IMG/VR virus record: IMGVR_UViG_3300046524_000235
Source of the DNA: a virus
Lineage: Duplodnaviria > Heunggongvirae > Uroviricota > Caudoviricetes
Reading direction: 5' to 3' (one strand)
DNA: 64,000 nucleotides
A program made the position numbers and the translations under genes. The notes under the pieces are model-generated. The model saw only the letters and a program-made list of their open reading frames with translations. It searched no databases and was not told the origin of the DNA. Below are positions 1 through 64,000 of this stretch, in pieces; the stretch's first letter is position 1; the number at the start of each line of letters is the position of its first letter.

Positions 1-13
1 TTTCTAACGCTGA

Positions 14-631
14 TTATGAATTGATCCAATCAGCGTCGTGATTAACGTTTGAATCGTAAAGAGCGAATTCTATTTCAGGTGAACCGCTTATGGAAATGCC
101 ATTCCGTAGAAATCCTAATACAGTCGCTGATACCAGTTGCCTGAACTTATCAACAGGAACTTTTCTACGCAACGTAATGAACTGAACATATGTACCGTTA
201 TCAAAAGTCTTAAACGGATTTCGGCTCAGATGTAGACCTTGACTCTGACATGTATCGGAGAGAAAAGTCTTCTCGTCTTCAGAAGCTACGATGATTGGAA
301 TGTGTGCTTCAAAGTAGCCATCTTTATCCGTATCCGGATCATATACAACCGCCTTCGGATGCCAAGGAACGGTTTCGATCTTTTCTCTAACAACTTCAAA
401 TCCTCTGGAAGAAAGAGCATCCGATACCATCCTGTTTTCCAGAATAGCATCGAAATCAGTTCCGGTTATCTTTGAAGAAGTCATTACATCTTGGACAGAA
501 CCGGAACCACCCTTCTTCTGTAAATCTAAAACGATAGGTTTAACTCTGATTTCACTACATACATCCATAAACCGTTGTACTTCTTGAGTTCTTACCGTTA
601 CGTGAATCTCGTAGTGAATCGGACGTTCCAT
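14..631 (-). CDS. Hypothetical protein with two E-x-H motifs (internal duplication)
   Basis: 205-aa ORF in tandem with neighbours; YEIHVTV and YFEAHIPI motifs; no family confidently recognised. Confidence 0.55.
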   Translation of the reverse strand: MERPIHYEIHVTVRTQEVQRFMDVCSEIRVKPIVLDLQKKGGSGSVQDVMTSSKITGTDFDAILENRMVSDALSSRGFEVVREKIETVPWHPKAVVYDPDTDKDGYFEAHIPIIVASEDEKTFLSDTCQSQGLHLSRNPFKTFDNGTYVQFITLRRKVPVDKFRQLVSATVLGFLRNGISISGSPEIEFALYDSNVNHDADWINS

Positions 632-638
632 ATTTACC

Positions 639-1091
639 TCAAGTGTTAGGGATTACAAAGACTTTGACTCCACATTCTTCATACATCTTCTGGGTTAGTT
701 CCCAATCTTCCTTCCAGCGGTTTTGAAGCAAAGCATCTGCCTCTAGATAAACCTCTGTAATTCCAGCTTGTACAATTGCACGAGCGCAGTCCACACAGGT
801 AGGGAGGCGAGACACATATATTCGACTGCCTGCCAATTCGTGTCCAGAGCGTGCAGCGCTATAGATTGCATTACGTTCTGCATGTTCAACCCATTTGTAC
901 TTCTCTTTTGTTCTGTCGTGACGTTCAGGTGCGTCATCATTAGATCCTCTTGGAAATCCGTTGTAGCCCCAGGATAGAGGCTCGTTGTTCTTGCCTAGAA
1001 TCAATGCTCCGATCTTCGTTGACTGATCTTTGCTATAGAGATCCCCGATAAACTTTGCATGTTCCATATGCTTAGAATGATTATTGCTCAT
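639..1091 (-). CDS. dCMP deaminase (zinc-dependent cytidine deaminase fold)
   Basis: HAERNAI and PTCVDC zinc-binding motifs; SWGYNGFPRG segment typical of dCMP deaminases. Confidence 0.92.
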   Translation of the reverse strand: MSNNHSKHMEHAKFIGDLYSKDQSTKIGALILGKNNEPLSWGYNGFPRGSNDDAPERHDRTKEKYKWVEHAERNAIYSAARSGHELAGSRIYVSRLPTCVDCARAIVQAGITEVYLEADALLQNRWKEDWELTQKMYEECGVKVFVIPNT

Positions 1092-1371
1092 GGAACAACT
1101 TCCTTAGTTTTTCATTGAATTGCTTTACTGCTTCTTTGTTACCGGCTTTAGCTTCTTTTGTAACCTTCGAAATATCAGACCATAGCCAGGCTCCGAAGAA
1201 TACAAAGAAGATGTTGAATACAGGAATGAGTCCAATGACGAAACTAACAAACGCATCCCTATTGGTAATCTCCGCCTCTACATCGTAGCTATCCAACACA
1301 GCTGAAACCTTTGGACCAAACCACGTACACAGCCCTAAGGCAATCAGATAAATCACAAACATTACACTCAT
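1081..1371 (-). CDS. Small membrane protein (two predicted TM segments)
   Basis: Hydrophobic N-terminal and central segments; overlaps next gene start. Confidence 0.6.
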   Translation of the reverse strand: MSVMFVIYLIALGLCTWFGPKVSAVLDSYDVEAEITNRDAFVSFVIGLIPVFNIFFVFFGAWLWSDISKVTKEAKAGNKEAVKQFNEKLRKLFHEQ

Positions 1372-1380
1372 ACCGCTCTC

Positions 1381-1644
1381 TTATTTAACAGGGACCCAAC
1401 CAGAAGGCGTTAACTTATCAACGTCTTCAGCTTGAGCATTTTTGTCTCCTTCAATCTCCTTGATAAGCGGTGGAGTGGATTCGATAATGACCGATCCATC
1501 AACGCCTTGAAAAAATTGAAGCACATGACCATCAATTTCGTGGCCTTGATTTACTGTACCAGATTTTCCGAAAGCTTGCTCATCTCTCTTCTTCTGGTTC
1601 TCGATTACATCTTTGAGAGTTTTTTCATTGATATGGAAAAACAT
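1381..1644 (-). CDS. Hypothetical protein
   Basis: 87-aa ORF with AAGGAAGG RBS, tightly packed in operon. Confidence 0.6.
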   Translation of the reverse strand: MFFHINEKTLKDVIENQKKRDEQAFGKSGTVNQGHEIDGHVLQFFQGVDGSVIIESTPPLIKEIEGDKNAQAEDVDKLTPSGWVPVK

Positions 1645-1652
1645 ACCCTTCC

Positions 1653-3281
1653 TTATTTGTAGACAAACGCATCTTTAAGCCACTTCGGTAATTTGCTGGA
1701 ATTGTTCGCAATGAACTTATTAAATCTAGAGTCCATCAAAAACGTTACTCCGAAGTCATCCTCTGCACGATTCACACGACCAATCTGCTGACCGAACGTA
1801 ATCAATGCCTGATAATTGTACCAGTTGAAATCGTTCTTTACTTTAAAATTGACGAACTCATCCGACGTGTTGAGGTATGGGATGCGAAGTACGATCTGGA
1901 ACCTCGATCTATCGTACTTGAAGTCAACACCTTGCTGACAGACCGGAGAGAGGAAAACCTTTGGCTCTTTGGAGGCGTAAAACTCCGAGAGCTTCTCTTG
2001 GACATTAGACTTGTCATGCCATATAACGCGTCCGGGTGGAAGCCAACTTGCAATTTCTTCAGCAGCCTGATAGGAAGGAACATGAATTAATCCTTTAACG
2101 TCATGGAAGATATTCAGGATCTTGTTGATCTTCTCAACCATTTCCTTAAAGTTATCATTCCAGTTAGCAAACGAAGTATCGACTTGATACTCCGGCTTCA
2201 AAATAATCGGCCTACTCTTGACCGGAAACGACGATGGAACACGAATGAAGTAAGCATCTTCAGGTTTGATACCGATGCTTCTGCAATACATATTCTTGTC
2301 ATAGATCGTACCTGACATCAGCAATACGTGTTCGCCATAGTCAAACATCAACCTAGTCGGAGCACTGCCTACGCTGTGCGGAATGAATTCAAACACAGTG
2401 TTGATACAACGATCACCAAGATAATTCGGAGTACGCTTAACGGTAAATGCTTCGCCGTAATACTCAGCCTTTTCCTTGAATGCCAGAATCTGTTCGAGAT
2501 ACTTGTCACGCTCGGTGATATAGTTCTCATCAACCTCTTTCATTGCTTTTTCAGATGCGCTTACTTCTGGCAGAAACCTGTCTGTCATAAAGAAATCACA
2601 CCACTTATCGATTGAAGGATCTCCAGGAGTATCAATTGCTTCAACCAATCCCTTGAGCGTTACCTTCTTCGTAATGAAGTCACGAATGATACTTTCAATC
2701 ATATGTGCTTCATCAATTACCAGCAAACGTCGCTTCTGAAATTTCTCACCGAAATTCGTTTGGAAGATAAACGAGTGAACGTTGTGAATAACTGTATGGT
2801 GTTCTTGTGCTACTTCGATTGCAGCTGTGTACGGGCAAGGCCCTTGCGCTTCTACACACATCTTATACACAGTTTCACTATTACGACACGGTGCGTTAGC
2901 ACAGTTGTCTTCGCCTTGACCTGGCTGTTTTACTTGGCCTTTCTTGATATCATTAATCACCTTCATGTAAATCTTGCGACTCTTGTTGCGAGTACACGGA
3001 TACGCATTACGGCCTTTCATCAGAACTGTGTCTTCTGAAAAGTCTTCGTAATACTGGTTCTGCAAGGATTTCTGAGGAGTGATAATGTGGGAGTCTTGAA
3101 ACTTTCTTCCGAAAGTCATAGCTACGGGGGATTTGCCAGAACCAACTGGTGCTTCTAGAATGACGAATTTCTTGCCCTCATGAAACGCTTTATCGATTTC
3201 CAACAATACTGCTTTCTGCGTAGGCCTCGCTTCTTCCAAAGGGAAAAAAGAAAGGATGTCGCTTTTATACTCTTGCTGCAT
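1653..3281 (-). CDS. DinG/XPD-like superfamily 2 helicase
   Basis: Walker A EAPVGSGKS, Walker B VIDEAH, LMSGT, QGVDF, QQIGRVNR; Cys cluster after motif I consistent with an Fe-S domain. Confidence 0.88.
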   Translation of the reverse strand: MQQEYKSDILSFFPLEEARPTQKAVLLEIDKAFHEGKKFVILEAPVGSGKSPVAMTFGRKFQDSHIITPQKSLQNQYYEDFSEDTVLMKGRNAYPCTRNKSRKIYMKVINDIKKGQVKQPGQGEDNCANAPCRNSETVYKMCVEAQGPCPYTAAIEVAQEHHTVIHNVHSFIFQTNFGEKFQKRRLLVIDEAHMIESIIRDFITKKVTLKGLVEAIDTPGDPSIDKWCDFFMTDRFLPEVSASEKAMKEVDENYITERDKYLEQILAFKEKAEYYGEAFTVKRTPNYLGDRCINTVFEFIPHSVGSAPTRLMFDYGEHVLLMSGTIYDKNMYCRSIGIKPEDAYFIRVPSSFPVKSRPIILKPEYQVDTSFANWNDNFKEMVEKINKILNIFHDVKGLIHVPSYQAAEEIASWLPPGRVIWHDKSNVQEKLSEFYASKEPKVFLSPVCQQGVDFKYDRSRFQIVLRIPYLNTSDEFVNFKVKNDFNWYNYQALITFGQQIGRVNRAEDDFGVTFLMDSRFNKFIANNSSKLPKWLKDAFVYK

Positions 3282-3426
3282 GGCTGTTTCACCAAATTAA
3301 TTGAGAAGGAGGAAGATCGGCCTTCACCATTGGAGCGTTGACGAGGACGTAGGACAAGTACGTCTTCAGCTTGACGACAATAATGCGATCTTCCTCAATA
3401 CTCTTATACCAAAATACTGGGGATTA

Positions 3427-3945
3427 TTACCCGTAGACGATTGTCTGGATAAAGTCCATCTTGTAACGATTGCAGATACAGAGAACATTGGCAAGCATAT
3501 CAAGGATACCAACTTGCATCAGGTCCATGTCAACCATGTCTGGATTGTCAGAATCAAAGGCCCCAACGTAGTAGTCCAGAATCATGTTTGCATAAATGTG
3601 TTGAATGCTAAGAATACACATCGTAGCATCCATCTTGTTTTCATCGATGATCTCGTCTTCAACAAATTCTTCTAGTTCCTCGTACTCAGGAATGTATAGA
3701 TCAAGGCAGTGAGCAATGACGGCAATGTGCTGGATAACGGATCTAAGTTCCTTAGCTACAGCATCGAGATCTGGACTCTTGCCAGTACCTCGTACCTCAT
3801 ACACCTTCAATAGAACACTGGAAAGTGCTACTGACAAATTCAACGCACATGTAGCTAACAGATCCTCTACTTGAGCGTAGTTGTCCCCTGCAAGGTACTC
3901 ATCTAGTGCAACAACTTTAAGCTTTTCAATTTCTTCCATTACCAA
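3427..3945 (-). CDS. Acidic all-helical hypothetical protein (possible degenerate MazG-like fold)
   Basis: Helical pattern AKELRSVIQHIAVIAHCLDL resembles MazG helices but lacks a clear ExxD set; weak call. Confidence 0.45.
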   Translation of the reverse strand: MVMEEIEKLKVVALDEYLAGDNYAQVEDLLATCALNLSVALSSVLLKVYEVRGTGKSPDLDAVAKELRSVIQHIAVIAHCLDLYIPEYEELEEFVEDEIIDENKMDATMCILSIQHIYANMILDYYVGAFDSDNPDMVDMDLMQVGILDMLANVLCICNRYKMDFIQTIVYG

Positions 3946-4781
3946 ATCTCTAGTCTTGTGCTCGGGTTAGGATTAAGCCATCCTACCGGTATAGCTGTTT
4001 TCAGCGGAGCAACCGTTACAACTTCGTCTTCCCATTCTAAAGACATCTGTTCCCATTGTAAATCAGTTTTTTGCCACTTGAAGATGTCTGTTGTTCTAGT
4101 ATCTGCATCCCGTGTAATATCTGTCTTACGAAATGATCGTATCGGATACGTTAGCTCTGAAACTATTTGACAGATAACCTTGTACTTGACTATTTCAGTG
4201 GTTTCAATTTTAAGAATTTTCATCTTAGGAAAGATGTTTCTAAATTCGTACTTTAAAATTTCTTCAGAACCGTACTCTTTCAAAATAGACTCAAAGTAAT
4301 TTTTACCGAATTCCATCTTCCAATACGTCTTACCTTTTTTAGAAATAAGATCTACTCCGAACGCAGAAAGCCTGTGTCTCACTTCTTTGGTGTTGATATT
4401 CTTTAACGTGAAGGTATTGAACCGATTAAGCTTCTTGTCAACCGATCCTACATATTGATCGTATAAAAAAACCTCACCAGTCTTAGCACGATATTCCACA
4501 GACTTTGATTTGAAGTTGAGATTATTACTTATGCACATAGAGATATCGTTGTTCAGAATATGACCAGCGCGATGAGTAACTACTCCGTTTGGACTACGAG
4601 AATATTTCCACTTACGTTCTCGTTTCGTCTTTAAGTCATACTCTAATGTGTACATCCACATAGGTTTACCTCTGCCGTTATAATTAGCAGGGTATCTAAT
4701 CTTATTGTATTCAGGCGTACCGATAACTAAATCAGCATTAGCCTCTGTATCTCTTTGAATGTAAAAATGGATGATATTCAA
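3939..4781 (-). CDS. Hypothetical protein
   Basis: 280-aa ORF directly downstream of promoter motif at 4816, GGAGG RBS. Confidence 0.65.
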   Translation of the reverse strand: MNIIHFYIQRDTEANADLVIGTPEYNKIRYPANYNGRGKPMWMYTLEYDLKTKRERKWKYSRSPNGVVTHRAGHILNNDISMCISNNLNFKSKSVEYRAKTGEVFLYDQYVGSVDKKLNRFNTFTLKNINTKEVRHRLSAFGVDLISKKGKTYWKMEFGKNYFESILKEYGSEEILKYEFRNIFPKMKILKIETTEIVKYKVICQIVSELTYPIRSFRKTDITRDADTRTTDIFKWQKTDLQWEQMSLEWEDEVVTVAPLKTAIPVGWLNPNPSTRLEIW

Positions 4782-4840
4782 TTCAGCCTCCTAGAAAGTA
4801 TTCTTTACTAAGAGGCTTATACCAAATAAAAACGGTTAGT

Positions 4841-5533
4841 TTAATCGTCTGAAGTTTGTACTGTATGAGTACTGAATTCGATACCGAAGACTTGGTCTGG
4901 ATTGAAAATTGCAGTTTTGATATGTGACACAACGCTATCGCTCAGAAGAACTTCGAAGTGATTGAATGGTACTTCGATTTTCTTAGCACGTCTTAGAGCA
5001 CGTTGAGAATTGACAGTTACTACACCATCATTTGATTCCGGATAGATCGGATTGTTGCCAGATGTGGTTATGAAATTAAGCGTAGGAACAACAGCGCCTA
5101 CAGCCTTGATATCATTGACTACTCTATTCTTGGTAGAGATATTCTTGAATAGATGATAATGCGGAAAAAGCCACTGAAGATAATCTGCTCCTTCACATCC
5201 ACCTATGGGAGAAGCCATTGTGATTACGCCCTTAATGTCTTTGTTTAACTCAAAGTGTTTAACTCTCTGAGATACTGCTACTGCTAAAACCCCGCCTAGA
5301 CTATGGCCAATCAAATAAATAGGCCTGTCAGAGGGGAGTGAATCAGCAATGATTTCTACTGTTGATGCAATAGGATCTTGACAATCATATCGCACATTTA
5401 CAAATTCTGTGCCATCCATTTCTTCAAACTCGTGAAGCTTTGTTTGAATGGCGGAGAAGGACGTAGGTGTTGCGTTAGCGCCGTGAATAAACCAAATAGA
5501 TGGCTTCTTCACATGGGTTAGTTCGTTACTCAT
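4841..5533 (-). CDS. Alpha/beta hydrolase (lipase/esterase-like)
   Basis: FIHG oxyanion motif, GHSLGG nucleophile elbow, NDGVV and HFEVL for the Asp/His of the triad. Confidence 0.85.
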   Translation of the reverse strand: MSNELTHVKKPSIWFIHGANATPTSFSAIQTKLHEFEEMDGTEFVNVRYDCQDPIASTVEIIADSLPSDRPIYLIGHSLGGVLAVAVSQRVKHFELNKDIKGVITMASPIGGCEGADYLQWLFPHYHLFKNISTKNRVVNDIKAVGAVVPTLNFITTSGNNPIYPESNDGVVTVNSQRALRRAKKIEVPFNHFEVLLSDSVVSHIKTAIFNPDQVFGIEFSTHTVQTSDD

Positions 5534-5852
5534 TTTGTAATATCCATTTTGTGAATTCTGGATTGTCTTTGAGCACAGCTAGCAATACGCTTGCGATATT
5601 ACTTACTTGCTGTTCAGTCATTCCCGTCACTAGGGTTTCATCGATTGCATGGATGGTTTCATGAAGCAGAGTATCTTGCATATACCCAAGCGCTGTTTTT
5701 TCTCTTACAAGAATGTCTTGAGAATCTAGCTGCATTAAGCCATCAGCGTCTGTCCATTCATCATCTTTCATATACCTGATCTTGAAAATCTTACCTAGTA
5801 CCCGTACCTGATCAGGTAACTTATTGTAAACCGGTCGTTTAATTTTGTCCAT
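5526..5852 (-). CDS. Small zincin-like metallopeptidase
   Basis: TLLHETIHAI (HExxH) motif. Confidence 0.7.
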   Translation of the reverse strand: MDKIKRPVYNKLPDQVRVLGKIFKIRYMKDDEWTDADGLMQLDSQDILVREKTALGYMQDTLLHETIHAIDETLVTGMTEQQVSNIASVLLAVLKDNPEFTKWILQNE

Positions 5853-5922
5853 GTTTGTGTTCCAGAGTTTCGCTCCTCTAATTGGTTATTAAGCTAAAAA
5901 AAGCGACTCACTTTAGAAAGGC

Positions 5923-5952
5923 AAAAAAAGACGCTCCAAACTTCGGAGCGCC
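5923..5952 (-). terminator. Intrinsic terminator
   Basis: CGCTCC/GGAGCG stem with an A7 run on the plus strand (U tract on minus). Confidence 0.7.
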
Positions 5953-5955
5953 TCT

Positions 5956-6102
5956 TCATTCCTTCTTCTCGCCTTCTTCCGTCGTTTCGAATATGCCTTT
6001 GAAAGCGCCTACGATCCCAGAAACTACAACTGCGAAAACGATCATTATCAGCACTGCTGCTACGACGATTACTACAGAAGCCTTGAACAGAAACACGAAC
6101 AT
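5956..6102 (-). CDS. 48-aa single-pass membrane micro-protein (not in ORF track)
   Basis: GGAGGT RBS; MFVFLFKASVVIVVAAVLIMIVFAVVVSGIVGAFKGIFETTEEGEKKE. Confidence 0.7.
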   Translation of the reverse strand: MFVFLFKASVVIVVAAVLIMIVFAVVVSGIVGAFKGIFETTEEGEKKE

Positions 6103-6122
6103 GTCACACCTCCAGAGGAGCG

Positions 6123-6287
6123 TTACATGCAGACGTTGCTTCCTGAGCAGAAGGATTGAATGGTCAAGGTCGCAAGAATGGTGACTGCAACAACCAGTAC
6201 CATCAAGCTACCGAAAACCTTCAGATCTTCCTTGTCTGCTACAACTTTTTGCTCAGACAACATATGTCGCATATCGATGTTTTTCAT
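6123..6287 (-). CDS. 54-aa single-pass membrane micro-protein (not in ORF track)
   Basis: First ORF after promoter motif 6330; MKNIDMRHMLSEQKVVADKEDLKVFGSLMVLVVAVTILATLTIQSFCSGSNVCM. Confidence 0.65.
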   Translation of the reverse strand: MKNIDMRHMLSEQKVVADKEDLKVFGSLMVLVVAVTILATLTIQSFCSGSNVCM

Positions 6288-6359
6288 TTGGAACTTGTCC
6301 TTCCAAAAAAGATTGTTTTACCCAATTCTCTTATACCAACTTACGATATTGTAATTGAG

Positions 6360-7022
6360 TTAAATGGATTTAAGAATAGCCTTCTCTTTGTTGACTTTCG
6401 ACAGGTACGTTTTAGCTTTCTTACCAGCCAGGAAATTACCGATCCCTATGTTGTAAGCCTGGATTGCTCCTGACCTACTGTGTGTGATTTCGTAATACTC
6501 GCTTAGAACTTCTGTCCCAACACGGATATTGGTGTCGATGTTTTTGAGACTTTCACCACGTGTCTTAGCACGGTGTGATTTAGCCTCTATTTGCATCAGG
6601 CCCCACGATCCTCTGTGCTGCGCATTTGTGTTGTAAGTAGACTCTACAGCGATGATTGCAAGAATATCATCTGCTGTTGGAAAATCTGGCCGAGAATACT
6701 TAAGGGCAGTTTCCACGATCTTTTCAATGAACCATTCAGGCTTCTTGAATCTACTTGCAACAAATTTGATCAGTTTTGCACTTCTCTGATCTTTCGTCTC
6801 TTGTGGTTCATCAGAACCTATGAACTCATATAAAGAGAAAGTATCTTGTTGCTGTAACGCAGCATTTAAGACAGTGGATTCCCGTGTGGGTGTGGTTGCT
6901 AAAACAGGCGTATTGATTGATGAATTATCAAATTTGACTTCTTGAGAGCCGCACGCCGAGAGTAGCACCGTTACTGCAAGTGCGGGGAAGAACTTTCCTA
7001 CCCATCGTCGGATATAAGCCAT
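6360..7022 (-). CDS. Lipoprotein lytic transglycosylase (SLT domain)
   Basis: Start reassigned to ATG at 7022 (GGAGGT RBS); lipobox LLSAC; catalytic AVES, GLMQI and AYNIG motifs. Confidence 0.88.
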   Translation of the reverse strand: MAYIRRWVGKFFPALAVTVLLSACGSQEVKFDNSSINTPVLATTPTRESTVLNAALQQQDTFSLYEFIGSDEPQETKDQRSAKLIKFVASRFKKPEWFIEKIVETALKYSRPDFPTADDILAIIAVESTYNTNAQHRGSWGLMQIEAKSHRAKTRGESLKNIDTNIRVGTEVLSEYYEITHSRSGAIQAYNIGIGNFLAGKKAKTYLSKVNKEKAILKSI

Positions 7023-7102
7023 TAGGTAAAACCTCCAATTTAAAAATAAAAAAAGGCTGCTCGACGTGAATCGAGTAGCCCTTTGATTGAGTTTAACCCC
7101 AA

Positions 7103-7468
7103 TCAGACTGCTTGCAAAGTCCGGCGTTGTTGCGGCGCAACTCGAACGAGCTTGTCGGTAGTGTATTCGCCTTTTGCAACCTTGACATCGTACGCCCACT
7201 TACGCTTGCTTTCAGTGCGTAAGAAGTGTATCGATTTGTATTCCGCACGACGATTGTGACGAATCGTATGCTGTTCTGCGTAAACCACTTCCGGATGCAT
7301 CTTGGCGATCATTTTCATGATCTCTTCTCGGTGCTCACCGATATCCGGCAAGCCCTGGTAGATGTCAAGAGGAAGAGGTTCAACCTTCTTGATCTCTGCC
7401 GACACTTCCACTTGGGTAAGCATCGACTTAGCTTGAAACAATTTCTTGAGTGCTTGAACGAAGTTCAT
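7103..7468 (-). CDS. Hypothetical protein
   Basis: 121-aa ORF with RBS, between terminator-like hairpins. Confidence 0.6.
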   Translation of the reverse strand: MNFVQALKKLFQAKSMLTQVEVSAEIKKVEPLPLDIYQGLPDIGEHREEIMKMIAKMHPEVVYAEQHTIRHNRRAEYKSIHFLRTESKRKWAYDVKVAKGEYTTDKLVRVAPQQRRTLQAV

Positions 7469-7534
7469 TTGGCGTTTTCCTTTTATATGTTATACGTGGT
7501 GAGAGCGGAGCCTAAGCCCCGCCCTCGTCCAGGT

Positions 7535-8260
7535 TCACTTCAACGACGCAAGACCCATACGCTGTCGGATCAACGGATCCACCGGCTCGTTGTGAGCTAC
7601 TGCTTGCTGCTTGTCTGCTGCAGCTTTTTCCAGCTTGGTCTCCGGGCACGAAACTCCTGCATCACGATACGCTTGACGCACATCGTCTGACAGATTGCAC
7701 AACATGTTGACTGAAGCTTGGGCAAGCTTGCCCGACATTGCCGCAAAGTTCGCAGCGCTGTCTTGATACGCCACAGACGCCTGTACATCGTTGCGCTTCT
7801 TGGCATCGTCAGCCAGAGCCAATGCACGTGCTGCTGCGTTGCCGAACGTTGCTGAGAACTCCATCGTGTGTACTGCTGCACGAGTGTTCACGCAAGCTAC
7901 GCCTGGCTCCTTCAGCACCGGCCCACCAGCGGCCAGTGTTGCGTAAGGGACGCTGATACCGGCCTGTTGCGTACCGCCGCAATAGTCCGATGAGAATGAG
8001 CTGGAGAATGATCCCAGGCCGACTGCCGTGTTCGAACCCGTCACACCGGAGTAATGCACATCGGTGGAGGTATGTTCCGGCGAAGTCGTGTTGAAGTTGT
8101 TCGTGGCGCTAACACCCTGATTGCTTGCCTCGGTTTGCGAGACTGCATTCGTGGTGCTTGTGTTGCTGACATCCGCGTTGACTTTGTTTTGAGCCATTGC
8201 GGTCGAAGCTATCACCAATCCCAGAGCAGTGCCCAGGATAACTTTTGCAAAGCGATTCAT
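7535..8260 (-). CDS. Secreted Cys-containing protein
   Basis: Sec signal peptide (AMA-Q); Ser/Thr/Asn-rich linker; four spaced cysteines; locally GC-rich. Confidence 0.7.
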   Translation of the reverse strand: MNRFAKVILGTALGLVIASTAMAQNKVNADVSNTSTTNAVSQTEASNQGVSATNNFNTTSPEHTSTDVHYSGVTGSNTAVGLGSFSSSFSSDYCGGTQQAGISVPYATLAAGGPVLKEPGVACVNTRAAVHTMEFSATFGNAAARALALADDAKKRNDVQASVAYQDSAANFAAMSGKLAQASVNMLCNLSDDVRQAYRDAGVSCPETKLEKAAADKQQAVAHNEPVDPLIRQRMGLASLK

Positions 8261-8363
8261 GTTAACTACCCCAGAATTTAGTATCGTTATGTAGGCGGAG
8301 CGTACCCCATCAGTACGCCCCTACCTGTGGCCTTTTTACTACGGTGCTTCTACTACCCGTCGC

Positions 8364-8903
8364 TTAGAAGCCTGCGACGTGGCCGATGGCCGACAGACCT
8401 GCCGAACCTTCGATGCCAGCCATGCCGGTCACGCCGACGATGGTTTGCGTTGCTGCAGCTGCGGCGGTGTTCTGGACTTGAGCGACGCCAGCGGTGCCGT
8501 TGATGAGCAGACCCTTGTCGTCCAGAGTCGGCAGTTGCGACGATTGGTTCGAGTTCGACACGACGTTCGAGACTGCGCCTTGCGAGGTGTTTGCCGTCAC
8601 GCTGTTGGGCTTTACGTCCACGCTTGCCGTCGTCGTGCCAGCGCCGGTCGAGATGGTCGATTGCGTACTGTACGCATTCGGGCCGAAGACCTTCGTGGAC
8701 GACACTGCGTTGCCGCTGGTTTGGCTCGAAGCCGACAGACCTGCGTTGACCTGACCGACCGTGATCTGGCCGCCGATTTCTGCTTGTCCGGCCACGCCGC
8801 CCGAGACTGCGCCGCCGTTGTTGCCGTTGCCATTGCCGTTACCAGCGAATGCAGCGATGGATGCGAGGGAGAGGATTGCTGCAGCGATGAAGTTGCGTTT
8901 CAT
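8364..8903 (-). CDS. Secreted low-complexity Gly/Asn/Gln/Ser-rich protein
   Basis: AGGAG RBS; signal peptide (AFA-G); GNGNGNGNNGG N-terminus. Confidence 0.7.
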   Translation of the reverse strand: MKRNFIAAAILSLASIAAFAGNGNGNGNNGGAVSGGVAGQAEIGGQITVGQVNAGLSASSQTSGNAVSSTKVFGPNAYSTQSTISTGAGTTTASVDVKPNSVTANTSQGAVSNVVSNSNQSSQLPTLDDKGLLINGTAGVAQVQNTAAAAATQTIVGVTGMAGIEGSAGLSAIGHVAGF

Positions 8904-9039
8904 GGTGTTACTCCTAACAGATTGGTTGAGTTTTTGTACTGCGGTTGTTTGCCAATAGGAGACTACACTCTTTGTAGGTTGGCCATCTACTTTGAGTATT
9001 CACTGCCGTGTGTTTAGCACGGCCCCCGGGAATACGGTT

Positions 9040-9657
9040 TTACAGATATGCTGCTGAATACACTTCGTGAGCGTTGTGATTGACCAGGCCCCGAGCCATG
9101 TCCGAATACGACAGCTTGTCGGCGTCAGTTGCGTAGACCGTAAGGACTTGACCGTTCAGGAGACGAGCTACTGCGTACTCCTTCGCCACGAGGTAATCCG
9201 CCGTGTCAGCCGGATTCTGCAGCGCTACGGCATAGTCGATCTTGAAGGCCTTGCCGATCTTGGTACGCTTGAACACGAACGTGATCGTGCGAGTTGCGAT
9301 GTCCGGAATCGCCGCGAACAGCAGTTCATCCAGGAACGTCTCGAAGCCATTCCGAGCCGTCGTCGGATCTTGCTGCTTACGTTCTACGAACACGGTTTCT
9401 TGCACCGTCGAGAACTCCAGGCCGTGCTTCGCAACTTCTTCCGCGATTGCGGCCTTGCGAACTGCACGGTTGACCTTCGAATTCTGGAACTTGTCCTTCA
9501 GCCGGGAGTTCGTGATCTTGTCGCGGAGGTTGTCCGTTATAGCAGCACGTTGTTCCGACGTGTGGTCAGGATGCTTTTGCATCCAGCGGTTGAGCGCAAT
9601 GCTGACTTGCGATTCAACGGCGTTTTGATTCAGAAAATGCTGAGTTTCTGCGGTCAT
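9040..9657 (-). CDS. Hypothetical protein
   Basis: 205-aa ORF with coding-like composition, co-oriented with neighbours. Confidence 0.65.
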   Translation of the reverse strand: MTAETQHFLNQNAVESQVSIALNRWMQKHPDHTSEQRAAITDNLRDKITNSRLKDKFQNSKVNRAVRKAAIAEEVAKHGLEFSTVQETVFVERKQQDPTTARNGFETFLDELLFAAIPDIATRTITFVFKRTKIGKAFKIDYAVALQNPADTADYLVAKEYAVARLLNGQVLTVYATDADKLSYSDMARGLVNHNAHEVYSAAYL

Positions 9658-9696
9658 CTTATTTTTACCCTTCTTGGTCAGGTCTTTACTACGGGG

Positions 9697-9936
9697 TTAA
9701 TGTTGTGGTCTAAGCCAGAGGTACAAGCCGTTCTCCGGAATCTGGAAAGGTTCGGGAGCGGAAAGACTATGTTTGCCCTCAGAACCCTTATGCCAATTCG
9801 GTGCTTCAATATTGACTTTCGTCTGCTCAATAGCGCATTCAACTGCTGGCGTATGGCAAACATTGCAGGTCCGAATAAGCAAGTTCTTGGGAACTTTCTT
9901 ACTGGCCTGCTTGAGACAGGGAATACAGGTCCACAT
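9697..9936 (-). CDS. Small putative zinc-finger protein
   Basis: CIPC...CNVC pair; follows promoter motif at 9976; RBS weak. Confidence 0.45.
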   Translation of the reverse strand: MWTCIPCLKQASKKVPKNLLIRTCNVCHTPAVECAIEQTKVNIEAPNWHKGSEGKHSLSAPEPFQIPENGLYLWLRPQH

Positions 9937-9976
9937 GATGAAATCCGGTAAAAAGTTACAGGTTTACCCAATAACC

Positions 9977-11779
9977 TTATACCAAATTAGCATCTGATTC
10001 TCTAAGTTTGTGAGCTATGTCAACGAGAAGTTCTTCCCGAATGCTCATCTTATCAACTGCTGCTTTCCTGATTTGATGTTCGATTGATGTATTTGCGAAT
10101 ATACGGTAATAGTCACAAACGTGTTTTTGACCGATACGGTGAATACGGTCTTGTTGTTGTAGATATACTTCCAAGCTAAAGTTCATACTGTAAAAGATTT
10201 CAGTGTGAACTTCTGGGCTAATGTTTGGCATTACCTCGTATTCACTATCTGAGTCTTCTAGTTTCTCAATCGTAGTTCCAAGAACAGTAATACCGTAGTT
10301 AACTGCCTTAGCTTGACAGATCAAATACTGAATTGCTGGATTGGCATTATACTCACGAACCTTCTTCCCGATATTCGATTCTCCACCTTTGATTACAGAA
10401 TAGGTTTTACCTTCTTTCTGCATCATAGCTTCAATAAGTTCAAGCTCTGCTGACATGTTGAACCAGATAATCGCTTTCTTAATCGGAATCTTGTTTACAC
10501 AAATATCACGCAACGCTTCAACCTTAGGTTGCTCATCGAAGAACAGAGTTTCACGCTTTGGTTTACGCTTGCGTTCACTTCCGTCTTGCAGAAGGTCGTC
10601 TAAGTCATTAGCTGCAAAGGCATCGGTCTTCTTAATATCTACTTCAGGCTTATCAGTCTTGTACAGAAACCCGTTTGAGATCTGATACAACTTACTGAGC
10701 ATAACCAGAGGATTATCGATTTCAATGAAGTTTCCTCTAAACTCAGCAATGTAATTCTTCATCAAGGAGTTATACACTTCCTTTTGCTGAGCAGATGGCG
10801 TCACATAAACATCATGAAATACCTTCTCTGGAATCTTTCCTTTAAGCCACTCTTCCTTCGTCATTACGATAGAACAGGACTCAAGAATGGACCTGGCAAT
10901 ATCCATGCCCTTAAACGCGACAATAGCTTGGACTGAGCCTTGTTCTCCTTTCTTGACAGCTACCTTAACAGCATGGCGATCAAGAAAGTTACGATAGTTC
11001 CAACCAACCAATGCTGGTTGCAAATACCGTACTGGACAGAACACATCCATAATACTATTGTTAATAAGCGTTCCAGAGCCACCAGTTCTGTACGGGATTA
11101 CTTTTGAAATCTCAGTTAATGCTTTTGTTCTTGTCGTCTTTGGATCTTTGATTAAGAACTCGTCCAAGTGAATGTATTCATAACCAACTTCTTTTAGGTT
11201 CTGTTCAAATGTTACAGCCTTGTTATAGTTGATGATTGTCACTCGGTTATTAAGAATCCCTTCTTTTTCCTTCTCCCAATTCGTTGTCTTAACTGTGTAA
11301 AAAGTAAGGTCAGGACGATGGAACTTGATTTCGTCTTCCCATACGAAAAGCAAAGGCTTCGGGCAAACGATAACTACTCTCTTAAAACCCATAAGGGCAA
11401 TGTAGTCCAGAGTTACTTTGGACTTACCCATGCCTGGATCTAAAAGAATACCTCCGCTTCCTACTGTGTAAATGTAGCGCAGAGCAATTCTCTGAAAGTC
11501 CATAGGTTCAGTGAAGAACTTGAATGATTCAGGGATTTCTTTAAGTTTTGGAGTTGAGGTTAGAAATTCGTGAACGTCTAAATCGACTTTGAATTTCATC
11601 GTTTTGAAATCGTTTCTCATACGCATGTATACGTTACGAGCAACGGCCCATGTGGCGGGTACAAAGAAATACGGCCCATCACGTAGAAAGGCCGGAAATT
11701 CCATTAACTTCTTGTATTCTTTGATATCTTCATTAATGAACAATACCCTTGTTTTATTTTGGTTGAATCTTACTAGCAA
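9977..11779 (-). CDS. SNF2-family helicase/ATPase
   Basis: DPGMGKS Walker A, LDEFL Walker B variant, SGTLINN, QQQDRIHRIGQ motif VI. Confidence 0.88.
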   Translation of the reverse strand: MLVRFNQNKTRVLFINEDIKEYKKLMEFPAFLRDGPYFFVPATWAVARNVYMRMRNDFKTMKFKVDLDVHEFLTSTPKLKEIPESFKFFTEPMDFQRIALRYIYTVGSGGILLDPGMGKSKVTLDYIALMGFKRVVIVCPKPLLFVWEDEIKFHRPDLTFYTVKTTNWEKEKEGILNNRVTIINYNKAVTFEQNLKEVGYEYIHLDEFLIKDPKTTRTKALTEISKVIPYRTGGSGTLINNSIMDVFCPVRYLQPALVGWNYRNFLDRHAVKVAVKKGEQGSVQAIVAFKGMDIARSILESCSIVMTKEEWLKGKIPEKVFHDVYVTPSAQQKEVYNSLMKNYIAEFRGNFIEIDNPLVMLSKLYQISNGFLYKTDKPEVDIKKTDAFAANDLDDLLQDGSERKRKPKRETLFFDEQPKVEALRDICVNKIPIKKAIIWFNMSAELELIEAMMQKEGKTYSVIKGGESNIGKKVREYNANPAIQYLICQAKAVNYGITVLGTTIEKLEDSDSEYEVMPNISPEVHTEIFYSMNFSLEVYLQQQDRIHRIGQKHVCDYYRIFANTSIEHQIRKAAVDKMSIREELLVDIAHKLRESDANLV

Positions 11780-12026
11780 TCTTTAATGTCTCAATATCAA
11801 AGTCAATCATCGTGCAGAATTCTTTCACCATATTAATGTCTAACTTTAGATCTCTAATATGTCTAAACATAAATAACATCGAATTAAAGTCTTCTGTGTC
11901 GAACTGCCACTTACGAAGAATGTCGTATTTGTTTTGCTGCCAAAAAAATGGATTGTCTATATCAATGTATTCTTTAATACGATATTGAAGCCGACCGTCC
12001 ACGTCTAGAAATGCATATCCTTTCAT
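11754..12026 (-). CDS. Hypothetical protein
   Basis: 90-aa ORF overlapping both neighbours. Confidence 0.6.
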   Translation of the reverse strand: MKGYAFLDVDGRLQYRIKEYIDIDNPFFWQQNKYDILRKWQFDTEDFNSMLFMFRHIRDLKLDINMVKEFCTMIDFDIETLKIASKIQPK

Positions 12027-12490
12027 CAGTTGTAATTGATTAAAATACCGCCAGCAAATGCGAATGCATCTGCGAAATTAGGCTCTATAGAATCTACGAT
12101 CTCACAAGCTTTTTCTTTACTGCCACAACGAAGTACTATAATGTCCTTCTGAATGTGTTCGATCTTCTCTTTTGGAATTTTTGCCCAGAAAGATAGTCCA
12201 CGCTCTTGAGCGTTCAAGTCTTTTAGAACAACAATGCTTTCATGTGGATAACGAGATCTGACCCATTGACCTAGAACCTCTCCGTATGAGAAGCCTTCTA
12301 GCTTGCTCTCTGATTGGATAAGCGCAGCTTGAGCAATACCAACATGTTTCCAATAAGTGTTAAAACTATTGAAATACATAGAATACTGGCTGCTGTAATA
12401 CTTTGATCCATGACGGTCTCTCCAAGGCCAACGCCTTGTTATAGTGTCTCCGTGATATTCGTAGACAATGCCGTTTTCTGTGAGTTTCAT
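12026..12490 (-). CDS. Hypothetical protein
   Basis: 154-aa ORF, stop/start coupled with the next gene. Confidence 0.6.
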   Translation of the reverse strand: MKLTENGIVYEYHGDTITRRWPWRDRHGSKYYSSQYSMYFNSFNTYWKHVGIAQAALIQSESKLEGFSYGEVLGQWVRSRYPHESIVVLKDLNAQERGLSFWAKIPKEKIEHIQKDIIVLRCGSKEKACEIVDSIEPNFADAFAFAGGILINYN

Positions 12491-12565
12491 AGTTGAAGCC
12501 TAAAAATAAATGCTGTAAAATAAGCCATAGATATTGTACCATAACTCAATCGGAATTCAACAAAT

Positions 12566-13753
12566 ATGTCTACACCAGGTTTCGTCGCTCAGGACAGCAA
12601 CTCACTAACAACAGTGCGTTACTTCACCCAATTCGACCCATATCACTATGCAGTTGATAACAGACCGCTAACTGACCTAGCTCAGAATATTGCCACTATC
12701 GGTTCTGGCGGTGGCGACTCTGCTAGACGTGCTGTTCTTATTAACGAGCTTTCTCTAGCGTCTGTGTTTCAAGAGTTGTTCTCTAATGCCAACAACTCAA
12801 TGGTTATGTCAGGGCTATCAGTTAGCTTTCCTGGCTCAAACATCATTACGATCAATCCGGGCTCTGTTTACCAAGCTCAGGCAACAAATGACGCCATTGC
12901 TCAAACCATTGTCAAGCAGGCACTTCTATTCGCCCCTGTTAGCTTTAACCTCGTTTCACCTACGAACGCAGGCACATCTATTTCTTATGTTGTAGAAGCT
13001 CAGTTTTCTGATTTGTCTTCTGTAAACATGGCCTCTTCAGGTCTTCCAGCTTCGTTTCTGGATTCTACTAATTCGTTCTTGCCTTGCTTGCTTCTGAATA
13101 AAGAACTTAAGCTTCAGCTTAAAGCAGGTACGCAAGCACCTACTGGCACCCAGGTTGAACCGGCTATCGACGCAGGATGGTTTCCCCTGTATACGTTCGT
13201 AACTACGTTCGGTATTACCAACCCTACTGTATTTGCAAATTCTGCAGCACCGTTCCTTAAAGGTATTAATCTTTCAGTTGACGCGGCTGCACTTCTGTCA
13301 AACTCAGCTACGCAAACTACTGTTGCAGGTATTCCTGCTTGGACCTTTGCAAATGCTGCTACTCAAGGTGTAGCTGTTCCAGTTCCACTTCGTAGCCAGA
13401 ACACAAATCCGTATGTTCCTATTAAGCTTCGTATTGCTTTCTCAGGAGACGCTGCTGGCAATAACTTCGCCCTGCAACTCTCATACCTTGCAACTGGCGT
13501 AGGTGACAGTACTACTTCAGGTCTTACTACAACGGGCGTTGAAACAGTAGCTATGAACGTTTCTGCAAACGCAGTTCAAACGTATGCAACTGCAACGGCT
13601 ATTATTCCGTCAACCGCATTTTCAGGTTTCGTAAATAACCAGTGGGTAATCAACAAAGAGAAGCTATTCGTTACTCTGAATAGACTTGGCTCAAACGCTG
13701 CTGATACCAACACTGGTAACTTACGTATTCATGATATTGTTGTTTTTCAATAA
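12566..13753 (+). CDS. Probable virion structural protein (baseplate/fibre-associated)
   Basis: 395 aa, Ala/Thr/Ser/Asn-rich beta-type composition; preceded by TAAAATA. Confidence 0.55.
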   Translation: MSTPGFVAQDSNSLTTVRYFTQFDPYHYAVDNRPLTDLAQNIATIGSGGGDSARRAVLINELSLASVFQELFSNANNSMVMSGLSVSFPGSNIITINPGSVYQAQATNDAIAQTIVKQALLFAPVSFNLVSPTNAGTSISYVVEAQFSDLSSVNMASSGLPASFLDSTNSFLPCLLLNKELKLQLKAGTQAPTGTQVEPAIDAGWFPLYTFVTTFGITNPTVFANSAAPFLKGINLSVDAAALLSNSATQTTVAGIPAWTFANAATQGVAVPVPLRSQNTNPYVPIKLRIAFSGDAAGNNFALQLSYLATGVGDSTTSGLTTTGVETVAMNVSANAVQTYATATAIIPSTAFSGFVNNQWVINKEKLFVTLNRLGSNAADTNTGNLRIHDIVVFQ

Positions 13754-14068
13754 ACCATCACATAGCTTATAGATTTCTCTCAAGTGAGAGAGAATAGTCG
13801 GGGCGTTCTCTTGATTAATGTTCGGGAGTTCTGCCCCGAATTTCATTGCGAGGTTAGCAAGCTTCTCGATCACTGCACCCCTAATACTTTTTTGATCAAT
13901 GAGTTGACTTGTTCGAAGGATCATTGCTTCCATCTCATCTAAAAAATTAGGTTTGACGAGTGGATGTGAATGGATAAAAATAAGCTCCGAAGTGGGAATA
14001 TATGAATTCGATCCTTTGAAGTAATTTAGGATCTGTGGATTTTTAAAACTGAAATCTGCTAATGCCAT
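13721..14068 (-). CDS. Hypothetical protein
   Basis: 115-aa ORF with AGGA RBS; convergent overlap with 12566..13753. Confidence 0.55.
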   Translation of the reverse strand: MALADFSFKNPQILNYFKGSNSYIPTSELIFIHSHPLVKPNFLDEMEAMILRTSQLIDQKSIRGAVIEKLANLAMKFGAELPNINQENAPTILSHLREIYKLCDGLLKNNNIMNT

Positions 14069-14138
14069 TATTGTGTCCTGTAATATCCTTAGTTTAAGGA
14101 AGACCCGCAGTTTCTACGGGCCTTCGTATTAAATTGCG

Positions 14139-14828
14139 TTAGAGGTTCATGATATTGGATTTGTTGTTTCCAAGCAAGCTGGAACCAACCGCAATGCCCC
14201 CGCCAAGTACTGCGAGAGTAGCTGCACCCAAGAGACCCCAGATGATGCCTTTTTTGACGCGCTCGTTGTTTCTATGCTTGCGGTCATCGTCGGCTTTTTC
14301 TTCATCGGTCCTCGTGTCCTCTTCCCTATGATCGTCATCGCCATGTGCGGCCTTGCGTTTGCCGCTGCCATATCCCTTTGGGTTATCATTGGTTTCTTGT
14401 GCATTACTGCCGACCGGCAGAAATGGGTCTTCTCTCTTTAAACTCATAGACGCCTCTTCACCATTTTCTTCGCTGTAAATAACCTGAAGCTGGCCAACTT
14501 CTGAACCTATAACTTCTTCACTACCGATGTCTCCCGGGTGATTCCCCGCCTCGTGTATGACATCGTCTAGGTTATCTACATTGGTTAACGCTTTTTCACT
14601 ACCGTTTACACCAGAGAAAACTACTCCTTCGAATGGATCAGATTCTTGGAGTTTTTTGACCTTACCGCGTACGTAACGATTGGAGACGTACCCTCCGATT
14701 GCATCTCGATCCCTATTGCCAAGGATGCTTCCCACTTCCAGAAGCTGATCTTGCCAATCATGAGATTGATTTGTAACCCCTGACATAGTCGGCCTCGTTT
14801 TGTTAGTCTTCGAGTTCCTGTTCTTCAT
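14139..14828 (-). CDS. Acidic disordered protein with C-terminal TM anchor
   Basis: Gly-rich hydrophobic tail GIIWGLLGAATLAVLGGGIAVG. Confidence 0.65.
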   Translation of the reverse strand: MKNRNSKTNKTRPTMSGVTNQSHDWQDQLLEVGSILGNRDRDAIGGYVSNRYVRGKVKKLQESDPFEGVVFSGVNGSEKALTNVDNLDDVIHEAGNHPGDIGSEEVIGSEVGQLQVIYSEENGEEASMSLKREDPFLPVGSNAQETNDNPKGYGSGKRKAAHGDDDHREEDTRTDEEKADDDRKHRNNERVKKGIIWGLLGAATLAVLGGGIAVGSSLLGNNKSNIMNL

Positions 14829-14845
14829 ATATGTCAGGGTATCTT

Positions 14846-15067
14846 CTACCTATGTGCACTAGCCGAACTGCCGCCACTGGACCGCTCACGCGATGCACGG
14901 TAGTTCTCTTGGGCAACGCCAGCACTGTATCCGGCAATGACCGCCATCAGCGCAAAGCCTGCAACCTTGAGAATGCCCTTGAGAAAACCTCCCGCAATCT
15001 TCTCAGCGTCCAGTTCCCCGTTATCCAGATCCAGGTCCGGATCGTATGGTCTCTTTTCGTATGCCAT
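14846..15067 (-). CDS. Small membrane protein
   Basis: Start at ATG 15067 with GGAG RBS; hydrophobic segment VAGFALMAVIAGYSAGVA. Confidence 0.6.
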   Translation of the reverse strand: MAYEKRPYDPDLDLDNGELDAEKIAGGFLKGILKVAGFALMAVIAGYSAGVAQENYRASRERSSGGSSASAHR

Positions 15068-15177
15068 TTGAAACTCCAAAATTAAACAGCACTTAATACT
15101 AACAACGCCCGTTGTAAAACTTCAAAACAGAAGGTTTGTTTTTAACTCCTGTTCCTTTTTTGGTCTGACTGAAATTA

Positions 15178-15342
15178 TTAGTGGTGTCTCAAGGTACGCC
15201 CTTCCTGGGAGACAAGTAACACAGAGATCAAAAGACCGCCGACGACTACGCCCGCAGAATGAACGATTTCCTTGAAGACGCCGCCGATGATTCTCGATGA
15301 CTGTGCCTCTTTATCTGTGGTTCGGGGCTTGTATTGGGACAT
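15178..15342 (-). CDS. 54-aa membrane micro-protein (not in ORF track)
   Basis: AGGAG RBS; MSQYKPRTTDKEAQSSRIIGGVFKEIVHSAGVVVGGLLISVLLVSQEGRTLRHH. Confidence 0.65.
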   Translation of the reverse strand: MSQYKPRTTDKEAQSSRIIGGVFKEIVHSAGVVVGGLLISVLLVSQEGRTLRHH

Positions 15343-15559
15343 GACTAACTCCTAATTAAGTGAGGCATCAAGCAGATAGTTGACGTTGGCTCCTAGCCTT
15401 TAAAAGTAAAGTTTTATTCGTTTTTAGTGGTGATACTTTTTACTACAATATACTTATACCAATAATTGACCCTATTTCAGGAAACTAAAAAAACCGGGCG
15501 AGGTCCCGGTTTTCTAGGTGAAGAGTGGGGACTGGATTTCTCCAGTGCCCCTGCACAGC

Positions 15560-15934
15560 TTACTCTGCCGTGACGTGGAATTCGGGATTGTCCGAACCCG
15601 TGGTACCGACGACCGTGCGGTTCATGCGGCTTTGCACCAGCACCGTACCACCGACGCCGAGAGCAGCTCCGACGACGATGCTTCCTGCTGCCAGAACCGA
15701 GCGGTTCATGTGGCGGAAGAATGCACCGACGCGGCTTTCGCCTTCGATGATCGCCGCAGCATCTTCGTAGCGACCGGCTGCCTTCTTGGCACGGAGCGCT
15801 TCCGACTTGAGACGGCGGTTCTCTGCTTCCAGCTCTTCCGAGCGTTCACGAGCCTGGCGAAGCTCGTCGTTCGACAGCGTTTCTTCGTTCTTGCCTGCTT
15901 CGTTCTTGCCTGCTTCCGGTTTTTGCGTCGTCAT
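15560..15934 (-). CDS. Coiled-coil protein with C-terminal TM segment
   Basis: AAGGAG RBS before ATG 15934; tandem 15-nt repeat (EAGKN x2); hydrophobic VLAAGSIVVGAALGVGGTVLV. Confidence 0.7.
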   Translation of the reverse strand: MTTQKPEAGKNEAGKNEETLSNDELRQARERSEELEAENRRLKSEALRAKKAAGRYEDAAAIIEGESRVGAFFRHMNRSVLAAGSIVVGAALGVGGTVLVQSRMNRTVVGTTGSDNPEFHVTAE

Positions 15935-16164
15935 GATGTTGCTCCTTAAAGGATTTTGATTTCGGGAGGAAACTACAATATTATTACACAGCACTTATAC
16001 CAAGCTGCGACCCTGAAAATTGAATATCGCTCGACTAATCAAAACGATACTGTTTCCCGGTACTTTACTTATACCAAGAGTGACCCCGGAAAATTGAATT
16101 TTTACCATTTGACTTGGATCAGGGGTCAGTTTAAAATACGGTTATCTATTAATCTGGCCAAGAC

Positions 16165-18063
16165 ATGTCAAATAACGGCTTTTACGTACCATACCAACCT
16201 CCTCCTATTCCAGGAACTTCCGGTCAGCTGCCGGGAGCAGGCAATTTTGCAACTGCAGGGAGTCCTTGGTTCTCGGTCTCGAATCAATTCTTACCGAGAA
16301 ATCTTCACGATGTAATCAGATGGGCTAAGTACATCACCGTTCAATCACCGGTGACGACTGAGGTCATCCGTAAATTTGCAACGTATCCTATTACTGAATT
16401 TGTAGTACGTACAAAATCAGATGCTACGAAACGCAAGTACGAAGAAGTATTCAAGAGTTTCAAGCTTAAATCAGCGCTTCACAATATTGGCTTCGAGTAT
16501 TACACAGTAGGTAACGTATTTATCTCTATCTACTTTCCTATTCACCGTACGCTGCACTGCCCACTTTGTAATGGTAATACCTCTGCTAAAGCTGCAGAGT
16601 TCACACAGTTCAAAAACTACGAATTCGTAGGTAACTGCCCTCATTGTGATGCCAAAGGCGTTACGTTTACACGTAGAGACGCTAAGTCAATGAACGTGGA
16701 AGATATGAATCTGATTCAATGGGATCCGATCAATATCAACGTTAACTTCAACCCTATCACTGGCGAATACGAATACTTCTACAAGATTCCAAACGACGTT
16801 AAACGTAAAGTTCGTGAAGGGGATAAGCTATTCGTGAACAGTGTTCCGTGGGGATTTATTGAAGCTGTAAAGAATAACCAAGACTTCAAGTTCGATAAGA
16901 ATAATCTGTTCCACTTGCAGAATCTATCCGCAGGCCAACAGATTAATGGCGTTGCCGTACCTCCGCTTATTTCACTATTCTACCTTGTTTTCTATCAGGC
17001 AACGCTTCGTAAAGCAAACGAGTCTGTAGCTACTGACTTTATGTCTCCGCTTCGTGTGATTTTCCCGCAAGCTCAGACAGCTAACAGCGATCCTGTGTCA
17101 CAGATCAGTCTACGTAACTTCGTAGAACGTATGCAGGCTAATTTGGTCAAGCATAAGCAAGACAATAACCACGTTGTAGTTGCGCCAGTACCTATCGGTT
17201 ACCAAGCTATTAGCGGTGAAGGCAAGAGTCTTCTCGTAGCTTCTGAAATCCAACAAGCTGAAGATTCAATTCTTCTGGCTCTTGGCGTTTCGAGAGAGTT
17301 GCTTGCAGGTACGACTAACTGGACTAGTTCAACGACTGGACTTCGTCTGTTAGAAAATACTATGCTTTGCTATACCGGTCAGATTGCCGATCTTATTACT
17401 TGGATCATGGCTCGTGTATCAAAGTACCTGAACCTTGAGACTTGTGATGTTGATCTTGCACCGTTCAAGCTAACTGACGACCTGAATCTACAACAAATGC
17501 TTATCCAAGCAGTTCAGTCAAACAATGGTTCACTGTCAAGCCTGTACGAATCCTTCGGTATGAACTTTGGCGAAGAGCTTGACAAGATGCGTGAAGATGC
17601 TATTTCTCGTGCTGTTAGCGAAGTTAAGACGAAGCTCGAAGTTGATCAAAGCACGTACTTGGCTGCTCGTGAAACTGGGGATTCGTTTGACCGTAACAAC
17701 GACTATAAAACAGCTCTAGCTAAGGCTCAGCAAATTGCTGAACAGCTTTATACTGCTGACGATGGTACGAAACGTGCTATACTTAACCGTCTAAAATTAG
17801 AAGATTATGCGATGTTCATGCTCGTCGCTAAACTTCTTGAAGAGTACGCAGAAAATCAGCAGGCCCAAATGGCTATGCAACAGGTTGGACCGGATGGTAA
17901 ACCGATTCCAGGACAACCGGGTCAGCAAGCACCGGCCGGGCCGGGCGGAGAAGAAAAGGCTGCTGACGAACCAACAAATGGGGCCGGTAGTCCAGAACAT
18001 CAAAATGGATCTGGAGAAGAGAAGCAAAACGATACTTCTAGCGGCCCTGCTGAACAACAGTAA
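16165..18063 (+). CDS. Portal protein (with Zn-ribbon-like insertion)
   Basis: 632 aa, first gene of late block; helical portal-like architecture with Q/P/G-rich C-terminal tail; CPLC...CPHC insertion. Assigned from context and remembered resemblance. Confidence 0.65.
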   Translation: MSNNGFYVPYQPPPIPGTSGQLPGAGNFATAGSPWFSVSNQFLPRNLHDVIRWAKYITVQSPVTTEVIRKFATYPITEFVVRTKSDATKRKYEEVFKSFKLKSALHNIGFEYYTVGNVFISIYFPIHRTLHCPLCNGNTSAKAAEFTQFKNYEFVGNCPHCDAKGVTFTRRDAKSMNVEDMNLIQWDPININVNFNPITGEYEYFYKIPNDVKRKVREGDKLFVNSVPWGFIEAVKNNQDFKFDKNNLFHLQNLSAGQQINGVAVPPLISLFYLVFYQATLRKANESVATDFMSPLRVIFPQAQTANSDPVSQISLRNFVERMQANLVKHKQDNNHVVVAPVPIGYQAISGEGKSLLVASEIQQAEDSILLALGVSRELLAGTTNWTSSTTGLRLLENTMLCYTGQIADLITWIMARVSKYLNLETCDVDLAPFKLTDDLNLQQMLIQAVQSNNGSLSSLYESFGMNFGEELDKMREDAISRAVSEVKTKLEVDQSTYLAARETGDSFDRNNDYKTALAKAQQIAEQLYTADDGTKRAILNRLKLEDYAMFMLVAKLLEEYAENQQAQMAMQQVGPDGKPIPGQPGQQAPAGPGGEEKAADEPTNGAGSPEHQNGSGEEKQNDTSSGPAEQQ

Positions 18064-18076
18064 GAAAGGATAATAA

Positions 18077-18373
18077 ATGGCTTCAAAAGACGGCGTTACA
18101 AATGGACTCAGTCCTTCTGAACCAATTACGTTTCCGGGCTTCGGCCCGAAACAGGTTGATGAAGGTGATTTTAATAACTACAGAGTTAGATACGCTCAAA
18201 TAGATATTATGGACCCAGGCTCAAGAGCAGAGCTTGAAATCATTGAAACAAAAGCAGTTAAGGGACAAGGGGTTATTATCCTGACGAAGGATAAATTCAC
18301 CTTCATGGATAAATACTATATGGTAGTAAGCTACCTGGAATTAGAGACACGAGATGCCGACACCAGCCGATAA
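18077..18373 (+). CDS. Hypothetical protein
   Basis: 98-aa ORF with AAGGA RBS between portal and RNAP. Confidence 0.6.
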   Translation: MASKDGVTNGLSPSEPITFPGFGPKQVDEGDFNNYRVRYAQIDIMDPGSRAELEIIETKAVKGQGVIILTKDKFTFMDKYYMVVSYLELETRDADTSR

Positions 18374-21300
18374 TCTACAACTTATCTTTTCATCACCTAA
18401 GGAAATGCGCACAAGAGTTGACGCTTCCTTAATGCAGGGCATCGCTTCTCAATTCCCTATCGAGGGTAAGAACTACATTCTTACTCTTGAGGATCTTCGT
18501 ACAGAGCCTAAGGAATTCACTCATCTTGACGAAAAGGATGCAATTCTTAAGTCAAAGTCTCTTGCATATCCAATCAAGGGCCACATTAAGCTTATTGACA
18601 AAACTACTGGAAAAGTTATTGACGAAAATAAGAACTTTTCGTTGATGGATGCATTCCACATTACTCCAAAGCACACAATGCTTTACAAGGGTAATAACTA
18701 CTCAGTTGCTAACCAGCTTCAGCTTAACCCCGGTGTTTACACTCGTAGTAAAGAAACTGGTGAACTAGAATCTCACTTCAACACTGGTTCTGGTCGAAGC
18801 TTCTCAATTACGCTTGATCCACAGACATTCCAGTTTTCAGTTCATCCTGCAAGCTCGTCTTCAAGCATTCCTCTTGGACCTCTGGTTTCAAGAGTTTTTG
18901 GCATTGGTCCAAAAGAAGTAAGCCAGTACGTACCTGCTCAGGTTTGGGAAGCTAACCTTGCTTCTTCAGCAGGTAAAGAGCAGAAGATCATCAACGATCT
19001 ATACGCCAAGCTTGTATCTACTGGTAAGCAAAAGCCTACTGCAAGTCTTGAAGAGAAGATTATGCAACTCCGTGAATCAATGGAGGCATCATCACTTTCT
19101 CCTCAGACAACTCTGGTTACGCTTGGTAAGTCACTTGGTGCTGTAAATTCAGAAACCATTCTCCGTGCAATGCGTAATCTTGTACAAGTTCACTCAGGTG
19201 ACCGTGAAGAAGACAATCGAGATTCTCTGCAATTTAAGCGTGTTCAGAATCTGCCTGATTTCATCCGTACTCGTTTCAGCAAGCACGAAATGCTTCCAAG
19301 CATTCGTCGTAAGCTGCTAGCTGGACTAGACAAGACTAAGAATCCGTCTGTACGTGACGTAGTGGTCAGCAAGCCCTTTAACAAGGTTATGACGGGCTAC
19401 ATCATCGACTCTAACCTCGTATCTACCCCTTCGGAAACTAACCCGCTGGAGAGCCTGGAAAGCGTTGGAAAGGTCACTGTACTAGGTGCCGGTGAAGGCG
19501 GTATTGCTTCAGACCGTGGAGTACCTATGTCAGCACGAGACATCGATCCGTCACACCTTGGCATTATCGATCCGAGTCGTACTCCTGAATCTGGTCACGC
19601 TGGTATTGACCAACGTTTCACTATTTCTGCTCGTCGTGATGATAGTGGTAATCTCTATTCACGAGTTCTTGATAAACAGGGCAAGCAACACTATTTGTCA
19701 GTCCAAGAAATGATGACAAGCACAATTGGTTTCCCACATCAAGAAGGGAAGAAGACTGTGCAAGCTCAGGTTCGTGGTGCACTTAAAGAAGTTCCAGTAA
19801 GCCAAGTTGATTACTGGCTGGCAGATACAACTGACATGTACACTATTACGACTAACCTCGTACCGTTCCTGAACAGTAATCACCCAGGTCGTCTAACGAT
19901 GGCCGGTAAAGCTATTCCTCAGGCACTGTCACTTGTAGAACGTGAAAAGCCACTTGTACAGACAGTAAATGGTCAAGGCGTAAGTTTTTCAAAAGCTATC
20001 GGCAACGTTATTAGCACTGTTTCTCCTGTTGCAGGAAGCATTTCGCACATCACTAAGTCACAGATTCATATTAAAGACGATGATGGTAGGACTCATAAAG
20101 TAGACCTCGTTAAGAATCTTCCATTCAACATGAAGGGTTTCCTTGATGATGAAAAACCTCTCGTTAAGGTCGGTGACAAAGTGAAGGAAGGCCAGCCTAT
20201 CTCTGATAACAACTATACGGTTGACGGAGAGTTGGCTCTTGGTAAGAACCTTGAAGTAGCGTACATGCCATATAAAGGCTACAACCACGAAGACGGCTTG
20301 GTTATTAGCCGTTCATGTGCCGATAGTCTTAGCAGCCATCACGCTTATAAGGTTGACTACTCTGTACAGCCAATCTCTACTATGAGCAAGACTCTGCTGG
20401 TAAGACACTTTTCTGGCAAGTTCACGAAAGAACAGCTTGAAAAATTGGATGAACGTGGTTTTGCTAAGGTTGGTGCAGTTCTTAATCATGGCGATCCGGT
20501 ATATGCTGTACTTGAAAAACGTGAACCTACTTCTGAAGACAGAATGTTGGCTCGGCTTCACAAGTCACTCGTTAATCCATTCCGTATTGCTTCAGAACTA
20601 TGGACCCACGAAGAGAACGGCACAGTAGTTGATGCACACACAGAAGGTAAGAATATTCGTCTTCTAGTGCGTTCAGTAAAACCTCTTGAAATTGGAGATA
20701 AGCTGACAGGCCTGCACGGTAATAAAGGTATCGTTTCAAAGATTCTTAATGACAATGAAATGCCTTATAAGAAAGAATCTGGTCAACCAGTTGATATTCT
20801 TTTGAACCCTGCTTCTGTTACTTCTCGTATTAACCTTGGACAGCTAATGGAAACTGCTGCTGGTAAACTTGCTAAAGTTACTGGCAAGACATACATGGTT
20901 CACAACTTCAGCAAGAACAGTAACGTTTCTGATCTAAAGAGAGAACTAGATGCAGCAGGCGTAAGTGATACTGACATGATGGTTGATCCGAAGACTGGTA
21001 AAGACCTTGGCAAGATTCTTACAGGCCCTCAGTACTTTCTGAAGTTGTACAAAACTACTGACCAAAACTGGTCTGCTCGGAATACGGGTGGCTACGATAA
21101 CGTACTGCAACCTACCAAGGGCGGTGAAGAAGGTTCTAAATCAGTTGGCTACATGGAAATGCTTGGTCTTCTTGGCTCTAATGCTCGTAAGAACCTTAAA
21201 GAAATTGCAACGCTTAAGTCTCAGGAAAACTCAGAATACTGGACGAAATTTAAGTTCGGTCAGGCTCTTCCAAAGCCACGTATGACCTTTGCTACCGAGA

Positions 21301-21755
21301 AGTTTCTCGATTATCTTAAAGGTGCAGGTATTAAGACAAGTATTGATAACGGAAAGCTTACAGCGTCACCGCTTACCGATCAAGATATTATCGGAATGTC
21401 AAATGGTGTAATTAAATCACCTGAACTTCTAAGTGCCAAGAACCTTGAGCCTGAAAAAGGTGGTCTTTATGACCCAGGTACAACTGGTGGATTGAAGGGT
21501 AAGAACTGGACTCACTACGAACTAGCTGAAGCTCTTCCAAACCCAGTGTTTGAACGTCCTATCAAGAGTCTGCTAGGTCTAAAGTCAAGCGAATATGATG
21601 GTATTATCCAAGGCTCAATAGGTATCAAGAAGTTGGATGATGGTTCATTTGCCCTGCACAATACGTCTAACGGTCAGCACATTAAAACTATAAAAGTGAA
21701 TAGTGCTAACATAAGTAGCGAAGCGGAAGGGCATAATGATCACGAATCCCAATAG
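18354..21755 (+). CDS. rpoB: Phage multisubunit RNA polymerase: beta subunit fused to beta' N-terminal segment
   Basis: Beta motifs DPSHLGIIDPSRTPES, GKNLEVAYMPYKGYNHEDG, GDKLTGLHGNKGIV, LNPASVTSRINLGQ, YFLKL, SVGYMEM; then beta'-like LEPEKGGLYDP and HYELAEALPNPVF. Confidence 0.92.
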   Translation: MPTPADNLQLIFSSPKEMRTRVDASLMQGIASQFPIEGKNYILTLEDLRTEPKEFTHLDEKDAILKSKSLAYPIKGHIKLIDKTTGKVIDENKNFSLMDAFHITPKHTMLYKGNNYSVANQLQLNPGVYTRSKETGELESHFNTGSGRSFSITLDPQTFQFSVHPASSSSSIPLGPLVSRVFGIGPKEVSQYVPAQVWEANLASSAGKEQKIINDLYAKLVSTGKQKPTASLEEKIMQLRESMEASSLSPQTTLVTLGKSLGAVNSETILRAMRNLVQVHSGDREEDNRDSLQFKRVQNLPDFIRTRFSKHEMLPSIRRKLLAGLDKTKNPSVRDVVVSKPFNKVMTGYIIDSNLVSTPSETNPLESLESVGKVTVLGAGEGGIASDRGVPMSARDIDPSHLGIIDPSRTPESGHAGIDQRFTISARRDDSGNLYSRVLDKQGKQHYLSVQEMMTSTIGFPHQEGKKTVQAQVRGALKEVPVSQVDYWLADTTDMYTITTNLVPFLNSNHPGRLTMAGKAIPQALSLVEREKPLVQTVNGQGVSFSKAIGNVISTVSPVAGSISHITKSQIHIKDDDGRTHKVDLVKNLPFNMKGFLDDEKPLVKVGDKVKEGQPISDNNYTVDGELALGKNLEVAYMPYKGYNHEDGLVISRSCADSLSSHHAYKVDYSVQPISTMSKTLLVRHFSGKFTKEQLEKLDERGFAKVGAVLNHGDPVYAVLEKREPTSEDRMLARLHKSLVNPFRIASELWTHEENGTVVDAHTEGKNIRLLVRSVKPLEIGDKLTGLHGNKGIVSKILNDNEMPYKKESGQPVDILLNPASVTSRINLGQLMETAAGKLAKVTGKTYMVHNFSKNSNVSDLKRELDAAGVSDTDMMVDPKTGKDLGKILTGPQYFLKLYKTTDQNWSARNTGGYDNVLQPTKGGEEGSKSVGYMEMLGLLGSNARKNLKEIATLKSQENSEYWTKFKFGQALPKPRMTFATEKFLDYLKGAGIKTSIDNGKLTASPLTDQDIIGMSNGVIKSPELLSAKNLEPEKGGLYDPGTTGGLKGKNWTHYELAEALPNPVFERPIKSLLGLKSSEYDGIIQGSIGIKKLDDGSFALHNTSNGQHIKTIKVNSANISSEAEGHNDHESQ

Positions 21756-22104
21756 GTTTATAAGGGGGCTATCTGATCTTACAGATATTGTGGATGATGA
21801 CTATGATATTGATCAGATAGTAACTACTCCTCCCACTACTCCGGTGGGAGTTGTAGCTCCTCCAACACAAGAAAGAGACAGTTCACCATCATCGTTTACC
21901 CTAGAACAAGCCGAGTTTACTCTGGCTTTTGATGGTGCACAAAACCTATCTTTACCAGATGTTCCTGCCTTAGGAACAATGTTGTTTATAAATGGATTTC
22001 TCCAATCCAGAACTTGTTATGAAGTAGTTAGTAACGTCCTTATACTACCAGAAGATTTAGATCTGTATGCCGGGGACCTTATTATGCTGACTTATATAAA
22101 ATAA
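21736..22104 (+). CDS. Fibre-associated protein
   Basis: C-terminal module (LFINGFLQ...Y...GDLIMLTY) shared with the C-terminus of 22178..23275. Confidence 0.55.
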   Translation: MITNPNRFIRGLSDLTDIVDDDYDIDQIVTTPPTTPVGVVAPPTQERDSSPSSFTLEQAEFTLAFDGAQNLSLPDVPALGTMLFINGFLQSRTCYEVVSNVLILPEDLDLYAGDLIMLTYIK

Positions 22105-22177
22105 GCAAAAGTTAAAATACAGTTTGTAAGCTAAGGTCCAGCTACTATCGGGCCTCTTTTAAAAAGGAGAGCCACAA

Positions 22178-23275
22178 ATGGCTCAAACATTAATCCGGGG
22201 CGGTTCACAGATAATGGCTGGATCTATTCCAGCTTCAGCGCTTGTATCCGGCCTCAATCTTCCAACATCTCAACTCCAAGACGGTGCCTCGTTTATTCGT
22301 TCGACAGGCACTGTTGCTATGGCCGCTTCTCTTAATATGGGCGGTTTTTCGATTACCAACGTAGGTATTCCAACGAACGGATCAGACGTAGCTAGCAAAT
22401 CATACGTTGACGCTTTAGCTAACGGTCTAAGCTTTAAGAACGCAGCTAGAGCACTTGCCGCTTCAAATATTACGTTAAGTGGAACTCAGACTATTGACGG
22501 AGTTTCTCTTGTAGCAGGTGACCGTGTTCTTGCAACTGCACAGACTACTGGTTCACAGAATGGTCTTTGGGTTGTAGCTGTAGGTGCATGGACTCGGCCT
22601 GCTGACTGGGCTGCAGCAAGTTCACAGAAAGAAGGCGCTTACGTTCTAGTTGAGCCAGAAGGCACAACATATAAGAACTCTAAGTGGTTCTGTACCACGG
22701 CAATAAACATTACAGTTGACACAACGTCAACAGCTTGGTCACAAGACACCTCAGGCACTTCATATAGCAATGGTCAAGGTCTTAGTTTAACTGGTGTTAC
22801 CTTCGCTATTAAGAACGGTAACGGTCTTGGCTTCGACGGCTCTAACAATGTTCAAGTTGTTGCTGCAAGCGGTGGACTATTAACAGTTGCTGCAGGCGGA
22901 GTAGGAATTACTGCTTCAAGTACTTCTGGTCAACTTATTGTATCCAACGGTTCCAATCAACCTGCTTGGGTTAGTGCTTCTGGTGATGTAACCATTTCTA
23001 CTGCTGGTGCAATGACAGTAAATAACGTTGCTGGTACTGGCTTCTTGAAATATGGTAACCAAGTAAACAATGAAACACCTACTGGTTCTATTAACGGCTC
23101 AAACACATCGTTTGCACTTGCAAATGCTCCACAAGTTAATTCGCTTGAACTGTTCTTAAACGGTATGCTACTTGAACCGGGTGCAGGAAACGATTATACT
23201 ATTAGCGGAACAGCTATCACTATGCTGTTCGCTCCGTTAACCGGAGACAAGCTAAGAGCATATTACTGGAAATGA
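22178..23275 (+). CDS. Virion fibre/whisker protein
   Basis: ASKSYVD motif, TIDGVSLVAGDRVL...QNGLWVV...WTR module and C-terminal NETPTG...LFLNG module typical of phage fibres. Confidence 0.75.
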   Translation: MAQTLIRGGSQIMAGSIPASALVSGLNLPTSQLQDGASFIRSTGTVAMAASLNMGGFSITNVGIPTNGSDVASKSYVDALANGLSFKNAARALAASNITLSGTQTIDGVSLVAGDRVLATAQTTGSQNGLWVVAVGAWTRPADWAAASSQKEGAYVLVEPEGTTYKNSKWFCTTAINITVDTTSTAWSQDTSGTSYSNGQGLSLTGVTFAIKNGNGLGFDGSNNVQVVAASGGLLTVAAGGVGITASSTSGQLIVSNGSNQPAWVSASGDVTISTAGAMTVNNVAGTGFLKYGNQVNNETPTGSINGSNTSFALANAPQVNSLELFLNGMLLEPGAGNDYTISGTAITMLFAPLTGDKLRAYYWK

Positions 23276-23511
23276 CGAATAACACTCGAATGGCACCAGA
23301 ACAAGACGCCTGGCTCGGAAAGATGCAAAACGAGCTGGGCGTTTTATATTCTAACGTATGGATGTTAGAAATTCAGAAGGAACGTCTTACACAAAGAGTT
23401 CTACAGGATGCAGAATTAATCAGCCATCTAAAAGAAAGAATTCTAAAATTAGAACAGTCTAATACAGAGCTGAAAGAAATGATTCAGCCAGAACGTAAAA
23501 CGAGAAAATAA
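23272..23511 (+). CDS. Small coiled-coil protein (possible fibre chaperone)
   Basis: 79 aa with heptad pattern; coupled to the fibre gene. Confidence 0.5.
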   Translation: MTNNTRMAPEQDAWLGKMQNELGVLYSNVWMLEIQKERLTQRVLQDAELISHLKERILKLEQSNTELKEMIQPERKTRK

Positions 23512-24045
23512 ATGGCACGTACACAGCTTAATCTTGGAGCACAAGGCGCAGATGGATCTATCTTAAGGACAGATCTAAATACTACTACAGCAGGAAGCGC
23601 ACTTATAACTAAGGTGATTGCTGGTACTGGCGTTACGTTTAGTTCAACGGGAGCTGATGCCGGAACAGGAGATGTCACTATCAATGTTTCTGGTGGGGGA
23701 GGGAGCATACCTTTCGACGTTATTATGTTTGTGCAGGGGAGTATGGCTAATGCAGAAACCTTAACTTCAATAAATATACGTCGTGCATTTTCTTTACCCT
23801 CAGGATTAACTGGAAGTAAAGTTGATTCAAAAGTTGCAGCAACTGCTTCCACAACTATAACCTTTACTAAGAATGGAACTTCAATAGGAACTGCCGTATT
23901 CGCAGCAAGCGGAATAGTAGCAACCCTTACTTTTGCTTCCGGCGTAAACTTTGCAATAGACGATATTTTCGAAATCGTAGGACCTGCAACTGCGGATGCT
24001 ACTCTTGCAAACATTCGTTTTAATCTAGTAGGAACTCTATTATAA
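23512..24045 (+). CDS. Fibre-associated structural protein
   Basis: N-terminus resembles that of 22178..23275; beta-rich C-terminal domain. Confidence 0.6.
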   Translation: MARTQLNLGAQGADGSILRTDLNTTTAGSALITKVIAGTGVTFSSTGADAGTGDVTINVSGGGGSIPFDVIMFVQGSMANAETLTSINIRRAFSLPSGLTGSKVDSKVAATASTTITFTKNGTSIGTAVFAASGIVATLTFASGVNFAIDDIFEIVGPATADATLANIRFNLVGTLL

Positions 24046-24674
24046 TGGGTACTTTAAGCGGTTCAGTTACAACAGCTACGGGAACTGAAGTATACAATCT
24101 TACGACTCCCAATCAGACAGACTGGATAGAATTTCCACAATCAGCCACTGCACCTAATCGCAAAAGCGGCGCTGGTTCAACGATAAGTCTACCTACTATC
24201 CTAGGTACAAACGCTTCATTTGCTGGCTTCAACTTCGGCTTAGGATATACTTGGACAGGCGGAACTCCTTTAGCATCTGGAACCACTAGACGGGAAGGTG
24301 CTTATGTAGCTCCTGCTAGCAACTCTATCCCTGGTCAGGGGTTTAGTATTTCATTTCCTGCAGATACTACTCCCAGAACAGCGGTTATATATTGGGGAGT
24401 TTCAAGTGGCGCTTCGAGATTGGTAGCTACTCTTTCTGACGGGAGTGCTCCAGTGCTTACTCAAAACCAAGCATTGACACAAAACACCGGATATTGGTTT
24501 TCTACCATTACATACAGTGCAAATTCTCCAAAGCAAACTCTTAAGCTTGATATAACTCTTACTCAAGCTGATTCTGGAGGCGGCGGAAACGTATGGATAG
24601 GCGCGGCAAAATACTTGAATGCAGCATATACCGGCCCTGCTAGAGCAAGAAGAACAGTAATGACGAACCGCTAA
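24045..24674 (+). CDS. Beta-rich structural / receptor-binding-like protein
   Basis: Thr/Gly/Ser-rich 209 aa; coupled to the previous gene. Confidence 0.55.
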   Translation: MGTLSGSVTTATGTEVYNLTTPNQTDWIEFPQSATAPNRKSGAGSTISLPTILGTNASFAGFNFGLGYTWTGGTPLASGTTRREGAYVAPASNSIPGQGFSISFPADTTPRTAVIYWGVSSGASRLVATLSDGSAPVLTQNQALTQNTGYWFSTITYSANSPKQTLKLDITLTQADSGGGGNVWIGAAKYLNAAYTGPARARRTVMTNR

Positions 24675-24692
24675 CATCTTAAAATTGGAATC

Positions 24693-25862
24693 ATGAGCAA
24701 ACCAAACGACCCAGTAGATCCAGATACCCTAGCGGTTTCAGGCGATGCATTCCATCAGATGCTATCAACCATCGATGTAGATGTGCAACTTAACGCACTC
24801 AAGGCTGAGATTAAGGAAACTAAATCTCCGTCTAAGAGAGATGCAATTATAAAGAAAATCAAGTACTTAGCCGGGCTAAAAAAAGTCGATTTGAGACCAG
24901 AGACGGCATATGTGCTTCACAATATTCCAGTCACTCCTCCTCTTGTTCGACCTAGTATTCCTATGGGTGGAAACCGTATTGAGTTTGCTGACGTAAATAC
25001 GCTTTATCGTGACCACATGACCATCAACAATTCGTTGAAGGACATTAAGGATGACCTGACTCACGATCAACTAGTAAATGAACGTAAAGATGCGTATAAC
25101 GGAGTCAAGGCTATTTTTGGTCTTGGCGATGCTGTTTCAGGAAGCGCTCGTGGTAAAGAGCTTAAAGGTTATATTCAACAAATTTCTGGAGACACTGGTC
25201 CGAAGGGCGGTTTCTTCCATAATAAGCTCCTAAAGAAGAAACAAGACTTCTCAGGTCGAGCAACGATTTATGCAGAGCCTAATCTTGGCTTTAATGAAGT
25301 AGCCGCACCAAAAGATATGCTGTGGACCATGTATGAGTTCCACATTATTCGTGACTTGGTTCGTAATGGTTATGATTGGATTGCTGCTAGAAAGGCTGTA
25401 GAGAAACGTGACGTTGCTGCAACTAATAGTTTCAATAAGATGATTAAGCAAGTTCCGGTAATTCTGAACCGTGCTCCTACTCTTATGAGAACAAACATTA
25501 CAGCTCACTTTCCTGTGCCAATTGAAGGTAAGACGCTTGGTATTAACCCACTTCACCTTCCGATGTATGCAGGTGACTTCGACGGCGACGCTTTAACTTT
25601 GCACGTACCAATGACTCCTGAAGCAGTTGAAGAAGCTAAACAAAAGCTTCTGCCACAACAACACATTTACGATTACCGTAAAGGTCAAGGCGCTTCAATG
25701 GTAGCTCCTGGTCACGAAGCAGTTATCGGTTCGATGGCAATTACGGAGCCAGATACAAGTCAAGAGCATCGTGAATTCGCAACGGAGGCAGAGGCTCTAG
25801 AAGCTCTGAAGCGTGGCGAGATAAACGAAAACACCCCGCTTAAAATCACAAGTCACGGTTAA
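24693..25862 (+). CDS. rpoC: Phage RNA polymerase beta' middle segment with catalytic site
   Basis: PVTPPLVRP, LLKKKQDFSGRATI, VILNRAPTL and YAGDFDGDALTLH (NADFDGD-type Mg-binding motif). Confidence 0.93.
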   Translation: MSKPNDPVDPDTLAVSGDAFHQMLSTIDVDVQLNALKAEIKETKSPSKRDAIIKKIKYLAGLKKVDLRPETAYVLHNIPVTPPLVRPSIPMGGNRIEFADVNTLYRDHMTINNSLKDIKDDLTHDQLVNERKDAYNGVKAIFGLGDAVSGSARGKELKGYIQQISGDTGPKGGFFHNKLLKKKQDFSGRATIYAEPNLGFNEVAAPKDMLWTMYEFHIIRDLVRNGYDWIAARKAVEKRDVAATNSFNKMIKQVPVILNRAPTLMRTNITAHFPVPIEGKTLGINPLHLPMYAGDFDGDALTLHVPMTPEAVEEAKQKLLPQQHIYDYRKGQGASMVAPGHEAVIGSMAITEPDTSQEHREFATEAEALEALKRGEINENTPLKITSHG

Positions 25863-25963
25863 GCAAAAAAAGAGGAGAGACACCCGCAGGGTTGTCTGGT
25901 GTTCTCCTCAACCTCCCAACCACGCTCGCTGGGGGCAAGCGCAGTTAGTCCTTACGCTGTGCC

Positions 25964-26611
25964 TTATCCTTCGATGAGCGTCTTCATTTCTTTGAACAGT
26001 TTCATGAACTGCTCAGGTGTCAGTACAATTCCCTTCTCATCGATGTCGATGAAGATCCCGGTGATCAGACGCTTCTCTTCTACCTTCGGGGCTTCGATCT
26101 TGACCGGAGCCTGATTCTGCTGGGTAGCGTCGAGAATGGTTTTTGCAATCTCTCCGAACTGCGGATGATCTGCATCAACCGTTGCAATGCCTTGTACGAT
26201 ATGAAGCTCCGGGGTCCGCTTCGTTGGCTGGTGCTCATCGATCTTGGGGAGTGAAGGGGAATTTTCCGTGACGGGCACGGGCTTGATTTTCTTCATGATC
26301 GCCTTAGGCTTGTAAAGCTTGCCAGTCACACGCCAGCGAAACTTCAGACGATCTTCCGGATCCTGCATTGCACCCTTGATGTTCGAGTACGCAATGTAGC
26401 CGCCCTTGAAAAGGTCGTTGATTGCTTGGTGCAAGTTGTTTACGGAGTTACCGAGACCCTGTAATACTTTGCGGATCTCTGACTGCTTGAGATTCGGCTC
26501 GGCGTCGATGACCAAATAAACAGCATGGGAAAAGTTCTTCGGTTGAACGAGCCACCCTTGACCGTCATAGCTTGCTGTAGACGGTCTCGGGGCTGCAAAA
26601 AGCTGATTCAT
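25964..26611 (-). CDS. Putative winged-helix DNA-binding protein
   Basis: AVYLVI...LKQSEIRKVL...LHQAINDLFKGGYI pattern resembles wHTH; follows promoter motif 26673. Confidence 0.5.
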   Translation of the reverse strand: MNQLFAAPRPSTASYDGQGWLVQPKNFSHAVYLVIDAEPNLKQSEIRKVLQGLGNSVNNLHQAINDLFKGGYIAYSNIKGAMQDPEDRLKFRWRVTGKLYKPKAIMKKIKPVPVTENSPSLPKIDEHQPTKRTPELHIVQGIATVDADHPQFGEIAKTILDATQQNQAPVKIEAPKVEEKRLITGIFIDIDEKGIVLTPEQFMKLFKEMKTLIEG

Positions 26612-26703
26612 GGTACTGGTCCTTACGAAGTAGAATTGTTTTTAGTAGGGAATGATATTCCTCTACATAACTCTTATACCAATTCGAAGGACCATTGTGG
26701 ATT

Positions 26704-28065
26704 TTAGAGATTTACACGGTCTAGTTCGCCGTCAGCGAAACCATTGTAAACTGGGAATCTGATTTGACCGCCTGGAACGCTAGGAGGATATGCCTTAACT
26801 TGGATAAGCTTCTCATTGAACAGATCAGGAGTCTTCCAAGCATTGATACGAGTATCTCTATCAAAGCCTGTTCCAACCTTACCAACCATTCTTCCTGAAG
26901 CATCCGCAAGAATCAACGCACCCATGCTGTCTTTGGGATTGCCTTTGATGTCGATTTCTTGTTGTTGACCAATTACCTTCAAGTTGTACGTTACGTAGTT
27001 CTTGACTTTGTATCGTACTGATTCTGTCTCTGGCTTAGCATAGTCTGCAACGATTAAGCCTTCTCCCTTTTGCTCTTTAATCCTGTCTAGATACTTGTTG
27101 ATGTTCTCAACGCCGTGTTCTAGATGAGGAGAGAACAGAAGATCTGGCTCACCATAAGCTTGTTCGAATTTCTGAATGTATTCGACTTTATCTTTATACG
27201 TTGGCAGGTCTGGATTCTTAACATCGATAAGCACTGCACGAACTGGACCTTTTTCCGCCTGAGTTGCAATTGAACGTGGAGGAAGAGAATTCAGAATACC
27301 GGAAACAGTAGGGTGAGACTCCGTTTCAGACTTTGCAAGACCTGTATGTACAAGCTCTACCGCAAATTGGTTTCCAGCAAATTCTGGCATCGGTTTAGCT
27401 AGGTGAGGAAGCTGTGCTGAACGCTCAGGAAATCCACCTTTTACGCTAGGTCTGCGGGAATGATAAGTTAGAGAACCATCAGGCTGTACGGTAAGTACGA
27501 AGTGAGCACCATCCCACTTCTTTGAAGCTACAGGATGCTCAAGCTGAGTCCAATCTCCCTCTACGTATTTGTGACGAACGTAGGTATCGATTGAAGCTTG
27601 TTTTTGAATATGTTCGAGATATGGATTAATGCCTTCCACGAATAACTGGCTCCCAAGAGGACCGATCCCGCGAAATGATTGAATCTCTGCCCTGATTTCT
27701 TCAGGAGTCCGCTTGTCGATCAGATTACTAATTGTACCATATTTCTCTTTCAAATGTCTTGCTTGGGCAAGCATCGTCGTGGCAGTAGATTCGTCAAAAC
27801 GACCGTAATGGCCTTGTACGAGATTATCACGAAGAGTTTCCCATCCAGCAGACTCCACGGCTTCAGGTGAGTGAAAACCCTGTGAAGCCATGTGTTTCGC
27901 AGCCATACCTGCTACTGAGCGCTGGATAGGTCTAGAAAAAAGAGTGACAGCCGTCATCCACTTGTACAGTTCTTTCTCGTCGCCTTTAGACAAGTCAAAG
28001 CCAAGACTCTCTGGGCTAGCAGGTTCTTTAAGGTCTGTCGCTACTTTTTCTAGGTATTTATTCAT
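26704..28065 (-). CDS. Helix-hairpin-helix (HhH-GPD-like) domain fused to ATP-dependent DNA ligase
   Basis: N-domain with FRGIGP HhH motif; ligase motifs I (SKKWDG), III (FAVEL), IIIa (AVLID), IV (EGLIV), V (YKVK) and OB-fold IRFPVY; starts MNKYLEKVA. Confidence 0.9.
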   Translation of the reverse strand: MNKYLEKVATDLKEPASPESLGFDLSKGDEKELYKWMTAVTLFSRPIQRSVAGMAAKHMASQGFHSPEAVESAGWETLRDNLVQGHYGRFDESTATTMLAQARHLKEKYGTISNLIDKRTPEEIRAEIQSFRGIGPLGSQLFVEGINPYLEHIQKQASIDTYVRHKYVEGDWTQLEHPVASKKWDGAHFVLTVQPDGSLTYHSRRPSVKGGFPERSAQLPHLAKPMPEFAGNQFAVELVHTGLAKSETESHPTVSGILNSLPPRSIATQAEKGPVRAVLIDVKNPDLPTYKDKVEYIQKFEQAYGEPDLLFSPHLEHGVENINKYLDRIKEQKGEGLIVADYAKPETESVRYKVKNYVTYNLKVIGQQQEIDIKGNPKDSMGALILADASGRMVGKVGTGFDRDTRINAWKTPDLFNEKLIQVKAYPPSVPGGQIRFPVYNGFADGELDRVNL

Positions 28066-28448
28066 GTTTTACGACTTGCGTTAAGGTGACGCCACATTGT
28101 GTTATCTACTTTAACTTCCTCAGATTTTTGTTTATTGCCACCATGAGCGAGAAACGGGGCTAGAGCTAAACCTAAAGCTCCGCCTACAGCAGCTGTTCCA
28201 GCTGTAACTTTAGCAGTTCTTGCGGGATTTTTAAACCATTGTTTTCCTGCTGCTGTAGCTGCCGTAACTGCTCCAGTTGCTGCAAACCCTGCCGGAATAA
28301 CAGCTAAGGCTTTAAGGTGATGATGATGGTCATTCTCTTTTGCAAACTGTTTCCTTACTTCTGGATCAGGCACATGGAAACGCCCATTATCATAGTGAAT
28401 ACCCTTAACGTATTCAAAAGCTATTTTTTCTAGATATTTGTTAGTCAT
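28062..28448 (-). CDS. Tagged small protein with Gly/Ala-rich hydrophobic helices
   Basis: Starts MTNKYLEKIA; two Ala/Gly-rich hydrophobic segments. Confidence 0.7.
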   Translation of the reverse strand: MTNKYLEKIAFEYVKGIHYDNGRFHVPDPEVRKQFAKENDHHHHLKALAVIPAGFAATGAVTAATAAGKQWFKNPARTAKVTAGTAAVGGALGLALAPFLAHGGNKQKSEEVKVDNTMWRHLNASRKT

Positions 28449-30372
28449 TTTTCATCAAACCTTTTACTTCATCAAACAACTCTTCCTTCGTATCTGAGTT
28501 TTCTGACAGATACTTGTCAATCGAGTACGGCGTCTTGCCCCATAGTGGCTTAGGGTGTACGCTGTGGAAATGCTCAACTAATACTTTACGTTCTTCTTCT
28601 GGCAAGTGTGCATGTGAACCAAATCTAACTGCACGGCCTACTACTTGGTTAATCTTACTTGGGTTAAAGTGTGGCTCAAGTACCTGTACACGCTTCGTTC
28701 CCTTTGAATCCAGTCCTTCTGAACCTGAAGATGAGATCAACAGAATTTTCTTCCTACCAGAGTTGTAGTCCTTGACTAACTGGTCCTTCTCTGCTCTTGA
28801 CAGTGAACCGTCATAGACAGCGTGGTCAATCTTCATTTCTTGAAGTTTTTTGGAGTAGTCTCTTAGTCCAGCATCAAGATAATTTGAATACACAAGGGCT
28901 TTGAAGTTCTTATCCTCCGACATACCCTTTTGGAGGCTCTCTACGGCTTTGAGAATCTTAGGTGAGTACTCAGCCTTACCGTCGCTTGTCAAATGCCTGT
29001 AGCCGTTAGAAACCTGCCTTACGCCTGTTGAGAAAGCATTGAGGTTAGCCTTTTCTTTCTTGTCCAGTGGTAGATTGTGACGGATCTTCATTCTCAGCAA
29101 GAACGGAATCTTACCTTCAGCGAACTTGTAATACTTCTGCTGCTCTTTGGACATCGGTACTTCAACGATAGTCTCTGTCTTCTTCGGGAAATGCTTTGCT
29201 GCTTCCGGATCATCTTTGCTATCGTAGAAGCTTACGTACTGATTGAGAATTTCTTTAAGCTCTTTTCTACGGTCAAGTCTACGCACTGCTTCAGGCTTGG
29301 CTCCTAGAAGTCTATCTTTGAAGCCCGGCTTAATAATTTCTTCCTTCGTGTAACGATCATCCATTTTCTTTGATTCTTCAGGAAGAACGTTATCATTGGC
29401 CGCAATGTTTACAAGAGCGGATATATCAGAGAGTTTATTGTAATTGCCAGTAGCAGTAGCAAGTAAACGACGATCAGCACCGCTGATAATATCTCGGAGT
29501 TCTCTAGTACGTTTAGTGTTCGTATTACGGAGCCTGTGAGCTTCGTCTGCAACTGCGATAGAGTAATCATTTTTACGTAATTTGTGAGCATCAATAACAG
29601 CTTTCTCATAGGACATTACATCCAGTCGATCTCTGTCCAGTTTGATATTGTGTTTCTTGAGTTCCTTATCAACGTTCGTGACGAGACTGGCAGGAGCAAT
29701 GACCAACGCCCGCTTCTTCGGGTACTTCTCTTGATAGCGACGTACTGCCTCAAGGAACGTCTTAGTCTTGCCGCTACCAAGGCTGTGATGAAGGACGACG
29801 CCGTGTTCTTTATCCAAATGATCAAGGGCATCAGTTTGGTGGGGACGTAGATCATCTTTCTGTTCCTTCTTCTTGGCAATTTTTTCTAGGTATACGTTAC
29901 CACCAGCATAGTCGTCAAGCGCCCAAGCTCGTTTCTCAATAGAAGATTTGCGAGTTAAATATGGGCTCGTACTCTTACCCATACCAGTAATGTTTCTGAG
30001 AATCCAAGATTTTTCGTTTTCTTTAGTCGGTGATTTCTTCAGCAAAAACTTCTCACCATCTTTGGTGAAGATTACAAGCATAGTCTCTGTACTATGTGGA
30101 GCTACAACAGCTTTACGAACCCAATCTAAATACGTAGTTCCAGCACCGTATTGGCCTTTAGGGATTACTACCTTCTTGCTCAATGCGTAAGCACGATCAT
30201 GTACAGGCTGTTCAAAGACGCCAATGATTTCGCCTGGCTTCGGCATATCTTTAAGCGTTGCAAAAGAATACGCCTTGTCCTTGTGGACAAGCCTGAGGTC
30301 ATAATGAAGGCCCATGACATCAGCTTCGTGTCGTTGCCGGGTAAATAGAAATTCGTCGTTTGGTTGTAACAT
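28441..30372 (-). CDS. LigD-type 3'-phosphoesterase domain fused to SNF2-family helicase
   Basis: RQRHEA...HYDLRL...PVHDRAY...IPKGQYGAG (PE domain); HSLGSGKT, ADEAH, ATAT, QVVGRAVR (SF2/SNF2). Confidence 0.88.
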   Translation of the reverse strand: MLQPNDEFLFTRQRHEADVMGLHYDLRLVHKDKAYSFATLKDMPKPGEIIGVFEQPVHDRAYALSKKVVIPKGQYGAGTTYLDWVRKAVVAPHSTETMLVIFTKDGEKFLLKKSPTKENEKSWILRNITGMGKSTSPYLTRKSSIEKRAWALDDYAGGNVYLEKIAKKKEQKDDLRPHQTDALDHLDKEHGVVLHHSLGSGKTKTFLEAVRRYQEKYPKKRALVIAPASLVTNVDKELKKHNIKLDRDRLDVMSYEKAVIDAHKLRKNDYSIAVADEAHRLRNTNTKRTRELRDIISGADRRLLATATGNYNKLSDISALVNIAANDNVLPEESKKMDDRYTKEEIIKPGFKDRLLGAKPEAVRRLDRRKELKEILNQYVSFYDSKDDPEAAKHFPKKTETIVEVPMSKEQQKYYKFAEGKIPFLLRMKIRHNLPLDKKEKANLNAFSTGVRQVSNGYRHLTSDGKAEYSPKILKAVESLQKGMSEDKNFKALVYSNYLDAGLRDYSKKLQEMKIDHAVYDGSLSRAEKDQLVKDYNSGRKKILLISSSGSEGLDSKGTKRVQVLEPHFNPSKINQVVGRAVRFGSHAHLPEEERKVLVEHFHSVHPKPLWGKTPYSIDKYLSENSDTKEELFDEVKGLMKND

Positions 30373-30397
30373 TCTTGTTAGACGCCCTTTGAAAGGC

Positions 30398-30434
30398 TAA
30401 AAAAAGCCCAGACACATTATAACATGTCTAAGCT
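30398..30434 (-). terminator. Intrinsic terminator of 30445..31572, overlapping promoter-like elements
   Basis: Minus strand AGCTTAGACA-TGTTATAATG-TGTCTGGGCT followed by a T run. Confidence 0.7.
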
Positions 30435-30444
30435 ATTTTAAAAC

Positions 30445-31572
30445 TTAAGCTGTAAGTCTCTGGTGAGTTTCAGCGATTCGAGCCTTGATAGTCTCTACTG
30501 ATGAGCTAAGAAGGAAGAACTCTAAATCTTGCTTAGCGTAAATCTCTTGTTCGAACGCTGGTTTGAATGTCTTGAACATTACGTCTTCAGGAGTCCAGCC
30601 AGTTACTTCTTGGATGATGCTGTCGTTGTACTTTTCATTGATCAGCTTATACTTAGAAGCGCCTTCTATCGCAACGTTGTAATCTTTGTATGTAGCACGG
30701 TTCCAACCCTCCCAATTTTTAAGCATGTGCTTTCTGGCAGTTTCTGGAAGTACTTTAGGATTGTGGAGTGTATTCCAGTCAGAAACCTGAAGATATGCAA
30801 CTGCTTGTCTAAAAAGATCACAACCGAAGTAATCGCCTGGGCCTACGTACCGTTTATTTTCATCGAGAAAGAAATTGTTGAAGCTAATGTACTTGCCAGT
30901 CAGAAGCCAGCTTGTAATTTCTCCAGCATCTCGATATCGTGAATATAGCATATCCGAAAATGCTCTTCCACTCATCCCGAGTGCCTTAAAAACAAGATCA
31001 GCACTATGCGCTACATTGAAGCTTACCGGACCTCGTCCTGGGATGTTTTCTTCATATTCCAGATACAGAGACTCGCTTCCAATCTTGAACCCAGAACTCT
31101 TTAGTACAATATTGATTAAATCGTAAAGACCATCGTAACCGAAAAGAATGCTCTGAAGATTAATATCTACGCTGATGTGTCCTCGTGCCGTATCCTTCGC
31201 ATCTCCGAAGTGATACAATTTGATTTCAATACCTTCATTCATAAATGAAGTGCATTTATCAGTACGTCGCACTTGTTCAGGAGTTGAACTCAGGCCGAGC
31301 CTTGTTATAATTGCGGTAATAACACGTTCGTTAGATGCCCGTCTATAACTGTAACCATCTAAAGTATAGGAAAGAGGCTGAGTTGAAACTTCTGATCTGG
31401 TGGGAACGTAAAACTCTTTTAGTTCACGCAAATTTATACCGATACCAATTTCTGAACCAGCGTCTCTTACTACTTGATTTACATGGCGACGTATGAGACT
31501 CCGCTGATCATTGGTTTTAGGGCGTGGGGTCCAGTAGTCAGCTGGAGTTGCAGTTTGTGAAATATTAACCAT
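30445..31572 (-). CDS. Hypothetical protein (C-half resembles phage nucleotidyltransferase-like families; catalytic residues not seen)
   Basis: 375-aa ORF; GFKIGSESLYL...VFKALGM pattern; no G-D-x-D found. Confidence 0.5.
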   Translation of the reverse strand: MVNISQTATPADYWTPRPKTNDQRSLIRRHVNQVVRDAGSEIGIGINLRELKEFYVPTRSEVSTQPLSYTLDGYSYRRASNERVITAIITRLGLSSTPEQVRRTDKCTSFMNEGIEIKLYHFGDAKDTARGHISVDINLQSILFGYDGLYDLINIVLKSSGFKIGSESLYLEYEENIPGRGPVSFNVAHSADLVFKALGMSGRAFSDMLYSRYRDAGEITSWLLTGKYISFNNFFLDENKRYVGPGDYFGCDLFRQAVAYLQVSDWNTLHNPKVLPETARKHMLKNWEGWNRATYKDYNVAIEGASKYKLINEKYNDSIIQEVTGWTPEDVMFKTFKPAFEQEIYAKQDLEFFLLSSSVETIKARIAETHQRLTA

Positions 31573-31989
31573 ATGACATTACTCATTAAAGACAATGAAT
31601 TCTTAAAAGACTGGGCAAAGCTAGCCGGTGTCTCAATCGAATTCAAAGATGCAACGATGCTTCCGGGAACAGCATGGATAGCTGGACTCCCAATCGACAT
31701 TGCTATTTATAAAGGCTACCTTGTTTTAAACGCTGTTGGTGAGTTCGGCGGAACAGCAAAGACACTTGCGAAGAGTAAAAATAAAGGTAGAGGTACTTTC
31801 AAAAACTTATACCAACACCTCCCAGATTTACTGAAAAAGTACGGGCTGGGGGATCGTATCTATCTGACCCCGCTCAGCCCCGTTTGGGAAAAGAACTACA
31901 AACTAGTTGAAGCTACAGAGCCGCTGAAAGGGCACTGGTATTTCTTGCAAGTTGAGCAACCGGATCAAAGCCAAGAGTGCCAGCCTTAG
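31573..31989 (+). CDS. Hypothetical protein, possible GNAT-like fold
   Basis: KNKGRGTFKNLYQHL resembles acetyl-CoA binding motif A; weak. Confidence 0.45.
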   Translation: MTLLIKDNEFLKDWAKLAGVSIEFKDATMLPGTAWIAGLPIDIAIYKGYLVLNAVGEFGGTAKTLAKSKNKGRGTFKNLYQHLPDLLKKYGLGDRIYLTPLSPVWEKNYKLVEATEPLKGHWYFLQVEQPDQSQECQP

Positions 31990-32275
31990 CCATACGCACT
32001 TTGTAGTCTTCGAGAAGACCTTGATCTGCAGGGTGCTTTCCCTTGACGGTAGAGAGGACCGGAGTGGTCTTCAGGTCACGGAGAAAGGTCTCGTGAACAA
32101 CCACGATTTCAGCCTTGCTTCCGTGGACATTTCCAGATTCCTGGTAGCAACTCGTACGACGACGCTCACGCTCAGCTTCGACGCTAAACTGTTGAGCAGA
32201 GTAAATGTAACCGTCGTCAACCCATCCCATTCCGGGAATGTACTCTTTCATGCAAACTCGGTAAACTGCAAACAT
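31913..32275 (-). CDS. Hypothetical protein (paralog of 32298..32570)
   Basis: Shared YRV.M.E...G.G...DGYIYS N-terminus. Confidence 0.65.
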   Translation of the reverse strand: MFAVYRVCMKEYIPGMGWVDDGYIYSAQQFSVEAERERRRTSCYQESGNVHGSKAEIVVVHETFLRDLKTTPVLSTVKGKHPADQGLLEDYKVRMAKAGTLGFDPVAQLARNTSALSAAL

Positions 32276-32297
32276 AGCTTGTCCCTATGTGGTTGAG

Positions 32298-32570
32298 TTA
32301 CTTGCGGGTGAGATCGCCAGCGTGCTTACCTACTGGCGTCCAATACGGGTCCTTGTCACCAAGCTCCAGAAAGTCGTGAAACTCCTGGGTGATTTCTACG
32401 ATAACGATGGGGCTTGACGGAAACGAGTACTCTTCGTAATCTTTGGCTGCGTCGATCTCTTTCAACCTGGCTTCGAGCTTTTCTTTCGAAATGCTATAAA
32501 TGTAGCCATCAGGCCGCTGACCCCAACCAACTTCTGACTCGGTCATTTCAACTCTATATGCTGCTAGCAT
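32298..32570 (-). CDS. Hypothetical protein (paralog of 31913..32275)
   Basis: Shared YRV.M.E...G.G...DGYIYS N-terminus. Confidence 0.65.
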   Translation of the reverse strand: MLAAYRVEMTESEVGWGQRPDGYIYSISKEKLEARLKEIDAAKDYEEYSFPSSPIVIVEITQEFHDFLELGDKDPYWTPVGKHAGDLTRK

Positions 32571-32791
32571 GATTCCCTCAGTTTTCTAAGATTATCCAAA
32601 TCTTCCGGATAGATCGCTGACCCGAACATCTCAACCTCATCCCAATACATACTGGTAAGGATTTTAGCGTCGGAAATTGCACTCTCTCCCTTGGCAGTTG
32701 CGTAATGTCTCCCTTTAGGACACACTACAAAAACAAGTTCAGGAGTTGCACTGATAAGTCTGCATCTGTTGTGCGTAATTTCTTCAGCCAT
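32564..32791 (-). CDS. Hypothetical protein
   Basis: 75-aa ORF, GGAG RBS, downstream of promoter motif 32946. Confidence 0.55.
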   Translation of the reverse strand: MAEEITHNRCRLISATPELVFVVCPKGRHYATAKGESAISDAKILTSMYWDEVEMFGSAIYPEDLDNLRKLRESC

Positions 32792-32999
32792 TTTTCAACT
32801 CCTCTGCATGAGCCTCTGCGGCTTCAAAAGAAACGAAAGGTTTAGGAAGACGCTTACCGAGTTTGTACACAAACCAGGTTCCAAACTCGTAATCAACTTT
32901 GTACATGCTCGACTCCCTAAAGTAAGAACTATGTTCTGTAATTTACTTATACCAAAAGGAATGGTAATATGTAAAGATTGTTCACCGTCTTAGACAGAT

Positions 33000-33623
33000 A
33001 TGAAAACTTGCTGTAAATGTAAACTTGACTTAGATCTAAATTTTTTCAATAAAAACAAATCGTACAAAGACGGACTCCATATAGAGTGCAAGGAGTGTAG
33101 ACGAAAGTACAGAGAGTCTAGAAAAAACGAAATCGCTGAATACAATGCTGAGTATAGACTTAGTATGCCGGAGACTCAGAGAGAAAAATATAGAGCTAGT
33201 CAAAGAAACTATTTGGAAAATTTACCTCCAGAAAAAATAGAATTTAGAAAAAAATATCTACAAAATTACTTTAGAAATCTTTCTGAAGTTCAAAAACAAG
33301 AACGGTCTAAATATAGCAAATCGTATTTAAAAAACAATCTGCATAAACACGCTGCAGTACAAGCTAAAAGAAGGGCCTTAAAAATTATGGCAACTCCAAT
33401 ATGGGCTAGCAAAGAAATAATTGATGATTATTATTTAAGGGCAACAGCTTGGTCAAAGCTATCCGGAGAAGAGTTCGAGGTAGACCATATAGTGCCTCTG
33501 AAATCAAATGTAGTATGCGGACTTCATTGTCAACAAAATTTGACAATTTTATCAAGATTCGAAAACTCTTCTAAGGGCAACCGTTGGTGGCCAGACATGC
33601 CGGAACCCGAACCGTTAAAATAG
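33000..33623 (+). mobile_element. Free-standing HNH homing endonuclease
   Basis: N-terminal CxxC...CxxC, basic helical linker, VDHIVPL...GLH...NL...EN HNH core; lower GC than flanks. Confidence 0.85.
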
Positions 33624-33645
33624 GGAATAATTTTACCTACTTACC

Positions 33646-35472
33646 ATGACAGAACGTTACACAACAGCCGGTGCACTGAAGCTAAAGTCCGAACTACCTA
33701 CTCAAGAAGCGCGGGATAACTATGACGTGTATCGCCCTCTTGACAAGAAAGCTATTTCAGATCTCGTCAATGTCCTTTTAAAGCATGGCGGTACAAATAG
33801 TCACGAGACTATAAATGATCTTGGTAAAAAGTTCTTCGATAAAGCTACGGCCATCGGTGCTACAACTCCGCTAACTGACTACATCAACGAAAGTGATGAG
33901 CGACAAGCTATTATCGATGAATTTGAAACAAAGGTTCATCAGATTTTTGCTAAGAAACTTCCAAAGACTAAAGAGAACGATGAGCTTGGCGCATTGACTG
34001 GCGAATACAACGGAAAAATTGAAAAGCAAAATTTGGACTATCTTCTTTCTAAAGGTTCTACGGCCGCAAAAATGGCACGTACAGGAGCCCGAGGAAATCC
34101 AACTCAATTGGCTACTGGTACCTCAACTCCTTTGATGTCTATAAATTTGCGCGGTGAACTTGTTCCTTATGTTATCAAGAGTTCATTCGCTAAAGGGATG
34201 TCTCCGTCTGAGATGCTTGCAATGAGCTATATGGGCCGTGGTTCTACCGTACTGTCCCAGCTTTCAACTGCTCTTCCTGGCGCTCTATTCAAAGAACTTT
34301 CTCCGACTACTTTTCATGAAGTAATCACGGTAGATGACTGCGGAACAACTAATGGTATTCTGCTTTCCATCACAGATAAGAAAGGTGCTATTGGCCGGTA
34401 TGAGGCTGGCACTAATACTCTGATTGACGAACACTACTACAAAGAACTTGTTAATTCTGGCAAGAAGGGTATTAAGGCTCGTAGCTCACTTACATGTGAA
34501 GCTCATCAAGGCATTTGCAAAAAGTGCTATGGCCTAATGGCTAACGGTAAGCTTCCAGAAATTGGTGAAAACGTAGGTGTAATCGCTGCACAATCAGTTT
34601 CAGAAGTTCTTACGCAGTCGATGCTTTCAACCAAACACAAGGCGTCTGTTGGCGCTCGTAAAGGTAACTCATACGAACAAGCTTCAAACTTGCTTCGTAA
34701 CCCTGCCGAGAACTTCAAAGACGAAGCAACGATCACGAATATCAATGGCGTAGTTTCAGCAATTAAACAAACGCCTCTTGGTGACCATCAAGTATTCGTT
34801 AATGAACAGATGCACTTCGTACCCAGAGTACAGGGCCTGAAAGTAGCTGTAGGCGATAACGTCCTGAAGGGTGATGCTCTTTCAACTGGCGTTGTTAATC
34901 CTCGTAAACTGGTAGGCCTAAAGGGTCTAGGAGCCGGTCGTATTCACATGGCTCACGAACTACGTGGTATCTACGGTTCAGACCTTGATCCACGTCACTT
35001 CGAGTTGATTGCAAAGAATCTTATCAAGCACGTAGAAGTGCAAGATCCAGGTGAGACAGGCTTTCTCCCAGGCCAGAAGATTGACGTAAACACAGTTCAG
35101 AAGTACCTTACGAACACCGCTGGTGAAGTATCTCTTGACAAGGCTGAAGGAAAGCTTCTTGCAAGAGGCGTTCATGAACTTACTGCTGGTACATTGCTAG
35201 ATGGCAATCATATCAACGATCTCAAGAGCCACGGCGTTAAAACTGTTCACGTAGCCAATACTGGTCTGACAGTTACTCCGATTGTACCTGGTCTTAAGAC
35301 AGCTAAGCTTCTTGATGACAACTGGGTTTCAAAACTCTCATTCTCAGGTCTTAAGAATACGCTTCGTGAAAGCGCTGCAGTTGGTGCAGAATCAGATGTA
35401 CACAGCACAGAGCCTATCACTCCATACATTCTTGGTAGTGAATTTGGTGAAGGTCCAGGAGGCCAATACTAA
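33646..35472 (+). CDS. rpoC: Phage RNA polymerase beta' C-terminal segment
   Basis: TGARGNPTQL, DDCGT, RSSLTCEAHQGICKKCYG zinc site, GENVGVIAAQSVSEVLTQSMLSTKH trigger-loop region. Confidence 0.92.
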   Translation: MTERYTTAGALKLKSELPTQEARDNYDVYRPLDKKAISDLVNVLLKHGGTNSHETINDLGKKFFDKATAIGATTPLTDYINESDERQAIIDEFETKVHQIFAKKLPKTKENDELGALTGEYNGKIEKQNLDYLLSKGSTAAKMARTGARGNPTQLATGTSTPLMSINLRGELVPYVIKSSFAKGMSPSEMLAMSYMGRGSTVLSQLSTALPGALFKELSPTTFHEVITVDDCGTTNGILLSITDKKGAIGRYEAGTNTLIDEHYYKELVNSGKKGIKARSSLTCEAHQGICKKCYGLMANGKLPEIGENVGVIAAQSVSEVLTQSMLSTKHKASVGARKGNSYEQASNLLRNPAENFKDEATITNINGVVSAIKQTPLGDHQVFVNEQMHFVPRVQGLKVAVGDNVLKGDALSTGVVNPRKLVGLKGLGAGRIHMAHELRGIYGSDLDPRHFELIAKNLIKHVEVQDPGETGFLPGQKIDVNTVQKYLTNTAGEVSLDKAEGKLLARGVHELTAGTLLDGNHINDLKSHGVKTVHVANTGLTVTPIVPGLKTAKLLDDNWVSKLSFSGLKNTLRESAAVGAESDVHSTEPITPYILGSEFGEGPGGQY

Positions 35473-36254
35473 TGGCAGCTACAGGATCAGTTATCGATAC
35501 CTCGATTAAACAGATTTGTAGTACTACGATTAACAATTTACTTCAACAGTTCTTTGCTAATACCTTGGGCAAAGAAACAGACGTTGTAAAATTGATAATG
35601 GCTCAAATACAAACTGAGAGCCATTTCAATGTCAACGCTCAAGGTCCGTCCCTTAACCCTGTAAACTCATCTGGGGCAAGGGATTACATCAATGCTAGTG
35701 CTGTACAATCTGTGATTGGAAAGGGTATTAGCCAGCAATCGGTAAATATCGATCAAGGCTTACGAGCTTGGGGCGTTATGCAAAGTATGGGTTGGAACCA
35801 CGTCAAAGGCGGATCTCAGAAGCTAGGTAAGTGCCTAGTTGAAATAGCGAGACCAGACTTAGTTTCAAGACTTTGTGTAAACCCAGGAGAAAGTCTAGCA
35901 GCAAAGCTCAACGGTCAAAGTACAGTTGAGGACCAAATCCTTGCTGGTTTAGTTGTTCTTGAACAGAAGTACAAACTTGTGAAGCAAGCAGGTAATAAGT
36001 TTACAATTGGTCAGTTTACTTATGACAGTCGTATGCAAGCAACATTCCGAGGATATATCGGATTGGCTTCTAACGACAAGGGTAACGGTAGTTCTTCCGA
36101 AGCATACGTATCTACTATATACTACGGAGCTAACTTTACAAAAGCCAATGGGCCGGGTGGAGTAGCAGTAGCTAATAAGAGTGCAGAAGGCGCTGCAGCA
36201 GGACCCGCAATCACCGTTGCCTCAGGCGATAATAAGCATCCAGATGGGTGCTAA
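35472..36254 (+). CDS. Lysozyme-like (lytic transglycosylase-type) virion muramidase
   Basis: AQIQTESHFN catalytic-Glu motif and WGVMQ motif. Confidence 0.65.
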   Translation: MAATGSVIDTSIKQICSTTINNLLQQFFANTLGKETDVVKLIMAQIQTESHFNVNAQGPSLNPVNSSGARDYINASAVQSVIGKGISQQSVNIDQGLRAWGVMQSMGWNHVKGGSQKLGKCLVEIARPDLVSRLCVNPGESLAAKLNGQSTVEDQILAGLVVLEQKYKLVKQAGNKFTIGQFTYDSRMQATFRGYIGLASNDKGNGSSSEAYVSTIYYGANFTKANGPGGVAVANKSAEGAAAGPAITVASGDNKHPDGC

Positions 36255-36333
36255 AATCAAACGTAGACTAAATGCAGGTTATTCTGCTAAAATATCTGCA
36301 TAATTGAGCTTATATTTCAAAGGACTGTTATAA

Positions 36334-38301
36334 ATGGATTTCTCCGACATCGCTCTTGCAAAACTGCTTCAAACTGTTCCGGAGCTAGGAAATTACATTA
36401 TCACGTTTAAAGACGTTTCTGAGGAACTTCAAGACGACACTGGCATTCAAGTCGGTGTCTTCGTATTGAGAGTCGGAAGTGAAATCTTCTTCATCCCAGT
36501 CGTAGCTAAAAACGATAACGTATATCCGATTGATTCAATCTTCTTTGATACAGACAAGAAATTCTTCCCTCTGACCAAGAAGACAGTGACGATGGTTGTC
36601 GCTTCAAGCCAACTCGAACAAGGCAAGCCTACGGAGATTCCGAAGACTGTCGTTGGTAATCCTAGTGTTGCGGACATGATTAATCCTCCGCGCACTGGTA
36701 AACATGTTTATGCTAGTACAAGTCGTCTTACCGACTTTCTAGCCAGTATGCCTGACTATCTAAAGCAGGTTACTATGGAAAAGATCGCAGCTGAAAAGTC
36801 GGTTTACGACTCGCTCGATCAGATGTATGGACTGAAGGCAATCTTTGACGTTCTAAAGAAAAAGCCGCAAAGTATGGCTGCTGCTACTAATGAGGCTCCA
36901 ATCTCAGTAGTCACAGATGCAAACCCAAGCATGACCCCAGATCAGATCTCCTCAATCCTGAACGACGGGTATCATATTTCAGGCGAGCAACCTTCCTCAC
37001 GAGTAGCTGTATGTGTGCATGATTTCAATTCTTCAGGGACCTTCCGTAACATCACAAATCTTGACGGAGATAAAGATTTTGAAATTATGCTTACTAATGG
37101 CTCGTCTCGTGATGCGTACGTTCCGAAAATGTATACTGTGGGTTCTAGCCCAAGAGGTGTGAGCACGAGCTACGGTCGTAGCTATGAGGATCCTACTTCA
37201 TCTCTTGCAATTTTTACATCAGGCGACTATGCGCTTTCAGGTAGCTTTATTACGGTAGGCGACAACCTTGACAGAAAAGAAGTCCTAAAGACTCTTTTCC
37301 AATATAATCCACCAGTAATGTTGAAAGATGTAGAATCTGGTGATAAAATCGTAATCGTGCTTAACTCAGGTAGATTCCTGGGTCCGATTTCTATTAACCG
37401 TGTAGCTCTTAGCAGCCTCGGAGTAGAAGCAACTGGCTCATCATATCAAACAGGATATGGTGCAGTAACAGTATATGGTTATCGTAATCTTGCAGGTGAA
37501 ATCAGTATTTGTGGAAAGGGCTCAAAGCATGAGATCTATATTCCGCATAATTCAGTTATTCTCAAACTGCGTAGAGACATTACCGGTGAGCTAGAAGTAA
37601 ACGTCAATGCAGCATCACACAAGCGTAAGCTGACTGATATTCAGTGGCTTGGTGAAGAAATGAATATTGGCTACGATGGTATTGAATTTGCTATCAATGG
37701 TAAGACTGCTGGTGCCGAAGCTGACGTAATGAAGCGTCTAGTCGTAGGTGAAGGTATTGATCCTGAACATGCAGCATCATTTGTAAAACAGGCTAAGGAA
37801 GTTAAGTTTGCAAAGGTCTACATGACTAAGCGCGCTGGCTTCACAACAGATTCAGACGATGGCAAGATTCCTAGTTATGGTGAAGAAGACCTAACTGGCA
37901 TTGAACCAGATGAAGTTACGATGAACGGGGCTTACAAGCCAAACGGAAACATGATTCCTAACGTTCAAGAATCTCTTAAGGCTGGTGATGCACAGGTAAC
38001 GGAAGCGACGATTATTTCTGAACTTCTTCAAGCTCCTGATATGTTTGAGCTGATCAATGAATATCTGCCAGACATTGAAGAAGCAATCGATAAGCTTGGT
38101 CGTACTCTGTTCATGGCTCGTGTTCATATTAGCCGCCTTGCTGAAGCAAATGATGCCGATCAAGTATACGCTTTCCTAGCTTCGCTTAAGACTGTGTACC
38201 GTCTGCTTGGTGACAATTTCATTAAGCTGAAAGAAATGGCTGCTGTCAGTGATTCTATTGATACGGAAGCACCCGGCAAACAAATGTCGGTAAAAGAGTA
38301 A
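36334..38301 (+). CDS. Large putative internal head/virion protein
   Basis: 655 aa in the head cluster after a late motif; contains K-x-A sites. Confidence 0.55.
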   Translation: MDFSDIALAKLLQTVPELGNYIITFKDVSEELQDDTGIQVGVFVLRVGSEIFFIPVVAKNDNVYPIDSIFFDTDKKFFPLTKKTVTMVVASSQLEQGKPTEIPKTVVGNPSVADMINPPRTGKHVYASTSRLTDFLASMPDYLKQVTMEKIAAEKSVYDSLDQMYGLKAIFDVLKKKPQSMAAATNEAPISVVTDANPSMTPDQISSILNDGYHISGEQPSSRVAVCVHDFNSSGTFRNITNLDGDKDFEIMLTNGSSRDAYVPKMYTVGSSPRGVSTSYGRSYEDPTSSLAIFTSGDYALSGSFITVGDNLDRKEVLKTLFQYNPPVMLKDVESGDKIVIVLNSGRFLGPISINRVALSSLGVEATGSSYQTGYGAVTVYGYRNLAGEISICGKGSKHEIYIPHNSVILKLRRDITGELEVNVNAASHKRKLTDIQWLGEEMNIGYDGIEFAINGKTAGAEADVMKRLVVGEGIDPEHAASFVKQAKEVKFAKVYMTKRAGFTTDSDDGKIPSYGEEDLTGIEPDEVTMNGAYKPNGNMIPNVQESLKAGDAQVTEATIISELLQAPDMFELINEYLPDIEEAIDKLGRTLFMARVHISRLAEANDADQVYAFLASLKTVYRLLGDNFIKLKEMAAVSDSIDTEAPGKQMSVKE

Positions 38302-38311
38302 ACATGAAGAT

Positions 38312-39001
38312 ATGCGCGTTAATCAGAGAGAATTACACATCCGTAACAATGTTCGGGGCGTTGATCCACTAGTAGATATCCTATTATCTGAAGTGGATTG
38401 CCCTGAACGTACCGCCTATCTGAAAGCCATACCTTTAAAAGAATCGAAACTCAAAAAAGGTTACGTCGAAGCTAGTTTGCTTTGTAGCAACGACGTAAAC
38501 GCTATTTCCCACATCCTTGAAATTCCAGCGGATGTTATCCAGATGTACAACGACATCTTTTACGATGTTATGGAACTGGATAAACTAAGCAAGATGGAAC
38601 TCTTGGATGTGCGTGACAAAACAGAAGCTGCCCTGAAAACATGGGCACTTAGTCAAGGTTTGCCTTTCATCTCTTGGAGAATGGGCAAACAAGTAACAAT
38701 TTCTCCGGTTGAAGGTCTAGTCGATCTCTTTACGACATGTGTCTATAAGAGCCGTGAAGCCATGTTCAGCCAGAATGCATCAGAGTCAAGCCGTGAAGCA
38801 ACTAAGTGGACGAAGCTATCAATGGACATTGCGCGTCTGTTGAAGATTTGGACTACCGATGCTGGCGCTGCTAAGAAAGACCTTGAGATCGCTATTCGTG
38901 AGGTTGTACCTGACTTTGAAGGGTTTGATAGCTTGGAAGGTTTCAGTATGGCTGAATTGAATGGCGACCTATATAAGGTTGACTCAGATAGTAACGACTA
39001 A
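38312..39001 (+). CDS. Hypothetical protein
   Basis: 229-aa ORF in the late operon. Confidence 0.6.
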   Translation: MRVNQRELHIRNNVRGVDPLVDILLSEVDCPERTAYLKAIPLKESKLKKGYVEASLLCSNDVNAISHILEIPADVIQMYNDIFYDVMELDKLSKMELLDVRDKTEAALKTWALSQGLPFISWRMGKQVTISPVEGLVDLFTTCVYKSREAMFSQNASESSREATKWTKLSMDIARLLKIWTTDAGAAKKDLEIAIREVVPDFEGFDSLEGFSMAELNGDLYKVDSDSND

Positions 39002-39003
39002 TT

Positions 39004-39168
39004 ATGAACATATACCTAGAAAAAATAGCGTCTAAAAAGAAGGGTCAGCTTACGATGCGTAAAGGTCAAAAGGCTATTAAGCATCCCAAGAAGCCTTTTA
39101 TATCCTTGTCAGCCAAGGTTAAAATAAAGTCACAGAATGGAGCCAAGAATGGCAAACGTAACCCCTGA
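39004..39168 (+). CDS. 54-aa highly basic tagged peptide (not in ORF track)
   Basis: MNIYLEKIASKKKGQLTMRKGQKAIKHPKKPFISLSAKVKIKSQNGAKNGKRNP; starts just after the previous stop. Confidence 0.6.
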   Translation: MNIYLEKIASKKKGQLTMRKGQKAIKHPKKPFISLSAKVKIKSQNGAKNGKRNP

Positions 39169-40231
39169 ACTTATTCGGGATATCTCAGTTCAAGCAGTTG
39201 AAGATTTCCTGAACAATAAAGTTCCTCTGAGCAAGGGCCTTGCTAAACAAGCAGCCGCTTACGAACTGAATGTAGAACAAGTGAAGCGTGCTGTTGAATC
39301 AACGAATAACATTGCTTATTTGAAGGTTCTTCAACATGCAGAAGACCGCACAGTAGAATTCCCCCTAGCTAAGTTTGCTGAAGTAATGTCAGCAGCTACG
39401 ATTCCTGAAGGTTTTCAAGAAAAAGTAGCACAAGTAAAAGCAGAAGAGCTTCAAGCAAATCTTGAGAAAGAAGCTTCAAGCCACGAACTAGAATTAGTAG
39501 AAGCAGAGAAGCTCACATATCTTATAAAGTCAGCAGCAGCTAACAAAGAAGCTCTTGATCGCCTAGAGATTGATGCTATCGTTTTAGCAGATACGCTTGT
39601 GAAGGCCGCAAAGGCTCTTAGCAAGGATGATGCATGGATGGATAAGCTGGCATGTGTCACAGAAGAACAAACGTTCTCAGAGCTTTCTGTCCTCGTTTCT
39701 GGCGAAGTTAAAGCGTATCGTGATATTGGTGAGCTAGGTCTATTTAAATCAGCTCAGCTTAAAGAAGTAAATGCTTTTGCAGATCTGTACAAACAAGCTC
39801 GTGAACTTGTTCGTGAACAACGTGAGCGTTCTGGTCTTCAGAAACGCGCTGCTGATGCTGCGCAAGGTGTAAAATCAAACATGTTCACTAGGGCCATGAA
39901 CGGAGCTGCAGCTTCTGCTAAGGTTACTGCTCAAAAAGCTAACCCGGCATACGCAGCAGGTAAGATAATCGGTACTGTAGCATCTTCTCCGATGAGAGTA
40001 GCAAAGGCAGTAGGCGGAGCTGTTAATAAGTCTGTTAAAGACAATCTTTCAGCACTTGGTAAACCCACCATAAAAAATACAGCAAAGGCTATCGGTAAGA
40101 CTACAGTAAGCGCTGGTAAGTCTTTGTTTAATGCTGCTGGTCCTATAGCTGATGCAGCTTTCTATGATCCAGGTGTAGACAAGACAACCGGTAGAAGTAA
40201 CGATGTCTGGAGCGCTCTCCAGCGTGATTAA
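39149..40231 (+). CDS. Helical internal head protein with many K-x-A sites
   Basis: GGAG RBS before ATG 39149; LAKQAA, LEKEAS, LIKSAA, LFKSA, LQKRAA. Confidence 0.65.
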   Translation: MANVTPELIRDISVQAVEDFLNNKVPLSKGLAKQAAAYELNVEQVKRAVESTNNIAYLKVLQHAEDRTVEFPLAKFAEVMSAATIPEGFQEKVAQVKAEELQANLEKEASSHELELVEAEKLTYLIKSAAANKEALDRLEIDAIVLADTLVKAAKALSKDDAWMDKLACVTEEQTFSELSVLVSGEVKAYRDIGELGLFKSAQLKEVNAFADLYKQARELVREQRERSGLQKRAADAAQGVKSNMFTRAMNGAAASAKVTAQKANPAYAAGKIIGTVASSPMRVAKAVGGAVNKSVKDNLSALGKPTIKNTAKAIGKTTVSAGKSLFNAAGPIADAAFYDPGVDKTTGRSNDVWSALQRD

Positions 40232-40259
40232 TAAAGATTGAATAAAGGAACAACATAAA

Positions 40260-40808
40260 ATGTTAAATGAAGTTAAGCAAATGGGTCTTGAGAAGTTTGC
40301 TGGAGACGAAAAACTGGCTGATGAATTTCTAGCCGGTTTTGTTACGCATGTAATGCTTGAAAAAGAAGCTGCTGAAGAAGTTGAAAAACAAGCTAATGCT
40401 GCTCAATCCCGTGTTATGGGTCCAGGCGAAAGCGTTGCAAAGGGCTTTCTGGAACAAGCTGGTAAATCAGCAGGTGGACTTGCAGTAGGTACAGGTCTTT
40501 GGATGTTTTCAGGTGCAGCGAAGAGCGTAGTAGATCAATTTCGCTATAATCGCTTTAAGAAGGCTCTTCTACAAGCTATTTCAAACTCTCATATCCTTCA
40601 GACCGCTGAGCGTTCTAAGGTAGAGCATTACGCAGATACAATCTATAAGTTTGCACCTATGGTTGCAACTGATCCTAATCTGCTACAATCTGTTCTTACC
40701 AACGCAGTTCATGGTGACGGCATTGATATTATGACTATCAAGAGTCTTACAGATCTAGAAGGTCGTTGGAAAGATAACAGTTCGTTCTCACCTAAGTCGT
40801 TCCTATAA
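40260..40808 (+). CDS. Putative internal head protein
   Basis: LEKFAG, LEKEAA, VEKQAN sites; Gly-rich hydrophobic helix. Confidence 0.6.
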   Translation: MLNEVKQMGLEKFAGDEKLADEFLAGFVTHVMLEKEAAEEVEKQANAAQSRVMGPGESVAKGFLEQAGKSAGGLAVGTGLWMFSGAAKSVVDQFRYNRFKKALLQAISNSHILQTAERSKVEHYADTIYKFAPMVATDPNLLQSVLTNAVHGDGIDIMTIKSLTDLEGRWKDNSSFSPKSFL

Positions 40809-40810
40809 AT

Positions 40811-41125
40811 ATGAATAAGTACCTAGAGAAAATCGCATCCGCAAAAGCTGTAGCTGAATCCATAACTGGTTTCGGCAAAAGTTTTGCGAAGGGCTGGAAA
40901 CGAAGCTCAACAACTTCTAAAGTTGGTCTGGGTATGTCTGCTGCCGGTCTCTCTCTAGGCGCTGCTAATTATAGTAATAGCCTAGAGAATAAGCTTGACA
41001 ATAAAAAACGTGGCGTACTTGAGGCGCAATCGCTGAACGAGCTTAAGGGTATTTCAGAGGCTCTTAGGAAAAAGCCTAAGGTAACCGTAAATCTGAAATT
41101 AGTCCCTGACCAAAATGCAAAATAA
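40811..41125 (+). CDS. Tagged small virion protein
   Basis: Starts MNKYLEKIAS; Gly-rich hydrophobic segment. Confidence 0.65.
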   Translation: MNKYLEKIASAKAVAESITGFGKSFAKGWKRSSTTSKVGLGMSAAGLSLGAANYSNSLENKLDNKKRGVLEAQSLNELKGISEALRKKPKVTVNLKLVPDQNAK

Positions 41126-41924
41126 GTATTTAGAAAAAATAGCATCAGACAAGAACAAAGATAAGTCTAAAGTTGTTTCAGCAGTAGGAGCCTCCTTGCT
41201 TGGAGGCTTTTCTGCGGGAGTAGCCGGTGGTGCCCTACAGCATGCAGTATCTAGAAAAGTTGTATCTGCAATATCAGCTTCTCACAGCGATTCTGGAGCA
41301 GATCACCACACCCTTAGAAAGTTTATGAAAGATAATGGTTTACATAAAACCACTACTTTCAATACTAGAAAGCACAATGTAGATAAAATGACTTTTTCAA
41401 AGAATCCTTTGGGAAAGATTTATAAACACTTAGCTAGTAATGACGCTCCTGGACCTGCGTTTCTACGTACCAGAGGGGTAGGTGCTCAAAAAGACTTTGT
41501 AGTAGGATTAAGAAATGGTGGAAAGACTGTTAAGAACGCTGACGTTCTAATGCATGAACTTGGCCACGCCAAAGACTTCCAAAGTTACGGAAAGCTTAAA
41601 GCGTTGGCTCCAATTGCCAAAATGCCCGGAGTAAGTAGTGTTGCTACCATTGCAGCTCTTTCAAATGACAAGACTCGTGATTACGCTCCAGCCGTTGCAG
41701 CTATTCCTGGCGCACTAACTTTAAGAGAAGAAGCTGCTGCTAATTACCATGCATACAAAGGAATTAAAGCCCACAAGGGAGCTGCCGCTGCTAATAAGTA
41801 TGTACGCAAGCTTCTACCTTCGCAAATGGGCTCTTATGCTGTTGGGGCTGCAATCCCAGTAGCCGGTGCATATCTTGCCAAGAAAATTATGGACAAGTGG
41901 CATCCGAAGAAAGAGTCAAAATAA
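41115..41924 (+). CDS. Tagged protein with zinc-metallopeptidase motif
   Basis: Starts MQNKYLEKIAS; LMHELGHA (HExxH) plus downstream REEAAAN; flanking hydrophobic helices. Confidence 0.65.
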   Translation: MQNKYLEKIASDKNKDKSKVVSAVGASLLGGFSAGVAGGALQHAVSRKVVSAISASHSDSGADHHTLRKFMKDNGLHKTTTFNTRKHNVDKMTFSKNPLGKIYKHLASNDAPGPAFLRTRGVGAQKDFVVGLRNGGKTVKNADVLMHELGHAKDFQSYGKLKALAPIAKMPGVSSVATIAALSNDKTRDYAPAVAAIPGALTLREEAAANYHAYKGIKAHKGAAAANKYVRKLLPSQMGSYAVGAAIPVAGAYLAKKIMDKWHPKKESK

Positions 41925-41947
41925 AGATTCGCCTGTAAAATAGAACT

Positions 41948-43462
41948 ATGCTAACTAAACTAATCGATACGTCTTCTTTTTACCGTGAAGAACCACAGGT
42001 AACTATTCTCGATCCCAAAGATCTTACAGGCAGTCTTATTAAGCAGGCTACGGATTCTCGCATTCAAGAATTCGCTTCTAAACTAACGCCCATTCAGGGC
42101 AAGACGTATCTTCACATTCTAGCTATGGGTGCTGGAGAGTTTTATGGTGCAAACCGTAATGCTGACTACTTCCCAGAAAGTAGCCTCATTGATTACCACA
42201 ATACCTTTGAGACTGCTCCTGCCCATATTTTCAGAAACCACGTAAACAAAAATCCCGAAATCGCTATTGGTCAAGTTGTGTACTCTGTCTACAACGACAG
42301 AATGCACCGCGTTGAGCTTATCGCTGAGCTTTGGAACGACAAGGCTCCAGACATCGTTGATCGTATCGAAAGCGGTGACTGGCCAAAGACTTCAATGGCT
42401 TGCCGTACACCTTTCGATGTTTGTTCAATTTGTGGTAACAAAGCTCGTACCCGTGAAGAGTATTGTGAGCATCTAAGCGAACAGTTGGGTAAGGTTTTCC
42501 CTGATGGTCGTAAGGTAATGGCGCTTAACTTGGCTCCATTGCGATTCTTCGACATCTCTATTGTATTTCGTCCAGCAGACGTAACTAGCGCAGTTCTACA
42601 GAAAGTAGCATCTGAAAGCGAAGTGATTGGTTCAGTGGATGAGGCGCTAATGGCTGGTCTAAATGACCTTCCGTTACAGAAGAGTGCTACTCTTAAAAAG
42701 CTTTCAGAATTAACGAAGGAGATTGATGGCGATGTTGTATCTATCGATTCTAATCTTGATAATCTTGTATCACGAGTTAGTGATCCGCAAGGATCGGTTA
42801 TCGATGTTCTTCGAAATTATAAGCTTAATGAGACTTTTAGTACCTTTGCTCATCTTGGCATTAGCCCTTCGATTGGTTTTCTCGCTGAACTGATTGCTAG
42901 AAAATTGATGGGTGAAGAAGGGCGCGGCATTGGCCCAATGGCTGCTGCATATTTTGATAAGGTTGGTCTTACTGCTATTCCCGAATTCGACCGTGATTTC
43001 GGTGAAATTACAGAACCCAACATCGGTATCGTTCATGCTATGCTTCCTCATATGCAGGATGCCTCGTATCTTCCACAGTATGTTGAGGAACGTGTATCGC
43101 TGAACAAACAGGCTTCGACTTACGGTTATGTACAGGGTACTAATGTTGGCTTTGTCGGCAACGGTCCTCACATCGAACCTACGATTTACGAAAAGTTCCG
43201 TGAACAGAATCTCAAGTCAGAAGAAGGGAATAAGTCAAGTTTGATGAAGATGCTTACTGCCATTGCTGCTATCGGCGGAGCTGCTCTAGCTGCTAAGTGG
43301 TACATTACCCAAGCAATAGAGCGGAAAATGAAAGAGCAAGAATTGAACAAGGCTTCAGATGGTGTTAAAATAGTTTTAGTTAAATCTGCTTCTGACTATA
43401 AGCTGACTTACAAACTCGCCAAAACAGCGATGGTTAAGTTGGTTCAGAAGAAAAAGAATTGA
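41948..43462 (+). CDS. Prohead maturation protease (assemblin/HK97-like fold) with C-terminal extension
   Basis: FRNH, TSMAC and RPAD as putative His/Ser/Asp; CSICG...CEH zinc site; upstream of scaffold and capsid genes. Confidence 0.8.
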   Translation: MLTKLIDTSSFYREEPQVTILDPKDLTGSLIKQATDSRIQEFASKLTPIQGKTYLHILAMGAGEFYGANRNADYFPESSLIDYHNTFETAPAHIFRNHVNKNPEIAIGQVVYSVYNDRMHRVELIAELWNDKAPDIVDRIESGDWPKTSMACRTPFDVCSICGNKARTREEYCEHLSEQLGKVFPDGRKVMALNLAPLRFFDISIVFRPADVTSAVLQKVASESEVIGSVDEALMAGLNDLPLQKSATLKKLSELTKEIDGDVVSIDSNLDNLVSRVSDPQGSVIDVLRNYKLNETFSTFAHLGISPSIGFLAELIARKLMGEEGRGIGPMAAAYFDKVGLTAIPEFDRDFGEITEPNIGIVHAMLPHMQDASYLPQYVEERVSLNKQASTYGYVQGTNVGFVGNGPHIEPTIYEKFREQNLKSEEGNKSSLMKMLTAIAAIGGAALAAKWYITQAIERKMKEQELNKASDGVKIVLVKSASDYKLTYKLAKTAMVKLVQKKKN

Positions 43463-43520
43463 CCTAAGATTTTCGAAAGGCTACAATTCAACGTAGCCCT
43501 ATTAAAAAAGGATATTAGTC

Positions 43521-44384
43521 ATGATGAGTTTCACTCTAGACGGTCTTCTTAATGATCTGCAAAAAGAAGCTGGCCTCCATAAAGTAGCTAGTGAAGATAC
43601 AGAGAAAGAAGAAAAGAAAGATGAAGATAAGGCAGAAAAGGCTATCGACAAAGCTGACAAAGATGTAAAGGAAGCTAAGGAAGAAGTCAAGGACGCCAAA
43701 GAGAAGAACGATGCTGATGAACGTGTCAAAGAAGCTGCGGCTAAAGGCGCTGACTTAGCAAAAGAAGTAATGCAAAAAGTTGCATCCATTAAACTTGATC
43801 AAGTTAAACCAGAGGATACTATGAACAAACAAGCTGCTGACGCAGGCAAGGCACTAGCCGAAGCTCTTCTTGAAAAGCTGGCTTCAGTAGGTGACCAAAA
43901 TACCGTTAACGGTATTGGTAATGCTGTACCGAACAAGACACAACAAGATCTTGCAGCTCAAGTAGCTGAACAAGATGCTATCATCCAGAACCAACCCGGC
44001 ACAGACGGCAAGGGTAATGGTGGTACAATCAACCAAATCTTCGACGCAATCGTTGCTGACGCAATGGCTCGTGGAGCTGCTCCAGTTGATCAAAATCCTG
44101 CTCCTGGCATTGCTAAGGATGAAGGCGCACAAATCGGTGCACAAGCTCCTAACCAAGTTCAAACTGGTGGTTGGGTAACGGCTGGTCAAGAAAAGGCTGC
44201 TGCAGTTTCATCACTCGTTGAGCAAGGCTTTGAATTTGACGATGCAGTAAACATGGTCAAGGAAGCTGCTGAAGAAATCGAACGTGAAGAAGCTTCACAA
44301 GTTAAGCAAGCTGCACTGTCACACTTCATCGAAGCTGGCTTCGATTTTGACACCGCAGTAAACTTGGTAAAAAAGCTGGGCTAA
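43521..44384 (+). CDS. Scaffolding-like protein (short form)
   Basis: Charged coiled-coil N-terminus, many K-x-A sites; between protease and capsid. Confidence 0.7.
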   Translation: MMSFTLDGLLNDLQKEAGLHKVASEDTEKEEKKDEDKAEKAIDKADKDVKEAKEEVKDAKEKNDADERVKEAAAKGADLAKEVMQKVASIKLDQVKPEDTMNKQAADAGKALAEALLEKLASVGDQNTVNGIGNAVPNKTQQDLAAQVAEQDAIIQNQPGTDGKGNGGTINQIFDAIVADAMARGAAPVDQNPAPGIAKDEGAQIGAQAPNQVQTGGWVTAGQEKAAAVSSLVEQGFEFDDAVNMVKEAAEEIEREEASQVKQAALSHFIEAGFDFDTAVNLVKKLG

Positions 44385-44926
44385 CGAAAGAAGCGGGTGT
44401 CCTGCAACTAGCGGGTAAAGTTCCAGGCACTTCGTTAGCTCAAAAAGTCACACGTATTCCAGGCTCAGGTGGGGGTCCCAAGAATGTTATGGGTGCTCCA
44501 CGCACACTGAATAAGGCTAGGGTCGCAGCAGCGGCCACTGGCGCAGGAGTCTTAGGTCTAGGTGTTGGCGCCGCAGTACAAAAGAACAAAAACCAAGAAA
44601 AACAAGCTGCAGTAAGTCTTCTGGTAGACTCAGGTCTGGATTTTGAAAATGCAGTTGATCTAGTAGAAAAGAAGGCTTCTGAGTTAGAAAAAGAAGCTCT
44701 TCTTAGTGCACTAAGTGGTTATGCTGGATCCAAGAAAGGTGATAAAGTAGGTGGTACCTTATCAGGATTCGTAACCGGTACTGCAGGTGCAGTAGCAGGT
44801 GTTCATGCAGCTGGACTTCCAGGACTTGTTGCAGGATCTGTCGGCGGTGGATACCTTGGCGGAAAAGCATATTCGGCAATCAAAGGTGCTCTAGCAGACA
44901 AGAAACATAAATCTAAAGCAGACTAA
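44369..44926 (+). CDS. -1 frameshift extension of the scaffold (predicted ~468-aa long form)
   Basis: A_AAA_AAG at 44369-44375 in frame; -1 frame open from 44351 to 44926 and continues the scaffold's repeat motif. Confidence 0.7.
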   Translation, partial: KKAGLTKEAGVLQLAGKVPGTSLAQKVTRIPGSGGGPKNVMGAPRTLNKARVAAAATGAGVLGLGVGAAVQKNKNQEKQAAVSLLVDSGLDFENAVDLVEKKASELEKEALLSALSGYAGSKKGDKVGGTLSGFVTGTAGAVAGVHAAGLPGLVAGSVGGGYLGGKAYSAIKGALADKKHKSKAD

Positions 44927-44949
44927 CTAGCTTGATTTTATAAAGTAAG

Positions 44950-44984
44950 AACCCCTCTGTATCCTCGATGTAGAGGGGTTTTTT
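44950..44984 (+). terminator. Intrinsic terminator
   Basis: AACCCCTCT/AGAGGGGTT stem followed by Ts. Confidence 0.75.
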
Positions 44985-44995
44985 ATTAGGTAACT

Positions 44996-45421
44996 ATGAA
45001 CAAATATCTTGAAAAAATCGCTAGTCTTAATTTTGACATGGACACTCAAGGTCGCATCAAATCGGCTGGTATGATTGTCAAGAAAGATGTAAGCCTAGGG
45101 AAAGTAAAAGAACCAGCGCCTATTACGGCACCTGGTTCAAAACTGATACGGGGAGCTAAGACTCTCTTTACCAGAGCGTTGTATAAAGCTGCGCAGGATT
45201 TAACACATAAACAAGAGCTGGTCAACACTGGCGTAATCGCTGGTTTGGGCACAGCTACAGGCTTTGGTGCTCATAAGCTGATGAACTCTATGCCTAAGGT
45301 ATTCGGGCAAGGTGCCAAACTTCACAACGCTAAAATTATGGCGTTAAGTGGAGCAGCTGGTTTAGCAGCAGACTATGCTGGTGTTAAACTAAATAAACAG
45401 ATTAACAAACATGTCCAATAA
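44996..45421 (+). CDS. Tagged small virion protein
   Basis: Starts MNKYLEKIAS; internal LYKAA; Gly-rich helices. Confidence 0.65.
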   Translation: MNKYLEKIASLNFDMDTQGRIKSAGMIVKKDVSLGKVKEPAPITAPGSKLIRGAKTLFTRALYKAAQDLTHKQELVNTGVIAGLGTATGFGAHKLMNSMPKVFGQGAKLHNAKIMALSGAAGLAADYAGVKLNKQINKHVQ

Positions 45422-45902
45422 GTACTTAGAGAAAGTTGCTTCCATATTTCCAAGCAAAGAATATAGAAAGACTTTACATGGAAGAGAAAAAGCTAACTAC
45501 GATGTAGAATACGCTACTGCTGGCAGATCTAGTCTTAAAAACTTTGGAAAAACTCTTCTGGGTATCGGAGCAATAGGCTTAGGTGCTGGGTTTGGGCATC
45601 ATGGCGGAGCTACTCTCGGTGGTAAAATCGGAGCCAAGATTGGAGCCAAGCAAGGAAAGAAATTTGGTGCTGAGGCATATAAGAGTCTTATGGCAGGTGG
45701 TAGAACTCCAGAGCGTGAAGCTAAAGGCTTTGCAGTGTATGCCCATGACATGATTAAACAGAAGACTCAAAATGCAGGTAGGGCTGTAGGCGGTGTTGTC
45801 GGAGGTACGGCAGGCATGATTCCGGGAATAGCTTACGCTGATAACTTCAGACACAACCACGCTAAGAGCGTAATCGAGAAAAGACGTAAACAAAATGACT
45901 AA
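45411..45902 (+). CDS. Tagged glycine-zipper protein
   Basis: Starts MSNKYLEKVAS; GxxxG-rich segments. Confidence 0.65.
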   Translation: MSNKYLEKVASIFPSKEYRKTLHGREKANYDVEYATAGRSSLKNFGKTLLGIGAIGLGAGFGHHGGATLGGKIGAKIGAKQGKKFGAEAYKSLMAGGRTPEREAKGFAVYAHDMIKQKTQNAGRAVGGVVGGTAGMIPGIAYADNFRHNHAKSVIEKRRKQND

Positions 45903-46494
45903 ACTATCAACAATCCTCAAAGACCACGCTGAAACAGTTCGTCTTGCAACTCCCGAAGCTGTTGCTATCGAACATCTTAAGCAAGCTGGTTTTAGCGATG
46001 CAGATGCTCGTTATCAAGTAGCTCAACATATCATGGAAAAAGAGGCTACGTCAGCTCTAGCTATGAAGGGCGTTGATCATGAAGAAGCTGTAAAGCTTGT
46101 TAAAGCAGCAAACATTAACGTTGCTGAACTTTCAAACTTCGTTCTTGAAGTAGATGAAAATCCAACGGTTGAACTTCTGCACAAGACAGCTGAATACGTT
46201 GATGCTCTAGAAGCCCAAATCGAAGGCCTGAAGGCTGAGATTGAGAAGCAGGCTACCGAACATCAAGTCGCACTCGACAGGGCTCTAGAAGTGCCTGTAG
46301 AGATGCCTGAGCAAATCACTAAGCTGGCTTCTGCCGCTCAGTTCACACAAGAAGATCTGGAACAACTCCAACGAGTCTCTCCTGAAGTTCTTCAGAAGGT
46401 TGCATCTGCAATGGATGAACCGTGGGGAATGGGTAATGGCGTAGGCTTTGCTCGTCCTAAGACTGATCCCCTTCTTGAATTCATGCTGAGCTAA
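45895..46494 (+). CDS. Scaffold/core-like helical protein
   Basis: Acidic coiled coil with LKQA, MEKEA, LHKTA, IEKQA, LQKVAS sites; directly upstream of capsid genes. Confidence 0.6.
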   Translation: MTKLSTILKDHAETVRLATPEAVAIEHLKQAGFSDADARYQVAQHIMEKEATSALAMKGVDHEEAVKLVKAANINVAELSNFVLEVDENPTVELLHKTAEYVDALEAQIEGLKAEIEKQATEHQVALDRALEVPVEMPEQITKLASAAQFTQEDLEQLQRVSPEVLQKVASAMDEPWGMGNGVGFARPKTDPLLEFMLS

Positions 46495-46570
46495 ATTTTT
46501 TAGCTAAAAATAATCGATTTCCCACACTACTATTTTTCCACATTAAAATAGAAATGTTGTGAAAGAATTT

Positions 46571-46601
46571 TGAGCCGAGTAGATATAGTCTTTACTCGGT
46601 T
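46571..46601 (+). promoter_or_regulatory. Leader hairpin of the capsid operon
   Basis: GAGCCGAGTA/TACTCGGTTC stem between TAAAATA (46544) and RBS; a similar 10-bp leader hairpin precedes the sheath gene near 52700-52722. Confidence 0.5.
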
Positions 46602-46636
46602 CCTTTAAAAATAGAAACATATACAAGGAAATAAAT

Positions 46637-47059
46637 ATGTTAATGGAACGTAACGCAGAGATCATCCGTGGCTGGCCCTACGATGGTTCTCTAGAACGCG
46701 TCGAGCCGATTACAGCAGCTGCTACTCTGCAAAATGGTGACTGGGTTACCAAGCAGAGCGACAACACTGTTAACAAGTCAGGCGCGACAGCTTCAAACAA
46801 TGTAGGCCTAGTAATCGTTGGTAACGGCGATAGCAGCTCTTCAGCATATTCAGGTAAGGCAGTTGTTCTTTGGGGTAACTTCCTCGCAAGTATCTCTAAC
46901 TACGCCGCTGGTGCATATGCTCCTGGTTCACCTATCACTGTTAAGAGCGGCCAAATTGCTCTCGCAAACGGTACTACTGATCCAACTATCGGCTTTGTGC
47001 TAGACGTTGTTACAGCAAGTGCAACGCAAACTGCTCATATTACAATCAAAGTAGCGTAA
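46637..47059 (+). CDS. Capsid decoration/cement protein
   Basis: 140-aa beta-rich protein immediately upstream of the major capsid gene. Confidence 0.7.
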   Translation: MLMERNAEIIRGWPYDGSLERVEPITAAATLQNGDWVTKQSDNTVNKSGATASNNVGLVIVGNGDSSSSAYSGKAVVLWGNFLASISNYAAGAYAPGSPITVKSGQIALANGTTDPTIGFVLDVVTASATQTAHITIKVA

Positions 47060-47072
47060 CAGGAAAATAAAA

Positions 47073-47966
47073 ATGAGCGCATATAACACAGAAACCGTAA
47101 ACGTACAATTCCTGAATCAATCTTTCCTAGACAAGATTGACCAAGGTCACACCAAAGAAGCTTCAGCTGCAATGTCAGCTTTCGTACGTCAGAAGCTTCG
47201 TGAAGACGGCTTTACCCGTAAGATTCTTACGCCAGTTCAAATCACAGCTTCAGAGCTTGATCGCCAACTGACCGAAGAACCAACGGTTATCGTTGAAAAG
47301 GAACCTGATTCAGTAGCTGCTACTGCTCCTTTCCTTGGCCGTCCGGAAATCCGTTACTGGAAGACACAACGTTACCCAGTTACATTCCAGAAGATCCAAT
47401 CAGCTGACTTCCGTAAGAGCAAGTTCGAACTCGCTACATACCGTACCGACATTCGTACTATCCTTCAAGAAAACAGCGTTAAGGATATTCAAGAACAAGA
47501 AGACGTAAACTTCTATCAAAACATCAACGCTATTGCTACAGCAAACAGCAACGTTCACACCATCGCTGGTGGCTTTACAAAGGCTAACCTGATGGCTGGT
47601 ATCAAGTTCATGCTTCTGAACAAGCTACCTGTTGGTTGTATCCTTATGACACAATCAATGTACGCTGACCTGCTGACTTTTGCAGCAACAGACGTAGGCT
47701 CACCGGCAGCATCAGCACTGTTCCAAGGCGAAGCGACTCTTGATAACTTCTTCGGTTACAAGATCATCACCACGAACAAGGCTAACATCCTCCCGACGAA
47801 CCAAGCAATCGTTTTTGCTCCTCAGAACTACCTCGGTCAGTTCTATGAGCTTCAAGCTCCGACAGTCTTCCTGAAGACCGAAGCAGACATTATCGAGTTC
47901 CATACTTACGAAGCTGTAGGTGCTGGTATCGGTAACGTAAATGGTGCAGTTGTTCTAAACTTCTAA
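47073..47966 (+). CDS. Major capsid protein (HK97-fold, inferred)
   Basis: Strong RBS, highly biased codons, position after protease/scaffold/decoration; N-terminal HTKEAS putative processing site. Confidence 0.8.
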   Translation: MSAYNTETVNVQFLNQSFLDKIDQGHTKEASAAMSAFVRQKLREDGFTRKILTPVQITASELDRQLTEEPTVIVEKEPDSVAATAPFLGRPEIRYWKTQRYPVTFQKIQSADFRKSKFELATYRTDIRTILQENSVKDIQEQEDVNFYQNINAIATANSNVHTIAGGFTKANLMAGIKFMLLNKLPVGCILMTQSMYADLLTFAATDVGSPAASALFQGEATLDNFFGYKIITTNKANILPTNQAIVFAPQNYLGQFYELQAPTVFLKTEADIIEFHTYEAVGAGIGNVNGAVVLNF

Positions 47967-48016
47967 TCACTCAGCGTGGTTAGAACTTCCGAGAGGAGGT
48001 GATCCCATCTAAAGAC

Positions 48017-48043
48017 AAGCCAGGGTAAAATCCTGGCTTTTCT
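48017..48043 (+). terminator. Intrinsic terminator after the capsid gene
   Basis: AAGCCAGG/CCTGGCTT stem plus T tract. Confidence 0.75.
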
Positions 48044-48091
48044 TATTTCTGAAAGTCTAAAAAAAGCCCAGTTGTTAGCTGGGCTTTTTCT

Positions 48092-48451
48092 TTAGCGCAT
48101 CGCTAGAACATCTTGATGAACCTGCTTCAGCATCTTCTGAGTCATCATTGCGATGTTACCCATCTCAGCTGCCATTTCAGCTGCCATGTCGAACTTTTCT
48201 TCTGTATCGTACAGAATCTTCATCATCAAATACACCTTATCGGTGACTTTTTCGTTGAACATCTCTTCTGCACGGCGAGTGAAAATTTGCATGAACTTGT
48301 CTGCAAAATCTCTCTCACCTTCGTCAGCAAAGCCACTAGACTCCATAGCTATGAAAACTTGGCTTGCAGCATACGCCGCGCAAAGTGCATTGAGTTCTGC
48401 AGTCGTGAGCGTCTTAAGCTGGACGTAGGTAATACCATTGAGCGTCTTCAT
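48092..48451 (-). CDS. Hypothetical protein
   Basis: 119 aa, AAGGAG RBS, follows promoter motif 48498. Confidence 0.65.
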   Translation of the reverse strand: MKTLNGITYVQLKTLTTAELNALCAAYAASQVFIAMESSGFADEGERDFADKFMQIFTRRAEEMFNEKVTDKVYLMMKILYDTEEKFDMAAEMAAEMGNIAMMTQKMLKQVHQDVLAMR

Positions 48452-48557
48452 TGGTCAAACTCCTTAGTAAAATTATATGTATTATGTTTCTATACTTCTT
48501 ATACCACTTCGTCCTTTACGAATTTAAAAAAACCCGTCGTACTGACGGGGCTATTCT

Positions 48558-48881
48558 TTAGTCTCTTTTGAGACCTACTCTTCTGCAGAAGGCCAATACC
48601 CGTTTAGATACTTTCGTCGTAATATAGATTCTAACGAATTCAAGTTCTTCATCTTCCGTTTTGAAATTCTCTCGCTTCACTGCACGATCTACTTCCCTGA
48701 CCAACGGGATGAAACTTATGAAACACACATTTATTACTGGTATTAATGATACGAGTACCACGAATACAACTCTCGGTATAATTTTTTCTAACGAGAGTTT
48801 CTTCCACGGAGCTACTTTTATAAGAACGTACGCAGTCAGTAGAACAGATACAGCGTACATAGTGTACAGCAGCGGTGCCAT
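48558..48881 (-). CDS. Membrane protein (two TM segments)
   Basis: Two hydrophobic segments; flanked by terminator-like hairpins. Confidence 0.6.
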   Translation of the reverse strand: MAPLLYTMYAVSVLLTAYVLIKVAPWKKLSLEKIIPRVVFVVLVSLIPVINVCFISFIPLVREVDRAVKRENFKTEDEELEFVRIYITTKVSKRVLAFCRRVGLKRD

Positions 48882-48930
48882 GAAATCCCCTTGGTAGAGC
48901 CCAGTTACTAGCTGGGCTGTGCATCGTTTT

Positions 48931-49068
48931 TTAGCGCTGCCTCAGAGCTATGAGGGCCAGCACTGCTGTAATTACAGATACAACCGCCACTGCTATGATC
49001 TTTGAATACAGTACCTCATTTTCACCAAATACGATTCTCCGTATTTCGTCTTGATCGGCCTGATCCAT
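48931..49068 (-). CDS. 45-aa C-terminally anchored micro-protein
   Basis: GGAG RBS before ATG 49068; MDQADQDEIRRIVFGENEVLYSKIIAVAVVSVITAVLALIALRQR. Confidence 0.65.
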   Translation of the reverse strand: MDQADQDEIRRIVFGENEVLYSKIIAVAVVSVITAVLALIALRQR

Positions 49069-49084
49069 TTTGTTTCTCCGAAGA

Positions 49085-49171
49085 CTACTTCTTAGCTCTC
49101 GGTGATAGCAGAGCGATGATCGCCAGCAGAGCCAGGATCGGGAATGCCACTGAGCGTTTCTTTTCAGCCAT
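49085..49171 (-). CDS. 28-aa membrane micro-peptide (not in ORF track)
   Basis: AAGGAG RBS; MAEKKRSVAFPILALLAIIALLSPRAKK. Confidence 0.65.
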   Translation of the reverse strand: MAEKKRSVAFPILALLAIIALLSPRAKK

Positions 49172-49183
49172 ACTATTTTCTCC

Positions 49184-49459
49184 TTATTTTTTACGGTGGT
49201 CAGCAAGGAACATCACGATCTTCGCTCTTGTCTTGTCTCTGTCAATGAAGTACTTCCGCTCGACGTAGTCAAGAAAGTCTTCTATCAGAATTCGTATCGT
49301 AGTATCACTCATTCCGCTAGTCAGTGCATAGTCCAATCCTACTACGTGCTTTTTGATGAGCGGGTCTTTTTCACCCCACCTGTCTATCATCATCCGTATT
49401 GGGAGCGGTGCTCTCTTGACGATATCGGTCATCTCACTTATTTTCATCATATCCTCCAA
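49184..49459 (-). CDS. Hypothetical protein
   Basis: 91 aa, GGAGG RBS, downstream of promoter motif 49556. Confidence 0.6.
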   Translation of the reverse strand: MEDMMKISEMTDIVKRAPLPIRMMIDRWGEKDPLIKKHVVGLDYALTSGMSDTTIRILIEDFLDYVERKYFIDRDKTRAKIVMFLADHRKK

Positions 49460-49633
49460 AGAGGTATAGCTCGGAAATCCGCAAGAACTCCAGAATTGCT
49501 TCGGTCATAGTTTCTTCTTCTAGTAACACGATAAACCTCTATTGTTATTACTCTCCTTATACCAATCTGAAGCTTGATGTATTACTTCTCTATCTCTGTT
49601 AAAATACTCTTTGTAAATTAAAAGGAAACCAAC

Positions 49634-49951
49634 ATGGCAGGTAGTTTTAACAGATACCTATCCAAGACCCTCAAAATGATCGATCAAGTGTCGGGGAAGA
49701 GCGCAAAGGAATGGGCTACTAAGGCTCGTGTAATGCGCGAGGCTGAGGATACGGGACTTACAGCTCTTCGTGCTAAACGCAAAGCACAAGTAGAAGCTGG
49801 CCGTACATTCCAGACAAGAGTAAAGGTCGGAGTTGGTGGAGCAGCAGCTGTAGGTACAGGCATGTTTGGAGTACACAAGTACTTCCAGCACCAAGATCGT
49901 AAGATCATGGAAAAAATTGACAAACTGTACGGACAGAAATACAATACTTGA
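49634..49951 (+). CDS. Small basic virion protein
   Basis: AAGGA RBS after TAAAATA; NRYLSK variant of the tag; Gly-rich helix. Confidence 0.6.
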   Translation: MAGSFNRYLSKTLKMIDQVSGKSAKEWATKARVMREAEDTGLTALRAKRKAQVEAGRTFQTRVKVGVGGAAAVGTGMFGVHKYFQHQDRKIMEKIDKLYGQKYNT

Positions 49952-49971
49952 ATCTAAGAAAGGATTAGCAA

Positions 49972-50418
49972 ATGTCTAAAGTAGTTTTTAAAAATTTTTA
50001 TCTGGTCAATAAGCTTCCGACCGGTCTTGTACTGAAAGCAGGGTATATCTCTATCAAGCAAGGCTCGTTCGTTAAGATTCTTGAATCAGATTTAGAACAC
50101 CAAGATGTTCTTGATGCAGTAAATCGTGGTTGGGCAGAAGTTCACTCAGAAGAGCCTGATGTCAGCGATCTAGTCAAGGCACCTGAACTGGTTGTAGAGC
50201 ACGAAGGTTATCAAGGTATGACGGCTGAAGAACTGAAGGCTTCAAAGACTCCGGAAAAGAAGAGCACAGCAACTTCAGAGTCAATTGGCAAGAATACCGA
50301 TGTAGTAGAAAAAGTATCAGAAGCAGCAGCTTCACAGATCGGTCAAACCGCTGAAGAAGCAAATGGCGTAGCAGAAACAGAGAAGGCTAAGCGTGGTCGT
50401 AAGGCTGCAGCAGAGTAA
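49972..50418 (+). CDS. Hypothetical late protein
   Basis: 148 aa with acidic disordered C-terminus. Confidence 0.6.
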   Translation: MSKVVFKNFYLVNKLPTGLVLKAGYISIKQGSFVKILESDLEHQDVLDAVNRGWAEVHSEEPDVSDLVKAPELVVEHEGYQGMTAEELKASKTPEKKSTATSESIGKNTDVVEKVSEAAASQIGQTAEEANGVAETEKAKRGRKAAAE

Positions 50419-50422
50419 ATAA

Positions 50423-50866
50423 ATGTCCGTTAATCAAATCCTCACCCCGCAAGAAGTAAGAGAGTATACGTCAGACTATGCTGTCAACAATTACCTTATC
50501 GAAGGTGAGGAAATGACTGACACGTTTATTTCACTCTCTATGACACTAGCAGTGGATTCGTTTAATACGATTCCGCCAATTGGTGCAGTAGGAATTCAAA
50601 ACTTCCCATCCAAATCAGTTCTTCTGTGGGGAACTCTTTGGCATGCATACCTCGGTAAAGCGTTGCTCCTAGCTCGTAATACTATGAACTACAGCGACGG
50701 CGGGCTTCAGATTCCAATCGAAGAACGTTCGCAGTTGTATCAGAGTCTAGCAGCAGGTTTTCAGCAACAGTTTACCGAAGCAGCTACAAAGCTAAAGATT
50801 CAGTTGAACATGGAAAGTGGTTGGGGAGAAGTACGAAGCGACCTCTCGCTTATGCCAACTTGGTAA
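50423..50866 (+). CDS. Putative head-tail adaptor
   Basis: Helical 147-aa protein between capsid and neck genes. Confidence 0.55.
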   Translation: MSVNQILTPQEVREYTSDYAVNNYLIEGEEMTDTFISLSMTLAVDSFNTIPPIGAVGIQNFPSKSVLLWGTLWHAYLGKALLLARNTMNYSDGGLQIPIEERSQLYQSLAAGFQQQFTEAATKLKIQLNMESGWGEVRSDLSLMPTW

Positions 50867-50924
50867 TCAAACACAGTTCCAAACAAGGCCTCCTTCGGGA
50901 GGCTTTTGCTTTTAAAATACTGTC

Positions 50925-51188
50925 ATGAACAAATATCTTGAAAAAATCGCTAGCGGTGGTAATCTTGAAATCATTATGGATTTAACTCATAAACATTTTG
51001 ATTCAAGTATGAAACCAGATCATGCTTTCTTTCCTAAGAACCGTGAAAATAAGGCTGCTACAACAATAGCTGGTAAAAAGTTGGTCGCAGCTATAGAAAG
51101 TAGATTCGGTAAAATCAATCCCGGTGATCATCACAAACTCACTACTCCGCGTAAAGTAGCTGAGTACTTTAAAAACAATACGCCCTAA
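50925..51188 (+). CDS. Tagged small protein with acyl-carrier-protein-like C-terminus
   Basis: Starts MNKYLEKIAS; LVAAIESRFG...KLTTPRKVAEYF resembles ACP helices II-IV; no DSL serine. Confidence 0.55.
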   Translation: MNKYLEKIASGGNLEIIMDLTHKHFDSSMKPDHAFFPKNRENKAATTIAGKKLVAAIESRFGKINPGDHHKLTTPRKVAEYFKNNTP

Positions 51189-51190
51189 AC

Positions 51191-52078
51191 ATGGCATTCA
51201 ACTTCTCAGTCACCCCAGGGTTCTTAATCCAAACCGCTCAGTTGCCTCTTACAACGGCTAGGAGGGCTTCGGCTATCCAAGTCAAGGTCTACCCACAGTG
51301 GTACAAGCAGGCGACTGTAGAATGGTCCATACCGGCTTCCTGGGGTAACTGTGTATTTGATGTATACTTCTCTCAAATAGAGGATTCAGATTTTGTCAAA
51401 ATCAACGCAACCCCAATCGTCGGAAACCACTTCATCGACACCACCCTCAGAGAAGAGTCCAAATTTAATCATGGATACTACGTCGTTGAAGTACTTCTTC
51501 TCGACAAGGGTAGTATCGCCCTTAGATCCGACCCCGCTACTTGGAAAACGTTCCAAAGAAGCTGGGTAACTATCCGCAGCATGGAAATCCAACGACGTGA
51601 GTATTGGCTTCTGTCAAGGTTCGGTGGAATTAGTTCTTATCTATTTAGGCGCAAAAACTATGGTAAACGTTGTACGACTTGCTGGGATCCTGTGCATGAA
51701 CATACGACCCGCGATAATTGCCCTAATTGCATCGGTACTAGTTTTGAAGGCGGATACTTCACTCCTGCAAAGATCTTCTTGCAGTACGATCCAACCCCAA
51801 ACAACCTTACCAAAAACTACCTTGGACAAGACGAAGAGAATGTAATTGGAGCGTGGACAATTTCCATGCCAGATATTCGTCTTGGTGATGTTATAATTCG
51901 TAGCGGAGACTGGAGCGGATATGAAGTTACTAGAATCGCTACTACAGAGTTACAGGGCAATGTTGTGAGACAAATGCTGACTCTTACTCAGCTAAGTAAG
52001 GGAGCGGTTGAATTCCAACTAGTGACAAGAGATCTTCCAGACTTTCCGTCACAATACTTGGATTCGTACTTACCATGA
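51191..52078 (+). CDS. Neck / head-closure protein
   Basis: CTTC...CPNC zinc motif and GTSFEGGY; position before tail terminator and sheath. Confidence 0.6.
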   Translation: MAFNFSVTPGFLIQTAQLPLTTARRASAIQVKVYPQWYKQATVEWSIPASWGNCVFDVYFSQIEDSDFVKINATPIVGNHFIDTTLREESKFNHGYYVVEVLLLDKGSIALRSDPATWKTFQRSWVTIRSMEIQRREYWLLSRFGGISSYLFRRKNYGKRCTTCWDPVHEHTTRDNCPNCIGTSFEGGYFTPAKIFLQYDPTPNNLTKNYLGQDEENVIGAWTISMPDIRLGDVIIRSGDWSGYEVTRIATTELQGNVVRQMLTLTQLSKGAVEFQLVTRDLPDFPSQYLDSYLP

Positions 52079-52662
52079 TTTTTAGCCCAGTTAACTTAAG
52101 CGAATTGATCCTGCAACCTCTTCGCTACTACTTCTCCCAGTACACAGAACAGTCAACGTTCTTCTGGGACGCAGACGAAAAGAAGAGGACGATTGAACTG
52201 GACTATATGAATAACCTTCATAAGATTCCATTTAATGAACGTCCCCGAGTATTGGTTGATCGTGGTGCATATAATGTTGGTAAGTTCTCGCTTACCGATA
52301 ATATGTCTTCTGCAAAGACGATGAATCAAACTATGGGCTTACACGATATTGAGAACTTCATTCTCTATAGCGGTCAAGCTGAAATCATAATTGAAGCAAC
52401 TCAGCTTGGTAGTTGTGAAATTATTACGGATATGGTGCAGCACTTCTTGCTGTGGACACGACCTTATCTGTGTAGTACCCAAGGCTTCAAAGACTTCGCT
52501 TCTCCTATGACGGTTAGTAATTGTGACCTCGATGGAAGTTCAGAAGGCAAAGAGAAATTCAGAGTTACAATTGCAGTGCCTTGGATGCGTGAAGAACGCT
52601 GGTCAGTTAAGAACGACAGTATCAAGATCAAGAACTTCATTTTGAATCTTCAGCCTGAATAA
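52075..52662 (+). CDS. Tail completion/terminator protein
   Basis: Position immediately before the sheath gene; size and beta-rich pattern. Confidence 0.55.
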   Translation: MIFSPVNLSELILQPLRYYFSQYTEQSTFFWDADEKKRTIELDYMNNLHKIPFNERPRVLVDRGAYNVGKFSLTDNMSSAKTMNQTMGLHDIENFILYSGQAEIIIEATQLGSCEIITDMVQHFLLWTRPYLCSTQGFKDFASPMTVSNCDLDGSSEGKEKFRVTIAVPWMREERWSVKNDSIKIKNFILNLQPE

Positions 52663-52750
52663 TTCTGCTAAAATATCAGCATAATGTGTCAAGAATTCGG
52701 CTCGTAGTCAAGTGACTGCGAGTATCAAAAAATCCTTTTAGGAAATAAAT

Positions 52751-55387
52751 ATGTCATATGTCGTTCCATCAGTACTAGTTTATCAACAGCTCCAAAGCTC
52801 TGGCGGCGTTGCTAACGTTACTCCTGATCTGGAAGTATGCCTAATTGGACCCGCATACAACGTAGTGAGCTACGTAGCAGGTTCAAATGCATCCCTTATC
52901 CAAACTGCAGCAGTTCCAGCAGTAAACGCAATCGGTAGCATGACCCTTGGTTCAGCAGTAGTTACTTTTACTACTCCTGTTCCTTTCGCTATTGGTGACG
53001 TTCTACTTATCCCTGGTGCTTCCACAACAGGTAGTACACTTAGCGCAACTGTACTTTCAGTGTCTGGCCTTACTGCCACGACAGATACTGCTGCAGGTAC
53101 AACTGTAAGCAACGTAACAGTAACGAAGACTGCTGTTATCAGCAACTCAGGTGTTGTAAATACCTTTGGTCTTCCTTCAACTCAACCTGGCCAAGTAGTT
53201 GAGCCAGACTCAGTTCAGGTATATCTGAACAACGCAAAGATCGAAACCCTTGTAAGTGGCTTCCTGGGATATTCAGGCGCAAACCAACTTGATATCTCTA
53301 CACCTACCGGCACAGGTACAACTTCAGCTGGCTCAGCAAGCGTAACCGCAGTTACTAACGCTACTCGTTTCGTAGTTGGCGATGTTATCTCTATCGCTGG
53401 TGCAGGCGCAGCAGGTGCTGCTCTAGTTGCTACGATCAGCAACATTTCAGGTACAACGTTCACAATCTCAGCCCAAGCTGGTACTGCTACAACTGGTGCA
53501 GCAATCACTAAGGCTACGCTTTCAAACGTTAACCAAACAACTTCAACTCTTCTAGTTGAACCAGGTGATGCTATCGATATCGCTTACACGAACACAAGTT
53601 CAGTAGCGAAGGTATTCAGCACGACCGTAACCGCTGTTGTTAATCCGACTTCAACTCTGATTACCCTGAACACTACAGACGTTCTACCGGCTGACCTTAG
53701 CGTTCAAACAACTGTTCCTGGTGCTCTTACTCAAGGCGCAACAAGCGTCACAGTAGCAAGCGCAACTGGTATCGCAATCGGTGATACGATCCTTATCCGT
53801 GGCGCAGGTGCTAACGGTGCAGACCTAGTTGCAAACGTATCAAACGTAGCTACCAACGTTCTTACCATCAGCCCCGCTGTAGGTACAGCAGTTGGCGCAG
53901 GCGCAGTAGTAATCAAGAAGGCTCTGTTCACTGTTAAGACTCGCAAGATTTATAACAACCAGCTTCTTCCTGCTGTAAACCCAAGCACAAGTACATCAAA
54001 CTACGATGCTTCAAACGCTCCTACAACTGGCCAGATCTCAATCGAACCTAATCCGTTCGTAATTTACGGTCGTGTTGTTAGCGGTGAAGTTCACTTTGCT
54101 TACCGTGCTCTTCGTACAGATCTTTCAGGCGCTATCCAAGTTCTGACGACAACTGGTGACATCGAAGGTATCCTTGGTGATACTTCTGATCAAAACCCGC
54201 TTGGCCTGGCTTCAGTAATTTGCATGGCAAATACTACGACTCAGATCAATGTAATCGCAGTACCGAGCGACGACCTTATTGGTTATGAAACCGCTCTTGA
54301 ACTTGCTGAAGGCCATCGTCTTTACGCACTAGTTCCGCTTACACAAGAAGTAGATATTCTTTCAGCATTCCAAGCTCACGTTGACCAAATGTCAACTCCG
54401 CAAGAAGCTGCATGGCGTATCGCTTTGGTTAACACAGCAATTCCTACGAGCCAAAACATTGGTCCGTACTCAAGCGGCTTCGTTAACGCAAACGGTGGAA
54501 ACAACACTATTACTGTTATCAACGGTAACTACGTACTGACAGCCTCAAATGCTACATTCATGTCAGACGGCGTTGTTCCTGGTGACTCAGTTATTGTTAC
54601 TGCTGCTACTGGCACTCCTACTCAAGTTGGTTCACTACAAGTACAACAAGTACTGAATAACCAACAAGTAGTTGTAGCTGCTACTGGTACTGCAACTGCT
54701 GTTAGTTACTACGTTGGTCGTACGCTGAGCAAGGCTCAAAAGGCAACTGCTGTAGCTGCTGCTAGCACAACCTTCACCGACAAGCGTGTGATCCACGTTC
54801 AGCCGGATACAGTTGGTATTACCGTAGATGGCGTTGTTAAGTATCTGCCTGGCTACTACCTGTGTGCTGCTCTTGGTGGCATGGTTGCTGGTTTCCCAGT
54901 ACAACAAGGTTTCACCAACGTTGGTGTTGCAGGCGTTGCAGATCTGAAGTTCTCAAACTTCTATTTCACACGTGCTCAAATGAACACGATGGCTGCTGCA
55001 GGTACGCTGTTGTTCGTACAAGAAACGCAAGGTTCAATTCCTTTCGTTCGCCATGAACTAACGACAGATATGTCAGTACTTGAGTTCCGTGAACTTCTAG
55101 TCGTTAAGAACTGGGACTGGCTCAGCATGTTCTACCATGATCAGCTAGCTTCCTTTATCGGTAAGTGGAACGTTACTCCAGATAGTCTTAATACTCTGCG
55201 TCAAACAATCATCTCTGCTTCAGAGTTGGTTAAGGGTCAAAAACTACCGAAGATCGGTGCACCGCTGCTTAGTTACAAAATTTCTAGCCTGGCTCAAGAT
55301 CCGAACAACAAGGATCAGGTCATTATTAATCTGAACATCAGTGTTGTGTACCCTCTTAATTATATCAATCTGTTCCTCATTATCTAA
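52751..55387 (+). CDS. Contractile tail sheath protein
   Basis: 878 aa; conserved-type C-terminal sheath domain (GFTN...TTD...RELLVVKNWD...I.V.YPLNYI); followed by the tube gene. Confidence 0.85.
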   Translation: MSYVVPSVLVYQQLQSSGGVANVTPDLEVCLIGPAYNVVSYVAGSNASLIQTAAVPAVNAIGSMTLGSAVVTFTTPVPFAIGDVLLIPGASTTGSTLSATVLSVSGLTATTDTAAGTTVSNVTVTKTAVISNSGVVNTFGLPSTQPGQVVEPDSVQVYLNNAKIETLVSGFLGYSGANQLDISTPTGTGTTSAGSASVTAVTNATRFVVGDVISIAGAGAAGAALVATISNISGTTFTISAQAGTATTGAAITKATLSNVNQTTSTLLVEPGDAIDIAYTNTSSVAKVFSTTVTAVVNPTSTLITLNTTDVLPADLSVQTTVPGALTQGATSVTVASATGIAIGDTILIRGAGANGADLVANVSNVATNVLTISPAVGTAVGAGAVVIKKALFTVKTRKIYNNQLLPAVNPSTSTSNYDASNAPTTGQISIEPNPFVIYGRVVSGEVHFAYRALRTDLSGAIQVLTTTGDIEGILGDTSDQNPLGLASVICMANTTTQINVIAVPSDDLIGYETALELAEGHRLYALVPLTQEVDILSAFQAHVDQMSTPQEAAWRIALVNTAIPTSQNIGPYSSGFVNANGGNNTITVINGNYVLTASNATFMSDGVVPGDSVIVTAATGTPTQVGSLQVQQVLNNQQVVVAATGTATAVSYYVGRTLSKAQKATAVAAASTTFTDKRVIHVQPDTVGITVDGVVKYLPGYYLCAALGGMVAGFPVQQGFTNVGVAGVADLKFSNFYFTRAQMNTMAAAGTLLFVQETQGSIPFVRHELTTDMSVLEFRELLVVKNWDWLSMFYHDQLASFIGKWNVTPDSLNTLRQTIISASELVKGQKLPKIGAPLLSYKISSLAQDPNNKDQVIINLNISVVYPLNYINLFLII

Positions 55388-55402
55388 TGAGTTCAGAAAA
55401 CT

Positions 55403-55435
55403 AAAAAAAGCCCGGAGAAATCTGGGCTTTTTTGT
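55403..55435. terminator. Bidirectional intrinsic terminator
   Basis: A run, AGCCCGGA/TCTGGGCT stem, T run; between convergent genes. Confidence 0.75.
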
Positions 55436-55441
55436 TTGTAT

Positions 55442-56260
55442 CTATCTTTTTACAAAAGAGTGTAACTCAATAGGATCGACTATCAGATTATCTCTACCCG
55501 GTACAAATTCGACATCTAAATTCAATACGTTATTTTCTACCAACTTACGTATGTCTAAATAGCTATTAGCTCCGCTTTTTATGTATCCGATCTTGTCAAG
55601 TATGGGGGTAAAAATTGGCAGAAAATTATTACCTTTAGAACTTAGACGTTTGAATATATTACAAATAGTACTTTTATCAACACCCAATTTTTTAGCAAAA
55701 TCTGATGCTTTGTATGATGGATTTGAAATAAGCAAATGTATGAAAGCTAGTACATCTCTATCAGATATTTTTCTGTGAATCAACGCCGCCTTGAACCCGG
55801 AAATCTCTGACTGAAGACGTTCTTCATTAGATTGGGTTTTACCCCTAGTTTTATCGTGCAACGTTTTTAATTGCAAAAGTCTATCTTTCTCATTTGCATA
55901 ATAAGCATTCTTCATTTTAGAAACAGTCTCTTCAGTCATATCAACTGATCCAGCTGTTCTTGTTATATTGAAATCTTCCCTAGATAGTTTATTTAAGTGT
56001 ATCTGTTCTCTGCTTAGTAAATCGATTCTGTCTACAACTAATTCCACTACTTTAAATACAAAACTTTCGGGCCCGTATTTGTCGAAGGAAAACTGGAGGT
56101 GTCTATTTCCGTGAGTTTTAGAAGCTAAAGCTCTTAAGTGATCCTTGTGTCTTCTGCAAAACTTAGTCGTTGATCCAACGTATTGTCTACCATTCGCCAA
56201 GCAAGTTATAGAGTAGATTCCTGCCAAATTTTTTTCGTTATTTTCTACTTCAAACTTCAT
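55442..56260 (-). mobile_element. Free-standing GIY-YIG homing endonuclease
   Basis: GIYSI...QYVGST...RHKDH...HGNRHLQ...EQ catalytic domain; antisense insertion between sheath and tube; AT-rich. Confidence 0.88.
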
Positions 56261-56368
56261 TTTTTATATACATGTCCTTCTCTAACTTCCAATTAAAATA
56301 CAACCGTAGGGTACAGGTTGTCTCAATCTTCTTGTACCAAAGAATTCATTTTTAAGGATAGATACTAT

Positions 56369-57046
56369 ATGGCAGCCGATGCTACCAATGACCGCCTAAC
56401 CACCGTCCAGGAAGCTGGGTTTGGACTCGGCTGGGACTGGAAGAACGAGTACATCTCGAAGCTTAACCAGGACGGCTATGAGCGGTTCTCACAATTTTCA
56501 GCTTCACCGGACACCACAGCGTTATTCGCTGGTCCAGCACGTTTCACAGGCCTCTCAGGTGGCGTTGGTGATCTAGTGCCTATCGGTCTAACCGATAACA
56601 TTCAGATGAGCGCAGACGCAGGTCTAGCACGTCTATTCGAAGTAGGTTCAAATCGTTCATTCTTCACACGTGGTAAGACACAACATGCTATTTCACTTAG
56701 CAAGTTCCTCGCTGACCAAGGCAACGTTCTGTTTGCTCTTTCACAGCAAGCTTATCGCCCAGCAATGAACAACGGTGGTTTCGGTGCTCCAGGTGCTGAT
56801 TCTCCTAACACCTACATTCAGATGAACCTTGACTCAGAAACGTTCGCAGTACCGTTTGGTCTTCTGATGGTATTCAAGACTCGTGGCGGTGGTTCAGATG
56901 GTTTCGGCCAAGCTCTTGCCGGTCTGTACCTCGAATACTGTATGTTCCAAAACTACAGTTTCGCAGTTGCAAGCGCACAGCCTGTAATTGCTGAAAACGT
57001 CTCGATTCAATTCGACCGACCAGTTCCAGTAAGCTTCAACGGATAA
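56369..57046 (+). CDS. Tail tube protein
   Basis: ATG 56369 with AAGGA RBS; 225 aa after the sheath; LFEVGS motif and beta-rich pattern. Confidence 0.7.
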   Translation: MAADATNDRLTTVQEAGFGLGWDWKNEYISKLNQDGYERFSQFSASPDTTALFAGPARFTGLSGGVGDLVPIGLTDNIQMSADAGLARLFEVGSNRSFFTRGKTQHAISLSKFLADQGNVLFALSQQAYRPAMNNGGFGAPGADSPNTYIQMNLDSETFAVPFGLLMVFKTRGGGSDGFGQALAGLYLEYCMFQNYSFAVASAQPVIAENVSIQFDRPVPVSFNG

Positions 57047-57079
57047 AAAAAGGCCCTGAGAAATCGGGGCCTTTCTTCT

Positions 57080-57418
57080 TTACATGTGCTTCCAGACCTT
57101 AGAGGTCTTTCTGAAGACGATGTAGTAATTCCCCAACAGTCCCATAAGGAACGCTGTCATCCAAATAGGATCAGGTTGCACTTCACGTGCAATCAACCAC
57201 AGAATGATCAGATACGGGACTTGAATCAGTATCGTGAACCACCTGGTCATGTAGAACGGAATGTTACCGTTGAACATTTCCTTGAGACTGATGTTCGGCA
57301 AATCTTCCACCAGCTCAAATACTTTTCTGTATTTCATCTGAGCAAATATGTTCAAGATGATGGAGAAGAATGACACAGCGATGAAACCGTAGAAACTGAA
57401 CAGGCAGAATTCGTGCAC
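57080..57418 (-). CDS. Membrane protein (three TM segments)
   Basis: Hydrophobic segments; follows promoter motif 57466. Confidence 0.6.
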   Translation of the reverse strand: MHEFCLFSFYGFIAVSFFSIILNIFAQMKYRKVFELVEDLPNISLKEMFNGNIPFYMTRWFTILIQVPYLIILWLIAREVQPDPIWMTAFLMGLLGNYYIVFRKTSKVWKHM

Positions 57419-57551
57419 GGTCTTACTCCTGAATAGGTTTTAAAATCATTGTTATTACTAATTTTCTTATACCAGTTTCAACATTCGAAAATTGAAAAAG
57501 AGCCCGATGATATCTGGGCTTAAGTACTACTCACCCTACCACGGGTCTCTC

Positions 57552-57881
57552 TCAGGCTATTGCGCCTCGTACTGGGAACTTACGTGCCAGTCGGTGTTCG
57601 TCTCTTGCAATGGCCTCGTCGATACAGACAAGTGCTGCCTCTAAGTCTTTTACTCTCTTATCTCTATCTGATGTGCACGCTATCCGCTGGATTTCTATTT
57701 CTATTCCCTTTTTCGCCCCCGTTATAATATTTTCCAAGCAGTGACCTTTCATCACGCCGAATGCTTCAGTAGGTTGCCCTTCCACTTGCAGTAACTCCAA
57801 TCGAACTCCTGGAATCTCGAATGATATCAGCACGGACTTTCCATTGGTCCCGTATCTTGTGCGAATATATCTATTAGACAT
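57552..57881 (-). CDS. Hypothetical protein
   Basis: Start reassigned to ATG 57881, downstream of promoter motif 57927. Confidence 0.55.
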   Translation of the reverse strand: MSNRYIRTRYGTNGKSVLISFEIPGVRLELLQVEGQPTEAFGVMKGHCLENIITGAKKGIEIEIQRIACTSDRDKRVKDLEAALVCIDEAIARDEHRLARKFPVRGAIA

Positions 57882-57990
57882 TTTGGTCGCCCCCGTAAGC
57901 GTAATCTGGTTTTTAACTACAATATACTTATACCAAATAGTCCTTCCAGATGCTAAAAAAGACCCAGTGTTACCTGGGCCTTCTTCTACC

Positions 57991-58278
57991 TTACCACTCC
58001 AAAACCGGAGTATGAATGAATTCGAAATGGGCACTGAGAAGTTTCAAGTACACCCCCATGCTCATGCCCAGCACTTCGTTGCAGACCGTGAAGAGGGTCA
58101 TTGCAGCTGTGTATGCAAGGCGATAGTTCAACAACGAATCCTTATCGTTGTAAACTTGATGAAGGTTCTTACGACCTTCTAGCGTGTGCATTGCCCCAAC
58201 AAACTTCCTGAGAACCATTTCATTGACGCTCAGATTCTGGTTCTCAGTTTTTTCCAGGAAACGAATTTGACTTGCCAT
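57991..58278 (-). CDS. Hypothetical protein
   Basis: 95 aa with AGGA RBS and downstream terminator. Confidence 0.6.
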   Translation of the reverse strand: MASQIRFLEKTENQNLSVNEMVLRKFVGAMHTLEGRKNLHQVYNDKDSLLNYRLAYTAAMTLFTVCNEVLGMSMGVYLKLLSAHFEFIHTPVLEW

Positions 58279-58448
58279 GTCTTGATTCCTTAAATCAGTC
58301 TGTGTTAAAATTAGTTTACACTTGCGAAACGAGGGATTCCCCGTCCCACTTTAAGAACAAATACAAGTTTCTACAAGATCTTGGTTGTTTCGCTCCTTTC
58401 TACCAAGAAGTTCAAACCCGGTGCAATGCCGGGTTTTTTGTTGCTCCC

Positions 58449-58874
58449 TTACATGAACGATCCAGCGCCTGCACTTACCTTAGCTACGGTGCCCTGCGAC
58501 ACTCGTATCTTTTCTTTCTTTGCCTGTTCGAAGTCCATGTTACGCCGAAGTGCAGTCAGATACTCGACAGCCTTGGGGATACTGTATGCATGAACATCAC
58601 ACGGACCACGAGTCACAGCATCATCGGTAATACTGTCGTACGTGTGTTCACCGTTCTGCTCAGAGACATATCCGGTCTCTTGCCAGTCGATTGCGATGAC
58701 GCGTTTGCGCCAGCCAATCTTGATCGTGCCATACTGCGTGTCCACCAGCCACCACGGCGACCCTGCAATAAGCTCGACATACGCTTTGGGCCAGTATTCG
58801 TTTTCTATCTGGGTCGTTTTCTTGACATTAAACCCTGCCAGCAGGAACATCGACTTAACTTGATCTTCACGCAT
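58449..58874 (-). CDS. Hypothetical protein
   Basis: 141 aa; IENEYWP...PWWLV...IKIGWRKRVI pattern of a common phage hypothetical. Confidence 0.65.
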   Translation of the reverse strand: MREDQVKSMFLLAGFNVKKTTQIENEYWPKAYVELIAGSPWWLVDTQYGTIKIGWRKRVIAIDWQETGYVSEQNGEHTYDSITDDAVTRGPCDVHAYSIPKAVEYLTALRRNMDFEQAKKEKIRVSQGTVAKVSAGAGSFM

Positions 58875-58897
58875 GATTTAGCCTTATATGAAACGGG

Positions 58898-59734
58898 TTA
58901 TTGGAACTTTGCTTCGAACTCTTCAAGCATACTGCAAATGTCTGCTTCTGTAACTTCTCTGGTTATCAACGAGGTATCAATCATGAATTCCTTGTTGAAC
59001 CCAGTTTCCTTCTCTCCGTACCCTTGATACCCGAACGGATTCCTGATGACTCTGGTGTTGCCGATCTTTTCATCCATAGCAACATGGCTGTGACCGTGAA
59101 TCCAGACATCAGGAGATTTTTCAGATTCGAGGATATGATCCAACGCGCTGAAATAGCCACAGTTGGCACTGCTGTACTGGTACTGCTTTGCTACTGCCCG
59201 GAACGAAGGGCCATGATGAGTAATAACGACTTTCTTGTGATCCTTGAAATTTTCTGACTTCAAGCACTCTTCAATGAATCCAACCATGAACTCATGCTTC
59301 TGGTTAGTGAAGTCAGTCGTAAGACTCGGACAATGTCTGAAGTCTGCCATGAAGTGCTTGACGATATCTGCATTGATTGGATTCCACAGATTCGTCCAGA
59401 GAGTTCCGCCGATAAAGAGGACGTCATCAATTTGACGATAATCCTCATTGAGAACAGCGACGTTAGGCATCCCTGAAAACACTGTCTTCAGGTCCTTAAC
59501 GAGACCTCTACAATCCTCTGAGCCCCAGTATTCATGGTTACCTGGCACATAAAGGATACGTTTGTACACATCGGCCAGTGCTCGCTTGAGAAGGCCTATG
59601 TTGCGCCATTCACACATGTCTCCTGCGAACACTATTACGTCTGCTTCTGGATTGATAATGGAATGCAGTACACCTTCCCACTGCTTACCTTCCAGACAAT
59701 CTAGATGCAAATCTGAAATAGGTTGAACTTTCAA
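58898..59734 (-). CDS. Calcineurin-like metallophosphoesterase
   Basis: TTG start with AAGGAGGT RBS; SDLH, AGDM, GNHE, THH and GHSH motifs. Confidence 0.9.
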   Translation of the reverse strand: MKVQPISDLHLDCLEGKQWEGVLHSIINPEADVIVFAGDMCEWRNIGLLKRALADVYKRILYVPGNHEYWGSEDCRGLVKDLKTVFSGMPNVAVLNEDYRQIDDVLFIGGTLWTNLWNPINADIVKHFMADFRHCPSLTTDFTNQKHEFMVGFIEECLKSENFKDHKKVVITHHGPSFRAVAKQYQYSSANCGYFSALDHILESEKSPDVWIHGHSHVAMDEKIGNTRVIRNPFGYQGYGEKETGFNKEFMIDTSLITREVTEADICSMLEEFEAKFQ

Positions 59735-59792
59735 AATACCTCCTTGAGGTGAAAGACTTATTCTATAATACTTATACCAAATTGAGGTATAA

Positions 59793-60836
59793 ATGATGCT
59801 TAACAATCCGTCTAAAATTGACAACACTTTTGATGAAGGTACTGTAACAGAAGTCGATCCAATTCGTTCCTTCTGTAAGGTAAAAACTCTTCGTGGACAG
59901 AACCTAGACCAGGTTCAATGGGGTCAACCGTCAGGTGGATCGAGTCGTGCTGGTGACAGAGTAACGCCTGTGATGGGGGATAGGGTTGTTGTCATGCATG
60001 GTCTTGGATATCCATTAATTATTCTATTCCTACCTCGTACACAAACCTCTGATAGTGCGTTTCCTATCAATATCGATACTGGCACTTTAGCAGTAGACAC
60101 GGGTAATTTCAGTCCAGAAGGTGTAAATGCTATTAACGACGTTAACAAAGCTGGAGATTTATCTGTAGGAGATCGTGTCATTGCCTCTAGCGGAGGTGGT
60201 ATACTAGCGGTACTTAGAGGGGGCTCTCTATTAATGAGAAGTTCACGATTGGCTGAGATCTTTATCTCTAAGTGGGACGATGTTGTACGCATTGTTTCTC
60301 GTAACTTTGAACACTTTACTGATGTGAGTTCTGACATCGTTAAGAATATCAAAGGTCGAGTATATCGATACACAGGATACGCAGCAACATCTGATGCAGC
60401 AAAGATAGAGAACTACGGATACAACCTGTACTACGGTGATGTTGCTTTAGCTCAGGCTGTAAAGACTGGTTATCAAAATGCAGGTGCTCCTCCTGCAAGT
60501 TCTTCAATCATTTTCAGGGAAGAAGTTCCAGCCGGTTCAATGTATCGAATTGTGGATGGAGTATCAGGAGCAGTAACTCAAGTAGTAGGACAGACAAAGA
60601 TATACCAAGACGGCACTAAGGTTACGGTTGACTTTGGTGGGAACCACATCGCCACTTGGGATGGTTCTCAAATCAAACTTGATTACGAAGGGCAACAAAC
60701 TGTTACAGTTAACGGTAGCGTCATTGACCTAAAACATAGTAGTGGTGCCGAAGTCAATCTTAGCAGTGATGGCGCAAAAACAACGTTTAACGGTCACTTC
60801 GTTAATGTCACATCAGGTGGCGTTCAAATGGGATAA
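59793..60836 (+). CDS. Baseplate hub/spike-like protein (OB-fold N-terminus, beta-repeat C-terminus)
   Basis: GTVTEVDP...P..GDRVVV OB-fold pattern; short beta-strand repeats at the C-terminus. Confidence 0.6.
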   Translation: MMLNNPSKIDNTFDEGTVTEVDPIRSFCKVKTLRGQNLDQVQWGQPSGGSSRAGDRVTPVMGDRVVVMHGLGYPLIILFLPRTQTSDSAFPINIDTGTLAVDTGNFSPEGVNAINDVNKAGDLSVGDRVIASSGGGILAVLRGGSLLMRSSRLAEIFISKWDDVVRIVSRNFEHFTDVSSDIVKNIKGRVYRYTGYAATSDAAKIENYGYNLYYGDVALAQAVKTGYQNAGAPPASSSIIFREEVPAGSMYRIVDGVSGAVTQVVGQTKIYQDGTKVTVDFGGNHIATWDGSQIKLDYEGQQTVTVNGSVIDLKHSSGAEVNLSSDGAKTTFNGHFVNVTSGGVQMG

Positions 60837-60839
60837 TTT

Positions 60840-62006
60840 ATGTTTACTAAATTTTTAAGTTGGCTCGGTTCACTTTTCAGAAAGAGCCAAACAGATAAAG
60901 GAGAGGTTGTGAGAAAGAAGATTCAGTTTATTTTGAAGTATAGAGAAAATGCCTACACAGATGAAGGTGGGTACTGCAGTACAGGGATGTTAGAAAGCGG
61001 TTTGTTTAACAGCGCACGATTCATGGTTGACATGCTAAATGATCATCCAGACATGTTCGAAGCAGAAATCGTACACGTAGAAGACAACAACGGTATTGAT
61101 AGAGAAGTTACTAGATACAAACCAGACATTGTAGTAATCGAAGCATACTGGGTAGTTCCAGAGAAGTTTGAAGTTCTGACAAAGCTACATCCAAAGGTTA
61201 AGTGGGTTATTCGCAATCACAGTAAGTCACCGTTCTTGGCAAATGAAGGCATTGCGTTTGATTGGTCAATGAGATACACAGACTATCCTAACGTTTACGT
61301 TTCATCAAATGCAGAAAATACGAACAGCGAAATCGCTCAACTAGTGTATAACCATCATGCCGATTGGTCACTAGCACAAGCAAAAGAACGCTGCCCGTAT
61401 CTTCCTAACTACTACCCTATCCAGAAGTTGAAGTGTGATCGTCACGATTATAAGCCTCACAACCATGAAGTTCATATCGGATGTTTCGGTGCAATTCGCC
61501 CTCTGAAGAACCATGTAATCCAAGCACTTGCTGCAATCAAGTTTGCTGATCGTATTGGTAAGAAGTTGTTCTTTCACATCAATAGTACTCGTCTTGAGAA
61601 CGCTGGCTCCAACCAGGTACTTAAGAATCTACAAATGATCTTTAATGGCATTGATCATGAGTTAGTTGAGCATTCTTGGATGAAACATGCTGACTTCATC
61701 AAACTGATCGGCACAATGGATTTTGGCCTACAAGTATCTTACACTGAAACTTTCAACATTGTAACTGCTGATCAAGTTTCTCAAGGTGTACCAGTAGTTG
61801 TTTCTGATGAAGTAGATTGGGTAGATGGCTTATTCCATGCGGATCCCAACGATTCAGATGACATTGCTGAGAAGTTGTTTATTGCCAACATCTATGCTCG
61901 TGCTCAAGGTTGGGTGTATAAAAATCACAACAACCTCGATAGATACAATGAAAAAACTGAGAGACAGTGGATTCACGAAATTCAACGTCTAACTGCGAAA
62001 AGCTAA
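60840..62006 (+). CDS. Glycosyltransferase, GT-B fold (GT4-like)
   Basis: CFGAIRPLKNH and SYTETFNIVTAD...GVPVVVS donor-binding motifs. Confidence 0.8.
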   Translation: MFTKFLSWLGSLFRKSQTDKGEVVRKKIQFILKYRENAYTDEGGYCSTGMLESGLFNSARFMVDMLNDHPDMFEAEIVHVEDNNGIDREVTRYKPDIVVIEAYWVVPEKFEVLTKLHPKVKWVIRNHSKSPFLANEGIAFDWSMRYTDYPNVYVSSNAENTNSEIAQLVYNHHADWSLAQAKERCPYLPNYYPIQKLKCDRHDYKPHNHEVHIGCFGAIRPLKNHVIQALAAIKFADRIGKKLFFHINSTRLENAGSNQVLKNLQMIFNGIDHELVEHSWMKHADFIKLIGTMDFGLQVSYTETFNIVTADQVSQGVPVVVSDEVDWVDGLFHADPNDSDDIAEKLFIANIYARAQGWVYKNHNNLDRYNEKTERQWIHEIQRLTAKS

Positions 62007-62033
62007 AAAAAGCCGGGTTCAACCCCGGCTTTC
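62005..62033. terminator. Bidirectional intrinsic terminator closing the RT operon
   Basis: A7, AGCCGGG/CCCGGCT stem, TTT. Confidence 0.8.
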
Positions 62034-62043
62034 TATTTGGTTC

Positions 62044-62130
62044 CTAAGAAGTAATCATGGGTACTACGTTCGTTTCATTGCAGTGTACGAGTCCATCTAC
62101 TGCACCGAGATGTGGATTTATGCGGTCCAT
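62044..62130 (-). CDS. 28-aa ORF downstream of RT (not in ORF track)
   Basis: AGGGAGAG RBS; MDRINPHLGAVDGLVHCNETNVVPMITS; ends before the terminator. Confidence 0.4.
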   Translation of the reverse strand: MDRINPHLGAVDGLVHCNETNVVPMITS

Positions 62131-62146
62131 TTCAACTCTCCCTGTT

Positions 62147-62314
62147 TATACTACGGTTAAGAATAACTTCTTACTGCGGTAGTACAGGCCAAGCTCCGGA
62201 AGCAGACTACAGTTCTTTTACCCAGAAGAACTAGTCAGAAAAAACTGGCAAAGCTTTCGTAATGGCGGATACGATTACTTTACGGTGTTGCTGAGTCTAG
62301 CGACATAAATACTT
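62147..62314 (-). ncRNA. Candidate retron-like ncRNA (permuted msd-a2-a1-msr arrangement) downstream of RT
   Basis: ORF-free spacer with consecutive hairpins: AGUUCUU/AAGAACU stem followed by G, a GUC..GGC stem-loop and a UGUACUAC/GUAGUAUA stem-loop. Folded by eye only. Confidence 0.45.
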
Positions 62315-63334
62315 TTACGCTTTCTCAATGGCGATAGGATCACTTGATTGCTTGCCCATATCGACTTCTTTTAGCTTTGACTTTAAACGAGCACCAGCTG
62401 TGGGATTCAGCTGGCCGAACCAGTTCAACCGCCCCATGAGTTTACTGTAAAACAACTCTGCACTGATTCCGGCTTTGGCGGCCTCCGCCTCAATTCCGTT
62501 CTTGTTGCAGTTGTAAACCATAGCCCTGAGTTTGTTACGCTCAGATTTTTGCAGATTGACCTTGACGTTCACAACGGCTCCGCATACATACTGCCGTTGG
62601 AAATGGCGCATCACTTTAGTCTTGGACTTGTTTACCCTGAATCGGTAACGTCCAACTTCAGTTGATACTTTGCGAAGAATCTTTCCAACAATACCTTTCC
62701 CTAACTTTTCTCGCGTTTCTGCATCCATCGAGATCGTGATGTCGTCAGCATAGATGCTGAGCGTCAGATTGTTTTCATCACAGAACTCTTTGATAGCAGG
62801 ACCGAATGTCAGTGCAGTAATGATGTTACTGATCTTTGGACTGGTCAAGGCTCCTTGTGGGACGAATGACTCATAAGTACAAAGTTCTGACAATGTTCTA
62901 GCCGGTGCTTGACCGAAGCCAAGATGCTGGAACAAATCGAAAAGCTGGTATTGCTTGATAGAAGTGAAAAAATCCTCTAGGTCGATACTCACGACCATGT
63001 CCTTACCCACATGGCTTTCGGCCATTTTAGGAATACTCCTGCCCTTCTCAAAAGCATGAATGTATTCCGGTACCTCAATTTTATCCAGTATTTGGGTTAG
63101 GATCTTATACTGGACAACACGCATCAAGCTGTCTGGATTATGCAGGATTCTGTATTTCGTAATCGGCCCCCTCTTTCGCAGAGAAAGAATCGAGTAGTGC
63201 TCCGATTTGTTCTTCCCAAGCAGCGTTAGCATCTTCGATGATTTCCACCGAAGCTTCTCTGACAGATCCTTGTTCGACTGGATGCTGAACGGCTTGACGT
63301 AGGGCCTTAATACTAGTTGTTCCTGAATTTCCAT
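62315..63334 (-). CDS. Retron-type reverse transcriptase
   Basis: YRILHNP, HAFEKGRSI, MAESH (region X NAxxH-like), DLEDFFTSI, PQGALTSP, YADD, VCGAVVN (region Y VTG-like); no maturase/endonuclease domain. Confidence 0.93.
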   Translation of the reverse strand: MEIQEQLVLRPYVKPFSIQSNKDLSEKLRWKSSKMLTLLGKNKSEHYSILSLRKRGPITKYRILHNPDSLMRVVQYKILTQILDKIEVPEYIHAFEKGRSIPKMAESHVGKDMVVSIDLEDFFTSIKQYQLFDLFQHLGFGQAPARTLSELCTYESFVPQGALTSPKISNIITALTFGPAIKEFCDENNLTLSIYADDITISMDAETREKLGKGIVGKILRKVSTEVGRYRFRVNKSKTKVMRHFQRQYVCGAVVNVKVNLQKSERNKLRAMVYNCNKNGIEAEAAKAGISAELFYSKLMGRLNWFGQLNPTAGARLKSKLKEVDMGKQSSDPIAIEKA

Positions 63335-63629
63335 TTGCTTGTTCTCTTTTAGCTACTGCAACTTCTCTTGATTTCCGAATTACCTGACGCATAAGATCTT
63401 GGACGGTTACGTGATACGGCTTTTTGTTTATGATCACGATACCTTCCATTAAGACCGGCGGTGCCTTTTCAAACCGCATAATACTATCGCCGTCAGTGAA
63501 CGGCTTGACCTTGATAGGATAGTAGTTATACAGCAGCCCTGTTTTAACGAGATAATAGTTGTTCTTAATCTCTAGGGCAGGCGATGACATCTTTGGAACG
63601 TTCTTCGAACTAGTGGACGAAATATCCAT
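63138..63629 (-). CDS. 163-aa ORF overlapping the RT 5' end in another frame
   Basis: Protein-like composition; 197-nt same-strand overlap with RT; RBS weak. Confidence 0.45.
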   Translation of the reverse strand: MDISSTSSKNVPKMSSPALEIKNNYYLVKTGLLYNYYPIKVKPFTDGDSIMRFEKAPPVLMEGIVIINKKPYHVTVQDLMRQVIRKSREVAVAKREQANGNSGTTSIKALRQAVQHPVEQGSVREASVEIIEDANAAWEEQIGALLDSFSAKEGADYEIQNPA

Positions 63630-63694
63630 TGTTGCATCCGAAATTAATGTAGGTAGTTTCTACCTACGGTTTCTAAAAGAGCTAAGCGGGAAGG

Positions 63695-63823
63695 TTAATA
63701 CGCTTCTTTATCGCTCAGCTTAGTTGCGAAGTCATCGAGAACGTCCATAACGCTATTAACGATACGAAGGACGATCTTGACAACTCGGACAACCATGACG
63801 AGCTTCTTTAGGAATTTACCCAT
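63695..63823 (-). CDS. 42-aa amphipathic cationic peptide (not in ORF track)
   Basis: CAGGAGAG RBS; MGKFLKKLVMVVRVVKIVLRIVNSVMDVLDDFATKLSDKEAY; first ORF after promoter motif 63906. Confidence 0.7.
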   Translation of the reverse strand: MGKFLKKLVMVVRVVKIVLRIVNSVMDVLDDFATKLSDKEAY

Positions 63824-64000
63824 AGCGATCTCTCCTGATTAGTCTGTAGGCTTGACTAAAAAGATTGGTCGCTGCTTCCGGAGTAGGGTAGTGCCCTGTA
63901 AGATGCTTATACCAAAAGATCTGTTTTTGTTGATGCTAAAAAACAAGGCTTTGTGGGCCTTGTTCTCCTACTTATGCAGCAAGTCCTTTACAACGCAAAT

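Follow-up and report, generated by a model that had tools for sequence, protein, structure and literature searches.

A leader-trailer helix that joins the two ends of a reverse transcriptase (RT) operon in a large phage is confirmed, by comparison of homologous sequences, as RNA pairing maintained by evolution with compensatory change. Because the pairing has been kept while its sequence was rewritten, the full transcript of the operon probably functions as a single retron RNA, and we put at roughly one half the probability that the locus is an operon-spanning retron "hybrid RNA", closest in kind to the hybrid RNA (hyRNA) of Type VI retrons. The window in which the operon was found is a stretch of 64,000 nucleotides of Caudoviricetes DNA (IMG/VR record IMGVR_UViG_3300046524_000235), and all features described below are given for its minus strand.

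Retron RNAs are usually regarded as compact non-coding cassettes. The embedding of a small toxin gene in retron RNA, between a1/a2-like inverted repeats, was shown only in 2025-2026 for the hyRNAs of Type VI retrons (bioRxiv 10.1101/2025.10.22.683967; 10.64898/2026.04.27.721009). In the phage locus this logic would be stretched to its limit, with arms placed around all genes of the operon, that of the RT among them, and with structured RNA downstream of the RT. If priming across 1.7 kb is true, the a1/a2 arms of a retron can function with kilobases of translated RNA between them, and the rules by which retron RNAs are searched for must change, since many "ncRNA-less" RTs might be of the operon-spanning kind. 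The locus would also represent a natural case of strict cis-coupling of an RT with its own mRNA, and one would have to ask what use a lytic phage has for a retron.

The leader-trailer duplex and the transcription unit

The 5' arm CTCCGGAAGCAG (63883-63872; CUCCGGAAGCAG as RNA) and the 3' arm CTGCTTCCGGAG (62205-62194; CUGCUUCCGGAG as RNA) are exactly complementary over 12 contiguous Watson-Crick pairs, as an initial annotation of this DNA had claimed. The 5' arm is followed by CGA at 63871-63869, the 3' arm starts 110 nt past the RT stop codon (62317-62315), and the arms lie about 1.67 kb apart, with three ORFs between them. Of 5000 dinucleotide shuffles of the 82-nt leader against the 308-nt trailer, 3 gave a perfect duplex of 12 bp or more, in agreement with the chance of about 1 in 1000 estimated initially. 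Neither the trailer-only consensus fold nor the centroid fold pairs the 3' arm. Among whole-transcript minimum free energy folds (1.75-2.0 kb), the helix is complete in 8 of 17 loci, including the window (12/12 arm nucleotides), partial in locus L026 (7/12), and absent in the remaining 8.

The extension of this duplex by ACAGG/CCUGU, also proposed in the initial annotation, is present as an outer helix TACAGG (63900-63895)/CCTGTA (62188-62183), which is separated from the main duplex by an asymmetric internal loop of 11/5 nt. The outer 5' arm, UACAGG, is located at or near the transcript 5' end, and the outer 3' arm, CCUGUA, has a rival local partner, as CCUGU can pair with ACAGG at 62145-62141 to close the next trailer hairpin; alternative states therefore exist. 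On the leader side, the internal loop GCACUACCCUA (63894-63884) keeps ACCCUA in 9/10 leader sequences of the window clade, with ACCCGU in L026. The loop is complementary to the GGGUA found both in the loop of trailer hairpin H3 and at the peptide start codon. The possibility that leader UACCC makes a tertiary contact with the H3 loop, or with AUGGGUA at the peptide start, was considered and rejected, as the pairing shows no covariation and has no counterpart in L019, L023 and L026.

The extended -10 promoter motif TTGGTATAAG at 63915-63906 places the transcription start near 63899. This start, which had been predicted from the single sequence, is credible given the repetition of the motif, of which the window holds 14 exact copies, every one on the minus strand, and 20 matches when one mismatch is allowed, against 4.2 expected. 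All homologous loci carry GGTATAA at approximately 280 nt before ORF2. At the opposite end, a conserved bidirectional intrinsic terminator with a covarying stem (62034-62007) marks the end of the operon, so that promoter and terminator place both arms within one predicted transcript, a single molecule of about 1.9 kb that would carry the leader, the three ORFs and the trailer. Metatranscriptome runs X19 and X20 yielded four contigs at a depth of 2-3 (62040-62190, 62068-62218, 62274-62424 and 62557-62734), three of which fall on the trailer or the trailer-RT junction and one of which spans the RT stop; they are too few to speak to transcript unity, strand or ends, and may include DNA carry-over.

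Comparative evidence for RNA pairing

Complementarity between leader and trailer is kept in 18 loci, namely the window and 17 homologous phage loci, which together represent 15 independent arm sequences, while the arm sequences themselves differ. Variant pairs include CUCGAAGAAGCAG/CUGCUUCUUCGAG, CUCGGAGAAACAG/CUGUUUCUCCGAG, CUCGUAAAGCAG/CUGCUUUACGAG, CCGUGAGAUAG/CUAUCUCACGG and GUUGCUUAUAUAGUU/AACUAUGUAAGCAAC. Contiguous-helix scoring was used in place of RNAduplex with long flanks, which was too noisy in the comparison of cognate with non-cognate partners. The mean helix score was 12.0 for cognate arms versus 8.11 +/- 0.28 for deranged partners (maximum 9.33), and none of 20,000 permutations matched the observed cognate score. 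The arms were compared by our own permutation test because MAFFT put the 12-nt and 13-nt arms in different registers of the whole-operon alignment. Two controls, the leader against the RT coding sequence and the peptide coding sequence against the trailer, gave no cognate excess. When G.U pairs were allowed, the cognate helices grew from 11 to 15 in L008, from 8 to 12.5 in L017, from 8 to 14.5 in L022 and from 7 to 12.5 in L024, whereas allowing A.C instead gained only 0 to 1.5 in these four loci, an asymmetry that points to pairing of sense-strand RNA and not to DNA repeats.

The initial annotation had named covariation in homologs as a test of the pairing, and such covariation is present, as compensatory changes across the homologous loci. 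As a line of sequence evidence, this conservation is far stronger than the single-sequence statistic, and it lends strong comparative support to the central claim of that annotation, a functional pairing of leader and trailer in the RT operon. The outer helix is likewise nested in relatives with changed sequence, as UACGGGCA/UGCCCGUA in L026, GUUGACAUA/UAUGUCAAU in L019, and a helix of 13 bp in L018. Throughout the window clade (11/11 loci) the arm ends in ...CAG|CGA, which makes the last pair A-U and places a G within AGC. More variation is found elsewhere: L019 has the G after the arm, L023 lacks it, and the offset of this G from the arm varies in five distant loci. The CUC.../...GAG arms of L017, L022, L027 and L008 are short and located within hairpin loops, and these four loci have a second, longer leader-trailer helix in non-nested order. 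The arm of L026 contains two A.A mismatches.

The reverse transcriptase and the accompanying proteins

Profile matches indicate that the RT (62315-63334, 339 aa, YADD intact) is a member of the retron clade. Matches to PADLOC retron models range from 8e-67 to 1e-40, the best being RT_III-A (8e-67, 223.7 bits), with RT_XIII at 207 bits, RT_II-A at 205.9 bits and RT_VI at 187.7 bits (6e-56); since RT_VI scores below the other three, placement of the enzyme in the Type VI clade was rejected on these profile scores. Matches to NCBIfam retron models are below their cutoffs, including retron_St85_RT at 1e-50, and group II and DRT models give far weaker scores than retron models. The Ec86 RT is the closest solved structure (4e-30, alignment from residue 23). 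The retron motifs are variant, with MAESH in place of NAXXH in region X and VCG in place of VTG in region Y; validated retrons also show exceptions at the Asn of NAXXH and in VTG (PMC6868368).

The gene preceding the RT, ORF2 (63138-63629), encodes an orphan protein of 163 aa and overlaps the RT gene by 197 nt. Its AlphaFold2 model, in which a disordered linker connects a beta-rich domain (residues 10-90) to a C-terminal helix, gave no convincing match in the PDB (Foldseek E of 0.16 at best, VIA Z up to 4.5), and none of the 60 ORF2 homologs has a Pfam domain. A helix-turn-helix (HTH) identity was rejected, since no HTH is seen in this model and Pfam gave no match. The first gene of the operon (63695-63823, an ORF call) encodes a cationic, amphipathic small protein (SP) of 42 aa, a candidate effector or toxin. 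A homolog of 40-50 aa is located at the same position in the relatives examined, 11 of which were aligned, and protein family profile searches with SP returned no family match.

A proposed retron RNA spanning the operon

According to the retron reading, the helix would close the transcript of small peptide, ORF2 and RT into one structured molecule and would correspond to an a1/a2 stem, the retron RNA having been split into two distant parts. To our knowledge, msr and msd are contiguous in every known retron. The msr-like part would be located at the 5' end and would consist of the arm, the invariant AGC (63873-63871) with G63872 as the candidate priming nucleotide, one hairpin, and the ribosome site of the peptide. 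In the predicted leader fold (63873-63824), a stem AGCGA (63873-63869)/UCGCU (63828-63824) encloses the hairpin UUAGUC/GACUAA (63859-63839) together with the ribosome site AGGAGAG (63836-63830). The hairpin after the G persists among relatives while its sequence changes, for example to CCCCA-GCCUU-UGGGG.

The msd-like part would lie past the RT stop, where hairpin H3 (GACUAGUUCUU-CUGGGUAA-AAGAACUGUAGUC, 62236-62205) abuts the 3' arm, C62205 being shared between the arm and the closing pair of H3. The stem of H3 covaries and its loop is CUGGGUAA in all loci of the window clade, CUGGGCAA in L023 and CUAGGCAA in L019. H3 is a candidate first template of msd-like character; its stem of about 11 bp is short for an msd, and hairpin H4, which is of variable length and more msd-like, sits 3' of the arm. 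H4 is part of a conserved structured 3' domain (62188-62040) that also includes a multi-helix domain, with helices GAGUU/GACUC, UGGA/UCCA and CAUCU/AGAUG in the 3' domain, and the invariant ACUUCUUAGGAA. In the alignment of the whole trailer, 14 of 40 consensus pairs show compensatory changes, and the trailer has a z-score of -2.5.

Translated from its own mRNA, the RT would end 110 nt before the 3' arm and could bind the adjacent trailer, arm pairing would bring the 2'-OH of G63872 beside C62205, and DNA synthesis would then enter H3. With the AGCGA/UCGCU stem around the ribosome site lying next to the 5' arm, translation of the 42-aa peptide is probably governed as well by arm pairing or by synthesis of the cDNA, as in Type VI hybrid RNAs. 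We infer priming at G63872, the identity of the template and the effect on translation from these sequence features. The priming G of retrons belongs to a conserved AGC where the a1/a2 stem ends (PMC6868368), and a1/a2-like repeats with a G in AGC at the stem end are found by sequence in the window clade; in place of a contiguous msr-msd next to the RT, the msr-like and msd-like parts are 1.67 kb apart.

The split retron proposed in the initial annotation accords with all that can be read from sequence, namely the retron-clade RT, the invariant AGC with A63873 in the last pair, the 3' arm abutting H3 and the msr-like hairpin after the G, and it fits the distant loci less well, where the offset of the G is not fixed and the topology differs. 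The same annotation had offered a switch in which the leader invades a trailer "stem-loop a" or controls peptide translation; this stem-loop is not conserved, being absent from the consensus and centroid folds, while a coupling to peptide translation is plausible from the position of the arm next to the AGCGA/UCGCU stem. More speculatively, the operon might constitute an mRNA-embedded retron of a lytic large phage, in which the RT primes from the leader G and copies the 3' UTR, and the branched mRNA-DNA switches a toxin-like 42-aa peptide on or off, either as a weapon against competing phages or as a timer of host killing.

Alternative explanations for the helix

The main rival reading, possible but less probable than the retron one, is that the helix is a regulatory 5'-3' lock rather than a priming duplex and controls translation of the 42-aa peptide and/or mRNA stability, with the RT using another template, such as H4 or the 3' domain, or acting only once the lock opens. 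Such a role would suit the direct adjacency of the 5' arm to the stem around the ribosome site, the weak pairing, in the leader-alone fold, of the arm start and the conserved ACCC with AUGGGU at the peptide start, the competing local partner of CCUGUA with the alternative states that follow from it, and the fact that the G after the arm is not universal among distant loci. A comparable arrangement is known in Retron-Sen3, whose IR1-IR2 stem flanks the toxin gene and shifts its ribosome site (bioRxiv 10.64898/2026.04.27.721009). The 5'-3' fold-back of hok mRNA would be another parallel to such a lock. However, the local structure of the roughly 75-nt leader is weak (z -1.06), the ACCC:GGGU pairing does not covary and is missing from L026, a lock would have no need for an invariant AGC junction or an abutting hairpin, and a non-exhaustive inspection showed neither an antisense RNA nor an overlapping frame of the hok type.

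It is unlikely that the helix is a processing or stabilising stem, whether as an RNase III-type cleavage site bracketing the operon or as protection of the 5' end, in the manner of rRNA operon stems. The arms do bracket the entire coding part, the outer helix starts at about +1 and would bury the 5' end, and H3, the arms and the outer helix could stack to about 30 bp, but the helices are short (12 + 6 bp) and broken by the 11/5-nt loop, about 170 nt of conserved, covarying RNA lie outside the stem, and the link to a retron RT and the AGC junction would be left unexplained. That the arms flank a 1.7-kb gene cassette could also suggest that they are inverted repeats acting at the DNA level, as the termini of an RT cassette that moves or recombines. 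This explanation has a very low probability: the wobble asymmetry speaks for RNA of the sense strand; promoter, terminator and 170 nt of conserved trailer all lie outside the repeats; arm complementarity and not arm sequence is conserved; and every locus has the cassette at the same position, followed by the same genes. A functionless chance match, conceivable for a single 12-mer at the shuffle frequency given above, is effectively refuted by the permutation result over 15 independent lineages.

Relationship to known systems and distribution

The Type VI retron hybrid RNA is the closest published parallel to the operon-spanning retron RNA proposed here, and it was missed in the initial annotation. 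Type VI systems (Retron-Vpa2, Retron-Sen3) and the phage locus have in common a gene order in which a small hydrophobic protein comes first, followed by a second protein whose gene overlaps that of the RT and then by a retron RT; they also share a coding sequence within the retron RNA, a 3' segment that folds onto the 5' part via a1/a2-like repeats, and a ribosome site of the small protein inside the structure; in architecture, the phage 42-aa ORF would be embedded in structured RNA between covarying arms. In Type VI, however, a complete msr-msd of about 280 nt lies upstream, the repeats surround the small-protein gene only, and the RNA is about 470 nt long, whereas the phage locus has a leader of only about 75 nt, structured RNA after the RT, and arms around all three genes. 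The middle protein is beta-rich in the phage and a Cro/C1 HTH protein in Type VI, the phage RT matches the III-A, XIII and II-A models better than the VI model, and the system is hosted by a large phage with terminal repeats in place of a bacterium.

Retron-Eco1/Ec86 resembles the phage locus in having a retron-clade RT and a terminal stem of 12 bp; in both, the 5' arm carries a G within AGC at its 3' end, the last pair contains an A, a hairpin immediately precedes the 3' arm and a stem-loop comes after the G. The hok mRNA is a type I toxin mRNA with a 5'-3' fold-back. Its likeness (hok/sok) is architectural only, lying in a gene for a small hydrophobic or amphipathic peptide at the 5' end and in mRNA ends that can pair, whereas the phage pairing spans an RT gene, the phage locus is not known to have an antisense RNA, an overlapping leader frame or 3' processing, and the sequences are unrelated. 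Canonical retrons have a contiguous msr and msd upstream of the RT and an RNA of about 150-250 nt (PMC6868368), while in the phage the msr-like and msd-like parts are split by three ORFs, the RNA continues past the 3' arm, and NAXXH and VTG are variant.

The position of the operon and its downstream genes are the same in all loci, which form a syntenic family of large soil phages with terminal repeats. Searches of GenBank phages (blastn, tblastn) gave no match, and a collection of prokaryote genomes held no relative of ORF2. The 15 natural arm variants of the family offer a ready set of compensatory mutants.

Additional sequence elements of the operon

A scan of 58000-64000 against Rfam (E up to 1) returned four unrelated sub-threshold matches and no retron RNA. 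The sequence UUUUUUCUGAC (62244-62234) resembles the 3' end of the Ec86 msd, a likeness that we take to be coincidental. An ORF of 28 codons in the trailer (62130-62044) was rejected as a gene, as its length varies, L020 having 8 codons and L026 lacking the ATG, and the apparent Shine-Dalgarno sequence of this ORF, GAGUU, instead pairs with the invariant GACUC/AACUC. A hairpin between the SP gene and ORF2 (63667-63649) had been flagged as terminator-like, but the U-run is missing in relatives. It is a conserved element preceded by the conserved GCUUAGCUCUUUUAGAA, and its stem covaries, with the variants GUAGGUAG, GUGGGUAG, GCAGGUAG, GUAGACAG and GAGGGUUG.

Complementarity between the leader and the trailer

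The operon forms a self-contained unit on the minus strand (63915-62007), the two ends of which are complementary to each other. The 5' arm CTCCGGAAGCAG (63883-63872), approximately 17 nt past the predicted start, is perfectly complementary to the 3' arm CTGCTTCCGGAG (62205-62194), which lies 110 nt past the stop codon of the reverse transcriptase (RT) gene, and an outer extension joins TACAGG (63900-63895) to CCTGTA (62188-62183) across an internal loop of 11/5 nt. Both the 12-bp duplex and the ACAGG/CCUGU extension described in the initial annotation are thus present in the window sequence, and its estimate of a chance match, about 1 in 1000, is borne out by dinucleotide shuffling, in which a perfect leader-trailer duplex of at least 12 bp arose in 3 of 5000 shuffles. 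In minimum-energy folds of the whole transcript, the helix is complete in 8 of 17 loci, including the window (12/12), and partial (7/12) in L026, one of the homologous phage loci. RNA data are limited to four metatranscriptome contigs of low depth, one of which spans the RT stop, the other three mapping to the trailer.

Relatives were found through the RT and the 163-aa protein (ORF2) in viral collections, metagenome collections and a set of 5.8 billion proteins; none was found in GenBank phages or 185,579 prokaryote genomes. Seventeen further loci contain both operon ends, all with a convergent gene of approximately 350-420 aa downstream and with GGTATAA approximately 280 nt upstream of ORF2, and every relative examined for it has a small ORF of 40-50 aa before ORF2 and RT. 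The first 55 nt or so of the transcript are complementary to the trailer in every locus, with sequences that differ between loci. The pairing comprises 13 bp in L006/L007 (CUCGAAGAAGCAG/CUGCUUCUUCGAG, one nucleotide longer on both sides) and L021 (CUCGGAGAAACAG/CUGUUUCUCCGAG), 12 bp in L020 (CUCGUAAAGCAG/CUGCUUUACGAG), 12 bp with one bulge in L014, L024 and L025, and 10 bp with two A.A mismatches in L026, where the outer helix is stronger (UACGGGCA/UGCCCGUA). Additionally, the arms CCGUGAGAUAG/CUAUCUCACGG of L019 are accompanied by an outer helix (GUUGACAUA/UAUGUCAAU), L023 pairs UCUCGUGACCA with UGGUCACGGGA, and L008, L017, L022 and L027 form helices of 14-17 bp, including G.U pairs, from unrelated sequence. 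Such natural compensatory variants make the pairing directly testable.

A permutation test was applied to 15 arm sequences, one representative each, scored by the best helix. The mean score was 12.0 for cognate partners versus 8.11 ± 0.28 (maximum 9.33) for deranged leader-trailer partners, and 0 of 20,000 permutations attained the cognate value; the cognate excess was absent from control scoring of the leader against the RT coding sequence and of the peptide coding sequence against the trailer. Allowing G.U pairs lengthened the cognate helices markedly, whereas allowing A.C pairs, a test for antisense RNA because its pairing would require A.C, brought a far smaller gain in the same loci. Selection on pairing therefore acts on the sense RNA, and the arms are not a DNA inverted repeat. 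The leader-trailer pairing is almost certainly real and selected.

Organization of the operon and its proteins

The source record of the window spans 181 kb with direct terminal repeats. The operon starts at the promoter motif TTGGTATAAG (63915-63906), which looks like the promoter consensus of this phage, judging by its 14 perfect occurrences in the window, each on the minus strand (such as those at 3403, 4816, 6330, 15453, 59771 and 63906), and by 20 matches against 4.2 expected when one mismatch is allowed. A leader of approximately 75 nt is followed by a 42-aa peptide ORF (63823-63695), a conserved hairpin (63667-63649), ORF2 (63629-63138), the 339-aa RT ORF (63334-62315) and a 308-nt trailer with a bidirectional terminator at its end (62034-62007). 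This terminator overlaps the stop codon of a convergent glycosyltransferase-like gene of approximately 390 aa (60840-62006), and a U-run with AGC/AGG (TTTTTTTAGC, 62007-62020) ends nearly all loci. The contigs of L005, L006, L007, L019, L020, L022, L023, L024 and L025 stop a few hundred bases upstream of the operon; breakage of the assembly, regional variability or the end of a genome could each account for this. The upstream DNA of several relatives carries repeated (T)GGACA motifs, and CTGGACA is not enriched in the window.

By homology, the 339-aa protein is a reverse transcriptase of the retron clade: PADLOC matched it to RT_III-A (8e-67), RT_XIII and RT_II-A (about 1e-61) and RT_VI (6e-56), NCBIfam retron models matched with scores under their cutoffs, and the closest solved structure is the Ec86 RT (4e-30). 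The catalytic motif YADD is present, and the retron hallmarks are variant, with MAESH for NAXXH and VCG for VTG; across the family, these positions keep MAESH/MAECH and VCG. Family searches gave no match for the peptide or ORF2, and Pfam domains occur in 0 of 60 ORF2 homologs. ORF2 and RT share 197 dual-coded nt (63138-63334), both frames of which are open and conserved in relatives with listed ORFs. This overlap encodes the predicted C-terminal helix of ORF2; gene callers place the RT start 3' of the ORF2 stop, and Ec86 homology begins at RT residue 23, within the overlap.

Among published systems, the Type VI retron comes closest to this operon. The hybrid RNA of Retron-Vpa2 (approximately 470 nt) combines msr-msd with the gene of a small toxin, the 3' end of this RNA folds back to pair via a1/a2-like repeats, and toxin translation is de-repressed by msDNA (bioRxiv 10.1101/2025.10.22.683967); Retron-Sen3 has its toxin gene between the two halves of a conserved IR1-IR2 stem and an overlap of RT with the gene of an HTH protein (bioRxiv 10.64898/2026.04.27.721009). 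With these systems the phage operon has in common its order of genes, a middle gene that overlaps RT, and the principle of placing coding sequence within the retron RNA. However, its arms enclose all three genes, structured RNA lies 3' of RT, ORF2 is predicted to be a beta-rich orphan with no HTH, and the best-scoring PADLOC class of its RT is not Type VI.

Anatomy of the arms and possible functions of the pairing

Published retrons prime from a G within a conserved AGC where the terminal stem ends, and their reverse transcription begins immediately 5' of the 3' arm (PMC6868368). Throughout the window's clade (11 of 11 loci), the 5' arm ends in CAG followed by CGA; the last arm pair is A63873 with U62204, and the candidate priming G63872 falls within the invariant AGC. 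Adjoining the 3' arm is hairpin H3 (62236-62205; GACUAGUUCUU-CUGGGUAA-AAGAACUGUAGUC), with an invariant loop, a covarying stem and the closing pair C62205-G62236, so that C62205 has alternative partners, G63872 or G62236. The local geometry is retron-like because both the G in AGC and the adjoining H3 match published retrons (PMC6868368). The 3' arm is unpaired in consensus and centroid trailer-only folds and thus free for a distant partner; the local "stem-loop a" that the leader had been supposed to invade is not conserved.

The pairing is most likely, with a probability of roughly one half, the a1/a2 stem of a putative operon-spanning retron hybrid RNA, as suggested by this arrangement in sequence. 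Several features limit that reading: H3 is short for an msd, L023 has no G after the arm, and in L017, L022, L027 and L008 the arm homologs (CUCAGGCC/GGCCUGAG and variants) are short and lie in hairpin loops. These four loci also have another leader-trailer helix, longer than that of the arms; the order of the two helices from 5' to 3' is the same on both strands, and they are therefore non-nested; L018 has a 9-bp non-nested candidate helix beside a nested 13-bp outer helix. The main rival, a regulatory 5'-3' lock operating without priming, is a less probable though serious candidate. A predicted stem AGCGA/UCGCU 3' of G63872 encloses the ribosome site of the peptide and a hairpin that still forms although its sequence varies by lineage. 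The two readings are compatible rather than exclusive. If H3 were reverse transcribed, its cDNA would complement the start-codon copy of UGGGUAAA and could compete with the leader UACCC for that copy. The motif UGGGUAAA occurs at the peptide start codon (63815-63822) and in the invariant H3 loop (62217-62224), and the conserved UACCC (63890-63886) is complementary to both copies; no covariation was found for this link, which is lost in L026.

Other conserved elements

The trailer shows compensatory changes in 14 of 40 consensus pairs over its whole aligned length, and the part beyond the 3' arm comprises a hairpin of variable length and a multi-helix domain. The 3' half (62040-62188) is a conserved, covarying multi-helix RNA with an invariant ACUUCUUAGGAA before the terminator, absent or much shorter in the L017/L022 lineage; a 28-codon ORF in this domain is not conserved among relatives. 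The motif UCUUUUAG is conserved after the peptide stop as GCUUAGCUCUUUUAGAA, followed by a covarying hairpin (63649-63690 for the two together), and a near-copy in the leader, UCUUUUUAGUC (63854-63864), runs into its own hairpin; these repeats recall the conserved direct repeats reported for Type VI hybrid RNAs.
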